In this document: piece by piece, positions 1-64,000 of the stretch
Layout of the letters: each line of letters starts with the position of its first letter
How positions within the stretch are numbered: the first letter of the stretch is position 1
DNA from: Candidatus Latescibacterota bacterium
GTDB taxonomy: Bacteria > Latescibacterota > UBA2968 > UBA8231
Length of the DNA: 64,000 nucleotides
Direction of reading: 5' to 3'
NCBI GenBank assembly: GCA_965203175.1
Contig: OZ241867.1
Coordinates: forward strand, 1,120,001-1,184,000
Made by a program: the position numbers and the translations under genes
The notes under the pieces: model-generated
Told to the model about the DNA's origin: nothing
The model's input: the letters and a program-made list of their open reading frames with translations, nothing else
Databases searched by the model: none

Positions 1-1
1 C

Positions 2-742
2 GAACGGGCACAGCAATACGGCGTGGGAGCCTGCGTCGTCCGCAACGTCGGGCACTGGGGACGCGGGCACAGCTACGCTTTGCGGGCCGCTCGCGCCGGC
101 TTGATCGGCCTGGCCTTCACCAACGCGTTCGCCAACTTTCCCGCCTGGGGCACGCGCGTCCCTTCCCTCGGCAACAATCCCCTCGCCATTGGCATTCCCA
201 CCGCCGACGGCGAGCCCGTGGTCCTCGACTTGGCCATGACCCAATCCTCCATAAGCCGCGTGCGTCAGGCCGAGGCTGCTGGACGCAGCGTCCCCGAAGG
301 TTGGGGCTTGGACGAGCGCGGAAAGCCCACTACGGATCCAAGTGTTCTGCTGCAATCGTGGCGCTTTTTGCCCATGGGTCAGCACAAAGGCTCGGGACTT
401 GCTTTTATGGTCGATCTACTCACGGCAGGACTGGCCGGCGGCCTCCTCGCTTTTGAGCAGGGCACTGAGGGGCGGCCAACGGATTCGGCCGGCGGCTCCA
501 CCAAGTGCTTTATCGCCCTCAAGCCCTTTGGCGACTGGCTGCACAGCCGCAGCGCCGATCTGAAGGCCCATATAAAATCGGTAGAAGCAGCACCCGAGCA
601 GGGTCCAGTGCAGTGGCCGGGCGAAGGCAGTTATCAGCGGCGCGCCGACTACCTAAAACACGGCATCGCCCTCGAAACCACCTTGGCCAACCAAGTGGAC
701 GAATTGGCCCGCGACTTGGCAGTGCCAATTCGCTGGGCTTGA
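2..742 (+). CDS. Ldh_2 family (malate/L-lactate/sulfolactate dehydrogenase-like) oxidoreductase, 5'-truncated by window edge
   Basis: Motifs RNxGHxG, LGNNPLAIGIP, VLDLAMT, GQHKGSGL, WPGE. Confidence 0.85.
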   Translation, partial: ERAQQYGVGACVVRNVGHWGRGHSYALRAARAGLIGLAFTNAFANFPAWGTRVPSLGNNPLAIGIPTADGEPVVLDLAMTQSSISRVRQAEAAGRSVPEGWGLDERGKPTTDPSVLLQSWRFLPMGQHKGSGLAFMVDLLTAGLAGGLLAFEQGTEGRPTDSAGGSTKCFIALKPFGDWLHSRSADLKAHIKSVEAAPEQGPVQWPGEGSYQRRADYLKHGIALETTLANQVDELARDLAVPIRWA

Positions 743-911
743 TGGACCGTACCTAAGGTCAGGAGTACATATCCTCCCGCTCTTGGCCGAGGATTCTGGT
801 CTTGGGTGCCTTAATGGACATTTCTAGGTCGAGGATTTACCTTCTAGGCTATCAACTCCCCCACCCCATTAAAGGTAGGCAAAAATGTCCCAGCCCCTAA
901 GGAGGCCCCCC

Positions 912-1796
912 ATGATCCAGCTCCCTAAGTCCGTCCTCGCCATCATCGCCGCCGTCTTCGTCTTATTTCTCATCAGCCCGCGCTTCTACCAAAGCATCCC
1001 GGCCGGCCATGTCGCCGTCGCCACTCTCTTTGGCGAAGTCCAGTCCAAGCACTTCCCCGAGGGCTTTCACATCGTCAACCCGCTCTACCAATGGCACTTA
1101 TACGACGTGCGCCAGAAGACCCACTCCGAAACCTCCAACGTCCCCAGCCAAGACCAGCTACAGACCAAGATTGACGTCAGTGTCCAGTACCGCCTCGTCG
1201 CCAGCCAAACGCCGAGCATCCTAAAAGAGACCGGCAGTATTAGCGACGTGCTCGCCGTGCACATCATCCCCAAGCTGCGCTCGCAGATCCGCGAGCAGGG
1301 CAAGACCATCAAACGCGCCGAAGACTTCTTCTTGGAAGAGACTCAGACGACGTTGCAGGTCGCCCTACTCGAAGGCCTGAAAGATTATCTGGGCACCAAG
1401 GGGGTCGCCATCGAGGCCGTATTGATCCGCGACATCTCGCTACCGCCCTTTATCACCAAGGCCATTGAGGCCAAAAAAGAGCGCGAGCAGGAAGTTGAAA
1501 AGCAAAAGGCCGAGCTAGAGCGCTTCACCACCGAGCAGGAACAGAAAGTCGCCGCCGCCGAGGCCGAAAAGAACGCCGCCGCCGCCCAGGCTGAAAAGCG
1601 CCGCCTGCTCGCCGACGCCCAAGCCTACGAAATCACCAAGATCAACGACGCCATCGGCCGCAACCCCAACTACGTCAAACTCCAGGCACTCAAGTCCCTC
1701 GAAGCCATCTCTAAGGATCCTGCCGCCAAGGTCTATTTCATCAACAGCGACAGCCCTTCACCGCTGCCGCTGATGCACCTAGGCGAAACCAAGTAG
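912..1796 (+). CDS. SPFH/prohibitin (band 7) family membrane protein
   Basis: RBS AGGAGG before ATG 912; N-terminal TM, GFHIVNP, VLIRDISLP, Ala/Glu-rich coiled coil. Confidence 0.85.
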   Translation: MIQLPKSVLAIIAAVFVLFLISPRFYQSIPAGHVAVATLFGEVQSKHFPEGFHIVNPLYQWHLYDVRQKTHSETSNVPSQDQLQTKIDVSVQYRLVASQTPSILKETGSISDVLAVHIIPKLRSQIREQGKTIKRAEDFFLEETQTTLQVALLEGLKDYLGTKGVAIEAVLIRDISLPPFITKAIEAKKEREQEVEKQKAELERFTTEQEQKVAAAEAEKNAAAAQAEKRRLLADAQAYEITKINDAIGRNPNYVKLQALKSLEAISKDPAAKVYFINSDSPSPLPLMHLGETK

Positions 1797-2885
1797 ATGC
1801 CTGCCAAATATCTCGTTGGCGTCATTGCCTCCGGCCGCATTGCTCGCGAGCACGGCCGCGGCTGGGCCGAGTGCGAACACACTGAAATCGCTGCCATTGC
1901 CGACGCGCATCCCGAAGCCTTGGCCAGCTACGCCGCGGATTTCAACGTCGAAAAACAGTATCTCGACTACCGCGAGATGCTCGACGTGGAAAACCTCGAC
2001 ATCGTCAGCGTTTGCTCTTGGGATCCCCAGCACGCGGAAATGTCCATCGCCGCCTGCGCCCGTCGGCCCAAAGCCGTGCTCTGCGAAAAGCCCATGGCCG
2101 TCTCCTTGGGCGAGGCCGAGGCCATGGTCATCGCCGCCGAGCGCAACAACGTCAAGCTAGCCATCGGCCACCAGCGCCGCTTTTACTCTTGTTGGCGCGA
2201 GGCGCGGCGGATGATCGCCGATGGGGCCATTGGCAAGCCGCAGCGGCTGTGGTCCGCGGTTAAGGCCGGGATGATGAACACCGGCACCCACTGCATCGAC
2301 TTCCAGCTCTACGCCCTCGGCGACCCACAAGCCGAATGGGTCATGGGCTCGGTCGAACGCCACACCGACCACTTCGTCTTCGGCCACCGGGTCGAAGACC
2401 GCTGCGTGGGGATCATCGGCTATCCCGACGGGGTCGAAGGCGTGATCGAAAACGAGATGAACGATATTTATCAGGTGGGGGCTACCATCTACGGCGAAGA
2501 CGGCACGATGGTCGTCAGCGACAACAGCCTGCGCTATATGACGGCCACCTCCGGCGGCTGGCAGGAGTTCGAACCCACCGACAAGTCCAGCGGCTACGGC
2601 AACGCCTTCGTGGATCAGGCCTACGGAATCTGCCGCTGGATCGAGGGCGATTTTGAGGACTACTACGGCAAGGCCGAGCACGGCAAAGCCGCCACTGAGA
2701 TTATGATGGGCGTCTATGAATCGGCAAGGCTGCACGAGCGCGTGGCCCTGCCGCTGCAAACCCGCGACAACCCGCTCGACGTCGCCGTCGAAGAGGGGCG
2801 TATGCCCGTCACTCGGCCCGGCCATTGGGACGAGCGCTCCTTTTTGGTGCGCGGCGAGGGCATGAGCTGGATCAGGGACAAATAG
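1797..2885 (+). CDS. Gfo/Idh/MocA family oxidoreductase
   Basis: Rossmann N-terminus, LCEKPMA, GHQRRF, GTHCID. Confidence 0.9.
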   Translation: MPAKYLVGVIASGRIAREHGRGWAECEHTEIAAIADAHPEALASYAADFNVEKQYLDYREMLDVENLDIVSVCSWDPQHAEMSIAACARRPKAVLCEKPMAVSLGEAEAMVIAAERNNVKLAIGHQRRFYSCWREARRMIADGAIGKPQRLWSAVKAGMMNTGTHCIDFQLYALGDPQAEWVMGSVERHTDHFVFGHRVEDRCVGIIGYPDGVEGVIENEMNDIYQVGATIYGEDGTMVVSDNSLRYMTATSGGWQEFEPTDKSSGYGNAFVDQAYGICRWIEGDFEDYYGKAEHGKAATEIMMGVYESARLHERVALPLQTRDNPLDVAVEEGRMPVTRPGHWDERSFLVRGEGMSWIRDK

Positions 2886-2948
2886 GCGGCCCCCATGCGG
2901 CCCCAATGCGGCCCCCATGCGGAGGCCGGACTACTCTGAGGCCGGACT
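2886..2948. repeat. Short intergenic tandem repeats: 3x GCGGCCCC(C/A)AT then 2x GAGGCCGGACT
   Basis: 11-bp units at 2886, 2897, 2908; second unit at 2922 and 2938. Confidence 0.75.
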
Positions 2949-2968
2949 GCACGGAGGACGGAAAGCTC

Positions 2969-3751
2969 ATGCAAATCGGTCTCTTAGTTACCAATCGCCA
3001 ACAGCTTGAAGAGTCCGCCGACTGGGACTTCGACTATCTCGAAGGCTCACCCGGTCTCCTCGGCAGCGATGCAGACGACCCACGAGCGGTCGAGCGCGAG
3101 TTCTTAGCGCTTTTGGAAAAGCACCCGCTCCAGATGAAGACAATGTGCGGTTTTATTGGCGACCCGCAGGGGCGCGGGCTAATGGTCGTCGGCCCCGACG
3201 TGAGCCTGGACCGGCTGCGTACTTTTGTCACGCGAGTCTTCGACCTCATGCAACGGGCCAGAGTCGAGGTCATCGGCTACGGCAGCGGCAGCTCGCGCTG
3301 GGTGCCCGACGGCTTCGACCGCGACAAAGCTCGCCAACAGGTCGCCGATTTCTTGCACCTGTGCGCCGACCTCGGCGAGCCTCGTGGCGTCAAGGTCGCG
3401 CTCGAGCCTTATAACCGCGACGACGCCAACCTGCTCAACACCGTCTCCGAAGCGACCGAATTCATAGAGGGCGTCAACCGCTCGCACGCCAAGCTAATGG
3501 CCGACTTCTTCCACATGAAGCTCAACGGCGAGTCTTTCGACGCGCTCAAAGAAGCCGGGCCACACCTGATCCACGCTCACATTGCCGAACCGGGGCGCGG
3601 CCGACCGCAAACCACGCCAGCCGACCACGCACTTTTTCTACACACCTTGCGCGCATCCGGCTACGATGGGCGCGTAACGCTGAGCGGTGCGCTGCCGGTC
3701 TATGCCGACGATGGCGAAACCGCCATCGCCCTCAAGAAAGCCAGCGCGTGA
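2969..3751 (+). CDS. Sugar phosphate isomerase/epimerase (xylose isomerase-like TIM barrel)
   Basis: GSGSSR, ALEPYN, ADFFHM, HAHIAE; ATG 2969 after GGAGG. Confidence 0.85.
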   Translation: MQIGLLVTNRQQLEESADWDFDYLEGSPGLLGSDADDPRAVEREFLALLEKHPLQMKTMCGFIGDPQGRGLMVVGPDVSLDRLRTFVTRVFDLMQRARVEVIGYGSGSSRWVPDGFDRDKARQQVADFLHLCADLGEPRGVKVALEPYNRDDANLLNTVSEATEFIEGVNRSHAKLMADFFHMKLNGESFDALKEAGPHLIHAHIAEPGRGRPQTTPADHALFLHTLRASGYDGRVTLSGALPVYADDGETAIALKKASA

Positions 3752-4413
3752 AGGTCCCCTCCTTCGCCTACAGCCGCATGGTGGACCTTTCGCGGACTAT
3801 CACGCCGTCGGAAGGTCGCCTCATCCACTACCGCACAGCGCGCGTACCCGTCGATGATCCACCGACCGACCGCTGGTATATCACCACTAGCATTGAAATG
3901 GGCGGTCATGTCGGCACCCATGTCGAAGGGCCTTTACACGCCGTCCAAGACGGCCCGGCCATTGCCGACCTCGATGTCGAGCGCTTTTTTGGCGAGGCCA
4001 TCCTCTTCGACTTTAGCGATGCTCCGTTGGGCGAGCCGCTTTCTCCGGAGCAATTCCAACGGGCCGCCGAACCGGGTGGCGGCGTCCGCCCGGGAGACAT
4101 CGCCCTCTTTCGCTTTGATTGGGATCAACGGGCTACCGCTGGTTCCTATCCGCCTTATCCTTCGACCGAAGCCTTGCGCTGGCTCGTCGAGGCCGGCGTC
4201 AAACTGCTCGGCATCGACACCCCCGGCTTAGACATTCCAGGCGACCGCAGCCTGCCCAACCACCACCTGCTCTTCGCACACGGCATTCCCCTAATCGAGA
4301 GCTTGGACCGCTTGGGCGAACTGCGACAACCGCGCGTTTACCTTTTCGCCCAGCCGCTACCAGCGGCTGAAACCGACGCCATTCCGCTGCGCGTACTCGC
4401 TTTTGAAGGGTAG
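3748..4413 (+). CDS. Cyclase family (kynurenine formamidase-like) protein
   Basis: HVGTHVEGPLH, GIDTP, IESL motifs. Confidence 0.85.
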   Translation: MKVPSFAYSRMVDLSRTITPSEGRLIHYRTARVPVDDPPTDRWYITTSIEMGGHVGTHVEGPLHAVQDGPAIADLDVERFFGEAILFDFSDAPLGEPLSPEQFQRAAEPGGGVRPGDIALFRFDWDQRATAGSYPPYPSTEALRWLVEAGVKLLGIDTPGLDIPGDRSLPNHHLLFAHGIPLIESLDRLGELRQPRVYLFAQPLPAAETDAIPLRVLAFEG

Positions 4414-4447
4414 CTGCGGTCCGCGCTGGAGATTCCCGCCGTTGGCC

Positions 4448-5302
4448 ATGCAAACCCTCACCTCTGCCGAAGCCGATCACTTCCTCACCAAGGGCTATGT
4501 CACCATCCCCGGCTGCTTCACCCGCGACTTTGCCCAGCCTCTCATTGACCATGCCTATACGCGTCTCGGCTACGACCCCGACTACCCCGCCACTTGGACC
4601 GAACCGATCCGCTACTTAGATCACGCTCACAGATTCAAAGTAAAGGACCTGTGTCCTCGAGCTTGGGGCGCGATTTGCGATGTGATGGGCGGCGAGGACC
4701 GCATTGATCCCGCCATTCAGCGACTAGAAACCAAGCATTTCTCTTCGGTCGAATCTTTCCACTGGTCCGACGCTTTCATCATCAACTTCCGCTATGGCGC
4801 CGATGCCCCTTGGCGTCCCCCCGCACCCGACACCGCCCTCTGGCACAAGGACGGCAGCTTCTTCCGCCACTTCTTAGACAGTCCCGAACAGGCTCTGTTG
4901 GTCGTCCTCCAATGGACCGATACCCCGCCCAAGTCCGGCGGCACCTTCGTCGCCTGCGATTCCTTTAGACACGTCGCCCGCTATCTCGCCGACCATCCCG
5001 AGGGCGTCGATCCAGGAGCCTGTAACTTTCTCATCGACCAGTGCCAAGACTTCATTGAGCTTATCGGCCAGACCGGCGATCTGACCCTTCTCCACCCCTT
5101 TACTCTCCACGCTTCCTCCCCCAATCACTCAGGTCGCCCCCGCTTCATGACCAATCCTCCCGTCGCCCTAAAAGAACCCCTAAATTTCAACCGCGAGGAT
5201 CCCGCCGACTTTTCTCTCGTCGAGCGCGGCGTTCTTCAGGCGCTCGGCGTCGATCGCTATGATTTCCAACCCACGGCCCCGAGAGAGTGGTATGGTCTTT
5301 AG
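4448..5302 (+). CDS. Phytanoyl-CoA dioxygenase (PhyH) family protein
   Basis: F..KGYV, WHKDG (HxD), GGT, GDxxLLHP..LH..S.N. Confidence 0.8.
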   Translation: MQTLTSAEADHFLTKGYVTIPGCFTRDFAQPLIDHAYTRLGYDPDYPATWTEPIRYLDHAHRFKVKDLCPRAWGAICDVMGGEDRIDPAIQRLETKHFSSVESFHWSDAFIINFRYGADAPWRPPAPDTALWHKDGSFFRHFLDSPEQALLVVLQWTDTPPKSGGTFVACDSFRHVARYLADHPEGVDPGACNFLIDQCQDFIELIGQTGDLTLLHPFTLHASSPNHSGRPRFMTNPPVALKEPLNFNREDPADFSLVERGVLQALGVDRYDFQPTAPREWYGL

Positions 5303-5337
5303 CGCCATCTTTTCCCGCATCGCCGTGTCATCGTCCA

Positions 5338-6206
5338 CTATGATTCCCAGGGAACGGGGACATTGATCTCCGTGGCAATGCGCTGCAACACGTCGAGGTG
5401 GTCTTCGGTCAGCGGAATACCACTATGCTCGCGTGTTTGCTCGCGTTGCCACTCCAAGCTGCCTGGGACTTCGGCGCTTGCCAGTCCCGGCATGGGGTTT
5501 AGCGACCGGCTCTCGCGCAAAATGCGAGCAAGCTCTGCCTTATACGCCTCCAAGTCGCCCAACCTCGCCACATCAATCGCCACCAGCGTAAATGCCCGCG
5601 TGGCACTTGCAAATTTTGGTCTGCTCGATTCAGGCGTCGCCGTGCCCGCTAAAATGCCCGCCAAGAACCACGACGTAAATCGCATCCCCAAACTCTTGAA
5701 AACAAAGTCTGGAAATGTCTGCAGTGCTTCGGCGAGTTTGCTGCGGTCTTTCAACATGTTCGCATTCATATCCAACACAAACGGCGGCCCTTCTGCCGTT
5801 GGAACGCCAAAACACATCGGAGGGGCACCCATCGCATCCCACACTGTTGCATCGGGGTGCGTCGGTTTTTCCCAAGCAACACCTCCCGCCACGGAAAAGG
5901 TCGCCAAGTCGCGCACCAGTGCCAGCCGCGCATAAATCCCCACGCTGCCCACGTGCCCGTGATTGCGCGTACACACAACGGCAATGCCGTTTGCTTTCGC
6001 CTTTTCAATGACGTCCTCTGTCGCCTGCGTTGCCACCAAGTAACCCGCACCGCCGTCGCCGTCAAAAATCGCCATTGAGGGGGCATCCATGATTTGAGCG
6101 ATTTCAGGTCGGGGATTAATACGCCCTTCGCGAAACTCAGCCACATACCGCTGCAACTGGCGCGTGCCGTGCGAGACCACCCCGCGCAAATCCACATCCA
6201 CCAGAT
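5338..6206 (-). pseudogene. Ldh_2 family oxidoreductase, 3' part; interrupted by IS1595-family element
   Basis: DLRGVVSHG, RNHGHVG, VLDM motifs; missing N-terminus lies at 11617-11745 and rejoins in frame (…ARYLV|DVDLRG…). Confidence 0.9.
6199..6206. repeat. Target-site duplication (left) CACCAGAT
   Basis: Identical to 11617-11624. Confidence 0.92.
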
Positions 6207-6229
6207 GGGAATAATATACTATTTTGCCC
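6207..6229 (+). repeat. Left terminal inverted repeat
   Basis: Imperfect inverted complement of 11594-11616. Confidence 0.9.
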
Positions 6230-6281
6230 CAATTCTCGCGTAACCCTCTTATTTTTCAACTAAATCCTTAGTTTTCACTCC

Positions 6282-6310
6282 TTGCCTTGCCCGTCGTTGT
6301 TTCTTACCTT
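6282..6310 (+). promoter_or_regulatory. Putative sigma70 promoter TTGCCT-17-TACCTT
   Basis: Correct spacing; predicted start (~6317) coincides with the 5' end of a long stem. Confidence 0.45.
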
Positions 6311-6317
6311 TACTCTT

Positions 6318-6466
6318 GTCTGACTTCCTTTGCAGAGACCCCGCGTTGCTACTTGGCAATGTCGGGTCATCTGCTGAATACAACAGCCGAGACCCGGCAA
6401 GGGGTAGCGCCCCGCGCTGCGGCGAATAGGCAGAGCTTCTTCTGTTCTCTGCAGAGGACGTTGGAC
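6318..6466 (+). ncRNA. Candidate structured RNA of unknown family
   Basis: 21-nt closing stem 6318-6338/6446-6466 (20 pairs incl. 3 G-U, 1 mismatch) enclosing several internal stems, e.g. 6360-6368/6391-6399. Confidence 0.55.
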
Positions 6467-6565
6467 TGGCCCGGCCTTCCCATCGAAGGCCCTCGCCTGC
6501 TTCCGTCCAAGGGGTAGGCGACCACACGCTGGCTATTCATAACTCCCGTCCAAGGAGTGTCCATC

Positions 6566-7189
6566 ATGGTTCGCCATCTCGCCATCGTTATCGTATTCTG
6601 CGCTCATTCTATTATAGGCTGTGCAATAACCACAGACCCTAATAAGCCTAATACGTTCAAAAACGGGGAATCGTGGCACTTTATACAAAACGACAAGGCA
6701 CTTAGTCTTATATCTGCTCCAGCAGCATATTTAGGATCATTGTCGTATATAAACATTATATGTCATTATGGGGTATCCAGTATCTCTAATGACTGTATCA
6801 CGATGCTCAATTTTGTTACTTATCCCCAAAATTATGGAACCTTCCCTACGCTTGAACCTATTGAGGTAGTAGTGATGTTTACCAAGAATAAGACTAATGA
6901 TAGGCGACTATTTACTTTTTATTCGTTCAGGAAAGGCTTGATGTTATCGCCAGAACACGTAGATGAATTTATCGATTCAATATCGTCGTCCGATAAAGTG
7001 GCTTTTGGTTTAAGGTGGAAAAAAATACAAGCCACCCGCGACACGCATCACAGTGCCGCTTTTCAATTTAATCTCCAGAAAACAGAAATCGCAATCAAAC
7101 GATTTAAGAGTTTGGTTTTGACCAAGACTAAAAAGGGGAAAACTAAGATCAAACGAAAAGCTGCCGATATTGTAAGGGATTATTTGTAG
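6566..7189 (+). CDS. Hypothetical exported/lipoprotein (IS passenger)
   Basis: RBS AAGGAG 8 nt before ATG; hydrophobic N-terminus with lipobox-like IIGC. Confidence 0.6.
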   Translation: MVRHLAIVIVFCAHSIIGCAITTDPNKPNTFKNGESWHFIQNDKALSLISAPAAYLGSLSYINIICHYGVSSISNDCITMLNFVTYPQNYGTFPTLEPIEVVVMFTKNKTNDRRLFTFYSFRKGLMLSPEHVDEFIDSISSSDKVAFGLRWKKIQATRDTHHSAAFQFNLQKTEIAIKRFKSLVLTKTKKGKTKIKRKAADIVRDYL

Positions 7190-7219
7190 GCGGCACGGAG
7201 ATAAAGGCTCCGTGCCGCC
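7189..7219. terminator. 12-bp perfect GC hairpin, no U-tract
   Basis: GGCGGCACGGAG-ATAAAGG-CTCCGTGCCGCC directly after stop codon. Confidence 0.45.
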
Positions 7220-7253
7220 AAGCCATCACCCATAACCATAGGAGGAACAGACG

Positions 7254-7532
7254 ATGGCCGAAAATGAGCGTATAGAAAAACTTGAAGCCAATATAGGAAG
7301 CCTTATGGGACACATTGCCATACTGCGTCTTATAAACTTTCAGCTAGTGGAGCATGTTAAAGCAGACTGCGAGGCCGAGTTTTCCCTAATGCTTTCTACT
7401 TTACAAAAAGCGCAGAAATACCACGCAGAAAACGCCGAACAATACCAGACTCCTTATTACAACGAACTCGCTGACGCGTTCTCTGATACACTGGATCATC
7501 TCCAAGGAACTCGTCTGCCGTCACTGGATTGA
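7254..7532 (+). CDS. Small helical hypothetical protein (IS passenger)
   Basis: Strong RBS AGGAGGA; 92-aa ORF. Confidence 0.55.
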   Translation: MAENERIEKLEANIGSLMGHIAILRLINFQLVEHVKADCEAEFSLMLSTLQKAQKYHAENAEQYQTPYYNELADAFSDTLDHLQGTRLPSLD

Positions 7533-7657
7533 ACGGAACAAACTCCGAATTAGGCACTCGCCTCCGATACTCGCGCAGAATATGGACACTATCTTTTTTT
7601 GACAACATAATGCATCTCCTTGTGTGGAGTATGAGTGAAACTGCTCTCATAAATACC

Positions 7658-7693
7658 AAAGCCCCACGTCATAATAACATGACGTGGGGCTTT
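7658..7693. terminator. Bidirectional intrinsic terminator-like hairpin
   Basis: 15-bp perfect stem AAAGCCCCACGTCAT/ATGACGTGGGGCTTT between convergent genes. Confidence 0.7.
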
Positions 7694-7720
7694 ATTTTTA
7701 TATATTTTAATATAGGATGA

Positions 7721-7861
7721 CTATTTCTTGTCGTCTTTCTGATCTTTCTTGTCTTGCTTGGGTTTATTACGGAGATCGGACACAGGAGTATCGGCACACC
7801 TCTTGAGTAATTCTTCAGGGGTCAGATTAATCTTTACTCTGGGCGATTTATTCTTTGCCAT
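7721..7861 (-). CDS. 46-aa basic protein overlapping the transposase 3' end
   Basis: MAKNKSPRVKINLTPEELLKRCADTPVSDLRNKPKQDKKDQKDDKK; not in ORF track, read manually. Confidence 0.5.
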   Translation of the reverse strand: MAKNKSPRVKINLTPEELLKRCADTPVSDLRNKPKQDKKDQKDDKK

Positions 7862-8765
7862 TACATGATACCTTAACGCGAACCCCCTGCGAACTGTCTA
7901 GCAGTTTATTCACCTTCTCCGGTGGCTCCATATCTTTGGCATTTTGTCGAAAGGCGAACTCGGCCAAGTAAAAGTCCATATACTTCTTGCTCCAGTGGTG
8001 GAACGTGCCCCGATATCCGCGCCGCAATAATGCCCACATGGATTCAATGCCGTTGACGTGGACATCACCCTCCGCATATCGCTTCCTTGAATGATTGATC
8101 GTCTTATGATCGTAGCTTTCGCTAAGACCATTATAGCCCGAATTTTCGTCCGTGTAAAGGGTTGACCCCTCTTTGGCGTGACGGCGAATAAAGTCATGTA
8201 AGGCTTTCATATTCGCAAAGGAAACGTGCTCATATCTAACCTTGCCGTTACGACCACGCATACCCACAACGGGCATCTTACCCGCTCCACCACGCGCCGT
8301 GGGGTCTTTCTTATCAAAGTGCTTCCACTTCTGCTGGCCACCCATATACACCTCATCAACTTCCACCTCCCCACTTAGCTGTTCCTGCTCTTCGGCATCG
8401 TTTCCAGCGGCAGCACGTAACCGCGTCAACATACGCCATGCCGTCTTTTGCGAAACGTCTATGGTGCGAGCCAGTTGGTAGCTGCTTATCCCCTTGGGCG
8501 AATTGGTCGTGAGCCAAACTGCGGCGTACCACTTCCTAAGCGGAATATTGCTCCCCTCAAATACCGTGCCCTTACGTACCGAGAACGTATAACGACAATC
8601 ACCACAGCGAAACTGGCCATCCGATCTTTTATAGATGCGAGAGGAGTTGCAACGCAAGCATTGAGCGCCGTCCGGCCACCTCACCTTAGCAAAGTGGTCA
8701 ATGCACTTCTGCTCGGTATCAAACTCCCATAATAGGGCGACAAGGCTTTTAGCTTCGATTTTCAT
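7848..8765 (-). CDS. IS1595-family transposase
   Basis: RWPDG+CxxC…CxxC zinc ribbon, GTVFE, VSQKTAW, EVDE.Y.GG, YTDE, H.NGIES.W..LRR, YLAEFAFR.N. Confidence 0.95.
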   Translation of the reverse strand: MKIEAKSLVALLWEFDTEQKCIDHFAKVRWPDGAQCLRCNSSRIYKRSDGQFRCGDCRYTFSVRKGTVFEGSNIPLRKWYAAVWLTTNSPKGISSYQLARTIDVSQKTAWRMLTRLRAAAGNDAEEQEQLSGEVEVDEVYMGGQQKWKHFDKKDPTARGGAGKMPVVGMRGRNGKVRYEHVSFANMKALHDFIRRHAKEGSTLYTDENSGYNGLSESYDHKTINHSRKRYAEGDVHVNGIESMWALLRRGYRGTFHHWSKKYMDFYLAEFAFRQNAKDMEPPEKVNKLLDSSQGVRVKVSCNGKE

Positions 8766-8775
8766 AACACCATGT

Positions 8776-8804
8776 AATATAACAATTTACGAGTATTTTG
8801 TCAA
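8776..8804 (-). promoter_or_regulatory. Transposase promoter TTGACA-17-TATATT
   Basis: Near-consensus; -10 is 10 nt from ATG, so a near-leaderless mRNA. Confidence 0.65.
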
Positions 8805-8902
8805 GCTGAACACTTGTTCATTTTAGTTATAAGACTTGACAGGGAAAATAGATTAGCTATTGGCCCCAGTAACCTCTTGACGATGTTCAATCGATCTTTA
8901 TA

Positions 8903-9172
8903 ATGGAGCATCAAGACTATACGTGCGCCGTCTGTGGCGAGCGGCTGGAACAGGCAGGGGCCGAGTTAGATCACAAGGTGCCTATTCATCTCGGCGGGTC
9001 TAACCACGTCAGCAACTTCCAAGCGACGCACAGGGCATGCAACAGATCCCGGTCGTATCGGGCGGATTTGATATGGGCGCGGCCAGAGCAGGTGGGTGGC
9101 GACGGAAAGCGGAAGTACTACTGGAGCAAGAAAGACGTGGAGGAACTAGTAACAATACTGGCGCGGGCTTGA
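8903..9172 (+). CDS. Minimal HNH endonuclease
   Basis: CAVCG…ELDHKVP..LGGSN..SNFQ..H..CN. Confidence 0.8.
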   Translation: MEHQDYTCAVCGERLEQAGAELDHKVPIHLGGSNHVSNFQATHRACNRSRSYRADLIWARPEQVGGDGKRKYYWSKKDVEELVTILARA

Positions 9173-9197
9173 CAGAATTAGCCTGCAACCGTATAAT
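9169..9197 (+). promoter_or_regulatory. Perfect sigma70 promoter TTGACA-17-TATAAT
   Basis: Exact consensus at 9169-9174 and 9192-9197. Confidence 0.85.
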
Positions 9198-9200
9198 AAA

Positions 9201-9336
9201 ATAGGCTTGGAGTAGCCCCAAGCTACCGCAAGCCTATAGCGCAACTCCTTGTGACACAACAAGTTAGCCAACCGAAAGGAGATGCTTATACCACACAGGA
9301 TAACGAATTAAACCGATAGGCGCAAGGGCTATTTTT
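9201..9336 (+). ncRNA. Structured leader or small RNA
   Basis: Hairpin ATAGGCTTG..GTAGC-CCCAA-GCTAC..CAAGCCTAT (9201-9237); GCAACTCCTT/AAGGAGATGC (9241-9285); weak stem plus T-run near 9316-9336. Confidence 0.4.
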
Positions 9337-9374
9337 CCGTGTCCGTTAATCGGTTTAAAAAGGGAGAATACGAT

Positions 9375-9644
9375 TTGCTTTACATAGTTATTGATATGGA
9401 AACCGAAAATGGCGAAGGCACCCAGACAAGCCTTTACCATAAAATAAACGAGCTTGGTTATACGAATCGTAAGATGACTAGTTCTACCACTATGGTTTCA
9501 TGCGATCAAACAGCAGAAGAGCTGGCAAACAGTATCGGAATCGGAGAAAATAAAAGCAGTGGAGTTGTAAATGCTGTAGAGAATTATTCTGGTTTTGCAG
9601 AAAAAGACTTCGTGTCGTGGTTTAGAATTCACAAGAATAAATAG
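9375..9644 (+). CDS. Small Cas2/GhoS-like ferredoxin-fold protein, copy 1
   Basis: RBS AAGGGAG then TTG; MLYIVID start, beta-alpha-beta pattern, C-terminal YSGF…VSWF; similar to 10779-11039. Confidence 0.55.
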   Translation: MLYIVIDMETENGEGTQTSLYHKINELGYTNRKMTSSTTMVSCDQTAEELANSIGIGENKSSGVVNAVENYSGFAEKDFVSWFRIHKNK

Positions 9645-9651
9645 AATACTT

Positions 9652-10044
9652 ATGGCTAAATTTGACAGTCTTTACGACGACACTGGAGCATATATTGGAC
9701 CGGAAGGAGACGATCCTTTGACAGACAATATGCAACTTATTCATAATCAACTAGCAAGTCTTAACAATAGGCTAAGTAGTATGGATGGAAGATTAAACGC
9801 TATGGATAATAGACTGACAAGTATAGATAATCGTTTAAATTCTTCAGATACACAGACAAGAGATACGGATCAAAAGATTTTTAGTTTATCAAGAAATGTT
9901 TGGATTTTAATTGGTGGAATAATTCTTCTAGGCTGGATTGCAACTCCATTTTTAAATGCTTATGCGAAACAAATATTCTCTTATGAGTCGCAACAGCAGA
10001 CTGTTTCTACAATTAAAAACATGCCGGAAGAAAAGACCGACTAA
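9652..10044 (+). CDS. Coiled-coil plus single TM protein, copy 1
   Basis: Heptads LNNRLSSMDGRLNAMDNRLTSIDNRL then VWILIGGIILLGWIA. Confidence 0.7.
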   Translation: MAKFDSLYDDTGAYIGPEGDDPLTDNMQLIHNQLASLNNRLSSMDGRLNAMDNRLTSIDNRLNSSDTQTRDTDQKIFSLSRNVWILIGGIILLGWIATPFLNAYAKQIFSYESQQQTVSTIKNMPEEKTD

Positions 10045-10068
10045 ACATCTATATTTCGCGGATATAGC

Positions 10069-10103
10069 AAAGCCCCCGTCACAAGGCGTGACAGGGGCGT
10101 TTT
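10069..10103 (+). terminator. Intrinsic terminator-like hairpin
   Basis: GCCCC.GTCAC-AAGGC-GTGAC.GGGGC followed by GTTTT. Confidence 0.6.
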
Positions 10104-10121
10104 AGGTGAGGGAAGGGAAAC

Positions 10122-10159
10122 AGGCTTGATATAGTCCCTCACTGCTCTATATCAAGCCT
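10122..10159. repeat. 13-bp perfect inverted repeat
   Basis: AGGCTTGATATAG…CTATATCAAGCCT; shares AGGCTTG/CAAGCCT arms with the hairpin at 9203-9235. Confidence 0.7.
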
Positions 10160-10474
10160 TGTGGTATGCTTAGGACGTCTTGCTCGTCCATCGGTGCCAC
10201 CTCCTTTCTTTTATGGGATGCTGGAGTCTTGACCTTCAGCATCCCTGCTTTAATCATGCTCAGATCGAAACGGAAGGCGTTGATTCTGTCTTGCGACTTG
10301 TTCTTCACAGTCGATCATCGCCTTGCTCAACCTGCGATACGCTTTAGTCGAGAGTCGCTGAGTTTTGCGCGTTGCTCTTCTGTATAGCGAATCAAGTTTT
10401 AGATATCCCATATCGTCGTCTCCTTTTACGTATCTAATATACGCCCGATGTCGTCGCACCTGCAAGACTGGGGG

Positions 10475-10584
10475 CGTTTTTGGGGACCATTCTACTTTTC
10501 AGTCTTTTTCCTCTCTCGACATGGTCGTCCTAAGTGCTGTAAAAACAATGACATAATCGCCTGGGCAAATATACCTATTCTCCC
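10475..10584. mobile_element. Internal, diverged copy of the element's right end
   Basis: CGTTTT.GGGGACCATTCTAC and TGAC.TA.…CCTGGGCAA…CCC at the same spacing (103 vs 104 nt) as in 11506-11616. Confidence 0.8.
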
Positions 10585-10778
10585 TGCTCCTTCGCCCACC
10601 TAACCCCCTCTTTTCTGGGCCATTTCCCTTTAAATAACGCTATGGAGTTCAACCCTGTCCCTTGAGGCAACCTAATATATAAACCGTTGTTTCTATTACA
10701 TTTATGCAGCAGACTTGACAACAACCTTGCTCTTCCGCATCTTATCAGTCCCCAATAATACCTGCAAGGATATATTAG

Positions 10779-11039
10779 ATGGTGTATGCCATATCATGCG
10801 ACGACGTAAGCAGACTAAATAGCCTGTACATACTGCTTAGTCATCGTTATCTTTCTCATTTAGAATCATCTCCAAATATTTTGTTCGTCTCTGCTCCTAA
10901 GACAGCTAAAGAGATTTATGACGAGATCGCTGCAGAGGAGGGAGAAGGAGCGACAATAGTTATTTTAGGCATACAAACATACTATGGGTGGGCTTCTCCC
11001 CAATTATGGGAATGGCTACATGTCCAGCTCAGAGCCTGA
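10779..11039 (+). CDS. Small Cas2/GhoS-like ferredoxin-fold protein, copy 2
   Basis: MVYAISCD…KTAKEIYDEI…YYGWASPQLWEWL; TTGACA at 10715 and RBS AAGGA upstream. Confidence 0.6.
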   Translation: MVYAISCDDVSRLNSLYILLSHRYLSHLESSPNILFVSAPKTAKEIYDEIAAEEGEGATIVILGIQTYYGWASPQLWEWLHVQLRA

Positions 11040-11310
11040 TAGAAATCAATCGGGAAAGCCCGATGATCAGAAAACTAGTCCTCCTGAAATAATAGGGGAT
11101 GTAGGCCCTTGGATATTAAAGAGTTTCAATGATTTAAATGAACGATTTGACTCTATTGACGGCAGACTGGATAGCATCGACAAAAATATAAAGTGGCTTA
11201 ACAGACTCGCGTGGTTCGTTATTGCTTGCGTGGCTATCTTTATTTTTATCTGTTTCATGTTTATTCGACCAGCCATCCCTTTCGTTCTAAAAAAGCTATT
11301 CCCCGGCTAA
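11020..11310 (+). CDS. Coiled-coil plus single TM protein, copy 2
   Basis: LNERFDSIDGRLDSIDKNI then AWFVIACVAIFIFICFMFI; overlaps upstream gene. Confidence 0.7.
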   Translation: MSSSEPDRNQSGKPDDQKTSPPEIIGDVGPWILKSFNDLNERFDSIDGRLDSIDKNIKWLNRLAWFVIACVAIFIFICFMFIRPAIPFVLKKLFPG

Positions 11311-11316
11311 TTTTTC

Positions 11317-11345
11317 TTGACGTGGTTCATCTGTAGTGCGATAAT
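11317..11345 (+). promoter_or_regulatory. Promoter TTGACG-17-GATAAT with extended TG
   Basis: Read directly. Confidence 0.6.
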
Positions 11346-11399
11346 AAAAGCAAGAATATATGGCTTTTGAATAATATAAATCTCCTCTATGGAGATTCG

Positions 11400-11486
11400 A
11401 TGGCCAATATAGTAATTATCATAAAGTTGGCACTATCGCATTTATTCAACGACCCCAACCTAAACGATCACGTCTCCCAAGAGTAA
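11400..11486 (+). CDS. Possible 28-aa peptide MANIVIIIKLALSHLFNDPNLNDHVSQE
   Basis: Own promoter; GGAG RBS within AATCTCC/GGAGATT stem. Confidence 0.3.
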   Translation: MANIVIIIKLALSHLFNDPNLNDHVSQE

Positions 11487-11593
11487 TATCCCTCTTTCTC
11501 TTCGTCGTTTTAGGGGACCATTCTACGTCATCTTCTTTTTCTCCCCGAATATCCTCTCTCGTAACTATCTCTCTAACAGTGACTTATCGGCCT

Positions 11594-11616
11594 GGGCAAG
11601 ATAGTGCCTTATTCCC
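11594..11616 (-). repeat. Right terminal inverted repeat
   Basis: GGGCAAGATAGTGCCTTATTCCC followed by the TSD. Confidence 0.9.
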
Positions 11617-11745
11617 CACCAGATAGCGCGCAACCAACGCAGCATCGCCGTCGGGCAAATCGACTTTACACAGCACTTCGGTGGTAAAATCGCGCAACAT
11701 ATCCGGCATGATGCGCCTAGCGTCTTCGGGCACATAAACAGGCAT
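11617..11745 (-). pseudogene. Ldh_2 family oxidoreductase, 5' part
   Basis: RBS GAGGAG; MPVYVPEDARRIMPDMLRDFTTEVLCKVDLPDGDAALVARYLV. Confidence 0.9.
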
Positions 11746-11766
11746 GAAAGCCTCTCCTCTAAGTCG

Positions 11767-12786
11767 TCAGAAATCGTTCCTTACTTTCTCCGGCATCCCC
11801 GAACGGAGCGAATCCCAACACGCTAGTCCTGTGGCGACGACCCTAGCCCCTTCGCGGACGCCGACCCAAGGCTTTGCGCCGTTCAGGACGCAATCTGCCA
11901 TGTGCCGCAGCATGACGATCATCTCGCTGGCGTGACCTCGCTCCGATGAAAACTCGGCAGTGACCTTGCGCGAGGGCAGGTCGCCGGTGGGATCGAGGCT
12001 CTTTGCGCCATTGAGAATGGTGCCACGGGTCCCGTAAACGGCTAGGCTGTTCGTCGGGATATCGTGCGGGTGTACGATGCCGAGAAAGTTCGCAATGCGT
12101 CCGATCTTGCCGGATATAAACTTCACGTTGATGACGAAGTTGTCCTCTTGGGGATAGTTCGGCGCAACGCCACTGCGCAACCCGTAACAGTGGACTTCGT
12201 CGATATCGCCCATGAACCAGCGCAAAAGATCGATTGGGTGGCAGGCACCGCCCAAGATCAGGTCTTGCGGCATCTCAACTCGCCAAGGGGAGTAGTCATA
12301 GACCGGGCGGAGATCGTGAACGTAGTGGGACTCGGCCATGAAGAGCTCGCCGATTTCTCCAGCGTCGCAGGCGCGCTTCGCTTCGATGAAATCATACCTC
12401 CCGCGCAGACTCTGCGTGACGAGCAGCACTTTGCCCGACCGGTCAACAGCTTCCACAACCTGCTCCACTTCTTCCATAGTGTACACCATCGACTTGGTGA
12501 CCATCACGTGCTTGCCCGCGTCGAGCGCGGTCAGGATCTGTTGCGCGTGAAGCGGTCCAGGCGTGTAGATGCCGATGATGTCGAGGTCGCTGCGCGCGAC
12601 CAATTCGTCGAAATCAGATGTCAGAGCGTCGATCCCAAATTCGCAGCCGAGCGCTTCGAGCTTGTCCTGCCGCGCATCGCACAGAGCGGTGACGCGAACC
12701 GGTAAGCTGCTGTTTTCCGGCTGATTGGCACCAAGCAGCGTTCTGCCGTGGCCAAGCCCGGCGACGCCGATGCTGAGTTGACTCAT
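11767..12786 (-). CDS. Gfo/Idh/MocA family oxidoreductase
   Basis: GVAGLGHG, TPGPLH, GKHVMVTKS, GACHPID. Confidence 0.9.
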   Translation of the reverse strand: MSQLSIGVAGLGHGRTLLGANQPENSSLPVRVTALCDARQDKLEALGCEFGIDALTSDFDELVARSDLDIIGIYTPGPLHAQQILTALDAGKHVMVTKSMVYTMEEVEQVVEAVDRSGKVLLVTQSLRGRYDFIEAKRACDAGEIGELFMAESHYVHDLRPVYDYSPWRVEMPQDLILGGACHPIDLLRWFMGDIDEVHCYGLRSGVAPNYPQEDNFVINVKFISGKIGRIANFLGIVHPHDIPTNSLAVYGTRGTILNGAKSLDPTGDLPSRKVTAEFSSERGHASEMIVMLRHMADCVLNGAKPWVGVREGARVVATGLACWDSLRSGMPEKVRNDF

Positions 12787-12842
12787 TTTCGTTTCTCTCC
12801 CGGTTAATTTTGCTAGTCGTGTGAGCGCGGGTTGCAATCAGA

Positions 12843-14066
12843 TCACGCGGCCGTCCAACTGGCAATGAAGTCTTCCGTACCGTAGTCCGCGGGCATCTCG
12901 TTAAAGTAGTGCTTCATTGGAACGGCCTGAAAGCCCGGCACAAAGTGTTCCTCGTCCGCTTGCAGCAGATCCTCGAGCGGACTGAAGCGATCCCACAGCA
13001 AGCGCGCCTCATCCGGGGTGAATCGATCGGCAAATTTCGGCCCCCAATTGAGCGTAATGGGGTGCTTCCCCAGAACGCGACGCTGGAGATCCTCGGCGAT
13101 ACCCTGCAGCGGCGGATCCTTGTGCAGCCGAATCGCCAGCGCGGCCTTGCACAGGTAAACAGTTGATAGCATTCTGCCCTTCTCGGCCCGCTCCGGATGG
13201 AGGCCATCCAAAGCGTTCAGATACGCGGCTCCATCTCCTGCGAGAACAGCCTGCAGCGCCGATTCCGTATGCTGCTTCATCTGCTCGCTGCGGTCGTTCC
13301 AGCGCGTGAACGCCGTCTGTGCGTCTGCGGAGATGTGTTCAGCAAACGAAAGGTCGTCTATCGAAGTAAAGGTCGAGAAGCCACCGTGAACGGTTCGCCG
13401 CATCTTGGGGCTGTAATTGCTGCCCCAGTGGAGAATCGGGAGGATATAGACGACGCCGTCACCGGCTTCAAGATGAGTCTGCACGCCAGTGGGCAGCGGG
13501 CGGGGGGGGTCTGCCAACATCACCTCGTTTTCTTCGGGCGTGTTCAGCCGCAGATGACTGCCCGGCACCACCCACAGGACGCTGTCGTCGTAGAGCGGGA
13601 TGTTCCACTGGACGTAGCGCGGGCCTCCTTCGAGGATGTCGTCGATATAGCCCTGGAGCGGCGCAGTGTCGATGGGGTGAAGATCGCGGTGCCACTTCGC
13701 CGGGCCGTGGTCCCGGACGGGATTGCACATCATCATCATCTCTGTGACGGCCCCGTCCGCTATGCCGAGAAGCTCGGTGCTGACTCCGTGGATGTTCTCC
13801 TCGAGCCACACTTCGACCGCCGGCGCGGTCTCCGGGTCGATCTGATTGACGAGCGGCGCCCTTGACAGTTGCAGGCGAGGCTGCGCCCCGGTCTCCCAAA
13901 CGCCCCCAGGCGGATCGCCTGCCGCGCGCTCGGCCTTCCAATTCTCGCGCTGGCGATTGACGAGCGTCTCGTACGCTTGCCGGACCCGTTCGAGTTTGTC
14001 GCGTGGCACGGCTTCCTTGACAATGAGGTAGCCGGTTTCCAGAAATTCGTCGCGGTTGAGTTTCAT
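12843..14066 (-). CDS. PhyH family dioxygenase with C-terminal extension
   Basis: FLETGYL, WHRD, VVPGSH, AGDGV…LHWGS. Confidence 0.8.
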   Translation of the reverse strand: MKLNRDEFLETGYLIVKEAVPRDKLERVRQAYETLVNRQRENWKAERAAGDPPGGVWETGAQPRLQLSRAPLVNQIDPETAPAVEVWLEENIHGVSTELLGIADGAVTEMMMMCNPVRDHGPAKWHRDLHPIDTAPLQGYIDDILEGGPRYVQWNIPLYDDSVLWVVPGSHLRLNTPEENEVMLADPPRPLPTGVQTHLEAGDGVVYILPILHWGSNYSPKMRRTVHGGFSTFTSIDDLSFAEHISADAQTAFTRWNDRSEQMKQHTESALQAVLAGDGAAYLNALDGLHPERAEKGRMLSTVYLCKAALAIRLHKDPPLQGIAEDLQRRVLGKHPITLNWGPKFADRFTPDEARLLWDRFSPLEDLLQADEEHFVPGFQAVPMKHYFNEMPADYGTEDFIASWTAA

Positions 14067-14275
14067 GTTGGACTCCAATCAGGGTAAAGGAACGTTAGCC
14101 TAAGTGGACCTGTTACACGCTGCTTATTGAGCGAGTGAGCCATCGGATACGAACTGATATTCTAGTAAAACTGATACAGATGCTCAATTGAGTAAAATGG
14201 CCGCGAGGCGAGCCCGGCCCCGTGTTGGGTTGAATAAGCACTGAAACCCATTACATTTGGAGTGCTGCTGAGGGA

Positions 14276-15289
14276 ATGGCAATGAAAACACGCATACTAG
14301 GTAAGACAGGTCTCAACGTCAGTGAACTCGGACTCGGCTCTGGTTTTATGGCAGGTCAAGGGCAGGATGGTGTGAATCGTTGTGTGGATTATGCGATTGA
14401 CCACGACGTGAACTATTTCGACACAGCCGCAAACTACGGGGACGGCAGGGATGAAACGATGCTGGGAGCCGCCTTGAAAGGAAAACGAGACAAGGTCATC
14501 CTTGCTACCAAAGTGGGATTTACAAACCGTGAGCGCTACCGCTTAGAGGGTCATCGCAGCGCCGACCAGCTCATGGAGCAATTCGAGAATTCCCTCAAGC
14601 GACTTCAGACCGATTACGTGGACATCATTCAGATTCACGAAGCGGACTACATGAAATGGTGGACTGACGATATCCCCGAAAATGAAGATGCGGGGGATTG
14701 GAGTGCACTCATTGAGGATGACACAGACTACGACTTCTCCAATGCGCCGGCGGTCAAATTCCTCGTAGATGCGAAGCGTAGCGGCAAGGCACGTTTTATC
14801 GGATTGACGGCCAAGAATGCACGCGTGTTGGCGCGAATCCTGAAAGTGCTCAAGGTTGATTCTGTCATGACAGCGCATCAGTTCAATCCGGTTTTCAGAA
14901 ACGCTGTTGAATTCCTGTTCCCGACTGCTCAAGACCTACAGGTAGGCGTTGTGATCGGTGCACCATTGATGAAAGGTTGGCTTGCCGTTCCCCAAAACGC
15001 ATGGCGGGAGAGTCCTCCCGATTGGATGGACGAGATTTTCAAGGCGTCCTATTTCAGGTTCCTTGATATTCATGCGGACGCTGATATTCCCATGGCAGAA
15101 CTCTGTATCCGCTGGATGCTTTCCGAGCAAAAGCAACAGTCCATCGTTGTTGGTTTCAGTAATCTCCAAGAAGTCGAATTCAATATGTCTGCTGCGCTTC
15201 GTGGAGTACTCCCGGACGATCTCAACGCTGCGATAGAGGAGGTTGGGATTGTTCATCCTCTCATCTATCAAGGGCGGACGCGGATCTGA
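14276..15289 (+). CDS. Aldo/keto reductase
   Basis: LGKTGLNVSELGLG, FDTAANYG, SLKRLQTDYVDIIQIH. Confidence 0.92.
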   Translation: MAMKTRILGKTGLNVSELGLGSGFMAGQGQDGVNRCVDYAIDHDVNYFDTAANYGDGRDETMLGAALKGKRDKVILATKVGFTNRERYRLEGHRSADQLMEQFENSLKRLQTDYVDIIQIHEADYMKWWTDDIPENEDAGDWSALIEDDTDYDFSNAPAVKFLVDAKRSGKARFIGLTAKNARVLARILKVLKVDSVMTAHQFNPVFRNAVEFLFPTAQDLQVGVVIGAPLMKGWLAVPQNAWRESPPDWMDEIFKASYFRFLDIHADADIPMAELCIRWMLSEQKQQSIVVGFSNLQEVEFNMSAALRGVLPDDLNAAIEEVGIVHPLIYQGRTRI

Positions 15290-15472
15290 AGTCTCCAACT
15301 GTCACGAAGGGGCTGGGGTTGTAATCGCCAATCATCGCTTCAGCCTCCCCGCAGGGCCGACGTATTGATTGACCCCCTGTGGAACGTGCATCATATTCGT
15401 TTGAGAAGTTAATCGTACTCGTGCGTCCAATACGCCGAGGGCGCGACGATACATCAAACAGGAATCCAACCC

Positions 15473-16462
15473 ATGCCCCAACTAACCCCATCCCAACTCG
15501 ACCACTATCGCGAACGCGGCTTCGTCCTCGTCGAAGACCTCCTCGACCCCATCACCGACATTGATCCCGTCTTAGCCGAATACGACGAAGTCCTCGACAA
15601 GCTCGCCGACGAGCTTGTCGCCGCAGGTCAGATCGCCTCTACATACGACGACCTCGGCTTTGACGAGCGCCTCTGCCAGATCTACAACGAAACCGGCCAA
15701 GTTTACGCCCAGCACTTCGACATCTCGCTGCCCCAGGGCGGCATTGGCCCGGACTCGCGCATCGCCGTTGGCCCCGCCGCCTTCGCCATGCTGCGCAACG
15801 AAAAGCTCCTCGACATCATCGAAGACCTCATCGGCCCGGAAATCTACTCCAACCCCGTCCAACACATCCGCATCAAACCGCCCGAGCAGTACTTGCCCGG
15901 TGTCCCCAAAGACCACCACGGCCGCATTGCCGGCTTCGCCGTGGGTGCCACGCCCTGGCACCAAGACAATGGCGTGGTTTTGCCCGAGGCCGACGAGACC
16001 GACATGCTCACCGTGTGGGTGCCGCTGACCAATGCCTTTCGCGAGCACGGCTGCATCGAAGTTGTCGCTGGCAGCCACCGCGACGGGCTGTTGCACCACT
16101 GCCAGTTCAAAGGCGTCGGCCACTTTATCCGCGACCAAGACCTAGCTCTCGACCGCGTCGTCACCGCCGAACTCAAGCGCGGCGATGTGCTCTTCATGCA
16201 CCGGCGGACCTGCCATTCGTCGCTGCCCAACGTCAGCGAGCAGGTGCGAATTAGCTTCGACCTCCGCTACAGCCCCACCGGCCAGCCCACCGGCCGACCG
16301 CTCTTTCCCGGCTTCGTCGCCCGCAGCCGCAAAGATCCCCACAGCGAATTGCGCGACCCAGAAGCTTGGGCCCAATCGTGGTACGACGCGCGAGAAAAAT
16401 TGTCCGACAAGAACTTGCCCTCTTTCAATCGCTGGCCATCCGAAGACCCCACCTGCGCCTGA
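15473..16462 (+). CDS. PhyH family dioxygenase
   Basis: TPWHQD, TVWVPL, GSH, GDVLFMH..T.HSS.PN, RISFDLRY. Confidence 0.9.
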   Translation: MPQLTPSQLDHYRERGFVLVEDLLDPITDIDPVLAEYDEVLDKLADELVAAGQIASTYDDLGFDERLCQIYNETGQVYAQHFDISLPQGGIGPDSRIAVGPAAFAMLRNEKLLDIIEDLIGPEIYSNPVQHIRIKPPEQYLPGVPKDHHGRIAGFAVGATPWHQDNGVVLPEADETDMLTVWVPLTNAFREHGCIEVVAGSHRDGLLHHCQFKGVGHFIRDQDLALDRVVTAELKRGDVLFMHRRTCHSSLPNVSEQVRISFDLRYSPTGQPTGRPLFPGFVARSRKDPHSELRDPEAWAQSWYDAREKLSDKNLPSFNRWPSEDPTCA

Positions 16463-16467
16463 ACGCT

Positions 16468-17322
16468 ATGGTCGAACTGGAATTGAGCACGGCCGAACAC
16501 AGCGCGCGCAAGCTAAAACCAGAGCACCTGCAACAAGCCGTCGCCGCCTTGCACGACGATGGCTTCGTCGTCCTCCACCGCGCCATTGATCTCGCGCATA
16601 TCGAACTGCTGCGCGAGCGCATGCTCGCCGACGTCGAAGAAATCCTCGCCCTCGCCGACGTTCCCTATCAGTTCAACGACGGCCACCTGCAACAGGACCC
16701 ACCGCCTTTTCCGCCGTACCTCTTCCGCGACGTGCTAGTCAACGACCTCGTCGTCGAAATAACGCACGCTGTGCTCGGCGAGGGCGTCAAAAACGCCTTC
16801 TACAGCGGCAACACCTGTCTGCCCAACACCACTCAACAACCCCTCCACGTTGACGCCGGTCAACTCTGGCCCAATCTCGCGGTGGCGACGCCGGCCTACG
16901 GCATTGTCGTCAACGTGCCCGTCGTCGATGCCACGCCCGAAAACGGCAGCACCGAACTGTGGCCCGGCACCCACCTAGACACCACCCGCGCCCTCAACGA
17001 CAGCGACATCAAGCTGCCGCCCGCAATCGAAGAGCGCCTCCGCGCCGAGTGCAAACCCCTGCAGCCGAGCGTGCCCGCCGGCAGCGTGCTCGTCCGCGAC
17101 ATGCGCCTCTGGCATCGCGGCGTGCCCAACCTCACCGACCAGCCCCGCCCGATGATCGCCATGATCCACTGGGCGCATTGGTGGCACACGAAAAAGCCGC
17201 TGTTGTTTCCCAAGGGGACGGAAGAGTTGTTCGCAGATAGTGCGTTGGAAACGGTAGCAGAATTTGTCGATGAGCCGATTGATTACATCAGCCGCAATCG
17301 AAAGTACGATTACTCCGGGTAG
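16468..17322 (+). CDS. PhyH family dioxygenase
   Basis: QPLHVD, ENGSTELWPGTH, RD.RLWHRG.PN. Confidence 0.9.
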   Translation: MVELELSTAEHSARKLKPEHLQQAVAALHDDGFVVLHRAIDLAHIELLRERMLADVEEILALADVPYQFNDGHLQQDPPPFPPYLFRDVLVNDLVVEITHAVLGEGVKNAFYSGNTCLPNTTQQPLHVDAGQLWPNLAVATPAYGIVVNVPVVDATPENGSTELWPGTHLDTTRALNDSDIKLPPAIEERLRAECKPLQPSVPAGSVLVRDMRLWHRGVPNLTDQPRPMIAMIHWAHWWHTKKPLLFPKGTEELFADSALETVAEFVDEPIDYISRNRKYDYSG

Positions 17323-17399
17323 GCCAATCGACTACATCAGCCGCAATCGGAGCCGGCCGGCCCCAGCATTGGGGCCGCAGTACGATTATTCCGAGTAGG
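17275..17399 (+). repeat. Diverged duplication of the gene 3' end, split by a small GC hairpin
   Basis: 17275-17323 repeated as 17324-17349 plus 17379-17399. Confidence 0.8.
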
Positions 17400-17404
17400 G
17401 CTGC

Positions 17405-18715
17405 TCATGGCACCAGCCGCCGGCACTCCAAGTAGTAGCGCTTCTCCGCAGCCTCGCCCAGCGAAAACGTCTTGCGCGGCGCAGCCCCGTCTATGACGAT
17501 CGTCTTGAACAAATCGCGCTTGTCCATGGTCGGCAGGAAAAAGCCAATGCTGTCCGGCTCCGCAGCCAGTTGCTCTAGCACGTCCTCGCCGTGGATATAG
17601 TCGAGACGAGCGCGGGGATGCGCGTCGAGATAGCGGTCCAAAAAGGCTTGTAAGGACGCTACTTCGAGCTGGAAGCTAGGCTCGGCGATGCTCAACAAGC
17701 CGCGTACGGTTCCGCTTATATAGGGAATGTGGTGCCCCGAACCGACGGTGGCTTCGCGACAGGCAGCCTCCCACCCGTCCCGATCAGTAAAGGTCCGACG
17801 ACTGAATCCACTCCCTGTACAATGCGCCTCCATCGCCCGCAAGAGATCGGCCTCATCTACGCCAAAAACCACCCGGTGGATTGGCGCAAACTCCAGCCCC
17901 TTGTCGTGGACATTGACTAGTTCGGCCAAGGCGTAGCGCGCCGGGTGATTCATTATCTGGCGTTCGTCCTCTGCTTCTGCCTTGAGTCGCTCCCAGACGG
18001 CGCGCGCCGTGGCGAAAGAGTGGTTGCCGTCGCCCATCGCGTAGATCAGCGGCGGCTCGCCGCACGCAAGGCGGGCAATATGCCCGGCGATTTCGTCAAT
18101 CAGCACTCCGTCGTCGAGGTGCCAGCCTCTAAGCCTGCCACCTCCCAGCATCAGCTCGAAATCGTAGGCTAGTTTCAGGTCTTTTTCACCAAGCGACTCA
18201 ATCACCGTCTGCTGCGGATCGTCGATCAGCACCATGATGTGCGGGATTTCCAGCGACGCCTGCTCCCGCACTTGGATCCTCGGGGGCAGCCGACTCTGAT
18301 CCGTGCCCTCGGTCGTGCGGATTAGCTTCTGCGCTCCGTCCCGATAGTCGTACTGTTCCAAATCCAAGGCGACGACCAGCCCCTTGCGCGGCACAGCGCG
18401 CCCTACCTCCCGCTCTATCAGCATAAACCCAGGCCGCTGTTTCGCCAGTACGCCGCTTTTGAGATACGCCTGCATCCGCTGGTTAATGCCAGCAATGGTC
18501 TGTTCGCGGCAAGTCTCCCCTAAGTATGCCTCGGGAAAAACCAGATGTAGCGTCGAAGGATCGTTCCCGACAAGCCGCCGCACTTGCTCCCAGTACTCGG
18601 GCTGTGAAGTGTACTGGTCACAGGCAATGACCGACCACGTTCCGAGGGAAATGCCCGCCCTCGGCAAGAGCAGGGACGGCACGTGCAGGGCGATCTCGGG
18701 ATAGTGTAGCTGCAT
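17405..18715 (-). CDS. DUF1015 family protein
   Basis: WSVIACDQYTSQPEYW, TEGT, YAMGDGNHSFATA, PRKTFS. Confidence 0.88.
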   Translation of the reverse strand: MQLHYPEIALHVPSLLLPRAGISLGTWSVIACDQYTSQPEYWEQVRRLVGNDPSTLHLVFPEAYLGETCREQTIAGINQRMQAYLKSGVLAKQRPGFMLIEREVGRAVPRKGLVVALDLEQYDYRDGAQKLIRTTEGTDQSRLPPRIQVREQASLEIPHIMVLIDDPQQTVIESLGEKDLKLAYDFELMLGGGRLRGWHLDDGVLIDEIAGHIARLACGEPPLIYAMGDGNHSFATARAVWERLKAEAEDERQIMNHPARYALAELVNVHDKGLEFAPIHRVVFGVDEADLLRAMEAHCTGSGFSRRTFTDRDGWEAACREATVGSGHHIPYISGTVRGLLSIAEPSFQLEVASLQAFLDRYLDAHPRARLDYIHGEDVLEQLAAEPDSIGFFLPTMDKRDLFKTIVIDGAAPRKTFSLGEAAEKRYYLECRRLVP

Positions 18716-18722
18716 GGGCCGA

Positions 18723-19550
18723 TTAACCGAGCAACGGTCTGACCCAAGTCGGAAAAATCGGGAATATCTCCTCGGGCTCCGCTAGTTCGGCGTGCCAGCG
18801 CTTCTCGTGCTCAAACATGAGCCAGCCGTCGTACCCGTGCCCCTTGAGCAGGGCTATCGCCTCCTCTAAGGGCAACTGGCCCGCGCCCGGCGGCACGTAG
18901 CGCCAACCGTCCCTCATCGCCTCGGCGTGCTCGGGATCGTAGACGGCGTCTTTGACGTGGGTATAACCGATGCGCGGCCCCACGGCCTGATAGGTCTGCT
19001 CCGGCGACTCCTCGCCCACCCGCGCCGTATGGCCCATGTCCCAGAGCACGCCGAACGCCTCGTTGGGAATGCGGTCGAGCAGCAGCTTGCACTCCACCGA
19101 CTTGATCCACTCGTCGTGGGTCTCAAAAAGCCACCTGAGCTCGCAGGCTCCATCCAATGCGAGGATCTGTTCCATCGTCTCCCGCCCAATGTCAGCTAGC
19201 TGTTCCTTGGAATAGGTCTTAGAATCGCCGCCGCCAAAAACCCGGATGGAGCCGCAGCCCAACGCATTGGCCACTGGGATCGAGCGCCGCGCCTCCTCTA
19301 CGTTCTCCTCTAACTTCTCCGGTACGCAAACTCGGATGCTGGAGCTAATTCCCGACACCTCCATGCCGGCGTCTGCTAGCTGTCGTCGGGTCTGGGCGAC
19401 TCCACTGGTGAAGGCCGGTAACAGGGTAATGTCCATCGTCTCCTGCAACCCGCGGAAATCGACGCCTTCGTAGCCGTATTCGCGGCCCCGGCGGCAAATG
19501 GTATCCAAGTCCCAGTCTGGACAGCCCAACGTCGTAAAACTGATTTTCAT
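18723..19550 (-). CDS. Sugar phosphate isomerase/epimerase
   Basis: FTTLGCPDW, IRVFGG, ETHD, LWD.GH, HVKD, EHEKRWH. Confidence 0.88.
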   Translation of the reverse strand: MKISFTTLGCPDWDLDTICRRGREYGYEGVDFRGLQETMDITLLPAFTSGVAQTRRQLADAGMEVSGISSSIRVCVPEKLEENVEEARRSIPVANALGCGSIRVFGGGDSKTYSKEQLADIGRETMEQILALDGACELRWLFETHDEWIKSVECKLLLDRIPNEAFGVLWDMGHTARVGEESPEQTYQAVGPRIGYTHVKDAVYDPEHAEAMRDGWRYVPPGAGQLPLEEAIALLKGHGYDGWLMFEHEKRWHAELAEPEEIFPIFPTWVRPLLG

Positions 19551-20272
19551 GGCATCTCTCCGTATCCGTTTTCGTCCATGGCATCCCTAAAAAAGTCAAA
19601 CATGTGCTGCTCTTGGTCCGTTTTCCACCGCCCAATCGACTCCGGCCGTACCACGATCCGGCCCAACTCAAACCCCAAAAATGCCTCCAGTTCCCGCAAC
19701 ACCTCTTCCTGCTTCAGCACGAAATCCTCGAACCGCACCAACATCCACTTCTTTGGTTTGGGCGTGGCCTTCATCAGCTCGTATTGGTATTTCCACGAAA
19801 TGGCCCGCCGCCTCCGAATATCGTCCGTGCGCTCGTACTCGACGCCGAAATCCGCTAGGTCATCGGTCTTGTGAGCGCCGATGATGCTGTCGCGCGGGTC
19901 GCGGATCCAGTGAATGTAGTGGATGTCGGGAAACATCCGCACAATCCACGGATAAATCAACGTCGTCTCCGGCAGCTTCCAACCCTTGTGCTCCGAGCGG
20001 TCGGCCGCAACGTCTCGCAGATATTCGCCGATCAAGTCCTCGAATTCCGGGTCGATTTTTGCGCCGTGCAAATCGTCGAAATCCCACTCCAAACCGCCCT
20101 TCCACTTGACGTATTTGGCCATGACCCGACAGGCGTCGTAGAGCGCGTGGGGCGGCACCTTGTCGCCCGAGCGATTGAGCGTGCTGCCCATAAAAACGCC
20201 GCTGGCATAGAGCGTGTGTGCTATGGCGCGCGTGCCCGAGTGGCCGCGGCCAATGACGGTGATTGTCGCCAT
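19547..20272 (-). CDS. Sulfotransferase family protein
   Basis: GRGHSGTR (5'-PSB), GWKLP, IRDPRD (3'-PB), VRFED. Confidence 0.85.
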   Translation of the reverse strand: MATITVIGRGHSGTRAIAHTLYASGVFMGSTLNRSGDKVPPHALYDACRVMAKYVKWKGGLEWDFDDLHGAKIDPEFEDLIGEYLRDVAADRSEHKGWKLPETTLIYPWIVRMFPDIHYIHWIRDPRDSIIGAHKTDDLADFGVEYERTDDIRRRRAISWKYQYELMKATPKPKKWMLVRFEDFVLKQEEVLRELEAFLGFELGRIVVRPESIGRWKTDQEQHMFDFFRDAMDENGYGEMP

Positions 20273-20322
20273 ACCTGTTCCTCTGAGTAGGAAATAAATT
20301 GTTGGCCTCAAGGGGCACAACA

Positions 20323-20382
20323 GGATAAATTACCTTGTAATAATACATTTTAAGTGGATAAATTGCCTTGTAATAATACATT
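20323..20382. repeat. 27-bp direct repeat x2 (33-bp period) upstream of ATPase
   Basis: GGATAAATT(A/G)CCTTGTAATAATACATT at 20323 and 20356. Confidence 0.85.
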
Positions 20383-21697
20383 GAACCGCCTAATCGACAA
20401 CAAGCTCAGCACTTGGAAAAACCGCCCGCGACGCAAGCCGCTCATCGTGCGCGGGGCGCGTCAAGTGGGAAAAACGCATTCTATCTGTGCCTTTGGCAAG
20501 CGCGAATTCGTCCGTACAGCCGTCTTTGATTTCGAGATGGACCGAAACCTGCATCGCATCTTCGCCGAGGACCTCCGCGCCGAAGCAGTGCTGATGCAAC
20601 TGGAGGCCGAGGCGGGCATGCGGATCCTTCCCGGCGAGACGCTGTTGTTTTTTGACGAGATCCAAGCCTGTCCCCGAGCACTTATGGCCCTGCGCTACCT
20701 CTACGAGCAAATGCCAGAACTGCACGTGGTAGCGGCTGGTTCACTGCTGGAATTTGCTCTAGAGGCAATCTCTTTTCCAGTCGGCCGCGTCGAGTTTGAA
20801 TGGATGCGGCCCATGTCTTTTGCCGAGTTTCTCATGGCGCAAGGCGAGGAGATTCTGTGTGCGCATCTGCCCGCGCTGGACGCTCGCTCGCCCGTGCCAA
20901 CGGCTATCCACGAGAAATTGCTCGGTTATCTGCGCCTGTACTTCGCGGTCGGAGGTATGCCCGAAGCGGTGCGTGCCTTCGCCGAGACGCGCTCAGTGGC
21001 CGCAGCGGCCGAGGTGCATCGGGCGCTCTGTGGTGCCTATACCCAAGACTTCGCCAAGTACAGCCCGCGCTTGGACCGGGATTGCTTGGACCGAATTTTC
21101 GCCGAACTGCCCGGTCGCGTCGGCCAACAAACCAAGTACCAAGCCCTTTATCCCGAAAAGCGCATTGAGACGATCAAGCGCTGCCTACAGGTGCTCGAAC
21201 AGGCTTCTGTCATCCAGAAGGTACGCGCAACAGCGGCATCGGGGTGCCCCCTTGGTGCAGGCGTCGCGGACAAAGTGTTCAAGTACCTCTTTCTCGACAT
21301 CGGTATGGCACAACACCTCTGCGGCGCAGCGCCTAGGGAGATATTGCAAGAAAGGGACTTGCTCAAAACGTGGCGCGGGGCACTGGCCGAACAGTTCGTC
21401 GGCCAAGAATTGCTGGCGCAGCGCGGCGGCTCGGAGAATGGCCGACTTTACTATTGGGCGCGAACAAAAAAGAGCAGCAGCGCAGAAGTGGATTACGTAT
21501 TGGTAGATGATAGCGGAAAAATAGTGCCATTGGAAGTCAAGAGTGGGCCAGCGGGCCGCTTGCGAAGTATGCACCTCTTTCTACAGGAACACGAAAGCGC
21601 CGATATCGGTTTGGTGTTTTCAACGGCCAATGTATCGGTCCTTCCCGAACAAAAGCTCGTTTTTTTACCTCTCTATGCGCTCTTTGGCCATAGCTAA
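20381..21697 (+). CDS. AAA_14 ATPase with DUF4143 (PD-(D/E)xK-like) C-terminus
   Basis: GARQVGKT, FFDEIQ, AGSLL, GGMPE, EVDYV…PLEVKSG; start uncertain (20354 GTG or 20381 TTG). Confidence 0.9.
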   Translation: MNRLIDNKLSTWKNRPRRKPLIVRGARQVGKTHSICAFGKREFVRTAVFDFEMDRNLHRIFAEDLRAEAVLMQLEAEAGMRILPGETLLFFDEIQACPRALMALRYLYEQMPELHVVAAGSLLEFALEAISFPVGRVEFEWMRPMSFAEFLMAQGEEILCAHLPALDARSPVPTAIHEKLLGYLRLYFAVGGMPEAVRAFAETRSVAAAAEVHRALCGAYTQDFAKYSPRLDRDCLDRIFAELPGRVGQQTKYQALYPEKRIETIKRCLQVLEQASVIQKVRATAASGCPLGAGVADKVFKYLFLDIGMAQHLCGAAPREILQERDLLKTWRGALAEQFVGQELLAQRGGSENGRLYYWARTKKSSSAEVDYVLVDDSGKIVPLEVKSGPAGRLRSMHLFLQEHESADIGLVFSTANVSVLPEQKLVFLPLYALFGHS

Positions 21698-21780
21698 GCC
21701 TTGCTGAGGGAAGTGCTATGACAAAAGCCGATCAAGACAAAGGCTTGTCGTACTAGCGGTTTCTCGCAAATACGGCCTCG

Positions 21781-22998
21781 TCAATAGTAAAAACTCATCT
21801 GCACCAACCCACTCTTCGCCCCTCCACCGTACTCGCTTCGCAAGACCGCTCCGCTCGGCCGCTCCCCATAGGGCCAGTACGCGCTAGCCGCTAGCGTCAG
21901 CGCGTCGGAGAAAATCCACGTCACCACGCCCGTTAGCACCCCGGAGCCATCTATTGGCGAGAAGAGCCAACCCAGCGTCCTCGGCACGGTGCCGGTGATT
22001 CCCTGCGATAGCTGCACGGCTCCGGCGTGCCGCCCCAAAATCTGCGCGTCTCCTTGGATCAGCCGCGCCCAGTAAGGAGCCGCAGCTAGCTCGGCAATGT
22101 CGCTGACGCCAAAGCCCGAGAAGTGATATTCGCCCACGAGCAATAAGCCGCCCTGAGTGTCCCACGCGTACGAACCGCCCAAAAGCGCCTTGAGGACCAC
22201 CTCACCCCCTTCTGTAGCGGGCGTCTTGAACGACGCCAGTTCGCCGTGCGTCTCAGCGCCCCTGATCCGCATGGATGCGGCTGTGCCGACAAAGCGGTCG
22301 CCGCGGCGACGCCCCAGCAGCAATTCTCCGTCGAGCGCGCCACTGTGGCCGTAGAACCGCCCGACAAAGGCCGATTCGTCAACCGACTCGCCGCAGGCTG
22401 CTACCGCGTCCAGCGAAAAGCGATCCGCAAGCGGCACGGAAACGCGCAGCGCGTCCACGCCGCGCCGCCATTCGCGATCGCTTTCTAAGGGATTGAACGG
22501 CGCGAAAATATCCACCGCGCCAAAGAGCACGCCGCGCCCCCACCCAATAGCTTGGCGGCCGATTTGCAGCTCGCCACGCCCCAAGCGCCAAGCGACAAAC
22601 GCGCGGTCTAGCTCGTGCCGATAGGCCGCGTTTTCACCTGTAGCCAGCGCATCATCGAGCTGTCTGAGCCGATACGATGCGCGGCTTTCCGGCACCAAGA
22701 TACCTTCGCCCCCACCAACGCCAGCACCCGTGGACACCGCCCACACCCGTTGCTCGTAGGCCAAGCGCACGTGCAGATCCGCCGCGGCTTGGCCCCGCAG
22801 CGCCAGCCGTCCTCTCCCGAGTGCGGCTGCGCTCCAGCGCTTGGGGTACAGCAGCGGCGCGTCGGGTGCGTGCGACGAGAGCGCGGTCCATTTCAGCGCA
22901 GCATCCAGCGCCCAGTAGCGACTCCCGTCAGCACTCGACCACAGGCTGACGCCAAACGCGGGCTGCGCCGCCAAGAGAACCGCTAGTGTCAGCCGCAT
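21781..22998 (-). CDS. Putative outer-membrane beta-barrel protein
   Basis: Signal peptide, LDRA, GRQAIGWG, C-terminal aromatic …QMSFYY. Confidence 0.7.
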   Translation of the reverse strand: MRLTLAVLLAAQPAFGVSLWSSADGSRYWALDAALKWTALSSHAPDAPLLYPKRWSAAALGRGRLALRGQAAADLHVRLAYEQRVWAVSTGAGVGGGEGILVPESRASYRLRQLDDALATGENAAYRHELDRAFVAWRLGRGELQIGRQAIGWGRGVLFGAVDIFAPFNPLESDREWRRGVDALRVSVPLADRFSLDAVAACGESVDESAFVGRFYGHSGALDGELLLGRRRGDRFVGTAASMRIRGAETHGELASFKTPATEGGEVVLKALLGGSYAWDTQGGLLLVGEYHFSGFGVSDIAELAAAPYWARLIQGDAQILGRHAGAVQLSQGITGTVPRTLGWLFSPIDGSGVLTGVVTWIFSDALTLAASAYWPYGERPSGAVLRSEYGGGAKSGLVQMSFYY

Positions 22999-23699
22999 GT
23001 ATCCTTGCGCTCGTCGCTCAGCACCTCGCCATCGCGCAAAGTAACCACCCGCGAGGCATACGAAACCACCAAGGGGTCGTGCGTCGAAAAGACAAAGGTC
23101 ATGCCCATCTCGTCGCGGAGCCGCCGCATCATCTCCAAGAGAGCCTGCGCGTTGTCGCTGTCGAGGTTGGCCGTCGGCTCGTCGGCGAGCACCAAGCCCG
23201 GCCGCGAGGCCACGGCCCGCGCCACAGCCACTCGCTGCTGCTGGCCGCCCGACATCTGGCTGGGCCGCCGGTTGGCTAGCTCGCCTAGCCCCAACTCAGC
23301 CAGCGTCTCCTCGGCTCGCGCCCGCCGCTTTTTGGGGTCCATGCCCTGCAACTCTAGCACGAACTCCACGTTCTCGCGCGCCGTCAACACCGGTACTAGA
23401 TTGTAGGCTTGGAACACAAAGCCCAAGGATCGGAGCCGCAGTTCGGCCCGCTCGCTGCGGCTTAGCGCCCCCAAGTCGCGGTCAAAAAGAACAATGCGTC
23501 CGTCGGTAGGCACGTCGAGTGCGCCGATTAGATTGAGCAACGTCGTCTTGCCGCTGCCGCTCGGCCCGACGATGGCCATGAACTCCCCGCTGCCGATTTC
23601 GAGGTCTATGCCGCGCAGGGCCTCCACGGCAATATCGCCCGTCCGAAAGACCTTTTTCACGCGTTGGGCCGCGATCAGAACTCCATCCATATCACGCAT
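22989..23699 (-). CDS. ABC transporter ATP-binding protein, LolD/MacB-like
   Basis: GPSGSGKT, MSGGQQQRVAVARA, ADEPTANLD, STHD. Confidence 0.93.
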   Translation of the reverse strand: MRDMDGVLIAAQRVKKVFRTGDIAVEALRGIDLEIGSGEFMAIVGPSGSGKTTLLNLIGALDVPTDGRIVLFDRDLGALSRSERAELRLRSLGFVFQAYNLVPVLTARENVEFVLELQGMDPKKRRARAEETLAELGLGELANRRPSQMSGGQQQRVAVARAVASRPGLVLADEPTANLDSDNAQALLEMMRRLRDEMGMTFVFSTHDPLVVSYASRVVTLRDGEVLSDERKDTCG

Positions 23700-24930
23700 C
23701 CCGCTGGCTCAAGGCCGCCGCTGGATCCAAGCGCGTGGCAGACCAAGCCGGATAAAGCGCGGCCAAAAGCGTCGCACAAAGCCCCAAGCCAAAGGCGTAG
23801 GGCAGCATCCACAGCCCCATGTCCGCGTAGATTATCGGGTCGAAGAAAACGCCCATGACCGTCATATCGTCGCCCATCATCGCGGAAAAATCAATCCCCG
23901 CGGTCGCCGTGTGCCAAACGAGCGGCAGCGCGAGCAACAGTCCCAAGAGCGCCCCGAGCACGCCCATGAACACGGCCTCGAAAAGCACCAAGCCCACGAG
24001 CTTGCGTTCTCCTAATCCCAGCGCCATCAGCACGGCAAATTCGCGCCTCCTTTCCAGCATAGCCGTCAGTTGGGCGCTCGTCACGCCCAAAATCACCACC
24101 GCAGCCACAACTACAATGAAAAAGTTGGAAAAGGCCCGGTCGGCCGCCGCATCGCCGCTCATCCCCGGCAGGACCTCGCGCCACGTGAGCACTTCGTCGC
24201 CCTGCACCCGCTGCGCCAGCTCGGCTGAGAGCGCGTCCACCTGTTGCGGGTCCGCAAAGGCCACTGACACCTCGGCCACGCCCTGCAGGCCCGTCAGCTT
24301 CTCGACATCGGCGAGCATCGCGTGGCAGATGGTCTCGTCAATCGTCCGACTGCCAGTAGACGCGATTCCGACGATCCGCAACATCGCGTACTCCATCTCC
24401 CCGTCGGCGCGCGTCAGCGTCAACAGCAAATCATCCCCCAACTCTACGTCCAAGCGCTCGGCGAGGGCCTTGCCGACGACCACTGCGCCCTCGTCCCCTG
24501 CTCGCAAATAACGCCCCTCGTCGATGATGCGCACCAGTCTGTTGAGCTGCGGCTCGGCGGCTGGATCCACGCCCAAAAGCTGGACGCCGGCCACCCGCGT
24601 GCCAAAGGCCAACAGGCCCTGCACCCGCACGTGGGCAGCCACTACGGCAACGCCTTCGAGGCCGCGCGCGGCTTCGAGCGCAGCCGCTGAGTCCTGCAAG
24701 CGCAACTCGTCGCGCCTGCTCTGCTCCCATCCTGCGGGCGCGATCCGCAGGTGGCCGTACCCGCTTTGGGAAACGGCCTGCACCCGCATGGTTTGACCGC
24801 CGCGCATAAAGGCCGTGGCAAACAGCGCAATGGCGCATCCCAGCCCCACGCCCAAGACGGACAGGCCCGTCCGGCGGCGACTGCGCCCCAACGAGCGCAA
24901 GGCGTATTGGATCGACAGGTTTCCGCTCAC
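23692..24930 (-). CDS. ABC permease, FtsX/LolC/E-like
   Basis: N-terminal TM, periplasmic domain, ERRREFAVLMALG. Confidence 0.9.
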   Translation of the reverse strand: MSGNLSIQYALRSLGRSRRRTGLSVLGVGLGCAIALFATAFMRGGQTMRVQAVSQSGYGHLRIAPAGWEQSRRDELRLQDSAAALEAARGLEGVAVVAAHVRVQGLLAFGTRVAGVQLLGVDPAAEPQLNRLVRIIDEGRYLRAGDEGAVVVGKALAERLDVELGDDLLLTLTRADGEMEYAMLRIVGIASTGSRTIDETICHAMLADVEKLTGLQGVAEVSVAFADPQQVDALSAELAQRVQGDEVLTWREVLPGMSGDAAADRAFSNFFIVVVAAVVILGVTSAQLTAMLERRREFAVLMALGLGERKLVGLVLFEAVFMGVLGALLGLLLALPLVWHTATAGIDFSAMMGDDMTVMGVFFDPIIYADMGLWMLPYAFGLGLCATLLAALYPAWSATRLDPAAALSQRDA

Positions 24931-26165
24931 GTCCGCATCGCCTCCACCGGCTCCAGCCGCGCCACGTGCAGCAGCGGCCAGACGCAGGCCGAGAGGGCCG
25001 TCACCAGCACGGCCGATACGCCAGCCAAAACGTCGCTCGCGCGCACTTCGGGATAGACCCGCGAGGCTATCTGCACGCCTTGGAAACCCATTTCAAAGGA
25101 CTCTTCGCCGCCCAACTCGGCGAGGTCAAAACCCGACCCAGCCGTCAATGCCGCAAAACACGCACCCAGCGCAGTTCCCAGCAACACCCCCAAGGCACCC
25201 AACAGCACGGCCTCGGTCGCCACCATCCGAAAGAGCCGGCCCGGATTCGCGCCCAGTGCCAGCAACATCCCCAACTCGCGGCGGCGCTCAAACGTGGACA
25301 TCATCATGGTGTTGGCAATGCCGGCTATGGACGCCAAGCAGACGATCCCCAAAACCACGAGCGAATACATGTCCATCATTTTGATCATCCCGGCCAACTG
25401 CGGTATAACCTCGTGCCAGCGCTTGATTTCCGTCCCTTGCAATACGGGCTGCGCGCCGAGCGAGTCTGCGGCTTGATCTATCTGCTCGGCCTCGTGCAAA
25501 CGGACGGCAATCTCGTGCGCTTCGTCATCCATTCTCAGGAGCGTCTGCGCGTCTTGTAGCCCGGCGACGATACCGGTGCTGTTGACCAGTTCAACCGGCG
25601 ATTCGACGACCGCTGCCACCTCGTATAGCGCGCTGGCAATAGAGCCGTCAATGTCTTGGCCCACCACGGCCAGTTCGACTCCGGTCTCAATGCCGTGCTG
25701 CCGCGCCAAACCCTTCCCCACCAACACTCGGCCGTCTCCCAAGAGGCTGGCCAGCTCTTCGCTGCCCAACAGGCCGTTCGCAACCCCTTCTAGTGCCGGA
25801 TCGGCACCGACGACTATCCCCACAAAACCTTCCTCTTCCAGCGCGGCCAATACCGGCGCGTAAATCCGCGGCACGGCCCGCGCCACTTGCGACTGCCCGC
25901 GAATCGCCGCCAGCATGGCCTCGACGTTGTTCAGCGTCTGATCGACGGCTCGCTCCTCGCGCCAGCCCGGCGCCACGATCTGCACGTGGCCCACCAACGG
26001 ACCGGTCACCGAATCGAAGTAGTGATCGGCATAGCCTCGCATGATCCCGGCCGTAGCCAAGAACGCAAACTGCCCCAGCCCTATCGCCGCTATCGCCAAG
26101 ACCGACCGCTTGCGGTTGCGGCCCAAGCCGCGCCAAGCTAGGCGCAGCGTGCTGTTTTCAGCCAT
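24927..26165 (-). CDS. ABC permease, FtsX/LolC/E-like
   Basis: LAWR.L.RN..RS, ERRRELGMLLALG, RLEPVEAMR. Confidence 0.9.
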   Translation of the reverse strand: MAENSTLRLAWRGLGRNRKRSVLAIAAIGLGQFAFLATAGIMRGYADHYFDSVTGPLVGHVQIVAPGWREERAVDQTLNNVEAMLAAIRGQSQVARAVPRIYAPVLAALEEEGFVGIVVGADPALEGVANGLLGSEELASLLGDGRVLVGKGLARQHGIETGVELAVVGQDIDGSIASALYEVAAVVESPVELVNSTGIVAGLQDAQTLLRMDDEAHEIAVRLHEAEQIDQAADSLGAQPVLQGTEIKRWHEVIPQLAGMIKMMDMYSLVVLGIVCLASIAGIANTMMMSTFERRRELGMLLALGANPGRLFRMVATEAVLLGALGVLLGTALGACFAALTAGSGFDLAELGGEESFEMGFQGVQIASRVYPEVRASDVLAGVSAVLVTALSACVWPLLHVARLEPVEAMRT

Positions 26166-26936
26166 TTAGCGCCTGCGCTCCAACTGCGCCAAGCTAAAGA
26201 GGCTCTCGTCCAGCTCGACGTCGAATTCCACGTGTAAATAAGTTAGCACCGTGCGCCGACCCTCCTCGCGCTCGGGCGAGATCACAATCCGGGTGGGGAT
26301 CAGCCGGCCCCCCATTTTTTTGATTTCGTCGAGCTGCATCGTGCGCGAGAGCCGTCCCTTGCGGTCGTAGTAGCGCACGAGTACGGGCAACTGTTCTGCG
26401 CGAGCAAAGACGACTTCCACCCGCTTCCACAAACCCGGCACCCCGGGCTTGGCCTCGGTATTCACCTGCCAGCCGGGCGGCTCCTCGCTCGGGCCGACCC
26501 CTGTAATCTCGTAGTCGTGGGCGTAGGACGACTCGCGCACCAAGTCGTCGTTGGTCAGGTCGCTGCCCATCCACGCGCCCATCATCAGCGCGGGAGGTAC
26601 GCGGATCGTGCGCGAGATTTTGGGCAGGTAGTTCCACAGATTGTTGCCGACCCGGAGCGTGGCCGTGCCGGCGTCGCGGGCGGGCGCGTCAATAACGACT
26701 AGCGCCTTGTCCTCGCCCTGACTCCAAGAGCGCATCTGCATCGTCCGCACCTTCTTCGGGCGCTCGATCTTAATCTCAATCCGCGCCGCCGTGCCCCCCG
26801 TAGAGCGGTACATCTCGTCGAACTGCTCCAATAGGGCTTGCGCCGCTAGCTCTGCGTCTTGCGCCGCACTTGGGGTCACGAAGAGCACCTGCAGTACGAG
26901 CAAAAGACCGACATTCGTTTTTCTACAGTTAGACAC
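26166..26936 (-). CDS. LolA-like outer membrane lipoprotein-sorting protein
   Basis: PARDAGTATL, LWNYLP, WMGSDLTNDDL, FS..L. Confidence 0.85.
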   Translation of the reverse strand: MSNCRKTNVGLLLVLQVLFVTPSAAQDAELAAQALLEQFDEMYRSTGGTAARIEIKIERPKKVRTMQMRSWSQGEDKALVVIDAPARDAGTATLRVGNNLWNYLPKISRTIRVPPALMMGAWMGSDLTNDDLVRESSYAHDYEITGVGPSEEPPGWQVNTEAKPGVPGLWKRVEVVFARAEQLPVLVRYYDRKGRLSRTMQLDEIKKMGGRLIPTRIVISPEREEGRRTVLTYLHVEFDVELDESLFSLAQLERRR

Positions 26937-26951
26937 ACAAAACTCCTTAGA

Positions 26952-28892
26952 TCACGCCAGTTCAATGCGCTTTATCACGCGTTGCAAAACCCACTCGCCA
27001 ATGATCGTATTTTTTTGCGCGCGATACATGGTCTGAACAGGCGGAATCAACGCATCCCAATCGGGTTCAAAAGGGCCGTAACAAACCGGGTTATCCAGCG
27101 CAGCTTGCAAAGCGGGAATCAACGCCTTCATCTGCGCCAAGATCTCTCGGCTGTAAAAAGACAAATTTGCACCCGCTCGAAACCGCGCCCAGAGCAGATC
27201 GCTTTGCAACGCGCGTTCCAATGCGGGCATCGCGCCTTCTGTGCGGTTGTTTTGGCAAAGCAAGTCAGCCGCCGCAAGACTCACACTGATCGATTCATCC
27301 CGAACAAGTGGACCGATCTTTTGCAGAACTGTATCCTCCACCTCATACGACATCAACCCGGTAATCGCCCAATAACGCACCCCACTATCGGGATCATCAA
27401 GTCGGTCCATTAACCCAGCTCTGCCAGCTTCACCTAATCGCGGAAAATCGGCTGTCTCCAGAATGTGCGCATAGTTTTCGCAATGTGCGCCCACGTCGTA
27501 ATTCACACCCTCAGTCGCTCGCACGATCATCTCAGTTTCATCAATCAGCCCCAGATCTCGCGTCTCAATCATCCACGCAAACAACTGCGCTCGCATCTGA
27601 TCTTTGAGATCGCTGTATTCAGGATCATCCGCCAGATTGGCGATCTCTTCCGGGTCATTCTCAACATCGTATAGTTCTTCAAATGGCTTCTTTGCCTGCC
27701 AGATCAAATATTCAGAATACGCCTCGGGAATCGGCAGCAAAAACACACCATCGGGATCGTGCACCTTCTGCTTTCCGGGCAAACACGACGTATCCCAGAA
27801 ATCGTGCTCAGGTGTTCCTTTTTCAGGTGGCGTCGCAAAGAAACCACCATCTGGCCAAAACGAAGCATAGGGGCGGTGAGGCAAAAAGTTGCGAATGTAG
27901 CGGTATTTCTCACTCCGAATCGTGCGAATCACCTCATTGCAATTGTCCAGGCGATCCCGCGCCCCACAGACGTAATCGCGCTGCGGTTCTTTTTGCTTAC
28001 CCAGAAAGGCTCGTCCTTGAAAGTGTTTGGGAATCTGTGCATCCATCATGCTCAAAACAGATGCGCCCATATCCATCGTCATCACCAGATCATCCACCAC
28101 CATTCCCCGCGGTCCTGGTGCCAGATGTTGGTATTTCTCGGGAAAGCGAATAATCAACGGCACCCGCAAACCATCTTCGTAAACATGCGTCTTGCCCCTC
28201 GGAAAACCTGTGCCGTGATCAGACCAGAAGAAGACAATCGTATTGTCCAGCACACCCGCGGATACCAATTTTTCTATCACTTCACCCGCGTGCCGATCAA
28301 CCTGCATCAAGCCATCGTAAAAAAGAGCGGTGCGTTCTCTCGCAAGCGGTGTATCAGGCATAAAAACAGGCAGTGGCGCATTGTCGGGATCGTGCAATTC
28401 TTCATCTTTTAACAAACTCGACCGCTGTTCTCGCGCCTGCTCTGGTGTTAGCTTAAATACACTGGCGTGAGATTCACCAAAACTATAAACGGCAAAAAAA
28501 GGCTTCTCATCCGCCCGCTCCAAAAGCGCATCATTGCTCTGATACGCTGCCCATTCGTCAGGATCAATGTCTGTGTTCAAATCAGTATTGATCGCCGAGC
28601 AGTTATATCCTTCTGCCATCAGATAATGCGGCAACATTTGCACAAAATCAGGACGTCTGGCAAAACTTCGATGATGATGCGTACCCACAGTCGTTTGATG
28701 CATTCCGGTAAAAATACTTGTGCGCGCGGGTGAACAAATAGGCCCACAGGCAAAAGCGTTTGCATAGCGAACCCCTTCTTCAGCCAGCTTATCGAGATGA
28801 GGGGTTGTGGCATAATCATCGCCATAACACCCTAAATTCCTCGCACTTACATCATGGGTATTTATCCAGACAAAATTCGGCCGTTCCGCCAA
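26952..28892 (-). CDS. Sulfatase with C-terminal HEAT-like repeats
   Basis: RPNFVWI, CSPARTS (CxPxR), SDHG, EELYD…DP.E..NLA; LDDPDSGVRYWA. Confidence 0.92.
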   Translation of the reverse strand: MAERPNFVWINTHDVSARNLGCYGDDYATTPHLDKLAEEGVRYANAFACGPICSPARTSIFTGMHQTTVGTHHHRSFARRPDFVQMLPHYLMAEGYNCSAINTDLNTDIDPDEWAAYQSNDALLERADEKPFFAVYSFGESHASVFKLTPEQAREQRSSLLKDEELHDPDNAPLPVFMPDTPLARERTALFYDGLMQVDRHAGEVIEKLVSAGVLDNTIVFFWSDHGTGFPRGKTHVYEDGLRVPLIIRFPEKYQHLAPGPRGMVVDDLVMTMDMGASVLSMMDAQIPKHFQGRAFLGKQKEPQRDYVCGARDRLDNCNEVIRTIRSEKYRYIRNFLPHRPYASFWPDGGFFATPPEKGTPEHDFWDTSCLPGKQKVHDPDGVFLLPIPEAYSEYLIWQAKKPFEELYDVENDPEEIANLADDPEYSDLKDQMRAQLFAWMIETRDLGLIDETEMIVRATEGVNYDVGAHCENYAHILETADFPRLGEAGRAGLMDRLDDPDSGVRYWAITGLMSYEVEDTVLQKIGPLVRDESISVSLAAADLLCQNNRTEGAMPALERALQSDLLWARFRAGANLSFYSREILAQMKALIPALQAALDNPVCYGPFEPDWDALIPPVQTMYRAQKNTIIGEWVLQRVIKRIELA

Positions 28893-29101
28893 ATCGATTC
28901 CTCCCTAACACGAGGTACAATCCCTATCTTCATGTTCGCCTTCTTTACAACGGCTGAGTCTGGCAGCGGCAGTTGCCCCTTATTAAACTGAGAAGTATAA
29001 CGATTCCGCCGAAACAGGTCAGCCGAGCGGATCATTTGCGCCCGACCGCAACGCGAATCATTATTCAACGGTTTGCCTTAATCTCAACCCAAGGAATTTC
29101 T

Positions 29102-30274
29102 ATGATCATCCAACCCAAAGTTCGCGGCTTTATCTGCACTACGGCCCATCCCGACGGCTGCGCTCATGCCGTTCAAGACCAAATCGATTGGGTCAAACGC
29201 CAACCCCCTTTCGACGGCCCAAAGAAAGTTCTCGTCGTCGGCGCTTCGACCGGCTACGGGCTAGCGTCGCGCATCGCCACCTGCTTTGGTGCGGGAGCGG
29301 CCACGCTCGGGGTCTTCTTCGAGCGGCCAGCAGCCGGTAAACGCACGGCAACGGCTGGGTGGTACAATAGCGCGGCCTTCCACGAGGCCGCGCGCAACGC
29401 CGGCTATTACGCCCGCAGCATCAACGGCGATGCCTTCTCCGACGAGATCAAGGCCGAGACCATCGCCGCCATCCGCGAGGACCTGCAAGAAGTCGATTTG
29501 GTCGTTTACAGCTTAGCTTCGCCACGGCGGACGCATCCGCGCACCGGCGAAAATTTCAGCTCCGTCCTCAAGCCCCTCGGCGGCACCTATACCAACAAGA
29601 CCGTCCACGTCCAGACCGGCGAAGTTTCCGACATCGCCATCGACCCGGCGAACGAGGAAGAGATCGCCCATACCATCGCGGTCATGGGAGGGGAAGACTG
29701 GCAGATGTGGATCGAAGCGCTCGACGAAGCGGGCGTGCTCGCCGACGGCGTTCGCACGATCGCTTATACCTATATCGGCCCTGAAGTTACCCACCCGGTC
29801 TATCGCGACGGGACCATCGGCCACGCCAAAAATCATCTAGAAAACACGGCCAAGGCCCTCGACGAATATCTGCAAGCCAAAAGCGGCAGTGCCCACATCT
29901 CCGTCAACAAGGCCATGGTAACCCAATCGAGCGCCGCCATCCCCGTCGTGCCGCTCTACATCTCGCTGCTGTACAAGGTGATGAAGGAAAAGGGTTGCCA
30001 CGAAAGCTGCATCGAGCAGATGCACCGGCTCTTCGCCGGCTACCTCTATGCAGATGCCTCCACCGACGCCGAGGGACGCATCCGCATCGACGACCGAGAG
30101 ATGCGCGAAGACGTGCAGCGGGAAGTCGCTGCGCTGTGGGAGCAGGTCAACACTGAAAACCTCGAAGCGCTGTCGGATATCGAGAGCTACCGCTCCGAGT
30201 TTCTGGGACTTTTCGGCTTTGGCTTTGCGGGCATCGACTATGGGGTGGATGTCGATCCCGAGCGGGGACTGTAA
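29102..30274 (+). CDS. fabV: Enoyl-ACP / trans-2-enoyl-CoA reductase FabV
   Basis: MIIQPKVRGFICTTAHP, GASTGYGLASR, YSLASPRR, VMGGEDW. Confidence 0.93.
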   Translation: MIIQPKVRGFICTTAHPDGCAHAVQDQIDWVKRQPPFDGPKKVLVVGASTGYGLASRIATCFGAGAATLGVFFERPAAGKRTATAGWYNSAAFHEAARNAGYYARSINGDAFSDEIKAETIAAIREDLQEVDLVVYSLASPRRTHPRTGENFSSVLKPLGGTYTNKTVHVQTGEVSDIAIDPANEEEIAHTIAVMGGEDWQMWIEALDEAGVLADGVRTIAYTYIGPEVTHPVYRDGTIGHAKNHLENTAKALDEYLQAKSGSAHISVNKAMVTQSSAAIPVVPLYISLLYKVMKEKGCHESCIEQMHRLFAGYLYADASTDAEGRIRIDDREMREDVQREVAALWEQVNTENLEALSDIESYRSEFLGLFGFGFAGIDYGVDVDPERGL

Positions 30275-30298
30275 GTCGCCACAGATGCGTCGTTGGCA

Positions 30299-31063
30299 AT
30301 GAAGCTTTATTGGCTCTTACTAGCGGCCTTGGTCTGGCTGGCGAATCCCCTGTGGGCGCAAGTCGATATCGAAAGCCTACGCCGGGATGATCAAGCGGGC
30401 TTTTTCGGTTCCGTGGCGATTGACCTGACGTTGCGGGCCGGCAATGTCGAGTTATTCGAATGCGGTCCCGAGCTTTCCCTCAGTTACGGCCGCGCCGAGG
30501 ACACGTTCATTTTTATCGGCTCAGGCGACCTCGGCTGGGAGGGTAAGGAGCGCTTTTCCAATGAAGCACTGGCGCATCTGCGCTACGTCCGCGCCTTGGG
30601 CTCGCGGCTGCACGGAGAAGCCTTCGGACAAGTTAATTACGACCAATCCCGGCGCTTGGATTTTCGCGGCCTTGTCGGCAGCGGCATCCGTTTGGCTCTC
30701 ATCGCCCCGGGCGAGTCGTCTTTTTGGCTAGGCTCGTCGCTTATGTTTGAGCACGAGCGAAATGAACTCACACCGGCGGACGACCATGCGGCTCGGACTT
30801 CGCTTGTCCGCTGGAGCAACTACTTGTCGGCCGATATCAAGCTCGGTGCAGCAGCCCAGCTAGCGGGAACGGCCTACGTGCAGCCTGCGGTGCGGCAATT
30901 CGACGACTATCGCGTTTTGTGGGACGTGGTCTTGAAAGTATCGATCACCGAAGCGCTATCCTCGACTACGTCCGTGGCATTTCAGCGCGATAGCGATCCG
31001 CTCCATGGAGTGGATGGAAGCGATTTTAGCCTAACAACGGGTTTAGCACTCGATTGGAATTGA
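30299..31063 (+). CDS. DUF481-like outer-membrane protein
   Basis: Signal peptide, GNV, AHLRY, YVQP, terminal beta strand …GLALDWN. Confidence 0.7.
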   Translation: MKLYWLLLAALVWLANPLWAQVDIESLRRDDQAGFFGSVAIDLTLRAGNVELFECGPELSLSYGRAEDTFIFIGSGDLGWEGKERFSNEALAHLRYVRALGSRLHGEAFGQVNYDQSRRLDFRGLVGSGIRLALIAPGESSFWLGSSLMFEHERNELTPADDHAARTSLVRWSNYLSADIKLGAAAQLAGTAYVQPAVRQFDDYRVLWDVVLKVSITEALSSTTSVAFQRDSDPLHGVDGSDFSLTTGLALDWN

Positions 31064-31070
31064 GAAACCT

Positions 31071-31787
31071 TCACTCGAAGAACCCCTCGTCGTGGGGCCG
31101 CAAATCGATCTCGAAACCCCAAGCGCCTTTGTCCTGTTGCACCAGACTCCAATAGGCGGCGGCCACGGCGTCGATATTTAGGAGAGGTTCGCCCTCCTCG
31201 ACATGCCCTCCCTCGCGCACCGAGGGGGTATCCAGCACCCCGTCTATGATAACGTGGGCCACGTGAATGCCCTCGGGCCATAGCTCGCGGGCCAATGCCC
31301 AAGCTAGACCGCGCACCGCAAACTTGGCGCTACTGAAGGCAAGGGCACCGGCCCGGCCCCGAATGGACGAGGTGGCTCCGGTGAAGAGAATGGTGCCGCG
31401 GCCTACAGATAGCATATCGCCGACCACTTCCCTCGCGCACAGAAAGGAGCCGTAGGCACACACGCGCCAGGATTGTTCAAACTCATCCAAGGTCAGCTCG
31501 TGGAAGCCTTTCCAAGAGGCGTTGCCGGCGTGGTTGATCAGGACATCGACCGGGCCCAGTTCCTCGCGCACTTGGGCAAAGCCCCGGGTCACCTGCTGGG
31601 GGTCGGTGATATCCGCGGGTACGGCAAGGGCCTTCACACCTTCTTGCAGCAGTTCTTCGGCCAGTCCCTCGATATAATTAGGGGACCGGGCCAGCAACCC
31701 TACTTGGTAGCCTTCGCTTGCAAACTTCCTCACCAGCGCGGCACCTAAACCAGAGCCGACCCCTGAAATAACAGCCGTTTTGGACAT
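31071..31787 (-). CDS. Short-chain dehydrogenase/reductase
   Basis: GVGSGLG, FTGATSS, FSSAK, HVAHVIIDG. Confidence 0.9.
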   Translation of the reverse strand: MSKTAVISGVGSGLGAALVRKFASEGYQVGLLARSPNYIEGLAEELLQEGVKALAVPADITDPQQVTRGFAQVREELGPVDVLINHAGNASWKGFHELTLDEFEQSWRVCAYGSFLCAREVVGDMLSVGRGTILFTGATSSIRGRAGALAFSSAKFAVRGLAWALARELWPEGIHVAHVIIDGVLDTPSVREGGHVEEGEPLLNIDAVAAAYWSLVQQDKGAWGFEIDLRPHDEGFFE

Positions 31788-31801
31788 GGTATTCTCCTCT
31801 T

Positions 31802-31829
31802 TTTAAGGTTGACACTTTAAGGTTGACAC
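31802..31829. repeat. 14-bp tandem repeat TTTAAGGTTGACAC x2 in a divergent promoter region
   Basis: Read directly. Confidence 0.7.
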
Positions 31830-32010
31830 TTGCGGGATGACGCGGTTCCCAAAGTCTCCCGTGCATGTCAGTCCTCGGCCTGCCCTGTGATGTCTTGATC
31901 CCGGAGCTTGGGCGGGTTATGCTAAATTTAATTGGCGAACTTTCCGGGGCACATACCAGTATTGAATCAGAAGCGCGAAGCCGACTTCACACTCAATTGG
32001 GAGGATTGAC

Positions 32011-33612
32011 ATGCTCGTCGGATACGTCAGCAATGAACGCTATGTCGCCTTGGCCGATATGCTATTTGAGTTTCGCCGCGCCGACCGGGTTGCAACGGCG
32101 CGCTCGACCATTTCGGGTGCCGTGTACGCAGACATCGAACCTGGGGAGTACGAGGTCGTCTTGGGCGGGCCAGGCCACGGTTCAAAGATCGTGCACATGG
32201 AGGTGCGGCAAGACCAGCCATACCAGTTTCGCCTATTGTCGGACGGGCTGCTGGGCTACATGTGGCCCAAATGCGTGCGCGGCGGGGAACAAGCCGAATT
32301 CCGGGTGCACGGGGTGGTCGAGTACGAACTGGAACTGTGGCGCTACGGTGCCCAAAAGGAGTTCATCCGCCGCATCGGCACTTTTGACGAGCACGGGCCG
32401 CGGGCCAATATGCAGATCACGCCCGACGGCGATTACACCCAGACTGGCGTGCAGTGGAATAAGCACGGGTACCACAGCAAAGCCCTGAACCAATTCGTCG
32501 AGGCTCCCCAGCGCTCGGGGCTGTACTACCTGCACGCCCGCGACAAAGAAGGGCGCTTCTTTACCTTCCCTTGGGTCGTGGCACCGACCCAACCCACGGC
32601 ACCACTGGCCGTGCTGGCCTCGGACATCAACTGGAACGCGTACAATAGCTTTGGCGGCCGCAGCAACTACATCCACGCCGATTGCTTCCCCCCAACGCCG
32701 ACACTCAACTCGCGCCTCGAACTAAAGCGCTACACCGAAAAAGAGCACCGCACGTACAATGCGGAGACGTACGCGCCATTGTCGCTGGAACGACCCGACC
32801 CGTACAACCACATCGACGCGGACGAGGGGCTGACCGATCCCATTGCCGGCCGCCAGGGCTGCCACATGGCCGCAGCCGAGTGGCGTTTGTTCGGCTGGAT
32901 GGAGCGCCAGGGCATTGATTACGACTTATACGGAGAGACGCAATTCCACTTTGATCAGGTGCCACTCGACCAGTACAAAGTACTGGTGATCAGCACCCAT
33001 CCCGAGTACTGGTCCAAGGAGATGTACTTCCGGCTCAAGCACTGGGTCTTCGAGCGCGGCGGGCGCTTGCTGTACTTGGGCGGCAACGGACTCAACTGCG
33101 AGGTCGAATTCCTCGACGACCACCGCATCGTGTACCACAATACCAACTGGAGCCATTCCGAGCCCCAGTTCGCCGCGGACGGGCGGGAGTACGAGAGCCG
33201 CTTTGACCGGCGGGTGGAATCAGAGGCCAACTTATTGGGCGTGGTCTTTTCCTATAGCGGCATCATGACCGCCGCACCGTATCGGGTATTAGACGATACC
33301 CACTGGTGTTTTGCGGGAACGGGCCTGAAAAACGGCGATGTTTTCGGCGAAAAAAGCCTGCATCAGCGCATACCTGGCGGGGCCTCGGGCCACGAAACCG
33401 ACAAAATCTCGCCGCAGTCGCCGACTAATACGCGGCTGCTGGCCAAGGGGCTCAACCCGGAAGAAGGCGGGGCCGAGATCGTCGAGCACGCGACCGCCAG
33501 CGGCGGGGCGGTCTTTTCAGTGGGCTCCATCTGCTGGCCAGCTTCCATTTTGGTCGACGAAGCCGTGTCCAAAATCACGGAAAATGCCATCCGTCGCTAT
33601 CTGACCGATTAG
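32011..33612 (+). CDS. N,N-dimethylformamidase large-subunit-like protein
   Basis: SGLY, W.AYN.FGGRS.Y, S.ERP, HPEYWS, LYLGGN, GHETD, GGAVFSVGSI. Confidence 0.75.
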   Translation: MLVGYVSNERYVALADMLFEFRRADRVATARSTISGAVYADIEPGEYEVVLGGPGHGSKIVHMEVRQDQPYQFRLLSDGLLGYMWPKCVRGGEQAEFRVHGVVEYELELWRYGAQKEFIRRIGTFDEHGPRANMQITPDGDYTQTGVQWNKHGYHSKALNQFVEAPQRSGLYYLHARDKEGRFFTFPWVVAPTQPTAPLAVLASDINWNAYNSFGGRSNYIHADCFPPTPTLNSRLELKRYTEKEHRTYNAETYAPLSLERPDPYNHIDADEGLTDPIAGRQGCHMAAAEWRLFGWMERQGIDYDLYGETQFHFDQVPLDQYKVLVISTHPEYWSKEMYFRLKHWVFERGGRLLYLGGNGLNCEVEFLDDHRIVYHNTNWSHSEPQFAADGREYESRFDRRVESEANLLGVVFSYSGIMTAAPYRVLDDTHWCFAGTGLKNGDVFGEKSLHQRIPGGASGHETDKISPQSPTNTRLLAKGLNPEEGGAEIVEHATASGGAVFSVGSICWPASILVDEAVSKITENAIRRYLTD

Positions 33613-33633
33613 GGAAAAGGCGACTCCACGGAT

Positions 33634-34380
33634 TCAATAGGTCGCCCGACCGCCGCTCACGTCAAAGCACTGGCCCGTAGCAAAGGTCGATTCGTCCGAA
33701 ACTAAAAACAAAATAGTCGCCGCCACTTCTTCGGGGCGGCCCAAGCGGCCGAGGGGGATTTTGGCGGTCAAGAAATCGACTCGGTCCTGGTCCATGCCCT
33801 GCAATATCGGCGTGTCAATCAGGGCCGGAGCCACGCAATTGACGCGGATGCCGCAGTCCAAAACCTCTTTGGCAAGGGTTTTGGTAAAGCAGATGACGCC
33901 CGCCTTGGATACGGAGTACGGTGCCATATTGGCGTTGCCCTCTTTGCCGGAGATAGAGGCCAGCGAGCAGATGACTCCACTCTGTTGCGGCAGCATGTAG
34001 CGCAAGGCAGCCCGCGAGCACAGAAAGGTCCCCTTGAGATTGATGTCGAGAACGCGGTCCCAGTCGTCTTCGGCTAAGTCTTTGACCGGCGTGTCCGTGC
34101 CGACAATGCCGGCGTTGTTGACCAAGATGTCGAGACCGCCCAACTGGTCGGCAACTTGGGCAAAGGCCCGGTCAATCGAAGCGGACTGGGCTACATCGAC
34201 GGCAAGGCCGATGGTCGAACCGCCGATTTCAGCAGCCGTCCGCTGCGCGCCATCGACGTCGATATCTAAGATGGCCACCTGGGCACCCTCAGCGGCGAGG
34301 CGCTCGGCAATGGCGCAGCCTATGCCGCGCGCGGCACCGGTGACAACGGCGTTTTTTCCCTTAAGGGGTTGCGGGTCCAT
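33634..34380 (-). CDS. SDR oxidoreductase, FabG-like
   Basis: TGAARGIG, NNAG, YSVSK, PLGRLGRPEE. Confidence 0.92.
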   Translation of the reverse strand: MDPQPLKGKNAVVTGAARGIGCAIAERLAAEGAQVAILDIDVDGAQRTAAEIGGSTIGLAVDVAQSASIDRAFAQVADQLGGLDILVNNAGIVGTDTPVKDLAEDDWDRVLDINLKGTFLCSRAALRYMLPQQSGVICSLASISGKEGNANMAPYSVSKAGVICFTKTLAKEVLDCGIRVNCVAPALIDTPILQGMDQDRVDFLTAKIPLGRLGRPEEVAATILFLVSDESTFATGQCFDVSGGRATY

Positions 34381-34449
34381 CTGGTTTTCTAAGCTCCCTA
34401 ATTAGCAATAAATTAATCGCCGCCAAAATTGGCGGACATATCGCCTACT

Positions 34450-34592
34450 GCGGCAAACCGATGCCGATTGACTTGCATGGCTTTTGGTCTCCATATATTG
34501 CAGTTTTATGGCGATACCAAGGAAAAATAATGCCCAATGATAGGCTTTCCAAAGGCAGTAGAGCAAATGTAGTAGCGGTGGTTTTGCTGCTG
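34450..34592 (+). repeat. Promoter+RBS+signal-peptide header, copy 1
   Basis: Colinear similarity to 63382-63528 (TTGACTT, GCAGTTTTATG, GGCTTTCCAAAG.CAGTA.AGCAA, GTTTTGCTGCTG). Confidence 0.85.
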
Positions 34593-36236
34593 GCCTCAAT
34601 CCTCACCAAAGCGACAGCCGAGACTCGCTTCGTCGAAGTAGCACGGCAGTCTGGTATTGACTTTGCCAATGTCTCAGGCACTCCCGAGAAGAAGTACATA
34701 ATTGAGACCCAAGCCGCCGGCGTGACTGCGTGGGACTACGATCTCGATGGGGACCCCGATTTGTACTTTACCATTGGTTCCCACCTCAAAGGAGAAGGGG
34801 CACCAGCAAACGCCCTATTTCGCAACGACGGAGGGCAGTTCGCCAACGCAACAGCAGGTAGCGGCACCGGCTTGCAGGGATGGAGCATGGGAGCCACGCC
34901 GGCCGACTATGACCTCGATGGGGACGACGATCTCTACGTCACGCGCTGGGGTCGCAACGCCTTGCTCCGCAACGAGGGCGGGGGACGCTTCACCGAGGTC
35001 GCTGCGTTCGCCAACGTCGATGACAATCGTTGGGGAATCGGCGCGGCATTCGCCGACTACGACCTCGACGGCGACCTCGATCTCTACGTCGCAAACTACA
35101 TCAAGTTCGAACTCAATGGTCCCCCGTTCTACGACAAGTGGTGTAATCACAGGGGAATAAAGGCCGCTTGCGGTCCAGCCGGCTTCAACGCAGAAAGAGA
35201 TGTCTTATTCCGCAACGACGGAAACGGCACCTTCAGTGACGTGAGCGCGGCTGCGGGGATTGACAACCCACCTCGTTATGGCATGCAAGTCGCCTGGGGC
35301 GATCTCGACGCGGATGGCGATCTCGACGCGTACGTGAGCAACGATGGACACGCCAATTCCCTATTGCGCAACGACGGGCGCGAGAAGTTCACCGAAATCG
35401 GCATGTCGTCGGGCGCGGCCTTCAGCGGCGATGGCCGATCCCAAGCTGGAATGGGAGTAGCTCTTGGCGACGGCGACGGCGATGGCTTGTGCGACATCTT
35501 CGTCACCAATTTCTCCCAGGACCACAACACGTACTACGAGAATGCAGACACCGGATTTTTCACCGACATCAGTGGCCAAGCAGGACTAGCCGGCAGTAGC
35601 CGCCCTTTTATGGGGTGGGCCACCTTCTTTTTCGACCACGACGGCGATACTGACCTAGATCTATTCGTCGCCAACGGCCACCTCATGCCTGCCATTGACC
35701 ATGCCGGTAGCGGGCTACACTACGCGCAGACAAACCAGCTATACCGCAATGACGGGGGCAGCAGATTTACAGAGATCAGCGGGCGCGCTGGCCCTGGGTT
35801 TGGCTTGGCAAGGGTGAGTCGCGGCGCAATCCATGGCGATCTGGACGGCGACGGCGACCCCGATATTGTAGTAGCCAATCTCGACGCGCCGCCAAGTTTA
35901 CTGCGCAACGACGGCGATCGCATCCATCACTGGCTCGGGCTAGACCTGCAGGGTCCACTTGGAAACCGCCACGGGATTGGTGCCTACGTCCTAGTGCGGT
36001 CGGGGGGCCGCGAGCAACATCGCCAAATATTCAGCGGCGACGGATTTATGGGGCAAAACGACCCGCGCCTCTTCATAGGGCTGGGAACGGCGCGCATTGT
36101 GGACCACTTGGAAGTGCGCTGGCCTTCCGGGCAGGTACAGCACTACCAGAACCTGACCGCAGATCGTTTCTACCTGATCCATTACCAAGACGGGCTTACA
36201 GTCCGAGGAGATGGGGAGAGGATGGGCTCTGAATGA
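34530..36236 (+). CDS. CRTAC1-like FG-GAP/VCBS repeat protein with ASPIC/UnbV domain
   Basis: Repeated DYDLDGD.DLYV, AGMG, VSRG, GIGA.V, V.WPSG. Confidence 0.92.
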   Translation: MPNDRLSKGSRANVVAVVLLLASILTKATAETRFVEVARQSGIDFANVSGTPEKKYIIETQAAGVTAWDYDLDGDPDLYFTIGSHLKGEGAPANALFRNDGGQFANATAGSGTGLQGWSMGATPADYDLDGDDDLYVTRWGRNALLRNEGGGRFTEVAAFANVDDNRWGIGAAFADYDLDGDLDLYVANYIKFELNGPPFYDKWCNHRGIKAACGPAGFNAERDVLFRNDGNGTFSDVSAAAGIDNPPRYGMQVAWGDLDADGDLDAYVSNDGHANSLLRNDGREKFTEIGMSSGAAFSGDGRSQAGMGVALGDGDGDGLCDIFVTNFSQDHNTYYENADTGFFTDISGQAGLAGSSRPFMGWATFFFDHDGDTDLDLFVANGHLMPAIDHAGSGLHYAQTNQLYRNDGGSRFTEISGRAGPGFGLARVSRGAIHGDLDGDGDPDIVVANLDAPPSLLRNDGDRIHHWLGLDLQGPLGNRHGIGAYVLVRSGGREQHRQIFSGDGFMGQNDPRLFIGLGTARIVDHLEVRWPSGQVQHYQNLTADRFYLIHYQDGLTVRGDGERMGSE

Positions 36237-37585
36237 GGCGACAGCTACCGCTAGGCACCTTGCTGTTACTCAAGGCGATTCTCGTCGAGGGCTGCGGCTA
36301 CCAAGAAGAACAGCCCGCTCCTCAGACTGCGGAGGTTGAAACGACCCCCCTTGCTGCGGCTGCCGCCATCGACAAGGCGCACAATCTGCTCGATGTCCGT
36401 CAGTCCGAGGAAGCGGAACGAATTCTCAGGGAAGCCTTGGAGGTCGCCCCGGAACACGCACAACTCAACAATCTGCTCGGCGCAGCCCTAGTGGAGCTCA
36501 GCAACTTTGCAGAGGCCGAAGCCCGCTTTCGCAGAGCAGCAGAGCTGGATCCAACCCTAGCGGATCCCTTGGCCAGACTCGGCTGGCTTCTCTACGAAAA
36601 GCAGGGGAAGGCGACTGAGGCTAAGGCACTGTTGCAGCAGAGCCTAGAACTCGACCCCAACCACGAGAGGGGTCGCTATACACTGGGACTCGTGCATCAA
36701 CGCGAGGGCGAACTGGACAGCGCCGCCATGGTGTACGCCAGCCTACTGGAGCGAATACCATCGGCCGAAGCTCACCGCCAACTGGGCCTGACCTATCTGC
36801 AGCAAGGCAAACTGGAGCGCGCCCAGCGATCCCTCCAAGAAGCGGCGCGTTGGTCCCCGTACGACTCCCAAACCCTAGTGGGGTTAGGCCAAGTAATGGC
36901 CCGCCAAGGCAAGGCCGACAGCGCCCGGCTGATCCTCAAAGGGGCGGAGAAAATACGCCAAGAGGAAGAGGAACTTCGCCCTTTGCGAGACGCCGCCACG
37001 CGCTATCCGAATCGTCCCCAGTCGCACTTCAACTTGGGGGTGGCATACTCCCGCATGGGACGGTTGAAGTTGGCTCAGCAGGCGTACCGACGAGCCTTGA
37101 AAACGGATCCTTCGTACGGGCGCGCCTACAAGGGCCTCGGAACCCTTGCCATGTCCGCGGGGGAGTTGGAGCAAGCCGAGATTCTCTTTGTGAAAGCCCT
37201 CGCGCGCGACTCGACTCTAGCCACGGCGCACAACAATCTAGGGCTGATCTACCACGCCAGAGGCCACCATGCGGAGGCCGTCGCGCAATTTGAAGCCGCT
37301 GCTCGCGACGCTCCGCAACAGGCTCCTCTCTGGGCCAATGTAGCACGGGCCTATCGCGATCTGGGACGGGCCGAGCAAGCGCGCCGGACGGCAGCAAAGG
37401 CCCTAGCGATCGACTCTACATTTCACGGTGCAAGGGAGATACTCGGAGACGCGTACTTCCTGGACGGGGCGCTGGAGAAGGCGCTAGAGACCTGGCGTCG
37501 CGTCGCAGAGACAACGCCTAACGATACAGCGCTAGCCGCCAAGATTGAGCGGGCCGAGCAATTGTTAGAGAGCAGACCGCGATGA
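36233..37585 (+). CDS. Tetratricopeptide repeat protein, possible lipoprotein
   Basis: Multiple TPRs (HFNLG, AHNNLG, A.ELDP); N-terminal VEGC. Confidence 0.88.
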   Translation: MRRQLPLGTLLLLKAILVEGCGYQEEQPAPQTAEVETTPLAAAAAIDKAHNLLDVRQSEEAERILREALEVAPEHAQLNNLLGAALVELSNFAEAEARFRRAAELDPTLADPLARLGWLLYEKQGKATEAKALLQQSLELDPNHERGRYTLGLVHQREGELDSAAMVYASLLERIPSAEAHRQLGLTYLQQGKLERAQRSLQEAARWSPYDSQTLVGLGQVMARQGKADSARLILKGAEKIRQEEEELRPLRDAATRYPNRPQSHFNLGVAYSRMGRLKLAQQAYRRALKTDPSYGRAYKGLGTLAMSAGELEQAEILFVKALARDSTLATAHNNLGLIYHARGHHAEAVAQFEAAARDAPQQAPLWANVARAYRDLGRAEQARRTAAKALAIDSTFHGAREILGDAYFLDGALEKALETWRRVAETTPNDTALAAKIERAEQLLESRPR

Positions 37586-39330
37586 CCCGCGTGTGGGAAA
37601 GGATCAAGCTGATCATAGTGCTCCACATCATCGCCAATCCGCTCGGCGCAACGGGTCCGACGCCGGTCCACTTCGTGGACGTGGCCGAGGAGACGGGCTT
37701 GGTTTTCCACCACGAAACCGGAGCATGGGGAGGCCACTACCTGCCCGAGACGATGGGAGGGGGTGTCTGCGTTCTCGACTTCGACGGAGATGGTCGGCTC
37801 GATGTGTACGCCGTCAACGGCGCGCCCGTAGTCCCTCCGCCCGAAGCCCCCAGCAGGAAGCCCGTCAACGCCCTTTTCCGCCAGACCGCCGCAGGTCGTT
37901 TTGTTGAAATGGGTGCTGCTGTGGGGGTGGACCACAGAGGGATTGGCATGGGCTGTGCGGTCGGCGATTGCGACAACGACGGCGACCCGGATCTCCTCGT
38001 CACCAACTACGGATTCGATGCATTCTACCGCAACAATGGGAACGGCCAGTTCGACGAAGTCTCTATCTCCACCGGACTCGCCGACAGCCTGTGGAGCACG
38101 GGCGCAGCTTTCGGAGACGCCGATCTGGACGGCGACTTAGACCTGTATGTGGTCCACTACGTCGAATTTGATCCCGAGCGTCAGACCGGGGAGATGGCTC
38201 CCTACCTCGCCGATCTGTCGCTGGCGCGGGTAGAGGGCGAAGAGTTGCCAGCAGCCTATCCGCGGCCGTCCAGCTTTCCCGCGAGTCCAGATCGCATGCT
38301 GCGCAACGAAAATGGGCGGTTTGTCGACATCAGCTACCAAGCGAATCCAGACGTTATTGCCGGAAGGGGACTAGGGGTCGTCTTCGGCGACTACAACCTC
38401 GACGGTTGGCCCGATCTCTACGTCGCCAACGACGGAAATCCCAACTTCCTCTACCACAACCGGGGTGATGGGACCTTTGAGGAAGTGGGAGCGGCCTCGG
38501 GGACGGCGTACGGACTGTCGGGGCAGGCCGAGGCCGGCATGGGAGTCGACTTCGGCGACTACGACAACAACGGCTTTCCAGATCTGACGGTCACCAACTT
38601 CCAAGGAGAGCCAAACGATCTCTACCAAAACACGGGAATGGGTTTCTTTGCCAACGCCACGTACAGTTCGGGGACCGGCTGGGTAACGCTCCCTTTCCTA
38701 GGGTTTGGAACTGCGTTTTTGGATTTCGATAGCGATGGATGGCTCGACCTATTCGTCGCCAATGGGCACGTCTTGGATAACGTCGAGCGCTTCGACCCAT
38801 CCACCTCCTATCCGCAGCGCAATCTGCTGTTCCACAACAACGGCGCAGCCCAGAGTGGAGAGAATCGGTTCGTCGAAGTAGGTGCCGCATCCGGACCGGG
38901 GATGGCCCAGGTTCGAGTGAGCCGGGGGAGTGCAGTAGCAGACTGGAATGCAGACGGCGCGGTCGATCTGCTGGTGGCCAATATCGGCGAACGGCTTTCC
39001 CTTTTGCGCAACGAGAGAGGCAATGGACATCACTGGCTCGGGGTGAGACTCCAGGGACAATCGAGCAACCGGGATGGAATTGGTGCACAAGTCTGTGTTC
39101 GAACTGGTGAACTGAGACAGTGCCGGGAGGTACGGGGGGCCGGGAGCTACCTAAGTCACAGCGAATTGCGGCTCCACTTTGGTCTAGGATCGCACGCCGC
39201 AGTGGATTCTGTCGCGGTGCGTTGGCCCTCCGGGGGCGTGCAGCATCTGGTGAACGTCGAAGCGGATCAAACGCTGTTTGTGCTAGAGCCCATTACCGGT
39301 GGGGAACGCCGAGGGCATGGACCGCGATAG
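37582..39330 (+). CDS. CRTAC1-like FG-GAP repeat protein with ASPIC/UnbV domain
   Basis: ETMGGG, DFDGDG repeats, NRDGIGA.V, SYLS.S…LHFGLG, VRWPSG. Confidence 0.93.
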   Translation: MTRVWERIKLIIVLHIIANPLGATGPTPVHFVDVAEETGLVFHHETGAWGGHYLPETMGGGVCVLDFDGDGRLDVYAVNGAPVVPPPEAPSRKPVNALFRQTAAGRFVEMGAAVGVDHRGIGMGCAVGDCDNDGDPDLLVTNYGFDAFYRNNGNGQFDEVSISTGLADSLWSTGAAFGDADLDGDLDLYVVHYVEFDPERQTGEMAPYLADLSLARVEGEELPAAYPRPSSFPASPDRMLRNENGRFVDISYQANPDVIAGRGLGVVFGDYNLDGWPDLYVANDGNPNFLYHNRGDGTFEEVGAASGTAYGLSGQAEAGMGVDFGDYDNNGFPDLTVTNFQGEPNDLYQNTGMGFFANATYSSGTGWVTLPFLGFGTAFLDFDSDGWLDLFVANGHVLDNVERFDPSTSYPQRNLLFHNNGAAQSGENRFVEVGAASGPGMAQVRVSRGSAVADWNADGAVDLLVANIGERLSLLRNERGNGHHWLGVRLQGQSSNRDGIGAQVCVRTGELRQCREVRGAGSYLSHSELRLHFGLGSHAAVDSVAVRWPSGGVQHLVNVEADQTLFVLEPITGGERRGHGPR

Positions 39331-39371
39331 ATTTGCCTGTCGAATACAGAGCCTCGGAGAACTTAAATTAG

Positions 39372-39428
39372 TTGACGGACTTAGCTTTCAATGATTATCT
39401 TGACCAATACTTGTATATTTTTATAAGT
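39372..39428 (+). promoter_or_regulatory. AT-rich internal promoter region with TTGAC boxes
   Basis: TTGACG and TTGACC motifs in a very AT-rich gap before the PPIase gene. Confidence 0.4.
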
Positions 39429-39447
39429 CTTTTATAAACATAAATTT

Positions 39448-41088
39448 ATGTTGTTAATATTCCTAATATCAATCGCGGTGGTCGCCTGTGGGCAAGGAGA
39501 TCCGGTCGTTGCCCGAGTCGGCGACGCCGAAATCTCGCTGTCGCAGGTGGAGCAGTTTGTGGAACGATTGCCCCAAGGCCTGCGCAGCCAAGACACCGGT
39601 CGCGTCGCGACCGTGGATCACGTCTGGTCGCTCATCGACCACCACCTCATTCTCGCAGAAACCCGTCGCCGAGGGCTCGCTGACGACGCCGAGATTCAGC
39701 GCAAACTAGTCCACCAACAACGCCGTTGGCTGGCTCAGCTGTACAGAGAGCGGAGTGGAATCGCGGAAATCGCAGTTTCCGCAGACGATGTAGAGCGGAC
39801 CTTCCTCCGCTTGGGGTTCGATAAGGAGCGCCTCCTCACTCGGCTCATCGTCGCCGACGAAAACCTGCTAGCAGAAGCTCTCGGGCGAATTCGTTCCGGA
39901 GCGCAGTTAGCTGAGGTCGCGCATGCGTACGGGGCAGAAGACTCAGTCTCTCTAGGGGATGGGACCGTCGGCTGGGTCGGCCGCGAGGCCCTGGCCCGCT
40001 ATCGCATACCAGAGGAAGTGTTCTTCTCCATCCAAGATGGGCGGCTTGCCCCTGTCGCCGACTTGGGCGGAGCGTGGCAGATCTACCAGTTCGAGAATAC
40101 GCGCTCGCGGCCCTTGGCGGATGTGTGGGATCTGGTACACGAACGAACTCTCAGGGAGCACCGGAGCCGGCGAAGCTACCAAGAATACGAGAAACTGGCC
40201 CGCCAACTAGAACTTCGCGTGAGGCTGGAGGGGCTAGAAGCCGCCCTCGCATTCGGCGGCGCTGGCGTCACTCCTCAGAGCCTCGCGGAGCCATTGGGCA
40301 CCCGGGTGCTGTGCGACTTCGGCGGAGACTCGCTGACCGTGCGCGACTTTCTGACCTCGTTGTTGCACATTGGCTTCCGCGGTGCCCTGAGGGACAGCGG
40401 CCACGTGATGCAGTTGGCAAGCTCCGAGGTACTGCCGGTCTATCTGTTCGCGGCGTCGGCCCGCAGTCAGGGGTGGGATAAAGAACCCGAATTCCAAGAA
40501 TTCGCCGAAAAGGAGCAACAACAGTTGATGCTGGAGGCCCTTGAGGAGCAGGCAGCAGCAGAGAGCGGTCCCATGGAGGAAGAAGACATCCGCGCGTATT
40601 ACGACCGCAATAAGGGGCAGTTCCGGGTGCCGGAGTCCGTCGTCATTAGGCGTCTCTATGTGGACACCTATGAACAGGCGCGGGACCTGCGAGAGGAGAT
40701 CGACGCAGGAGAAGAACTCATCCGACTTCTCGAGCGCCCGTTGGTCGCCCGCCACGTCCACCCTCGGTTGCAGGGGGTACGGCGATTTTTCCGCATTCAC
40801 GAGACGCACTTTCCGGAGTTGGTCGCGGGGGCGTTCGACGCCGCGACAGGCGATGTCGTCGGCCCAGTGCCAGTCGGGGACGGCTTCGCGGTCTTTGAGG
40901 TGTTAGAGCACATAGAGCCGGAAGTGCAGCCGTATGACGAGGCCCGCCCAAAAGTGCGTCGGTTGCTGCTCAAAGCGAGAAAGGACGAAGCCATGGCGGC
41001 CCTTATTCGCAAACTCAGGGAGCAACACCAAAATCAAATAACGCTCTACGACCTTCCAGTTGGTAAAGCGGGTGCGGAGGAATTGTAG
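39448..41088 (+). CDS. PpiC/SurA-type peptidyl-prolyl isomerase lipoprotein
   Basis: Lipobox VVAC, VVARVG..EI, two parvulin-like units, YY..N..F..PE.V, VGPV. Confidence 0.75.
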   Translation: MLLIFLISIAVVACGQGDPVVARVGDAEISLSQVEQFVERLPQGLRSQDTGRVATVDHVWSLIDHHLILAETRRRGLADDAEIQRKLVHQQRRWLAQLYRERSGIAEIAVSADDVERTFLRLGFDKERLLTRLIVADENLLAEALGRIRSGAQLAEVAHAYGAEDSVSLGDGTVGWVGREALARYRIPEEVFFSIQDGRLAPVADLGGAWQIYQFENTRSRPLADVWDLVHERTLREHRSRRSYQEYEKLARQLELRVRLEGLEAALAFGGAGVTPQSLAEPLGTRVLCDFGGDSLTVRDFLTSLLHIGFRGALRDSGHVMQLASSEVLPVYLFAASARSQGWDKEPEFQEFAEKEQQQLMLEALEEQAAAESGPMEEEDIRAYYDRNKGQFRVPESVVIRRLYVDTYEQARDLREEIDAGEELIRLLERPLVARHVHPRLQGVRRFFRIHETHFPELVAGAFDAATGDVVGPVPVGDGFAVFEVLEHIEPEVQPYDEARPKVRRLLLKARKDEAMAALIRKLREQHQNQITLYDLPVGKAGAEEL

Positions 41089-41091
41089 CGG

Positions 41092-44000
41092 ATGAAGACT
41101 TCCCGTAGAGTTTTGCTCTGGTCCGTCGCGGCAGGTCCGATCTTGTGGTTTTGGGCAGGACTGACTCTAAAACCGGTGCAAGCCCAAACGGCAGAAGGAT
41201 TCGATCAGCGGGGCAACGAACTCGTCGTGGACCGCCTAGCGCACTGGCAGACGTGGAAAATGCCCAACCACTTGGTGTGGCTGGACGGCAGTGGGACGGT
41301 ACAGGTCCGGGACTTTCGCACCGTCTACAATGTCCTAGACGATCAATCCTTCAGACGCCAAGTGGACATTAGCTCGGACAAAGCTCGAGTGATGAATCTG
41401 GACAGCACTCGATCCGTCGATGTGAAGGGCTTCTTCAAGGAGGACACCGCTGGCAATCCTGTTTTCGATTACTTCCTCCGTCCCGGCCCCAGCAGGGCCG
41501 GTTCGAACTTGGAACTAGCGCCCAATCTCGTCGATGGAGATCCAACGACGTTCTGGGAGCCAGATCTCAACGATTCCGTGGAAGACTGGTGGGTGGAAAT
41601 TTCGCTGGGGCGGACGATTCCAGTGGAGCGGATCCGTTTGCAGTACGTCGACGGGGAATTGGGCGACCCTTTCCGCCGTCTTCTCTTGTTCCTCGAAGAC
41701 GCCCAGTTCCCACTGGTGGATGAAGATGCGAATTTCCAGTTTGAGGTACTAGAGCCGCTTCCAGGTATCAACGAAGATCGACGGGAGATCGTCATCGACG
41801 CCGAGCAAACAAGCGGCCTGTTGTCCGCCGCTGGGAGTGGCTTGGTGGAGAAACGACTGGAGCAACCCAAGGCGAGTTTGAGTTGGAACGGGAAGCTCAT
41901 CGAGACGATTCGCTTTCAAGTGACTGACACTAAGGGAGACAGAGCCGAAGAGATCGCAGAGAGCGAGTATCTGGAGTTACCAGTCGAGGCGCGCGGCGAG
42001 ATCGAATACTTCTCAAAGACCGAGACAGGGCGGGGAGAGCCCGTGGATTCGACGACCTATTTCGAACTACCAGCGGACCGCCGCGGCGAGAGGCGTTTCT
42101 TCCGCCGCGAACTGCCTCGCCTGGCGGAAGTAGATGTGTGGGGCTGGGGCGACAATGTGGCCTTCAACATGATCGAGGGCGGAGGAAGGATCATCCAACA
42201 GCTCCCCAGCGGGGGAGGGGAGCAGGCCTTCGACGGAGTCTTGGCCAGTTTCTACCAGAACAACTATTGGCTGGAAGAGACCCCGACTGAGAATATGATG
42301 ATCGCCGACCTCGGCGGGACCGTGTGGGCCAAAGAGTTCCGGGTGCTGTCTCAGGGCTACTTCCAGTCGCCTTCGATACGGGGTTATCTACTCCGGGGCA
42401 GCGCGGGAGAACGCGATTCAGAGGGCCGACTGAAATTCACGCGAATCAGCTCCCAAGAACGCGAGATCAATTCCAGCGTGGGATTCTTCCTCGAATTGGC
42501 CGACGTACTGGAACCAGCCCAGCAGGTGCGGTTCTTCGAGTTTCGCGCCCTAGAAAACGATCCGGGCGGCACGGTCACGATCAGCCGGACTCCAGGGGTC
42601 GGCGAGTTCATGGTCTTTTCGGAAGGGCCTCCCGCAGAAGTGATCCTCACCTCCGGCCCGATGGCAGTGCCCGAGCAGTCCAATCTCGTCTCGATAAACT
42701 GGGAGGCAGAAACGCCTCCGGGGACGAGTGTCGAGCTGAGAACCCGGACGGGCAGCGAGGTCGAGCGCCAGATCAAGTACTACAACTCGGGCGGCGGCGA
42801 AGTCACGGCGAAAAAGCACAAAACGCTCGCCTTCTTTCTCAGAGGACCGATCGACACCGTCTTTGTTCCCACTGCTGACTGGAGCGAATGGAGCGAAGCC
42901 TATGTCCGGCCGGGGTCCGAAATCACTTCCCCGAGCCTGCGCCGCTTCGTCCAGATTGAGGCGCGCCTAAAGGCCGAGGCGGGAGCCGACCCGCCAGCCA
43001 TCAAGTCGGTGAGCATGGAGTACACCGATCCTTCGGTCGTTGGACTGGCCGGGGAAATCTGGCCTCAGGAGGTCATCCCAGGCAGGCGCGACACCTTTGC
43101 GGTGTTCGTCAGTGCCGCCGTCGTAGAGCGCCCCGACCCAAGCCCCGGGTTCGACGAACTGAGGCTGCGTTCGGAGCCGGCCCTAGATATGGAGTTAATT
43201 GACGTAGCCCTCGGCGCGGAAGGAGAATTCGCCGCGGGAGAGCCCCACCGGTTGTACGCCAGTCGCGTGGAGGAGGGACTAGCCGCAGCCGAAGGGGACC
43301 TACTGCGCGTTCTGAGCGGTCGGGGAGATTCCTTGCAAGTTCGGTTTCCCGAGGTCTTGGACCGGGTAGCAGGCAACGGAACCAACATATTCTACCGCCG
43401 CGTCGAGGAGGGCGAAGAGGTGCCGACGAGCGAGGGAGGGACTCTGCTGGACCAAGTAGCATACAGCAGGCTTCCAGAACAGCAACGGGGGGCGATCCGC
43501 TACTTCCAGAAGCTCGAGGGAGATGACGGAGATAGTCTGAAGGAGGTGGATGAACAAACCTTCGCCGATCTCGCGCCGGAGGCGAGAGGGCCGGTGCGAT
43601 TCTTCCGCAAGGCGACATCGTTGACGAGGGAGACCGCTTTCGACGAACGCGGCAACCGCCTCACGGCAGAGGCGTACGACAGTCTACCGAGAAATCGTCA
43701 GGGCACGGTGGTTGGCCATACGCGTCTAGTGCGCCTGCGGTTCGCGGCCGAGGTCTTCCTCCACGGAACCCGCTTGCAGCTAGCGGGGCGGAACGCCACT
43801 ATCGGGCTGCCGTTCCAGTTGGGCGGAGGAGGAGAGGTAACGTCCCTGACGCCGGGGAGCGGGCTGGTGCTGAGCGCACTTGGAGCCGGCGATCTAGTGC
43901 GGGATATGGAAATCCAGCCCAACCCGTTTACCCCGAACGGCGATGGAATTAACGATGTGGCAACCATCGGCTTTTCGCTGTTCCGCGTGTTCGAACCTCG

Positions 44001-44217
44001 CCCGGTGACCGTGCGGATAGCGACGCTGGCCGGCCGGGAAGTGAAGCGCATTGAGCAGAATATGCTCGGTGGACGCCGATTGGTGCAATGGGACGGGCGA
44101 GACGACGGAGGGACTCTCGTGCCACCGGGTCTGTACATTGTCCAGGTGCATGGACGAGCCGATCAGCAAGGACTTGCCAGCACCCGGCGCAGCCGAGTCG
44201 TCGGCGTCGTCTATTGA
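41092..44217 (+). CDS. Large exported protein, discoidin-like modules plus C-terminal FlgD-Ig/T9SS type-B-like domain
   Basis: Signal peptide; DGDPTTFW; PNPFTPNGDGIND; WDGRD..G.LVPPGLY; ends VVY. Confidence 0.8.
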   Translation: MKTSRRVLLWSVAAGPILWFWAGLTLKPVQAQTAEGFDQRGNELVVDRLAHWQTWKMPNHLVWLDGSGTVQVRDFRTVYNVLDDQSFRRQVDISSDKARVMNLDSTRSVDVKGFFKEDTAGNPVFDYFLRPGPSRAGSNLELAPNLVDGDPTTFWEPDLNDSVEDWWVEISLGRTIPVERIRLQYVDGELGDPFRRLLLFLEDAQFPLVDEDANFQFEVLEPLPGINEDRREIVIDAEQTSGLLSAAGSGLVEKRLEQPKASLSWNGKLIETIRFQVTDTKGDRAEEIAESEYLELPVEARGEIEYFSKTETGRGEPVDSTTYFELPADRRGERRFFRRELPRLAEVDVWGWGDNVAFNMIEGGGRIIQQLPSGGGEQAFDGVLASFYQNNYWLEETPTENMMIADLGGTVWAKEFRVLSQGYFQSPSIRGYLLRGSAGERDSEGRLKFTRISSQEREINSSVGFFLELADVLEPAQQVRFFEFRALENDPGGTVTISRTPGVGEFMVFSEGPPAEVILTSGPMAVPEQSNLVSINWEAETPPGTSVELRTRTGSEVERQIKYYNSGGGEVTAKKHKTLAFFLRGPIDTVFVPTADWSEWSEAYVRPGSEITSPSLRRFVQIEARLKAEAGADPPAIKSVSMEYTDPSVVGLAGEIWPQEVIPGRRDTFAVFVSAAVVERPDPSPGFDELRLRSEPALDMELIDVALGAEGEFAAGEPHRLYASRVEEGLAAAEGDLLRVLSGRGDSLQVRFPEVLDRVAGNGTNIFYRRVEEGEEVPTSEGGTLLDQVAYSRLPEQQRGAIRYFQKLEGDDGDSLKEVDEQTFADLAPEARGPVRFFRKATSLTRETAFDERGNRLTAEAYDSLPRNRQGTVVGHTRLVRLRFAAEVFLHGTRLQLAGRNATIGLPFQLGGGGEVTSLTPGSGLVLSALGAGDLVRDMEIQPNPFTPNGDGINDVATIGFSLFRVFEPRPVTVRIATLAGREVKRIEQNMLGGRRLVQWDGRDDGGTLVPPGLYIVQVHGRADQQGLASTRRSRVVGVVY

Positions 44218-44270
44218 ACTCGAGCTTCAATGACAGTCGACGCCAGCGGACAACTCAAGGGAGGGTACTT

Positions 44271-46937
44271 GTGAGAAGCGGATATCTAGCCGCTTGGGCC
44301 GTATTGAGCGCGCTTGTTTTCCAGATTGGCAGCAGCGCCGCCCGGGAGGACTACGGTGCGCGCATCGGGGAGTCGCTCGGAGCGCCTTTACCGGGGCGGA
44401 CCCAGGGCCCGATCGTCTTAGTCAACGCCGTAGATCCGGCCCTCCGGCGCTGGTATGTCAACCAAGAGTTGTTCCACGAGTACCAATGGCAGCAGTGGGA
44501 ATACACCAACTACGCCAGATCCTTGTACAAGCGCTACGTAGATATCCGTCTCGAGGGAGATTCCTTTTACGACATCTATGGGAATTTCGTGACGCGTGGC
44601 TTTCTCATATACAACAATGCCCAAGACCGGCCGGCCCAGTTCGGCAATACGCTATTCAAGTCGAACCGCTTCGACCAGTGGTTCTCAAACGTCGTCATCG
44701 CCCAAGACAAAAAGGGGCAGTACGGTTATTCGCTGACGGTCAGCAGCGAGCTTAATACGACCCTCACACCGCTGACCTTCCGCAAACCGACGTTCGATGG
44801 GGTGCAATTCGACATTGCCACGGATCGAGTCGAGGGCACGGTCTTGTACTCGCGCATTAGCAACCCCGGCGGTGAATCCACAGCCGACCTAGAACTACAG
44901 CGCACGAACAATACCATCTTGGTCGGCGGACGCCTGCAAGGCCAACTGACGGACTCCGCCATACTGGGGTTTACCATGATCAATGCCCACCAGTCGAACA
45001 CCCTGAACGACGAGTTGGCGGGCAATCCGTTCAAGGGCGGACTGACGATCGATCAGAACCAGACGATCGATTTTGTCGAGGTGGTGTTGCGCGACGATTC
45101 CCCAGAGGATGGGGTGGGCGGAGCCGCATTTTTTGAATCTGGATCCGACGTGGTCATCACCTATAAGGACGGAACCGTAGATCGAGGGACGGATATCGGC
45201 TTTGGCCCGGCGATCTCCGGCGGGTTTCAGCGCGCTGGGTTCCTAGCCGCAGATGGGACCGAGGAGATCCGACTGAAATACGATTTCGACAATCCTCGTT
45301 TCACGGCGAACGCGAAAGCCCCAAAGGACTCGGTCATGCAGGTGGAGTTCGAGTTGGTGGTGGGCAATGACTACCAGATTTGGGCTACCTCGAACAGACA
45401 GATCAATCGGCAAGGCCAGACCGTGCTGCTGCTGATGGAGCGGGCGGCGGGAAACGTCCAGGATGTGTCGAATATCCGCACCGTGGGCTTTGCATACGGC
45501 CTGCCGACAGCCACGCATATCATGGGCGCAACCTTCGAGTTGCTCGATGTGCGCGGCTTCAACTTCTACGGCGAGGCCGACCTCAATTGGAACTATCGTA
45601 AATTCCCCAACCGGAACCTAGAGAGGCACAGCACGAGTTCGGGACTTGCAGGGAAGCCGTACCGGCCCGCTTGGTTCATCAATGCTTGGAAGCGGGCCGG
45701 TCCTGTCTCCCTGTTCGCGGAAGCCTTCGGGATGGACCCGCACTACAACACCACGACATTTGTGACCGCCGGCAATGGCCAAATTGACTACGAGAGTCCG
45801 CGCCGTGGGCTAGTGGAATTCGTCGATGACAACGACGATCACGACCGATTCCCCGATAATGTGCGCTTCGACTTCCTGCCCGGCGATGACCGCGTCTTTC
45901 CCGGCTGGGACCAGAACAACGACTTCATCCCCGATTTCAACCAGAACGACAACGCAGTCCGCGCCAATCGCCGGCCCGATTACGACGAACCATTCCTGCG
46001 CTTTGACGTCGATAGGCCGGAATTCCTATTCGGTGTTGACATGAACAACAATTTCTGGGTGGACCAGTTCGAAAACGACACTGAGCCGGACTATCCTTAC
46101 CGCAAGGACCACAGAGGGTTCAACGTATACGCCGCGTATGATTTGACGCCCGGACTGCAGATAGCTGGGGGCGCGATGCGCGAGCACCTGATATCGTCGG
46201 ACCATAAGAATGAGCAATACTACGCGCTCGTGAAAATGGACGGCAGCTCGGCGCGCTGGGGTGATTTTAAACTGTTCGAGATGTCGAAGCGCGTCGAGGA
46301 CGACATCCCGGATCGCCTGCTTCAATGGCTGCCCAGCCAGTCCATCGATGGGGGCACATTGACGCAGGTGGAGGATCCCATGCTTGCGCGCGACACGTGG
46401 GTGAATCACTTCTTCGCCGGGCACAAGGTCCGCATCGGCCGGACGAAAGTCGAGACGCGGGTGAATTACACGCTGTTTCACCAGCTCATGGACGAGCGCA
46501 CGCGCAAAGAATTCGACCTGCGCAAAAGCGACTTCTTCTTTGGAGCGATCAATAAAATCAGGTACCGCCGTCAAATAGGCGCTTTGACCGTCGAGCCACG
46601 CTGGAAAAGCGAGTTTCTCAAACAGACGCGCGGCTTGTTTGGCGAGGAGCAGCGCGAACAGCTAAGAGAGTTGTTCAGCGTCATTGTGGAAATGGGTTTC
46701 CTCACCGATAGTACGCTGCAAGGGGGCATAGAGTACCTCTGGAACGAGGATTTTGCGAAGGATGCCAACGACTTCAGGTCTGTGTCGCTGGGGCTGCAGT
46801 TGACCAACCGCTCCACGTACCTGGGGTATAAAATCGTGGCCTTGGCCGGGACGCGGTTGCGGACTAGGGACTTCGAATTCTCAGACGCCGTCACGACCAA
46901 TACGACTTTCGTAAGCGTGTTCGCAGGTCTTCACTAG
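44271..46937 (+). CDS. ~890-aa exported hypothetical protein, putative outer-membrane protein; paralogue of 53347-56034
   Basis: RBS GGAGGG + GTG; signal peptide; Asp-rich motifs; amphipathic C-terminal strands ending SVFAGLH. Confidence 0.75.
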   Translation: MRSGYLAAWAVLSALVFQIGSSAAREDYGARIGESLGAPLPGRTQGPIVLVNAVDPALRRWYVNQELFHEYQWQQWEYTNYARSLYKRYVDIRLEGDSFYDIYGNFVTRGFLIYNNAQDRPAQFGNTLFKSNRFDQWFSNVVIAQDKKGQYGYSLTVSSELNTTLTPLTFRKPTFDGVQFDIATDRVEGTVLYSRISNPGGESTADLELQRTNNTILVGGRLQGQLTDSAILGFTMINAHQSNTLNDELAGNPFKGGLTIDQNQTIDFVEVVLRDDSPEDGVGGAAFFESGSDVVITYKDGTVDRGTDIGFGPAISGGFQRAGFLAADGTEEIRLKYDFDNPRFTANAKAPKDSVMQVEFELVVGNDYQIWATSNRQINRQGQTVLLLMERAAGNVQDVSNIRTVGFAYGLPTATHIMGATFELLDVRGFNFYGEADLNWNYRKFPNRNLERHSTSSGLAGKPYRPAWFINAWKRAGPVSLFAEAFGMDPHYNTTTFVTAGNGQIDYESPRRGLVEFVDDNDDHDRFPDNVRFDFLPGDDRVFPGWDQNNDFIPDFNQNDNAVRANRRPDYDEPFLRFDVDRPEFLFGVDMNNNFWVDQFENDTEPDYPYRKDHRGFNVYAAYDLTPGLQIAGGAMREHLISSDHKNEQYYALVKMDGSSARWGDFKLFEMSKRVEDDIPDRLLQWLPSQSIDGGTLTQVEDPMLARDTWVNHFFAGHKVRIGRTKVETRVNYTLFHQLMDERTRKEFDLRKSDFFFGAINKIRYRRQIGALTVEPRWKSEFLKQTRGLFGEEQREQLRELFSVIVEMGFLTDSTLQGGIEYLWNEDFAKDANDFRSVSLGLQLTNRSTYLGYKIVALAGTRLRTRDFEFSDAVTTNTTFVSVFAGLH

Positions 46938-46990
46938 ATGGGCATTGGAAAGCAAAAGAATGCGTTTGGATCGCGTAAGAGGGATTGGCG

Positions 46991-48952
46991 ATGAAGGGCG
47001 CGAATGCTTGGGAGTGGGGAGGCCTGTTGGCGGCCGGTATTGCCGTGCGGCTCGCGCACCTGGGGCAGTGGGAGCAGAGCGCTCTGGGGGAAGTGGTAGT
47101 AGGAGATGCAGCGCACTATGTGGGAGGGATGGGAGATGGAGGGTGGTACTCGCCACTTTATGCGACGCTGTGCGCGGTCGCGATGCAGGAGGAGATAGGC
47201 CTGTGGGTACTGCGCGTGATCCAGGTCGGGATAGGAGGGCTCGCCTGCGTGCTGGTGTGGTCAATCGGCAGACAGCTATTCTCGCCAGCGGTGGGCCGAG
47301 GGGCGGGTATTGCGGCCGTGCTGTACGGTCCGGCGATCTACTACGGGGGCGAGATTACGCCGGCGGTATTGGCCGCTTTCTTGGGCCTGTTGCTCCTGCG
47401 GGGATTGGTGGAGTCGGCTGGTATGGGACCATTGCGGGCTGGGGTTATGGGAGTGCTGGGCGGCGTGGCCTCAGTGGTCGATTTCCGGGCACTATTCGCC
47501 GTCGTCGTGGCTTTGGTATGGGTGGCGAAGGGAGACGGAGGGCGGAGAGTGGGGTGGTGGTTTTTCGCGGGAGCAGCTTTGGTACTGGTTCCGGGAGGGA
47601 TGGTATGGGGCTGGGAGGGATTAGTACCCTCGGTCCGTGGCTTAGGACTGGAGGAAATGGCAACGCGGGCGTATTTGTTTTGGCATGGTGCCGAGGTCTT
47701 GGGCGATATAGACCCCTATCGCGCTGCTGCGCCTTCGTGGATCTTGGCTCCCCTCATGTGGCGATCCTTGTTGGGGTTCCCCTTCGGACTGGTAGGACCT
47801 CTGGCTCTAATGGGATTTCTCGTCGCAGTCCGCGGGGAGGGAAGAGATCGGATTCGCGCACTGCCCCTGTTGTTCGCCGGCGCTTGGATGCTGGGATCGG
47901 TGTTGGAAGAGGCGTCCGGTCGCTCGCGACTGAGTGCGGCCTTGGTCTTGCTTCCCGGCGCATTGGCGGCGATTCCTCTGTTGCTGGAAAAAAGACAGAG
48001 AGTTCGGGCCGTCGCCTTGGCCCTGGTTCTACTGGTGGCGAATCTCCCTCTTGCAGCCGCAGCCGGGGCTCGGAGTTCACACGACACGTGGGAGGGTTAC
48101 GCCTACCGGGAGTTGGGCATGGAAGCCAATTCCATTGCCGCATACGAGCGGGCCATCGAGGCCGAAGATGCTGGAATTCGACCGTACGCAGAACTGGCGA
48201 AAATCTACTTCGATACCGGAGCGTACGAACACGCGGCGGAAATCTACCGCTCGCTGGTGCAGCGGCATGCGGTCGACAGGGACATCTGGGTCGCGCTGGC
48301 GGAGTCTTACTTAAGGGCAGGTCGGGCGGAGGAGGCTGCGGCGATTTACGCCGATCTGGTGGCGCAAGAGAGCGAGCCCTCTCTCGCGGGGAGACTAGGC
48401 GACGCCCGTGCGGCCCAAGGGGCTTTCGACGACGCCATTGCAGCCTACCAAACGGTCGTGGCGGCTTGGCCCGACAGCCATCGAGTGCGCTTCCAGTTGG
48501 CCCGCACTTGGGAGCAGCAGACCGCGCTGGACTCCGCCGCCGTCCACTACGGAATCATCGTCGGGCTAGCGGAGTGGGAGGGCCTTGTGGGGTGGCGTCT
48601 GGCGCAAGTGTTGGGCCGCATGGGAAAAGATAACTTGGGGCGCATCGAGAGGCTGTTGCGCGACGTGTTGGCAGATTACCCCGATTCGGCCCCGGCTCTA
48701 TTGTGTATGGCAGGTATGCTGCACAGAACTGGCAGCAACGAAGAAGCCCTTATGCACTTGCAGAAGGTAGCGGCAATGCATCTAGACGAGTACCGCGCCT
48801 ACGGATTGATGGAAAGCGTTTACCGAGCCATGGGACAACCTGAAGAAGCGGCTCAAGCCGCCGAACTATACCGGGAGAAGCGGTCGCGACAGCGGGCCGA
48901 CCGCCGGGTCTTGGGAGCTCTGGAAGCACTGCTCCAAGGGGCCACCCAGTAG
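46991..48952 (+). CDS. GT39/ArnT (PMT-like) membrane glycosyltransferase domain plus TPRs
   Basis: GDAAHY, SPLY, many TM segments, C-terminal TPRs. Confidence 0.7.
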   Translation: MKGANAWEWGGLLAAGIAVRLAHLGQWEQSALGEVVVGDAAHYVGGMGDGGWYSPLYATLCAVAMQEEIGLWVLRVIQVGIGGLACVLVWSIGRQLFSPAVGRGAGIAAVLYGPAIYYGGEITPAVLAAFLGLLLLRGLVESAGMGPLRAGVMGVLGGVASVVDFRALFAVVVALVWVAKGDGGRRVGWWFFAGAALVLVPGGMVWGWEGLVPSVRGLGLEEMATRAYLFWHGAEVLGDIDPYRAAAPSWILAPLMWRSLLGFPFGLVGPLALMGFLVAVRGEGRDRIRALPLLFAGAWMLGSVLEEASGRSRLSAALVLLPGALAAIPLLLEKRQRVRAVALALVLLVANLPLAAAAGARSSHDTWEGYAYRELGMEANSIAAYERAIEAEDAGIRPYAELAKIYFDTGAYEHAAEIYRSLVQRHAVDRDIWVALAESYLRAGRAEEAAAIYADLVAQESEPSLAGRLGDARAAQGAFDDAIAAYQTVVAAWPDSHRVRFQLARTWEQQTALDSAAVHYGIIVGLAEWEGLVGWRLAQVLGRMGKDNLGRIERLLRDVLADYPDSAPALLCMAGMLHRTGSNEEALMHLQKVAAMHLDEYRAYGLMESVYRAMGQPEEAAQAAELYREKRSRQRADRRVLGALEALLQGATQ

Positions 48953-49059
48953 ACGGGGGGTGAGAGAATATGACCCTGTTCAAATATGCCGCGCGAATTT
49001 CCACAAGTGCTCAATTGGGGAGTTGCCCGTCGCCAGCATTGGAGACGCAAGGCACGGGA

Positions 49060-51147
49060 ATGAGACGGCAGGCACAGTGGGTCTTTTCGGCGCTTGTAGC
49101 AGTGGGGCTGGTGCTGGGCGGGCAGGAGGCGCTCCATGCAGCCGAGAGGCTAACGCTCGGCAAAGGAGGAGAAATCGACTGGCTAGAGGGAGCGTTGAGC
49201 GGAGCGGACGTGGAGACGATCCTCCCCGAGCACCGCACGCTTCTCGACCCCAATGTCACCGAGGTAGGGATCGCCCCGTCGAACCTGATCGAATTTGCGA
49301 ACGAGGATCACCCCGAGGCCATTCTGCCTCGGCAGGTCAGAGAAGGCACCAACGTCGCCAGCCAAGTCTTCGATTTCGGAGGTTCGATTACTGCGCCCTC
49401 GGTAGCGGACATCGAGGGAGAGGAAAAGAGGAAGATCCTTGAGAGTCTCATCACTGAGGACCCAACCGGGCTGGCTTTGGCGCGCAAGGACAACAACGCC
49501 CTCGGAACCATCGTCAACATAGATCTCGGGACCCGCATAGGGGTCCGCAGCATACGCTTCTTTCCTCGCAACACGGTGTTTCCCAACCCTACCGCGCCGT
49601 TCCAGGCGGATTTTCTCCGGAAATTCAGGATCCGGGTAAACGATGGCCTCAATCTGACCGACGCCGGTAATCCAATCTGGGAAGAATTTCTGGTCGAGAA
49701 CGATAACGTGGACCCAGTGACCACAATTCCACTGGAGCCGCCCCGTCTGCTGCGGTTCGTGCGGCTAGAAGCGATTTCGGGCATCTCCTTCGAGTTAGAG
49801 AAAGTACAGATCTTCGGAGAGGGATTCCTCCCCGCCGCCAGATATGTCTCGCCCATCATCGACATGAAGGCCGGCACCAATTGGGGGCGACTCCGCTGGG
49901 ATCAGGTCGCAATCGGCGATGAAGAGGCTGCGAGAGTGGAGATACGCACCCGAACCGGCAGCGATATCACGCCCTTTGTATATACCCGCAAACAGGTCGG
50001 CAGAAGGGACGCCGAGGAAATCGCGACCTCCCTCGCCAATTCTCTCGAACCGCTGACGCGGAAGGAGTACGTGAAGCTGCCGATTCGGGGCGTTGTGGGA
50101 AAGGACGAATTCGAACGCGGATCTGTGCGCGACGATGTCGAAAACTGGAGCCCGTGGTCGGCGCCGTACGACCCTGTGGCGGGCACGGGTGAGGACGGAA
50201 CGGAGATCACTTCGCCAGGTCCGCGACAGTACGTCCAAATCCGCGCGGACTTCATCAGCGAGGACCTGAACTCCGCGGTAGCACTGGAGAACCTGTCCTT
50301 CACCTTCACCTCGCCCCCACTGGCTAGGGAAGTGGTAGGCGAAGTATTCCCCCGCGAGGTGGCGGGAGCAACGGACGTGCCTTTTGTCTTTGCCGTGCGC
50401 ACGGAAATGGAGGCCGGGCTGCAGGGATTCGACGCCATCGAGGTGCGGTCGGACCAGCCGATCAGGAGCGTGCAGGGAATCGAGATCCTTGACGGCGACC
50501 AGAACCGCATTCTCGAGCGGAATTTCGCAGTCCAAGGTGCGCCGACAGAAGAGGAGGACGCAGCCATACAAGAGTTGGATGAGAGGCGATTCGTGGTGCG
50601 CTTTCCCCAAGTGCGCGAGAGCGGTACCGTCGTCATGGTGCGATTCGTGGGCAGGATGCTCTCTTTCAGCAACACGTTCAAGGGACGGGTGTTGCTAATT
50701 GAAGAGGAAGCGTTTCAGGATGTGCTTTCGGGCAACGCGGCCTATCTGGGCGCTGACGACGCGCCAGGGCGTTCCGGTGTCACTGTGCTGAGTCCACAAC
50801 TGACCACGGGGCGGCTGGTGCGAAATCTCAAGGTCGATCCCGTGGTCAGCCCAAACGGGGATGGAATCCGCGATCGGGCGTCAATCAGTTTTGAAGTAGT
50901 GACTATCGTGGGCCAAGCCGGGATCAATGCGGCCGTATTCGACCTGTCGGGCCAGCGCATAAGACAGCTTATAGCTCGTCCGGGAATGAACGGCCTGTAC
51001 GATTCGCAGCGCTTCGGCGACTTGGCCTGGGATGGCCGGGACGAGTTGGGGCAGCTAGTAGCACCCGGCATGTACGTGGTCCGCGTCGAAGTCCAGGCCG
51101 ATGCGCGCCGCACCGGCGCTGCGCGAGTGATTGGAGTCGTATATTGA
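49060..51147 (+). CDS. Exported protein with C-terminal FlgD-Ig/T9SS type-B-like domain
   Basis: IDLG…IRFFPR, RTRTG, WSPWSAPY, SPNGDGIRD, WDGRD..G.LVAPGMY, ends VVY. Confidence 0.8.
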   Translation: MRRQAQWVFSALVAVGLVLGGQEALHAAERLTLGKGGEIDWLEGALSGADVETILPEHRTLLDPNVTEVGIAPSNLIEFANEDHPEAILPRQVREGTNVASQVFDFGGSITAPSVADIEGEEKRKILESLITEDPTGLALARKDNNALGTIVNIDLGTRIGVRSIRFFPRNTVFPNPTAPFQADFLRKFRIRVNDGLNLTDAGNPIWEEFLVENDNVDPVTTIPLEPPRLLRFVRLEAISGISFELEKVQIFGEGFLPAARYVSPIIDMKAGTNWGRLRWDQVAIGDEEAARVEIRTRTGSDITPFVYTRKQVGRRDAEEIATSLANSLEPLTRKEYVKLPIRGVVGKDEFERGSVRDDVENWSPWSAPYDPVAGTGEDGTEITSPGPRQYVQIRADFISEDLNSAVALENLSFTFTSPPLAREVVGEVFPREVAGATDVPFVFAVRTEMEAGLQGFDAIEVRSDQPIRSVQGIEILDGDQNRILERNFAVQGAPTEEEDAAIQELDERRFVVRFPQVRESGTVVMVRFVGRMLSFSNTFKGRVLLIEEEAFQDVLSGNAAYLGADDAPGRSGVTVLSPQLTTGRLVRNLKVDPVVSPNGDGIRDRASISFEVVTIVGQAGINAAVFDLSGQRIRQLIARPGMNGLYDSQRFGDLAWDGRDELGQLVAPGMYVVRVEVQADARRTGAARVIGVVY

Positions 51148-51182
51148 CCAGCGCGCCGCAAAGCCGGCGCAAGGAGTTGGGC

Positions 51183-53291
51183 ATGTTTCTCTGGAGACCT
51201 ATCTGTCTGTTGAGCTGCGCACTGCTGCTGGCGGGCAGCGATGGAGGATGGGCGCGGTCTGAATTTCAGGTGGGCGTCGGTGCGGAGAATTCCTTCATCG
51301 ACGTAGCCAGCGAAGGGGGAGGTGAATACTTGGTATTCGACCGGGATGGGCAGATCATCGATCGGCAGAGCATTGTGCCAGTGTCCTACGACCGAGTCGC
51401 GGATGAGGAAATCAGGGACTGGGGCACCATTGGAGAAGGGGCGCGGGCGAATGGGATGATGGATCTGAGTGAACCCTCACTCCGGCCTGTGTGGATCGAC
51501 CCGAGCGCGAATCTAGTGGAGACGGTCGAGGAACGGGGCGGCTTTGTGGCTAGCTCTGGAGGCGGTGTAGGAGGGAGAATCGAACAGGGCGTCCTACAGA
51601 ACATCGGAGACGGGGATTCCACCACGGCGATGGTCAGGGCAGTGGATCTATCGCCGACGGAAACAGGCGTCAACCACGGATGGATCAAGAACGCCATCGT
51701 CAACCTCGGGTGGGAGTTGCCCATAAACCGGATTCGGTTCTTTCCCCGCCCCTCCTTTGAGGACAACTTCCTCCCTTGGTTCGAGTTGGGCGTGGCCCCA
51801 GGCAGCGCGCCGATCGTCGACCGACCTTCCATCGCCCGGCGGGGTCAGCGGTGGTTCTATCAAATCAGTCGGGGCTTGACGGCCAAGAACGACCCGATCA
51901 TCGACATCATCGAAAGCACGACGGAAAACCTCGATGTCGTGGTGGATCGACGGTTTCCCACTCGGCCGGTGAAGTGGGTCACCCTCCGCCCCATCAATCC
52001 CGAGCGCACGTGGGAAGTCGCCGAACTCCACGTTTTTGGCGAAGGCTACGTGCAGCAGACTGTTTACCGCACGGACATCCTGGATTTTGGGCGGCCCGTC
52101 GCTTGGAGCAAGATTCGTTGGGAGGGAGTAGAGCCAGAAGGGACGAGAGTGGAGGTGCGAACCCGCACGGGCAACACAGAGCAGCCGTTCCGCTACAGCA
52201 GGAAGCAGCGCACTGGGCAGTTCGCGTCGGTGGACCGGCGGGAATACAACGACGTCTTCAACGCGGTGAATGTGGCCGATCCCTTCTCTAGCGGCAGCAC
52301 GCGGGGATTTGAACTGGTCAAGAAGGAGGTAGATATCGAAAACTGGAGCTTTTGGTCTCCGGCCTACGACTTCACCGCTGGCCTGCGGGATGCGAGCGAG
52401 CCGCCCTCAGCGTGGACGGATGGCGCAACTTTCTTATCGAAGAGCCCTGCTCGTTACCTCCAGTTCGAGGTATTGTTCTTTCCGACTAGCCAAACGGCTC
52501 CGCGGGTCGAGCGAATCGAGTTGCTCTTTGGCGAGGCCGTGGCCGACGCAGTGATCGGAGAAATCTCACCGACGGAGACCGCGAATTTCCAACCCCACAC
52601 CTTCACCTATGTCGTCCGGCCCATCGTGCGAGAGGAAAACAGTGGTTTCGACCGATTGGAAATCGCCACCGCCACTCGCGTGGAGCGACTGCGTTCGGTG
52701 AAAGTGGATGATGCGGAGGTGGGAGCAGAGTTCCCCCGGGACATCCAGGATGACCGCATCGTCGTTGGATTCGAAAAGCTCGTGGGCAGCGAGGATACTG
52801 AAAAGCGCATTGAGGTGGTCTTCGACGTGCCGGTTTTGCGCTTTGGCCAAAAGTTCACTGGCTTCGTTTTCTCCAGCGACGATCCCGACATCCGCCAACA
52901 AGTGGAAGAGGGCAATGCCACCTTGCGCTTCAGTACCAATTCCCTGTCCGTGAAAACCCCTAGGGGAGGCGAACTCATCGGCGAACTGAAGGCCATCCCA
53001 GCAGCTTTCAGTCCCAACGGCGACGGCGTGAACGACCAAGTCCTAATCCAATATCAAGTCCGCGCTCTGGGAAACAGCGTGCCCCACATACTGACCCTGT
53101 ACGATCTGGCGGGCAGGGTGGTCCGTCGGCTAGAGACAGAGCCCGGAGCAGCAGGGGTGTACGAGCGCGAGTGGAACGGGCGAAACGAGGCGGGAGAGCG
53201 CGTGCCTCCGGGAACGTATGTTTATACGGTAACGGTGGAAGCGGACCTGGGGAGGCAATGGAGCGCGGGTACCGTATCCGTGGTGTATTGA
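51183..53291 (+). CDS. Exported protein with C-terminal FlgD-Ig/T9SS type-B-like domain
   Basis: NLG…IRFFPR, RTRTG, WSFWSPAY, FSPNGDGVND, WNGRN..G..VPPGTY, ends VVY. Confidence 0.8.
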   Translation: MFLWRPICLLSCALLLAGSDGGWARSEFQVGVGAENSFIDVASEGGGEYLVFDRDGQIIDRQSIVPVSYDRVADEEIRDWGTIGEGARANGMMDLSEPSLRPVWIDPSANLVETVEERGGFVASSGGGVGGRIEQGVLQNIGDGDSTTAMVRAVDLSPTETGVNHGWIKNAIVNLGWELPINRIRFFPRPSFEDNFLPWFELGVAPGSAPIVDRPSIARRGQRWFYQISRGLTAKNDPIIDIIESTTENLDVVVDRRFPTRPVKWVTLRPINPERTWEVAELHVFGEGYVQQTVYRTDILDFGRPVAWSKIRWEGVEPEGTRVEVRTRTGNTEQPFRYSRKQRTGQFASVDRREYNDVFNAVNVADPFSSGSTRGFELVKKEVDIENWSFWSPAYDFTAGLRDASEPPSAWTDGATFLSKSPARYLQFEVLFFPTSQTAPRVERIELLFGEAVADAVIGEISPTETANFQPHTFTYVVRPIVREENSGFDRLEIATATRVERLRSVKVDDAEVGAEFPRDIQDDRIVVGFEKLVGSEDTEKRIEVVFDVPVLRFGQKFTGFVFSSDDPDIRQQVEEGNATLRFSTNSLSVKTPRGGELIGELKAIPAAFSPNGDGVNDQVLIQYQVRALGNSVPHILTLYDLAGRVVRRLETEPGAAGVYEREWNGRNEAGERVPPGTYVYTVTVEADLGRQWSAGTVSVVY

Positions 53292-53346
53292 GTCCAGCGC
53301 TTCGCAAATGACAGTTGAGGATCCAGTGTCGAGTTGCACAAACACA

Positions 53347-56034
53347 GTGAGAAGCTATCTGAAATTCGCCATCGTGGCCGCGGTGCTGGGCATGGCCGGG
53401 GAGACGAGTGCCCAGTCGGGCAGTCGGCCCAACTATGGGAACCGGCTGGGAACGCAATGGAGGCACGAGACGAGTTTTTTGCCCCAAGGAGTGCAAGTAG
53501 GACTCAACTCGATTGATCCAGCAGTGAGGAAATGGTACGTGCCTCAGGAGTTGTTCGCCGAATACCGCTGGCGGCAGTGGCAGACGACCAACTACGCCCG
53601 CACTGATTTTGACCGCTATGTATCCCCCGAAATCGAGGGGAGCTACCTCTACGACATGTTCGGAAATGCAGTATCCAAGGGATGGCTCATCTACAACACG
53701 AGCCAGAACACGCCCGAGGAGTTCGGCAACAGGCTCTTCAAGGGAAATCGTTTCGAAAGGTGGTTCAGCCAAGTCGTGGTCGCGGCCGACGCAAAAGGAG
53801 GCACATACTACGCACTGACGACGTCCAACAATCTGCGGACCACCCTTACGCCGCTGGTTTTGAGCAAGGTCCAAATGGACGGAATCCAGTTTGACTTGGC
53901 GACGGATAAGTACCAGCAGACGCTGATTTTTTCTAGAATTAGCGGCCCCCGGTTGACCTTTAACCGGGACGACCGGCGCACCAATACCACGACCTTTTTC
54001 GGCGGACGATTTACTGCCGCTGTTGGCGATTTCGTGGCCTTGGGCGTGCACGGCGTCAACTCCCATCAGTCGAACTCGAAGATCGACGAGGCGCCGGTGG
54101 CGAGCTTGTTCAAGGGAAGGCTGACGGAAGATCAGAATGCCGTGCCCATCTCCGCGATTGAGATCGTACTCCGCGATGAATCTCCCGAGGACGGCACGGG
54201 CGGAGCCGCGTTCTTCCCCGGCTCCTCGGACATCATCATCACCTATGAAAGTGGCCTCGTCAACAGAGGCAAGGATATTGGCTTCGAACCCGTATTGGAG
54301 GGGGGCATCCCGGCAGGGGGAAGGTTGGAGGCCAACGGCAGTGAAGAGATCCGACTCCTCTACTCCTTCGACGATCAGACCTTTGTCCACCGCGCAAGCG
54401 GCGCCAAGGACGAGATCACCAAGGTCGAATTCGAACTCACAGTGGCCAATGATTACGACATCTCGATGAGTTCCGACCGCCAGTTGAATTCCGCGGGGGC
54501 GAGAGTGCTGCTTCCGGTTACCCAAGCCGAGGGGAATATCCAAGATTTGGGCAATCTCCGGACCCTGCGGTTTGAGTACGGCTTGCCAACGGCCACTCAG
54601 ATTCTCGGCGGCAGTCTCAGTGTCTCCGATGTGCTGGGCTTCCGGCTGTACGGAGAGTTCGACCGGAACTGGAATATCCGACAGTATCCAAATGTCTCCC
54701 GGGAGATCCACAGGACCAGCTCCGGGCTGACGGGCGAGCCGCACAACGACGCCTGGCTGATCAATGTGTCCAACCAACGCGGACGCTGGTTCGGTTTTGC
54801 CGAAGCCTATAGCATCGACCCCCAGTACAACACGACGACATTTATCTCAAGAGAAGACGGTTCCATAGACTACGAGGCACCACAGAACAAGGTCGATTTC
54901 GTGGAGGACAACGACGACCAAGATCGCGTACCCGATGCCTTTCGCGGGGATTGGCTATTCCCGGATCTTCTAATCTTTCCGGGATGGGACCAGAATGGGG
55001 ACTTCCAACCGGACTTCAACCAGAACGATAACGAGGTCCGGCGCAATGCAATTCCCGACTGGAGGGAGCCATTTATTCGGTTGTGGGTGGACCGCCCGGA
55101 AATGCTGTGGGGGCGGGACATGAACAACAACTTCTGGCCCGATCTCTACGAAAACGACAAGGACCCCGACTATCCCTACGACAAGGATCACGGCGGGTGG
55201 AATGCCTACACTGGATTCCGCCTGCGACCGGGACTGAGAATCCTGGGCGGAATCCTGCGGGAGCAGTTGATCTCTTCGGATCAGAAGAATCACATGGTCT
55301 ATGGCATGTTCGACTACGACGAAACCTGGCCGCGCTACGGCCGCGTGAGAATGTACGAGATGGTCAAATCCGTGCAGGACGACATTGAGGATCCACTGCT
55401 CCAGTATGCACCCGAGACGCTGATTGACCTAGCCGAACCCCAAGAAAGCAAGCGGGAGATGGAAGATCCCCTCTTGGGGCGCGACAGTTTCGTCAATCAA
55501 TTTTTTCTCGGTCATCAGCTCAAGACAGGAAGAATACTGGTCGAATCAAAACTGAACCACGTGCTCTTCCATCAGCGCCTGGACCGCGAGGAGCGTCGCC
55601 GAATGGGATTGGACGAAAACGAGTTCTTCTTCGGCTTGATAAACAAGGCGATGTACCAGCGAGAATTGGGACGCGTGGGATTGCAGCCCTTCTGGAAGAG
55701 CGAATACAGAAAGCAGTCCCGTGGCCTGTTCGACGCGGAGGACAAAGAGACGCTCACCGAGCTATTTGGCGCGTTCGCCGTGCTGGATGTTCTGCACACC
55801 ACGCAGCTACAGGTGGGTAGCGAGTTCTTGTTCCAGAAAGACTTTGGCGACGAAGGGGACTTCCATTCCCAATCGATCGCCTTCCAGGCCACGAACTGGT
55901 CTTCGTACCTCGGTTATGTGATCACGATGCAATCGGGGATTCTGTTGGAGCGCAGGAATCCAGAGGGCGAGGAGAGCTTCACCAATACGCGTGCGTTCAT
56001 TTCCGTCTTTGCTGGACTGGAGAATCTGCGGTAG
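53347..56034 (+). CDS. ~895-aa exported hypothetical protein, putative outer-membrane protein; paralogue of 44271-46937
   Basis: Shared blocks DPA.R.WYV.QELF.EY.W.QW..TNYAR, LRD.SPEDG.GGAAFF, PGWDQN.DF.PDFNQNDN, SVFAGL. Confidence 0.75.
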   Translation: MRSYLKFAIVAAVLGMAGETSAQSGSRPNYGNRLGTQWRHETSFLPQGVQVGLNSIDPAVRKWYVPQELFAEYRWRQWQTTNYARTDFDRYVSPEIEGSYLYDMFGNAVSKGWLIYNTSQNTPEEFGNRLFKGNRFERWFSQVVVAADAKGGTYYALTTSNNLRTTLTPLVLSKVQMDGIQFDLATDKYQQTLIFSRISGPRLTFNRDDRRTNTTTFFGGRFTAAVGDFVALGVHGVNSHQSNSKIDEAPVASLFKGRLTEDQNAVPISAIEIVLRDESPEDGTGGAAFFPGSSDIIITYESGLVNRGKDIGFEPVLEGGIPAGGRLEANGSEEIRLLYSFDDQTFVHRASGAKDEITKVEFELTVANDYDISMSSDRQLNSAGARVLLPVTQAEGNIQDLGNLRTLRFEYGLPTATQILGGSLSVSDVLGFRLYGEFDRNWNIRQYPNVSREIHRTSSGLTGEPHNDAWLINVSNQRGRWFGFAEAYSIDPQYNTTTFISREDGSIDYEAPQNKVDFVEDNDDQDRVPDAFRGDWLFPDLLIFPGWDQNGDFQPDFNQNDNEVRRNAIPDWREPFIRLWVDRPEMLWGRDMNNNFWPDLYENDKDPDYPYDKDHGGWNAYTGFRLRPGLRILGGILREQLISSDQKNHMVYGMFDYDETWPRYGRVRMYEMVKSVQDDIEDPLLQYAPETLIDLAEPQESKREMEDPLLGRDSFVNQFFLGHQLKTGRILVESKLNHVLFHQRLDREERRRMGLDENEFFFGLINKAMYQRELGRVGLQPFWKSEYRKQSRGLFDAEDKETLTELFGAFAVLDVLHTTQLQVGSEFLFQKDFGDEGDFHSQSIAFQATNWSSYLGYVITMQSGILLERRNPEGEESFTNTRAFISVFAGLENLR

Positions 56035-56184
56035 TGAAATAGAAAAGATTCGTTAAAAAAGGCTTGATAGCGAGGCAGGATTTCCTTATGGTAGGCCCGC
56101 AAGTAAGGGGTGCATTGTCGCGTAGTACGGCTGTGCACCCGTAGGGTCTATCGCAACTATCTCACTCCCAAAAGGAGGTTAATA

Positions 56185-57120
56185 ATGATGTTAGGCAAGC
56201 GGATCATCTTGGGTGCAACGATCCTAAGTGTCGGTCTGTCGGCCCAAACCTGGGCCCACGATCCACCGGATCTACTCATCCCGGCGGCGCAGTTCCCACC
56301 GGGGGCGGAACCCGTCATCGATGGCAACCCCGTTGAATGGGGACCCATTCCGGTAGAGACCTACGGTTCCGTGGGCGAACTGCTGTATCCGGTCGGTGCG
56401 GCGACGAGAGAAGGACGAGTGCTGGAAAACGCCTCCCAAGGGGACATCAACCCCGCGGACTTCCAGATTAAACACAAGTTAGGGTGGAGCCCAACGACGA
56501 ACGGCTTTTACATCCTGACCGAGGTGTTCGACGACCTGCACTTCATCGGGCGTCCCGACCCCGCCCGCTTCTGGCTCGACGACAGCGTCGAGTACGGATT
56601 GAATTTCAAGCACCAATCGTCGGAGGATCTGACCTTCAACGACGGGGACATAGTGACCTTGCAGAAGTATAAGTTCGCCTACCCTCCTTTGGAAGGGGAG
56701 TGGCAGTTCTATGAGCCCCAAGGGAACTTGCCTTGGCTGACCAGTGGGACCAAGTGGTTTGACATTGGGATCACTTTTGAAGGTGAGGAGTTCGGCGAGA
56801 GCACTTACTTCTACGAACTCAGGATCCGGCCAATCGCCGAAATGCCCAACAGCGAGAGCGCCACTGAGGATCAAGCGGTCGAGGGCATCCTGCAGGAGGG
56901 GATGATCATCCATTGGGGCAATATGATCAGCGACACCGACGAAGGAGGCACAGAGGACCAGAAGCGGGAGACGCAGTGGTCCACATCTCCCTCCGGCGCT
57001 GCGGCCAATGGGACGACCGACGTGCTGCTGTCGCCAGTTGATCCAGGCATCGAGTTCGTCGAGCAACAGACGGCCGTGGAAGCCACGAGCTGGGCGCGGG
57101 TCAAGGCGCAGTACCGATAG
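56185..57120 (+). CDS. Exported acidic protein, CBM9/DOMON-like, with C-terminal TAVEATSWARVKA tail
   Basis: RBS AAGGAGG; signal peptide; P.IDG…EW, V.DD, DSVE, YE..I motifs. Confidence 0.65.
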   Translation: MMLGKRIILGATILSVGLSAQTWAHDPPDLLIPAAQFPPGAEPVIDGNPVEWGPIPVETYGSVGELLYPVGAATREGRVLENASQGDINPADFQIKHKLGWSPTTNGFYILTEVFDDLHFIGRPDPARFWLDDSVEYGLNFKHQSSEDLTFNDGDIVTLQKYKFAYPPLEGEWQFYEPQGNLPWLTSGTKWFDIGITFEGEEFGESTYFYELRIRPIAEMPNSESATEDQAVEGILQEGMIIHWGNMISDTDEGGTEDQKRETQWSTSPSGAAANGTTDVLLSPVDPGIEFVEQQTAVEATSWARVKAQYR

Positions 57121-57155
57121 ATCTGAAGGATCGCAGCAGCGGTCGTTCTGAAGAT

Positions 57156-57214
57156 AGGGTGCCGGCAGGTCTTGGATGCGATAGCGTCCGAGGCGGTCGG
57201 CACCCTTTATTTTT
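57156..57214 (+). terminator. Long hairpin plus T-tract
   Basis: AGGGTGCCG/CGGCACCCT enclosing GTCTTGGATGC-GATA-GCGTCCGAGGC, then TTATTTTT. Confidence 0.7.
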
Positions 57215-57226
57215 GGAGTGTAGGCG

Positions 57227-58402
57227 ATGCGGATCACCAGAGTCAAGACGTACATCGTAGACGGCGGTTTCCGTCCCTGGACCTTCGTGAAGATCGAGAC
57301 CAGCGACCCGGGCCTCGTGGGGTGGGGGGACTGCACCGACTGGGGCTCGCCCGGACCCGTGGCGGCGATGGTAGAACGGTACGCTGAGCGGATTATCGGC
57401 AAGGACCCCATGGCGAGCGAGGCGATCTGGTGGGAATTATCCGCCTTCTCGGTTCGCCACACGGGAGGCATTGCCTACAAGGCGATGTCCGGCATTGACT
57501 CGGCTCTGTGGGACATCCGCGGCAAGGTTCTAAACGCGCCCGTATGGCAACTGCTCGGCGGCCGCATGCGGGACCGGCTCCGGCTTTACTGGTCTCACTG
57601 CGGTTCGACCCGGGCTGGACCATGGGCGCAGAAATTGGGGCTGCGGCCGGTGCGGACTATCGCCGACTTGGAGGATTTGGCCAGAGAGGTGCTAGAGCGC
57701 GGCTTCACGGCGATCAAGACAAACCTGATGCCCTTGGAGGACGATCCCGAGGGCACTGGTGTGCCGAGTGGCGTCGGCGATGCACCCTCCTCGGTCCTGC
57801 GCCACGCGGAGCGAATAATCGGCACCTTCCGGGAGACCCTCGGACCGGATGTGGGGATCGCGCTGGATGTGGGATTTCACTTCAAGTTGGGCGGCGCGGC
57901 GCGACTCGCTAGGGCCTTGGAGCCGTACGACCTGATGTGGCTTGAGACGGAGACCCTAGACGCGACGGCGCTGCGGACCATCCGCGAGTCCACGACCACG
58001 ACGATCTGCACCGGCGAGAGCCTGTTTGGCACCGCCGACTTTCGACCTTTCCTCGAACTCCACGCCCAAGACATCGTCATGCCCGACCTAGCCTGGAACG
58101 GAGTCGCAATGGGCCGGCGGCTCGCCGACTTAGCTCACGCTTATGACGTGCTATTCGCTCCCCACAACTGCCACAGCCCGCTGACGACGTTGGTGTCGGC
58201 CAATGTCTGCGCCACCGTGCCCAATTTTTACATCCTCGAATTTGATGTGGACGATGCGCCGTGGCGGGACGACCTGATGAGTCATCCCTTCGAAGTGCAG
58301 GATGGGCACCTGATTCTACCGGAACGGCCCGGTCTAGGATCGGACTTGATCGAATCCGAACTCGAGAAGCACCCCCCCGACCACTACCCCGACGCGCGCT
58401 GA
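57227..58402 (+). CDS. Mandelate racemase/muconate lactonizing enzyme family, acid-sugar dehydratase-like
   Basis: SGIDSALWDIRGK..NAPVWQLLGG, GFTAIK, TGE, APHN, PGLG. Confidence 0.92.
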   Translation: MRITRVKTYIVDGGFRPWTFVKIETSDPGLVGWGDCTDWGSPGPVAAMVERYAERIIGKDPMASEAIWWELSAFSVRHTGGIAYKAMSGIDSALWDIRGKVLNAPVWQLLGGRMRDRLRLYWSHCGSTRAGPWAQKLGLRPVRTIADLEDLAREVLERGFTAIKTNLMPLEDDPEGTGVPSGVGDAPSSVLRHAERIIGTFRETLGPDVGIALDVGFHFKLGGAARLARALEPYDLMWLETETLDATALRTIRESTTTTICTGESLFGTADFRPFLELHAQDIVMPDLAWNGVAMGRRLADLAHAYDVLFAPHNCHSPLTTLVSANVCATVPNFYILEFDVDDAPWRDDLMSHPFEVQDGHLILPERPGLGSDLIESELEKHPPDHYPDAR

Positions 58403-58406
58403 TGTT

Positions 58407-60389
58407 ATGACTACGCAGGGGCAGCCGGATTTGCCGGCTGGTGGAGGGCGCGTGTTTACCGTGCGCGCCTTTCTCTTGGGTTGCCTGCTGACGGCGTTCC
58501 TTGGAACTGGCCCGCTCTATGTCCAGTTCGTCCATCACACGGCACCGCTCAACGCCGACTCCATCACAGCCGGCGCCGTGTTCCTGTTTTTCCTGCTCAC
58601 CTTTGTAGTCAACACCATACTGCGGAAAATCCATCCTCCCTGGGTGTTTACAACGGGCGAACTCGTCGTCATCTACACCATGATGATCGTGGCTTCCACG
58701 ATCCCGACGAAGACGCTGATGGCGAATATGATCCCCGTCCTGCCAGGAGCTTCTTACTACGCCACGCCGGAGAACGAATGGGCCGAACTGATCTTGCCCT
58801 TGATCCCGGATTGGATAGGACCCCACGACCCACTCGCAATAAAGTATTTCTACGAAGGCGCTCCCTCCCACGTCTCGGTTCCGTGGGGGGCGTGGCTAGT
58901 GCCCTTCGCGGCCTGGGGGATTTTCATCGCCTCCTTCTTTGCCGTGATGATCAGCAGCATGGTGATCGTCCGGCGTCAATGGGTGGAGCACGAGCGACTC
59001 GTCTTCCCCTTGACCCAAGTGCCGCTGGAGATGCTCCAGCCTCCCCAAACAGGGCACATCCTAGGATCCCTTTTTCGGAAACCGCTGCTGTGGATTGGGA
59101 TTGCGCTGCCTTGGATCGTGCTGAGCACGCACGGGCTGCATGCCTATTTCAACTACATCCCTAGGATCGAGACAAACACCTACTTCGAGCTATTCAGAGA
59201 TACCACCCCGTTCCGCATTCTCCTGAGCTTTTCCGTTATCGGGTTTACCTACCTAGTGAATCTAGAAATCGGATTTAGCCTCTGGTTCTTCCACGTGCTG
59301 ATGAAGCTACAGTCGGGCTTGCTGAACATTATTGGCTACGACATTCCAGGGCGCGAAGAGGTCTTTGTCGGCGGGGGGGGGACGGTCGCAGTCGGCCACG
59401 AGGCGATGGGGGCCACCATCGCACTGGTTTTGTTCGTCCTGTGGACGAGTCGCCGACATCTAACCTCGGTCTTCGGCAAAGCCTTCGGCACCGCCCCACA
59501 CGTGGATGACAGGGACGAGATCATGTCCTACCGGGCAGCGGTGATTACTCTATTGGTCGGGTTAGTCGGCATGGGTCTGTGGCTCAACGCTAGCGGGATG
59601 CCGCTGTGGCTCACGCCCTTCTTCGTGGCTACCGCCTTTGCCGCATTCTTCGCCCTGACCCGGATCATCGCCGAAGGCGGCGTCGGCTTTTCTCGGACTC
59701 AACTCGTCCCGGCCGTGTTCACAGTTTACACCTTTGGGACTGGGCTCGTGGGGCCTACGGGACTAACCAGCCTAGGCTTCACCTATACTTGGAGCTCCGA
59801 GATCCGCTCCCCTCTGATGGCGTCGGTAATGCACGCGCTGAAAATGATGGACAGCATTGGCGTTCGCCGGCCGCGGCCTCTCTTAGGTGCCATTGTGCTG
59901 GCGGCGCTGATCGGCACGATCTGTTCGGGCCTGATGACCGTGTGGCTCGCCTATACATACGGAGGAATCAATCTGCAGCGCTGGGCTTTCTTGGGATTGC
60001 CCCAGACTATCTTCGGGTTCGTGGGAGACAAGCTGCAGAACCCCCTCGGCAGCGACATCACCCTGCCGCGGATCGCCTTTGCGGGGCTGGGCGGCACAAT
60101 CATGGCTGGACTGATGTACGCCCGGCACCGGTTTATCAACTGGCCACTTCACTATCTAGGGCTACCCATCGCCACGTCGTTGCCGATCAGCGTGGGTTGG
60201 TTCAGTATTATGATCGGGTGGCTGTTTAAGCTGTTTATCGTGCGCTATGGAGGGGTACGTCTGTACCGGACAGTACGGCCCTTCTTCATCGGCCTGATCG
60301 CGGGACAGATTAGCTGCGGCGCGAGCTGGATGGTGCTAGACTACTTGACGGGCATGGTCGGCAATTGGGTGAGTGTGGGGGTGCCTTGA
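58407..60389 (+). CDS. Multi-pass membrane protein, DUF6785/DUF6784-like putative transporter
   Basis: Many TM segments; EL..IY.M, PW..W..P, RRQW.EHERL.FPL, WPLH.LG, RPFFIGLI.G. Confidence 0.7.
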   Translation: MTTQGQPDLPAGGGRVFTVRAFLLGCLLTAFLGTGPLYVQFVHHTAPLNADSITAGAVFLFFLLTFVVNTILRKIHPPWVFTTGELVVIYTMMIVASTIPTKTLMANMIPVLPGASYYATPENEWAELILPLIPDWIGPHDPLAIKYFYEGAPSHVSVPWGAWLVPFAAWGIFIASFFAVMISSMVIVRRQWVEHERLVFPLTQVPLEMLQPPQTGHILGSLFRKPLLWIGIALPWIVLSTHGLHAYFNYIPRIETNTYFELFRDTTPFRILLSFSVIGFTYLVNLEIGFSLWFFHVLMKLQSGLLNIIGYDIPGREEVFVGGGGTVAVGHEAMGATIALVLFVLWTSRRHLTSVFGKAFGTAPHVDDRDEIMSYRAAVITLLVGLVGMGLWLNASGMPLWLTPFFVATAFAAFFALTRIIAEGGVGFSRTQLVPAVFTVYTFGTGLVGPTGLTSLGFTYTWSSEIRSPLMASVMHALKMMDSIGVRRPRPLLGAIVLAALIGTICSGLMTVWLAYTYGGINLQRWAFLGLPQTIFGFVGDKLQNPLGSDITLPRIAFAGLGGTIMAGLMYARHRFINWPLHYLGLPIATSLPISVGWFSIMIGWLFKLFIVRYGGVRLYRTVRPFFIGLIAGQISCGASWMVLDYLTGMVGNWVSVGVP

Positions 60390-60485
60390 TCTTTGCCACT
60401 GGCAAGCGGACGACCAGGGGAACTATGAGAATATGGGAACATTCTGTCGCCACTCGCAGGCGACACAATCATCAAAGGAGAGCGT

Positions 60486-61571
60486 ATGAAAAGGTGGATA
60501 GTTGTAACTGTACTAATAACGGCCTTGCTCCCTGGCCTTTGGATGGGGGAAGCGGGAGGGGCTGAGCGGCCTGTGGTTACTCTTCGCGGCGAGCTAGCGC
60601 ATTTGTCCATCGATCTAGCAGGTGGCGGTATCGTCGATTTTCACCTGCTGTCCAACGGCATCAATCCGCTCAAGTGGGAGGGCGAGGGGGGTGAGTTGGA
60701 GCCGCGCAATCGGGGGCACTTCCTGTGTCTGGACCGCGTGGGCCGTCCGTCGGCCGCGGAGCAGGCCAATGGCATGCCCTTCCACGGCGAGGCGGGGAGC
60801 AGTATGTGGGAACTCGTCGGCGAGCCGGAAAAACAAGGCGATGCCGTAGTGGTGGAAATGAGCACCCATCTGCCATTGGCGGGGATGCAGGTGCGGCGCA
60901 TCGTGAGGCTAGAAGGAGCTCATTTCAGTGTTCGCGAAGAGGTAACTAATACCAATGCGCTAGGGCGCATATACAACATCGTCCAGCATCCCACAATCGG
61001 GCCGCCTTTCCTCGACGAGAACACACTGGTGGACGCCAATGCGCGCAAGGGATTCATGCTCAGTAGTCCCATGCCGAACCCGGAGGAGCCATCCGTGTAC
61101 TGGCCCCAGGCCCTCGACGCAGGGATGCCGGTTGACATGCGCCGGCTCGTGGACGACCAAGAACCAGCCGTGGTCGTCTACGTGATCGACGACGAATACG
61201 GCTGGACTACCGCCACTGCGCCGGGGCACGGCCTGCTCTTGGGCTACCTTTGGAAGACTGCTGAGTACCCTTGGTTCAGAGCGTGGCGTCACATCCGCAA
61301 CGGCCGTCCTTTCGCCCGAGGTCTTGAGTTTGGCACTACGGGACCGGGAACACCCTTCGGCTTCCTCGTGGAAAAGGGACGCATCTTCGGCCGCACCCTC
61401 TTTGACTACATCGACGCCGGCAAGACAATCAGTCGATCGTATGTCGCTTTCCTCGTCGAAGTGCCAAGCGACTTTGCCGGCGTTGAGCGGATTGACTACG
61501 ACGGTACGCAAGTGGAACTAAAAGAGTGGGAGGGAACGCGACGCCTTTCGCTTGAGGTTGGAGGCCTGTAG
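60486..61571 (+). CDS. Exported hypothetical protein, galactose-mutarotase-like fold
   Basis: Signal peptide; GHFLCLD, MPFHGEA, QHPTIG, YPW…W, GLEFGT. Confidence 0.55.
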   Translation: MKRWIVVTVLITALLPGLWMGEAGGAERPVVTLRGELAHLSIDLAGGGIVDFHLLSNGINPLKWEGEGGELEPRNRGHFLCLDRVGRPSAAEQANGMPFHGEAGSSMWELVGEPEKQGDAVVVEMSTHLPLAGMQVRRIVRLEGAHFSVREEVTNTNALGRIYNIVQHPTIGPPFLDENTLVDANARKGFMLSSPMPNPEEPSVYWPQALDAGMPVDMRRLVDDQEPAVVVYVIDDEYGWTTATAPGHGLLLGYLWKTAEYPWFRAWRHIRNGRPFARGLEFGTTGPGTPFGFLVEKGRIFGRTLFDYIDAGKTISRSYVAFLVEVPSDFAGVERIDYDGTQVELKEWEGTRRLSLEVGGL

Positions 61572-61576
61572 CAATT

Positions 61577-63361
61577 ATGGCTATCAAACCGAATTCCCTT
61601 TTCATCGCATCGAAATCAGCGGTCCTGCTGTTTCTTACTTGCAGCATGGGATTGCTGGCCTGTGCGGAAGAGAGGCCGGGCAAGACGGGGCAGGAGGGAA
61701 CCCGATCCATTCCGCGAGAACGCACGCTCGTCACGCACTGCTCGGACATAAATACCTGCGGCGGACAGATCGTCGATTACAATACCTTCAACCCTTTTCT
61801 CCTCGGTTCGTCCTCCCGCACCGGTGCGCACTTCCTGTACGAACCGCTGTATTTCTACAGCGCCTATGACGAGGACGACCAGCTCGTCCCGTGGATCGCC
61901 ACCGGACACGAGTACAACCAAGACTTCACGCAGGTTGTGGTTCACATCCGACAGGGCGTAACGTGGAGCGACGGCACTCCGTGGACCGCCGCGGATTTGG
62001 CCTATACAGTCGCAGCCCTCAAGGAGAACGCCCCCGAACTATTCCTGTCCACCGACATGGAGACCTGGGTCGAGCGCGTGGAAGTAGAAGACGAGCTGAC
62101 CGCGCGGTTCGTGCTCAAGCAACCCAATCCGCGCTTTGTGTTCAACTATCTGACAAACTGCTTCTTCAACGGGATCGCGGTTGTTCCCAAGCACATCTGG
62201 GAAGGCGAAGACCCCAAGACCTTTGAGAATTGCTGTGGCGAGGGCCAGCCGGTCGTCAGCGGTCCCTTTCGCCTCAGTCTGTCGGTCCCGCAGCAGCGCA
62301 TTCTCACCAGGAGAGATGACTGGTGGGCGGCCGAGATCGGCTTCCATGCCTTGCCCGAAGTCGAGCAACTCATCTTTCTCCCCTACATGGACGAGGCCAA
62401 GCGCGTTCAGGCTCTAATCAGCAACGACATCGACATCTCTCTGGACCTGCGCCCTCCCAATATCAAAACGGCCCTCGATGAGAATGCCAATATCGTTTCT
62501 TGGACGGGTGAAGCGCCGCCCTACGGGTACGTCGACTGGTGGCCGGTCAACCTCGGGTTCAACAACCTAGAGGAGCCCTTCCGCGATGCGCAGATCCGCC
62601 ACGCCATCAATCACGCCATCAATCGCGACGAACTAGTGGCAGTTGGCTGGCAGGGAGCAGGAAAAGCGAATTTTCTTCCCTTCCCCAATTTTCCGGCACT
62701 ACAACAGTACCTCGACGAGATCGCGCCGCTGGTAGAAAAGTACAGCGTGGCGGCGTACGACACGGCTCGGACGGCCGCCATAATGAGGGCTAAGGGATGG
62801 AAGCGGGATGAGGAAGGGTTCTGGGCGCAAGACGGTGCTCGCTTCAAAATCCCCATTGATATTGGCACTGTGCACCAAGATCTGGCACCGGTACTAGTGG
62901 CACAACTTAGGCGAGCTGGGTTCAATGCGAGTCATCGCATGACAGCCGATAGCATAACGCGCATGGCCCAGGGGACCGCAAGGGCCTTTATGATGGGAAG
63001 CGTCGGTTCAATTCGCGATCCCTACTTCACGCTCAACTTTTTCCACAGCCGCTACGTCCAGCCCACCGGAACCCACTCCGAGCGCTATTGGCGCTGGCGC
63101 AATGCCGAATTCGACCAGCTAGTGGACCGCATGGGACGCACACCGCCGGATGATCCAAAGCTAGTGGAACTGTTTCGCGCGGCCATGGACATCTGGTTGC
63201 GCGAGTTGCCCGCTATCCCTTTAATCCAGTGGTACCATCGAATTCCCCACAACCAGACCTACTGGACCAACTGGCCCTCGGAAGAAAACCCTTATACCAA
63301 CAGCGCCTACTGGCACAAGACGTGGCTACTGGTGCTCCTGGGGATCAAAGCAGCGAGATGA
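61577..63361 (+). CDS. ABC substrate-binding lipoprotein, family 5 (peptide/oligosaccharide)
   Basis: Lipobox LLAC; YEPL, PWIA, GVTWSDG.P.TA.D, R.AIN.AINR. Confidence 0.9.
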   Translation: MAIKPNSLFIASKSAVLLFLTCSMGLLACAEERPGKTGQEGTRSIPRERTLVTHCSDINTCGGQIVDYNTFNPFLLGSSSRTGAHFLYEPLYFYSAYDEDDQLVPWIATGHEYNQDFTQVVVHIRQGVTWSDGTPWTAADLAYTVAALKENAPELFLSTDMETWVERVEVEDELTARFVLKQPNPRFVFNYLTNCFFNGIAVVPKHIWEGEDPKTFENCCGEGQPVVSGPFRLSLSVPQQRILTRRDDWWAAEIGFHALPEVEQLIFLPYMDEAKRVQALISNDIDISLDLRPPNIKTALDENANIVSWTGEAPPYGYVDWWPVNLGFNNLEEPFRDAQIRHAINHAINRDELVAVGWQGAGKANFLPFPNFPALQQYLDEIAPLVEKYSVAAYDTARTAAIMRAKGWKRDEEGFWAQDGARFKIPIDIGTVHQDLAPVLVAQLRRAGFNASHRMTADSITRMAQGTARAFMMGSVGSIRDPYFTLNFFHSRYVQPTGTHSERYWRWRNAEFDQLVDRMGRTPPDDPKLVELFRAAMDIWLRELPAIPLIQWYHRIPHNQTYWTNWPSEENPYTNSAYWHKTWLLVLLGIKAAR

Positions 63362-63381
63362 CCGAAATGTAGGTAGCCATA

Positions 63382-63528
63382 GCGACAAAACCGTTGCAGA
63401 TTTGACTTATGTGGCTTTGGGTCGTTGTGCAATCGCAGTTTTATGACTATACCGGAGGAAACGCTATGTCCAATAATCGGCTTTCCAAAGACAGTATAGC
63501 AATTGCGTCAGCGATAGTTTTGCTGCTG
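63382..63528 (+). repeat. Promoter+RBS+signal-peptide header, copy 2
   Basis: Similar to 34450-34592. Confidence 0.85.
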
Positions 63529-64000
63529 ACGATGCTGGCGGGATGGGCGCACGGGCAAACGGGCGAGTGGCTGCAATTGCGCGGCGACCGCCACATGAGC
63601 GGCCGGGCCTCGGGAGTCGGTCAAATCCACGACCTGCCACAAGAGCGATGGCGCTACGACATCGCCGCTTGGGAAGGCTATGTGGAAGTGGAGCAGCACG
63701 CCGGCGACGCCTCCGTGGCCCTGCCCTTTGCCGCTCCGGTAGATCCCGGGTACATCGGCACCCAAGGGCGGGCCTGGGGGGTTGGGCCGCAGGTTTTCGA
63801 CCTCGGCGGTAGCGAGGTGGTCATGCCGGTGGACAATGTCTTCAAAGTGGCCCAGATCCTGCCCGGGGTAGAGGGCTTGCAGCGCTTTGAGATGGGAAAT
63901 TCTTTCAGCGACGGCGGAGCCGATCCCAAGCACGGCTGGCTGCTCGCGTACGACGGCGACGAGCCTCGGGTAGTGTGGGAAACCGAGTTCTTTACCAATA
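63466..64000 (+). CDS. Exported protein, possible beta-propeller; runs off window end
   Basis: RBS GGAGG; MSNNRLSKDSIAIASAIVLLLTMLAGWAHG then EWLQLRGDRHMSG…ERWRY (PQQ-like start); absent from ORF track because it has no stop in the window. Confidence 0.65.
   Translation, partial: MSNNRLSKDSIAIASAIVLLLTMLAGWAHGQTGEWLQLRGDRHMSGRASGVGQIHDLPQERWRYDIAAWEGYVEVEQHAGDASVALPFAAPVDPGYIGTQGRAWGVGPQVFDLGGSEVVMPVDNVFKVAQILPGVEGLQRFEMGNSFSDGGADPKHGWLLAYDGDEPRVVWETEFFTN

Follow-up and report, generated by a model that had tools for sequence, protein, structure and literature searches.

Translational riboswitches and orphan candidates of this kind act through anti-SD and anti-anti-SD expression platforms. 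In the fold-back inhibition of IS10 and IS50, a structure near the element end decides on access to the SD of the transposase, while the ompA leader is a 5′ stem-loop that stabilizes its mRNA, and a paired 5′ end in general should protect an mRNA. The sRNA-Xcc1 RNA (RF02221), an integron-, transposon- and plasmid-borne small RNA of Xanthomonas, represents the structured RNAs that travel on mobile elements. IS1595-family elements are reportedly ‘transporter IS’ that carry passenger genes, and a conserved structured leader heading those genes is, to our knowledge, not part of the description of this family.

In this study, a 64,000-nucleotide stretch of a Candidatus Latescibacterota genome (hereafter the window) was analyzed, and an RNA carried there by an IS1595-type transposon was compared with these systems. 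Like translational riboswitches, it has a conserved, structured and covarying core in a 5′ UTR, occurs in several copies per genome, and possesses a closing stem whose 3′ strand could, by complementarity, pair with either its own 5′ strand or the SD region. Unlike them, it shows no coherent gene association pointing to a ligand, its competing helices reach the unusual length of ~20 bp, the closing stem (P1) is crossed by an additional covarying pairing (x1:a3), and it is carried by transposons across phyla and belongs to no Rfam 15 family. As in IS10 and IS50, a structure near the element end would govern SD access, and as in the ompA leader a paired 5′ end should protect the mRNA; however, the gene that would be controlled is cargo rather than the transposase, and the structure is a conserved multi-helix family rather than a simple hairpin. 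With sRNA-Xcc1 it shares the habit of a structured RNA travelling on mobile elements, but it is not a detectable member of RF02221, a candidate identity that was rejected as the RF02221 model gave no match at E ≤ 10 in the whole genome of origin. It differs from the IS110 bridge RNA and the IS200/605 omega RNA in that the element holds no IS110 recombinase, TnpB or IscB and that most copies lie far from a transposase.

The RNA is a real and conserved structured leader of mRNAs, uncatalogued and horizontally mobile, with evidence of alternative folding, from which we infer the mechanism set out below. We consider it fairly probable that the region is a cis-acting two-state translational switch leader of the first cargo gene of the transposon, and one copy of a mobile ‘promoter plus structured leader’ family. 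In line with the initial annotation, which had not recognized a family, Rfam 15 gave no match at gathering score in the whole window, and even at E ≤ 10 nothing overlapped the RNA in the window, in the two other copies of the same genome or in 17 related loci. The part of the literature available to us held no description of an IS1595-borne or sponge-symbiont leader RNA.

The host element interrupts a malate/L-lactate dehydrogenase-family (Ldh_2) gene on the minus strand, and its features are as follows.

6199–6206: left copy of the target-site duplication, 8 bp, CACCAGAT (sequence and empty-site contigs)
6207–11616: IS1595-type cargo transposon, 5,410 bp (ends read from the sequence, empty-site joints, AT-rich composition)
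6566–7189, plus strand: first cargo gene; the 207-aa product has a signal peptide and a lipobox, SIIGC (ORF and family scans)
7848–8765, minus strand: IS1595-family transposase (DDE_Tnp_IS1595 PF12762, 9.2e-44; zinc ribbon PF12760, 7.8e-10; NF033547, 1.5e-58)
11617–11624: right copy of the target-site duplication, CACCAGAT (sequence and empty-site contigs)

The inverted ends of the transposon, as read from the sequence, are GGGAATAA on the left and TTATTCCC on the right, and the element separates the C-terminal part of the Ldh_2 gene (5338–6201), whose Pfam match begins at profile position 33, from the N-terminal part (~11612–11745). Empty-site contigs were present in all three DNA runs, one per run, with 5418 bases skipped and joints at 6197 to 11616 or at 6199 to 11618, and one DNA contig of 5,469 bases crossed the insertion unaltered; therefore, the insertion is discrete and polymorphic. 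Its DDE_Tnp_IS1595 transposase, short inverted ends, passenger genes, 8-bp target duplication and exact empty site agree with the IS1595 transporter IS, and the 5,410-bp transposon is an ordinary IS1595 cargo element. No family match was found for the first cargo gene in Pfam, NCBIfam or PADLOC, and, the transposase excepted, no cargo ORF gave anything above cut-off in NCBIfam or PADLOC. ARAGORN reported no tRNA-like gene in 5500–12500.

Several other features of the transposon were observed. The last ~100 nt of the right end are duplicated (10475–10568 and 11506–11599, 1031 nt apart, 80–81% identity), which hints at a second element, nested or partial, or at an alternative end within the transposon. 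A stand-alone gene for an 89-aa HNH nuclease lies at 8903–9172, and its product matched the HNH part of IscB/Cas9d only weakly and in part (24 bits vs. cut-offs of 175–375). Further, two cargo ORFs (9595–10044 and 10984–11310), neither with a family above cut-off, have in common the repeated coiled-coil-like motif ‘D(G/N)RL(N/D)S(I/M)D’ and, after it, a hydrophobic segment at the C-terminus.

The RNA itself, which the initial annotation had placed just inside the left end of the element, indeed begins 111 nt inward of that end and is oriented inward, toward the gene of the 207-aa lipoprotein. Its parts, all on the plus strand, are listed below.

6282–6310, plus strand: promoter-like sequence, −35 TTGCCT (6282–87), 17-nt spacer, −10 TACCTT (6305–10) (sequence reading, family-wide positional enrichment)
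6318–6565, plus strand: whole leader RNA, from the predicted start at the P1 foot to the start codon (folding, covariance model, promoter position)
6318–6338, plus strand: P1 5′ strand (20 of 21 positions paired; covariation)
6346–6359, plus strand: TTGC/GCAA hairpin, an insertion private to the window copy (absent from the two other copies of the genome)
6361–6368, plus strand: x1, GUCGGGUC, with possible partners a1, a2 and a3 (family pairing counts)
6370–6374, plus strand: H_C 5′ strand UCUGC, pairing with 6430–34 (fully paired in 111 of 117 copies)
6375–6388, plus strand: near-invariant loop UGAAUACAACAGCC (also in copies found by the covariance model and not selected by pattern)
6391–6398, plus strand: a2, GACCCGGC, the partner of x1 in the initial annotation (pairing counts vs. 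shuffles)
6401–6413, plus strand: P3 hairpin GGGG-UAGCG-CCCC (4 of 5 pairs change on both sides)
6421–6434, plus strand: conserved GGCGAAUAG, then the H_C 3′ strand GCAGA (6430–34) (family alignment)
6446–6466, plus strand: P1 3′ strand, in the family also complementary to the SD region (covariation, duplex energies)
6468–6475, plus strand: a3, GGCCCGGC, 2 nt after P1 and complementary to x1 at 8 of 8 positions (family pairing, covariation)
6473–6491, plus strand: P4, local hairpin GGCCUUC/GAAGGCC, which takes up the 3′ part of a3 (predicted fold)
6542–6558, plus strand: SD hairpin ACUCC-CGUCCAA-GGAGU, with the SD GGAG at 6554–57 (sequence and predicted fold)

The gross structure proposed at the outset was confirmed. 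The outer stem P1 forms between GTCTGACTTCCTTTGCAGAGA (6318–6338) and TCTCTGCAGAGGACGTTGGAC (6446–6466) with 20 of 21 positions paired, including three G-U pairs (6321–6463, 6322–6462 and 6330–6454) and a single mismatch (6325/6459), and the patch is GC-rich in an AT-rich element (GC 0.573 at 6301–6600 vs. 0.377–0.457 at 6601–7500). The plus strand of 6310–6470 folded with an MFE of −76.4 kcal/mol (z −4.98, none of 200 shuffles as good), compared with −63.3 kcal/mol for the minus strand (z −2.87, 1 of 200 shuffles as good). Consistently with a plus-strand RNA, the G-U pairs are retained across the family, and the covariance model scored 22–28 bits on the reverse strand vs. 60–153 bits on the proposed one. 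The suspected promoter was also supported: P1 starts 7 nt after the −10 box, and although a strict sigma-70 consensus scan did not call the window promoter, a TTGNNN-16..19-TANNNT pattern ending 3–9 nt before the first P1 pair was present in 45 of 78 family representatives but in 1 of 78 when the window of the search was shifted by 25 nt. Given this fixed promoter distance, the transcript should begin at the foot of P1.

The inner helices of the initial annotation all exist as complementary words, whereas family comparison revised several of them. The CCCC/GGGG pairing stood the comparison. The pairing of TGTCGGGTC with GACCCGGCA, that is, x1:a2, was found with at least 7 bp in 49 of 117 copies (~42%) vs. 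5 of 117 shuffled ones. The GCTG/CAGC words are present, but they hardly vary and are overlapped by H_C. Three further proposals did not hold: the TTGC/GCAA hairpin is the private insertion listed above and not a family helix, TAGCGC/GCGCTG overlaps the CCCC arm and is not conserved, and GCAGA pairs family-wide with TCTGC at 6370–74 (H_C) instead of with TCTGT. Conversely, two covariation-supported helices had been missed, namely H_C (5 bp) and x1:a3 (8 bp). A further local partner of x1 is a1 (ACCCCG, 6338–43), directly after the P1 5′ strand; a longest-helix test for the a1:x1 hairpin was uninformative, as shuffles scored like the real copies.

The expected covariation among homologues was then found with two kinds of alignment, in both of which none of 500 shuffles reached the observed values. 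In the alignment fitted to the covariance model, on which the figure rests, 93.2% of cells were paired vs. 33–50% with slid partners, and 24 of 42 pairs changed on both sides. P1 was the best-supported helix, with 17 of 18 modelled pairs changing on both sides in 30 distinct copies. In a MAFFT alignment that was not fitted to structure, x1:a3 was paired at 99.0%, H_C at 98.7% and P3 at 81%, compared with 32–52% for slid controls; this set comprised 79 sequences, the window copy and 78 low-redundancy representatives, the latter chosen after a filter for 7 or more of the 8 x1:a3 pairs, which 112 of the 117 copies passed. Related genomes among the family copies are not independent.

H_C has the form N-CUGC with G-Y-R-G-N′ and was fully paired in 111 of 117 unique copies. 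Its first pair N:N′ was C:G in 71, U:A in 33, U:G in 6, G:C in 2 and A:U in 1 of the 117 copies and mismatched in 4; it showed 22 double-change cells in the MAFFT alignment, and copies found by the covariance model rather than selected by pattern added CUAC/GUAG and CUUGC/GCAAG. The x1 word has the family consensus GUCGGGUY. It matched a3, 2–3 nt after P1, with at least 7 of 8 pairs in 110 of 117 copies; 4 of the 8 pairs showed double changes in the MAFFT alignment, and the flanks covary as well (A:U in 7 of 7, G:U or G:C in 5 of 6, plus GCU:AGC, GGC:GCU and AUC:GGU). The family core further contains two near-invariant loops, UGAAUACAAYAGCC and GGCGAAUAG, where letter conservation holds by construction in the pattern-selected rows, since the pattern scan fixes 21 core bases.

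To delimit the family, BLAST detected two further copies in the genome of origin (79% identity over ~118 nt), and compensatory changes were already visible in the alignment of the three sequences. A covariance model built from them returned exactly these 3 matches in the own genome (139–153 bits), and it matched 62 of 101 relatives with 1–12 copies per genome, and 60 of 151 genomes of a phylum-wide sample, where the distribution was patchy (10 of 46 genera). Three genera are rich in the RNA, with 17 of 21, 18 of 20 and 15 of 15 genomes positive. Beyond the phylum, a scan of named MAG records with the 21-specified-base core motif gave at least 118 stretches, and among 80 of the loci 59 were full-length matches to the covariance model at E ≤ 1e-8. 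Judged by record titles, on which the phylum counts rest and whose MAG labels can err, ~32 of the 80 loci are from Latescibacterota and the named MAG records come from at least nine phyla, the other labels being Nitrospirales, Chloroflexota/Dehalococcoidia, Acidobacteriota, Gemmatimonadota, Alpha- and Gammaproteobacteria, Rhodothermales, Thermodesulfobacteriota and Binatia. Some record names allude to sponges (Poriferihabitaceae, Spongiihabitans and a ‘lac_sponge’ title). The near-identical core in unrelated phyla and the patchy distribution indicated horizontal spread. A distant BLAST of a plasmid collection and a pattern scan of viral contigs gave no match.

One locus labelled Gemmatimonadetes was observed to hold a Latescibacterota-type chromosomal copy nearly unchanged (150 bits), which reflects either a mis-binned contig or a very recent transfer. 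In genome G055, a group II intron domain (RF02005, 161 bits) lies at 2753–2976 of locus L031 on the minus strand, ~1.1 kb from an RNA copy.

The relation of the RNA to transposons is recurrent but not exclusive. Copies occur near IS1595 transposase genes in G010 (2.817 Mb) and at two places in G055 (C11, 1.191 Mb; C2, 0.417 Mb), G066 carries the RNA at two sites ~3 kb from transposases, and at several loci the sequence immediately upstream of the promoter is an IS1595-like end or a transposase C-terminus. In a related element (L023), the end and leader share 74% identity over 293 nt with those of the window and the transposase 3′ region 88%, while the cargo differs and the two cargo proteins are unrelated (E 0.63). 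With the window transposase as tblastn query, 8 of 169 loci matched, and the records concerned carry at least four additional phylum labels; the count is a minimum, as the flanks were only 400–1500 nt long. For most RNA copies only the promoter is seen upstream, and a transposase is near just one of the three copies in the own genome, so that the RNA is not specific to transposons. It is plausible that the IS1595 transposon serves as a vehicle for the leader family.

The sequences behind the RNA were then compared. By a crude automatic calling, 96 of 117 copies are followed by an SD and a start codon on the same strand within 40–230 nt, and a stretch of 10 or more hydrophobic residues opens 47 of these 96 downstream ORFs, while 17 of them carry a strict lipobox. 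A Pfam scan of 44 downstream ORFs, many of them N-terminal fragments, assigned any family to 11, and the families were mutually unrelated (dockerin/LRR, S8 protease, Mrr and MunI nucleases, DUF805, DUF4234, DUF898, LuxR and GT8). Two leaders were seen to head restriction-endonuclease-like genes (L142, MunI-like, 4.4e-10; L029, Mrr_cat, 7.7e-07), and the cassette is therefore not restricted to exported proteins. Coherent gene functions pointing to a ligand were not found among the 44 downstream ORFs. Thus, instead of regulating one pathway, the leader would serve accessory genes, often those of exported proteins, as a generic front end, and the heterogeneity of the genes weakens the reading as a metabolite-specific riboswitch. 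The candidate triggers are a global signal, a protein partner, temperature or mRNA ageing. As nearly every copy reads into an SD and a start codon, the RNA is an mRNA leader rather than the antitoxin, guide, scaffold or ribozyme-like RNA initially suggested, and evidence for any of these four roles was not found.

In one genus (g19), a conserved micro-ORF of 7–9 codons, MF(MF)KNxFx followed by a stop, was observed ~90–115 nt after the RNA at five loci. Its start codon and SD would be buried by a ~25-nt copy of the P1 5′ strand, and the arrangement could represent a version of the expression platform with a leader peptide.

According to the proposed mechanism, transcription would start at the foot of the 19–21-bp P1, which would enclose H_C, the two near-invariant loops and P3. 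Pairing within P1, between its 3′ and 5′ strands, would leave the SD free; the SD would be buried if the 3′ strand took as its partner, instead, a near-copy of the P1 5′ strand that lies downstream and includes the SD. The x1 word would pair within the core (with a1 or a2), or with a3 only if P1 is not fully formed, and the conserved core would sense a ligand or protein that shifts the balance between ON and OFF. Which of the folds is ON, and that the core senses a ligand or protein, is what we infer.

Two sets of evidence point to such alternative folds. On the one side, a3 lies beyond the outer end of P1 and x1 in the junction at its inner end, with a linker as short as 9 nt; by geometry, therefore, the 8-bp x1:a3 and the 19–21-bp P1 cannot coexist, and what can be said is that a pairing incompatible with P1 has been maintained by selection. 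Combined with the SD-burying helix, x1:a3 would form the topology of a classical H-type pseudoknot with a 2–3-nt junction. On the other side, the SD region and the sequence just upstream are often a near-copy of the P1 5′ strand. Among 67 representatives, the P1 3′ strand gave a duplex averaging −17.9 kcal/mol with the SD region of its own leader vs. −13.9 with the SD regions of other members (Mann-Whitney p = 1.3e-8), with extremes of −38 kcal/mol, and the MFE fold of the full leader picked the SD-burying helix in 6 of 17 leaders. When the ON and OFF folds were forced, they proved near-isoenergetic: the median difference was 4.3 kcal/mol and 28 of 60 leaders were within 5 kcal/mol, with the SD region paired at 0.51 in the ON fold vs. 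0.73 in the OFF fold. Folds with x1:a3 were on average worse than those with the local partners (−61.7 plus −12.8 vs. −82.1, nearest-neighbour energies), and by these energies the pseudoknot combination was likewise of lower stability than the local pairings.

In the sub-lineage of the window copy, the complementarity between the P1 3′ strand and the SD is weak (L023, −11.5; L024, −13.1), and the SD is there part of a small local hairpin; in the window copy, the loop CGUCCAA of this hairpin is complementary to UUGGAC of the P1 3′ strand. The ON/OFF logic of this sub-lineage may differ, and because of the weak complementarity in the close relatives, the control polarity of the window copy is the least certain part of the model. 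A tandem duplication was also observed in the window expression platform (6500–6515 and 6543–6558, 43-nt spacing), in which the first copy of the SD hairpin is degenerate (AAGGGG) and the second intact (AAGGAG).

Other readings of the family were weighed against a two-state switch. A static expression module, in which the promoter and a blunt 5′ stem stabilize the mRNA and insulate translation while the alternative pairings are by-products and nothing is sensed, would agree with a predicted start at the first paired bases of a long stem, with the unrelated downstream genes, which fit a generic cassette, and with ON being on average the stabler fold. However, a stabilizer needs neither near-invariant internal loops, nor a covarying x1:a3 that is incompatible with the stem, nor an SD region whose sequence follows that of the P1 5′ strand, and we regard this explanation as rather unlikely. 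That the RNA is a separate small RNA acting in trans, with conserved loops that bind or base-pair with other partners and with incidental ORFs downstream, is distinctly unlikely, although some loci would suit it. At the L004-type locus, which is flanked by a DUF1854 gene and a gene for a 329-aa protein of no known family, the RNA occupies the same chromosomal place nearly unchanged in at least 15 genomes of the genus, while the ORF behind its SD is short and decaying; genus g22 usually has one copy per genome (15 of 15 genomes), with no SD or ORF seen right behind the RNA; and, since all copies have x1 and a3 as the same words, pairing between copies in trans is conceivable. Against this, terminator scans found no intrinsic terminator after the RNA, the SD and start codon follow on the same strand in the 96 of 117 copies counted above, and the flanks of x1:a3 covary within each molecule.

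A role in transposition, as a guide, scaffold or antitoxin of the IS1595 element, was the proposal of the initial annotation, and it draws on the position 111 nt inside the transposon end and on the recurrence beside IS1595 transposases in several phyla. It is nonetheless disfavoured and very improbable, since most copies have no transposase nearby (one of three in the own genome; the 8 of 169 loci, a lower bound), the RNA reads into a cargo gene rather than toward the transposase, and the element lacks an IS110, TnpB or IscB-type protein, the only related signal being the partial match of its 89-aa HNH product to IscB, at 24 bits where the cut-off is 175. A self-cleaving ribozyme, or a DNA-level palindrome such as a protein-binding site, would have the compact fold of several helices and the invariant loops in its favour; both are scarcely credible, as no Rfam ribozyme family was matched even at E ≤ 10, and the G-U pairs and the strand asymmetry argue against a palindrome.

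Taking the two-state switch leader further, one may tentatively suppose, as a possibility short of a probable one, that the family is a new class of sensor RNA. It would be a promoter-equipped, plug-and-play translational switch whose invariant core binds a universal signal (a small molecule, an ion or a host protein) and which IS1595 elements have spread over at least nine phyla of one habitat, apparently sponge microbiomes, so that any cargo placed behind it is regulated alike in very different hosts. If the switch reading is true, an uncatalogued and unusually widespread structured RNA family would join the orphan regulatory RNAs, with a testable architecture of two long competing helices and a pairing that crosses them, and with a near-invariant core that offers a defined target for ligand screens. 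The cassette could be used as a broad-host expression part. For the elements themselves, it would mean that transposons can carry, beyond genes alone, a whole regulated cassette of promoter, leader switch and SD for their passengers, which would help explain how cargo is expressed after jumps between phyla.

Follow-up and report, generated by a model that had tools for sequence, protein, structure and literature searches.

Two copies of a two-gene module

The window, which is the whole stretch of 64,000 nucleotides that was analysed, contains two modules in which a gene for a small protein (A) is followed on the same strand by a gene for a membrane protein (B). All four open reading frames (ORFs) of the earlier note were recovered at its coordinates. 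Module 1 comprises A1 (9375-9644, + strand), an 89-aa divergent member of an unnamed ferredoxin-like family, and B1 (9652-10044, +), a 130-aa protein with an acidic N-terminal part, four RLxx(M/I)Dx heptads, a single membrane helix, and a tail of about 25 residues. The start codon of A1 is a TTG at 9375, with GGGAG 8 nt upstream. Module 2 comprises A2 (10779-11039, +; 86 aa), which is of the same family and has the Y-x-G-x-A...L-W-E-W-L motif complete, and B2 (11020-11310, +; 96 aa), which has a Pro/Asp-rich N-terminus, a short heptad coil, and a C-terminal membrane helix; the two genes overlap by 20 nt.

The modules are two diverged copies of one module, as had been proposed from their shared gene order and architecture. 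A single pairwise comparison of A1 with A2 gave 15 identities in 68 positions (E=3e-6), and the family profile retrieved both proteins from the genome (E=9.7e-23 for A2 and 9.7e-20 for A1). The motifs quoted earlier for these proteins, TAEEL/TAKEI and YSGF..SWF/YYGW..EWL, coincide with the most conserved columns of the family. The second proteins had been described as heptads followed by one transmembrane (TM) helix, which agrees with our results: the likeness of B1 and B2 is confined to the heptad stretch (12/26 identities, E=6e-5), and each protein has a single hydrophobic helix near its C-terminus. The reading of the four genes as spurious ORFs was rejected because of the family size, the dN/dS values, and the confident fold described below.

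A TTGACA promoter had been reported before each module. The hexamer is present in both cases, but a full sigma-70-type promoter was found only upstream of module 1 (9169-9197, +; TTGACA, 17 nt, TATAAT), where it agrees at 12 of 12 positions by consensus match only. At module 2, the -10 hexamer that goes with the TTGACA at 10715-10720 is poor (CATCTT), and no promoter was called there. A GC-rich, terminator-like hairpin of 12 pairs lies 3' of B1 (10072-10098), and an Rfam search of positions 6000-11900 returned nothing at E<=0.1. The statement that cas genes and array are missing was borne out, as no CRISPR-like array was found in the 64-kb window and the Cas2 model (PF09827) matched nothing in the genome to which it belongs.

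An IS1595-type transposon carries both modules

A1/B1 and A2/B2 are cargo of a 5,410-bp IS1595-type transposon (6207-11616) inserted inside an Ldh_2 gene. The 8-bp target-site duplication, CACCAGAT, was read from the sequence on the left (6199-6206) and on the right (11617-11624); a target duplication of 8 bp is characteristic of the IS1595 family. The site was empty in all nine relatives examined, with flanks that overlap by exactly 8 bp, and both filled and empty forms were seen among metagenome contigs. The left terminal inverted repeat, GGGAATAA...ACTAT.TTGCCC (6207-6240, +), resembles the repeats of a canonical 1,271-bp insertion sequence (IS) from a relative, which has 43-bp inverted repeats with the same start and an 8-bp duplication. 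The right end, including its terminal inverted repeat, occupies 11500-11616 on the - strand, and the inverted-repeat motif with zero mismatches was found only at 6209 (+) and 11614 (-).

The IS1595-family transposase is encoded at 7848-8765 on the - strand (Pfam DDE_Tnp_IS1595, E=9.1e-44; N-terminal zinc ribbon, E=7.7e-10) by a gene with one copy in the genome. IS1595-family insertion sequences can carry passenger genes, and the additional cargo here comprises two ORFs with no assigned family, one of 210 aa with a lipoprotein-like N-terminus (6557-7189, +) and one of 92 aa (7254-7532, +), together with a small HNH endonuclease of 89 aa (8903-9172, +; Pfam HNH, E=4.7e-8). A degenerate second copy of the right end lies inside the element at 10470-10584 (+), about 81% identical to 11500-11616. 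The direct repeats of about 115 bp that flank module 2 could be taken for an integron cassette, and this candidate was rejected because the repeats are copies of the transposon right end. The earlier note had the pair captured twice by the same IS; its mobility part is supported, both modules being located inside an IS-borne element with a duplicated right end. The two diverged copies arrived together as cargo of a single IS1595-type transposon.

The A family and its fold

The proteins A1 and A2 are members of an unnamed family with a length of about 88 aa, and 241 cluster representatives of it passed E<=0.001 in a profile search. Among the 150 family matches listed, most were 82-120 aa long and aligned end to end. 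A1 was placed in the family by profile searches only, and a word-based homology search with A1 as the query gave no match. The family is nameless in Pfam, NCBIfam, PHROGs, PADLOC, and the source annotations seen; the Pfam scan gave a credible family match for 0 of 50 members, and neither the A nor the B proteins matched any PADLOC, Pfam, NCBIfam, or PHROGs model at a credible level. A sequence search of the PDB with the family profile returned only designed pentatricopeptide repeats, in which no individual stretch passed, and weak UreE/TrmB hits, which were set aside as repeat artefacts.

The AlphaFold model of A1, built from 146 sequences, reached a pLDDT of 90.7 and a pTM of 0.81; that of A2 (pLDDT 75.7) has the same order of elements. 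Both follow the ferredoxin-like order beta-alpha-beta-beta-alpha-beta, with a C-terminal helix added. The A proteins have neither a signal peptide nor a membrane helix, and A is a small cytosolic protein. The conserved columns in the 146 sequences are T46, G55, Y71, G73, A75, W80, E81, and W82, and the element from strand 4 to helix 3 carries the aromatic and glycine residues Y71, G73, W80, and W82, plus T46 and E81. No conserved Arg, His, or Asp column was found in this alignment, and no catalytic-type residue is conserved in the family. A1 has V-S in place of the family W-E; because it lacks these two near-invariant residues, copy 1 of the module may be decaying.

The earlier note had assigned A by eye to the Cas2/VapD/GhoS kind of RNase. 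The fold class stood, in that the models have the ferredoxin-like order and the top Foldseek matches of A1 and A2 were all ferredoxin-fold proteins; these were generic matches, none at E<=0.001, and a Foldseek search against viral models also gave none at that threshold. Family membership did not stand. The probability given by hhalign for the 146 A sequences against 12 Cas2 proteins was 0.2%, and 0 of 50 family members matched the Cas2, VapD, or GhoS models. The Cas2/VapD-like protein BPSL1038 (7vxr) had the highest query-normalised TM-score among the matches listed in the A2 search (0.63) and was joint-highest with Cas-unrelated folds among those listed in the A1 search (0.56), with E-values of only 0.05-0.07. 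In one neighbour cluster of the ESM Atlas (score 0.84), 10% of the members carry CRISPR_Cas2, which was treated as a lead only. In Cas2, strand 1 ends in a conserved acidic residue. The Asp noticed at this position is indeed present in A1 and A2, but it is not a family feature, since the residue in this column is P in 34 of 145 sequences, S in 30, and A in 28. According to the portions of PMC4010927 consulted, GhoS is homologous to Cas2, GhoT is a membrane toxin, and five catalytic residues, R28 foremost, are conserved between GhoS and Cas2; the 146 A sequences, as noted, have no conserved Arg, His, or Asp column. The interpretation of A as a Cas2/GhoS RNase is therefore not supported beyond the fold class.

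The B proteins

The B proteins are 76-155 aa long. Their N-terminal part is disordered and acidic or proline-rich, and they have a heptad coiled coil that varies in length and a single hydrophobic membrane helix at the C-terminus. B is predicted to be a tail-anchored membrane protein because its single membrane helix is located at the C-terminus, after the coil and the disordered N-terminus. Weak matches at E<=0.01 were obtained to XhlA (PF10779; 3 of 28 B proteins, best 1.1e-5), DUF7201 (8 of 28), and CCDC90-like/DUF1640 (2 of 28). B1 and B2 scored below the curated cut-offs of all these models; for XhlA, the scores were 16.3 and 11.4 bits, respectively, against a cut-off of 34.7. No literature was found on DUF7201, and the papers listed by a literature search for tail-anchored coiled-coil toxin-antitoxin systems were unrelated. 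In PADLOC 2.0, A1, A2, and B2 matched no family, and B1 matched only the coiled-coil stretch of PbeC (E=2.3e-4). A complex prediction for A2 with residues 1-70 of B2, run without controls, gave a score of 0.00, a value that speaks neither for nor against an interaction.

Linkage and evolution of the pair

B-like ORFs, meaning ORFs on the strand of A that encode a coiled coil and, at the C-terminus, a hydrophobic (membrane) helix, were found 3' of A, overlapping or adjacent, at 28 of 37 distinct A loci from several phyla. Under the same rule, 18 of 182 control ORFs from these loci were scored as B-like, related loci being non-independent. The pairing of A and B is beyond chance because of this difference, and the gene-neighbourhood check proposed earlier shows the two genes to be linked across genomes. 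Three of the 37 loci (L004, L017, and L039) have an intact A without a B-like ORF. In the 28 pairs, with B starts chosen by script, the A stop and the B start overlap by 4 nt in seven and by 8 nt in six.

Among nine locus pairs, dS was finite in eight, and in these dN/dS ranged from 0.14 to 0.36 in A and from 0.20 to 0.71 in B. Purifying selection acts on both genes, and B evolves faster than A. The identity matrices of A and B are correlated (Mantel r=0.69, reached in 0 of 2000 permutations), a figure inflated by relatedness. B2 is 67% identical to the B protein of locus L012, whereas the corresponding A proteins are only 35% identical, which suggests that modules have been shuffled and partners exchanged.

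Distribution and genomic neighbours

Matches were found in 28 of 168 genomes of the phylum and in 10 of 30 genomes of the window's genus, with one to four copies per genome. The distribution is patchy even inside one genus, and several diverged copies may share a genome. The modules have a low GC content and their hosts a high one. IS1595 transposase genes or fragments adjoin the pair at 5 of 35 other loci. One relative has the canonical IS outside the pair, 10 bp past the B stop. A Rhizobium plasmid prophage carries an A-B pair between tail and endolysin genes, on the opposite strand (neighbours assigned by PHROGs); its A protein scored 87 bits, and its A stop and B start overlap as TAATG.

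The 143 neighbouring ORFs are mostly housekeeping genes, with about seven related to defence (raw counts, without a background rate). The conflict-type neighbours are three DNA methylases, two AAA_21/AriA-like proteins, and two Fic proteins, and at locus L015 an HsdM-like gene lies 3' of the pair. No Cas family is among the 25 commonest neighbour families. Relatives were absent from the viral contigs and JGI metagenome contigs scanned with a 10-sequence alignment and from a genome scan with an A2-centred alignment, and tblastn of a phage collection with two family members gave no match. Scans with a single degenerate pattern miss most of the A family.

Proposed function

We propose that A-B is a mobile conflict module, either toxin-antitoxin or abortive-infection in type, in which B is a membrane effector and A its non-enzymatic cytosolic partner, and we give this reading a probability of about 0.45. 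Each module is a translationally coupled two-gene operon. B would oligomerise via its coil and act on the cytoplasmic membrane, while A would bind the cytoplasmic part of B and either keep it inactive or free it on a signal; the conserved patch of A would serve for binding, not for catalysis. Such a pair may be selfish or conflict-related, of the toxin-antitoxin, abortive-infection, or superinfection-exclusion type, and the broader toxin-antitoxin or defence reading is plausible.

In weighing the conflict module, we counted in its favour the reality of the family, the fold, the linkage, the mobility and patchiness, the conflict-type neighbours, and the module shuffling. Counted against it were the missing library matches, the housekeeping neighbours, the missing viral and phage relatives, the B-less loci (3/37), the divergence of A1, and the absence from A of any recognisable DNA-binding domain such as type II antitoxins usually have. 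A bolder version is possible but doubtful: A-B would represent a widespread new membrane-acting abortive-infection/superinfection-exclusion family, spread via IS1595 transposons and prophage morons, in which a non-enzymatic ferredoxin-fold A gates a membrane-collapsing tail-anchored B.

It is rather unlikely that the pair is a non-toxic membrane tether with a housekeeping or stress role, in which B, as a tail-anchored scaffold with a layout comparable to that of ElaB/YqjD-type proteins, would recruit an ACT/PII-kind ligand-binding or adaptor protein A. Regulatory ferredoxin-fold domains (MzrA, TyrR ACT, PstA/SbtB PII-like, and CheA P2) head the structure matches, although all fall short of significance, and the many loci amid housekeeping genes and the purifying selection on both proteins would suit such a role. 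The patchiness within one genus, the diverged copies per genome, the carriage on an IS and in a prophage, the low-GC modules in high-GC hosts, the fast turnover of B, and the shuffled partners do not.

An accessory function of the mobile element, either control of IS1595 transposition or an XhlA-kind helper of prophage lysis timing, is improbable. In its favour are the adjoining IS1595 genes or fragments, in the window and at the five other loci, and the weak resemblance of B to XhlA, DUF7201, and phage clusters, XhlA being, in the portions of PMC5589764 consulted, a membrane protein thought to function with the holin XhlB. Against it, no IS1595 gene is near enough to the pair at 30 of the 35 other loci, the canonical IS of one relative lies outside the pair, the Rhizobium pair is transcribed in the direction opposite to that of the endolysin and tail genes, and B1 and B2 stay below the XhlA cut-off.

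A GhoS/GhoT-like type V system, with A as an endoribonuclease of the Cas2 fold that would cut the mRNA for a membrane toxin B, is very improbable, since the gene order, the fold class, the 7vxr matches, and the ESM Atlas lead that speak for it are set against the hhalign probability, the missing model matches, the missing catalytic columns, and a coiled-coil B far from the short GhoT peptide.

Hundreds of diverged proteins make up the A family, which is nameless in the libraries searched, and its obligate-looking pairing with a tail-anchored coiled-coil B makes a two-gene unit absent from those libraries and from the literature searched. If the conflict module proves to be a toxin-antitoxin or defence system, it would add a new effector-regulator architecture and a clear case of an IS with such modules as cargo. 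The copy in the plasmid prophage of a cultured Rhizobium offers an experimental entry point.

Comparison with known systems

A-B resembles GhoS/GhoT of E. coli as a compact two-gene operon in which the gene for a small ferredoxin-fold protein precedes that for a membrane protein; however, it has no sequence or profile similarity to that system, A lacks conserved catalytic residues, and B is a tail-anchored coiled-coil protein, whereas GhoT is a short lytic peptide. With Cas2, VapD, and BPSL1038, A shares the order of secondary-structure elements (7vxr TM-score 0.56-0.63), but it differs in the hhalign result, in a strand 1 without a conserved Asp, in the absence of cas context, and in an extra conserved C-terminal helix bearing the W-E-W motif. 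B has the layout of XhlA, DUF7201, and CCDC90-like/DUF1640 proteins, with a coiled coil ahead of a single C-terminal membrane helix; it is always paired with an A gene, an association not known for any of these families, and it has no holin or endolysin partner.

The lambda RexA/RexB pair is a two-gene abortive-infection system with a cytosolic sensor and a polytopic membrane effector. The logic proposed for A-B, in which a soluble partner would control a membrane-acting one, is alike, as is the prophage or mobile carriage; the two systems are not homologous, B has one helix where RexB is polytopic, and the A-B function is a proposed one. Finally, the window element shares its transposase domains, terminal inverted repeats, and 8-bp duplication with IS1595-family insertion sequences and is distinguished from them by its length of 5.4 kb, its cargo on both sides of the transposase, and its second, internal right end.

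Two diverged copies of the A-B module

The four open reading frames named in the earlier note were all found in the sequence. Module 1 comprises A1 (9375-9644; TTG start, GGGAG 8 nt upstream), whose N-terminus fits the start M-(I/V/L)-(F/Y)-(A/V)-(V/I) of the A family of small soluble proteins, and B1 (9652-10044), a coiled-coil protein with a C-terminal membrane helix, which starts 7 nt past the A1 stop. Module 2 comprises A2 (10779-11039) and B2 (11020-11310), with a 20-nt overlap between them. Over 68 aligned positions, A1 and A2 have 15 residues in common (E=3e-6 as a single comparison), and the likeness between B1 and B2 is confined to the heptad stretch (12 of 26 residues). A TTGACA promoter had been proposed before each module; the match is full for module 1 (9169-9197, TTGACA-17-TATAAT, 12 of 12 positions), which lies 178 nt further downstream, but weak for module 2, where the TTGACA at 10715-10720 has a poor -10 hexamer and was not called by the promoter scan. 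A GC-rich hairpin of 12 pairs is located after B1 (10072-10098).

Additional small features were observed around the modules. A 16-nt inverted repeat (9201-9237), with no match in Rfam, begins right where transcription from the perfect promoter is expected to start, inside the leader of about 170 nt upstream of A1. Between the modules, two short minus-strand ORFs (53 and 71 aa; 10147-10465) that overlap in different frames may represent one frameshifted small gene; neither piece was assigned to a Pfam family. Just past B2, a promoter-like site (11317-11345; TTGACG, 17 nt, TG-GATAAT, 10 of 12 positions) is directed at the transposon right end and the interrupted Ldh_2 gene.

The transposon carrying both modules

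The GC content is 35-48% over 6500-11500 versus approximately 60% in the surroundings, and this low-GC island breaks an Ldh_2 gene (gene body 5338-6201, N-terminus 11745-11616, both on the minus strand). The transposon spans 6207-11616 (5,410 bp), and its ends are the inverted repeats GGGAATAA...ACTAT.TTGCCC, with CACCAGAT beside each. The IS1595 family generates an 8-bp target duplication, and some members carry passenger genes. The empty site was recovered at all nine loci retrieved from other congeneric genomes, with contiguous flanks and an overlap of exactly 8 bp; the left flank matched in 23 of the 30 genomes of this genus. Among metagenome contigs from two coded runs, the filled form was represented by a single 5,469-nt contig, and a joint skipping 5,418 bases was also found.

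The IS1595-family transposase (7848-8765, minus strand) is single-copy in the genome, and the cargo comprises the two A-B modules, a small HNH gene and two ORFs assigned to no family. The latter two encode a protein of 210 aa whose N-terminus is lipoprotein-like (6557-7189; hydrophobic stretch to Gly-Cys) and a 92-aa helical protein (7254-7532); tblastn of both against the other A-B loci returned no relatives. Between this 92-aa reading frame and the gene for the transposase, a perfect inverted repeat of 15 bp (7658-7693) is flanked by T-runs on either side and resembles a bidirectional terminator. Outside the transposon, a 27-nt AT-rich direct repeat occurs in two intergenic copies with 33 nt spacing (20323-20382).

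A second, degenerate right end at 10470-10584 is about 81% identical to 11500-11616; therefore, module 2 sits between two right ends. This arrangement fits the proposal that the same IS captured the pair twice, if capture is taken as a stepwise growth of one element, whatever the order of events.

Pairing and distribution in other genomes

Loci were drawn from species-representative genomes, 17 via a pattern scan and 30 via a profile search of 168 phylum genomes, and 37 distinct A loci were retained after removal of duplicates. A B-like ORF was defined as a same-strand ORF ending 120-800 nt past the A stop, with a hydrophobic helix at most 30 residues from the C-terminus. The rule detected such an ORF at 28 of the 37 A loci versus 18 of 182 other ORFs of the same loci, a comparison that carries no exact probability because the loci are related; the linkage of the two genes assumed in the earlier note thus holds in other genomes. 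Of the nine loci lacking a B-like ORF by the rule, L007 and L030 have the membrane helix preceding the coil, L034 has a truncated B, L019 and L029 have a truncated A, and L004, L017 and L039 harbor an intact A alone. The ninth, L016, has an otherwise intact pair; here a 372-aa transposase-like ORF (2873-3991) splits A, and a B close to B2 follows.

With the B starts chosen by script, the overlap with the A stop is 4 nt in seven of the 28 pairs and 8 nt in six, which suggests translational coupling. The B proteins have no common family, with weak matches to DUF7201 (8/28), XhlA (3/28) and CCDC90-like proteins (2/28); B1 and B2 scored far below the cut-off against XhlA. XhlA is described as a membrane protein thought to be the partner of the holin XhlB (PMC5589764). 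The B layout is constant: an N-terminus rich in Pro/Glu/Ser/Gly precedes a coil whose length varies, a single helix and a short tail.

The distribution of A-B is patchy: A-family matches occur in 28 of 168 phylum genomes and in 10 of 30 within the window's genus, with one to four copies per genome. Mobile DNA accompanies the pair in other genomes as well. At 5 of 35 other loci, the pair has an IS1595 transposase gene, or a fragment of one, within reach. In one relative, a canonical 1,271-bp IS, with an 8-bp duplication and 43-bp inverted repeats that start like those of the window element, is inserted 10 bp past the B stop. No constant third partner was found among 143 neighbour ORFs from 35 loci, which included three DNA methylases, two AAA_21/AriA-like proteins, two Fic proteins and many housekeeping genes. 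At L015, judged from translations only, A-B is preceded by two small overlapping genes (2918-3495) that resemble a toxin-antitoxin pair; the ORF downstream (684 aa, 4484-6538) resembles a methylase subunit of a type I restriction-modification system. A Rhizobium tumorigenes plasmid encodes an A homologue that scores 87 bits with the family model; the ORF after it is unannotated and B-like, and the A stop and B start overlap as TAATG. The two genes are encoded on the other strand from the flanking tail, tail fibre, endolysin and internal virion genes (PHROGs), placed as a prophage moron would be. At this prophage locus on the plasmid (L075), a third small same-strand ORF of 87 aa after A-B (5676-5939) has two or three hydrophobic helices and no PHROG match.

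Purifying selection acts on both proteins, and B evolves faster, with dN/dS of 0.14-0.36 for A and 0.20-0.71 for B (eight of nine locus pairs with finite dS) and mean pairwise identities of 30% and 19%, respectively. The A and B identity matrices correlate with a Mantel r of 0.69, reached by none of 2000 permutations and inflated by shared ancestry. Partners are sometimes swapped: B2 and the B of L012 are 67% identical and the corresponding A proteins only 35%, and L042 and L043 share 89% identity in A and 38% in B.

The A family and its fold

Word-based searches resulted in only three relatives for A2 (57-68% identity) and none for A1. An exhaustive profile search, whose query combined A1 with A2 and the three A2 relatives, retrieved 241 cluster representatives at E<=0.001; among the 150 matches listed, the majority had 82-120 aa and were matched end to end. 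The resulting alignment comprised 146 sequences, with 8 of 149 new ids, two of them long proteins with seven weak repeats, dropped for aberrant length. P0018 (699 aa) and P0138 (1213 aa) each matched the A profile over seven weak stretches, and designed pentatricopeptide repeat proteins behaved likewise in a PDB search with the A profile; the part of A around helix 2 probably resembles a helical repeat. In the window's genome, the family model detected A2 (9.7e-23) and A1 (9.7e-20). Pfam gave a credible family for none of 50 A members, with a single stray match (E=0.0075), A1 and A2 had no worthwhile matches in PADLOC, PHROGs or NCBIfam, and ten A clusters looked up were nameless except for one 'hypothetical protein'. 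The A proteins belong to a real, unnamed family.

The conserved columns are T46 (128 of 146), G55 (105), Y71 (135), G73 (146), A75 (101), W80 (142), E81 (109) and W82 (145), and the element Y-x-G-x-A-x3-L-W-E-W-L is a putative binding surface. A1 has V-S at W80-E81 and is, for this reason, the more divergent copy, possibly decaying.

The structure models of A2 (pLDDT 75.7, five sequences) and A1 (pLDDT 90.7, pTM 0.81, 146 sequences) display a strand-helix-strand-strand-helix-strand order followed by a C-terminal helix, which is ferredoxin-like. Foldseek against the PDB returned only ferredoxin-fold proteins, with TM-scores of about 0.4-0.63 and none at E<=0.001, including MzrA, the TyrR ACT domain, the PII-like PstA and SbtB, HMA domains, UreE, CheA P2, the Cas2/VapD-like BPSL1038 and one Cas2; a structure search of the viral model library yielded nothing significant. 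Therefore, the by-eye call of a Cas2/GhoS-like fold was right at the class level and no further.

Cas2 carries a conserved acidic residue at the end of strand 1; this column is Asp in A1 and A2 but P, S or A in most A members. Across 121 genomes sampled in the phylum, the Cas2 Pfam model matched in 42; the genome of the window had no match. When 12 Cas2 proteins from these genomes were compared, profile to profile, with the 146 A sequences, the probability was 0.2%. The A alignment has no conserved Arg, His or Asp column. GhoS and Cas2 are described as having five catalytic residues in common, R28 being the most important (PMC4010927). The proposed kinship of A with Cas2 or GhoS found no support in any test run.

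Possible function of the pair

A-B is a conserved, coupled and mobile two-gene unit, in which A is cytosolic, has a ferredoxin-type fold and bears no catalytic signature, and B is a tail-anchored coiled-coil protein. Our tentative reading, with a probability of about 0.45, is a putative conflict module (toxin-antitoxin, abortive infection or exclusion) whose B protein would act at the membrane under the control of A.

A non-toxic membrane-tethering or regulatory pair is an unlikely explanation, yet the strongest of the alternatives; B would then be a tail-anchored scaffold with a layout comparable to that of ElaB/YqjD-type proteins. A function in service of the element itself is considerably less probable. 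Least probable is a GhoST-like RNase mechanism, as kinship of A with Cas2 or GhoS found no support and B is not a short peptide like GhoT. The putative conflict module would follow the logic of RexAB, in which a soluble partner controls a membrane-acting partner.
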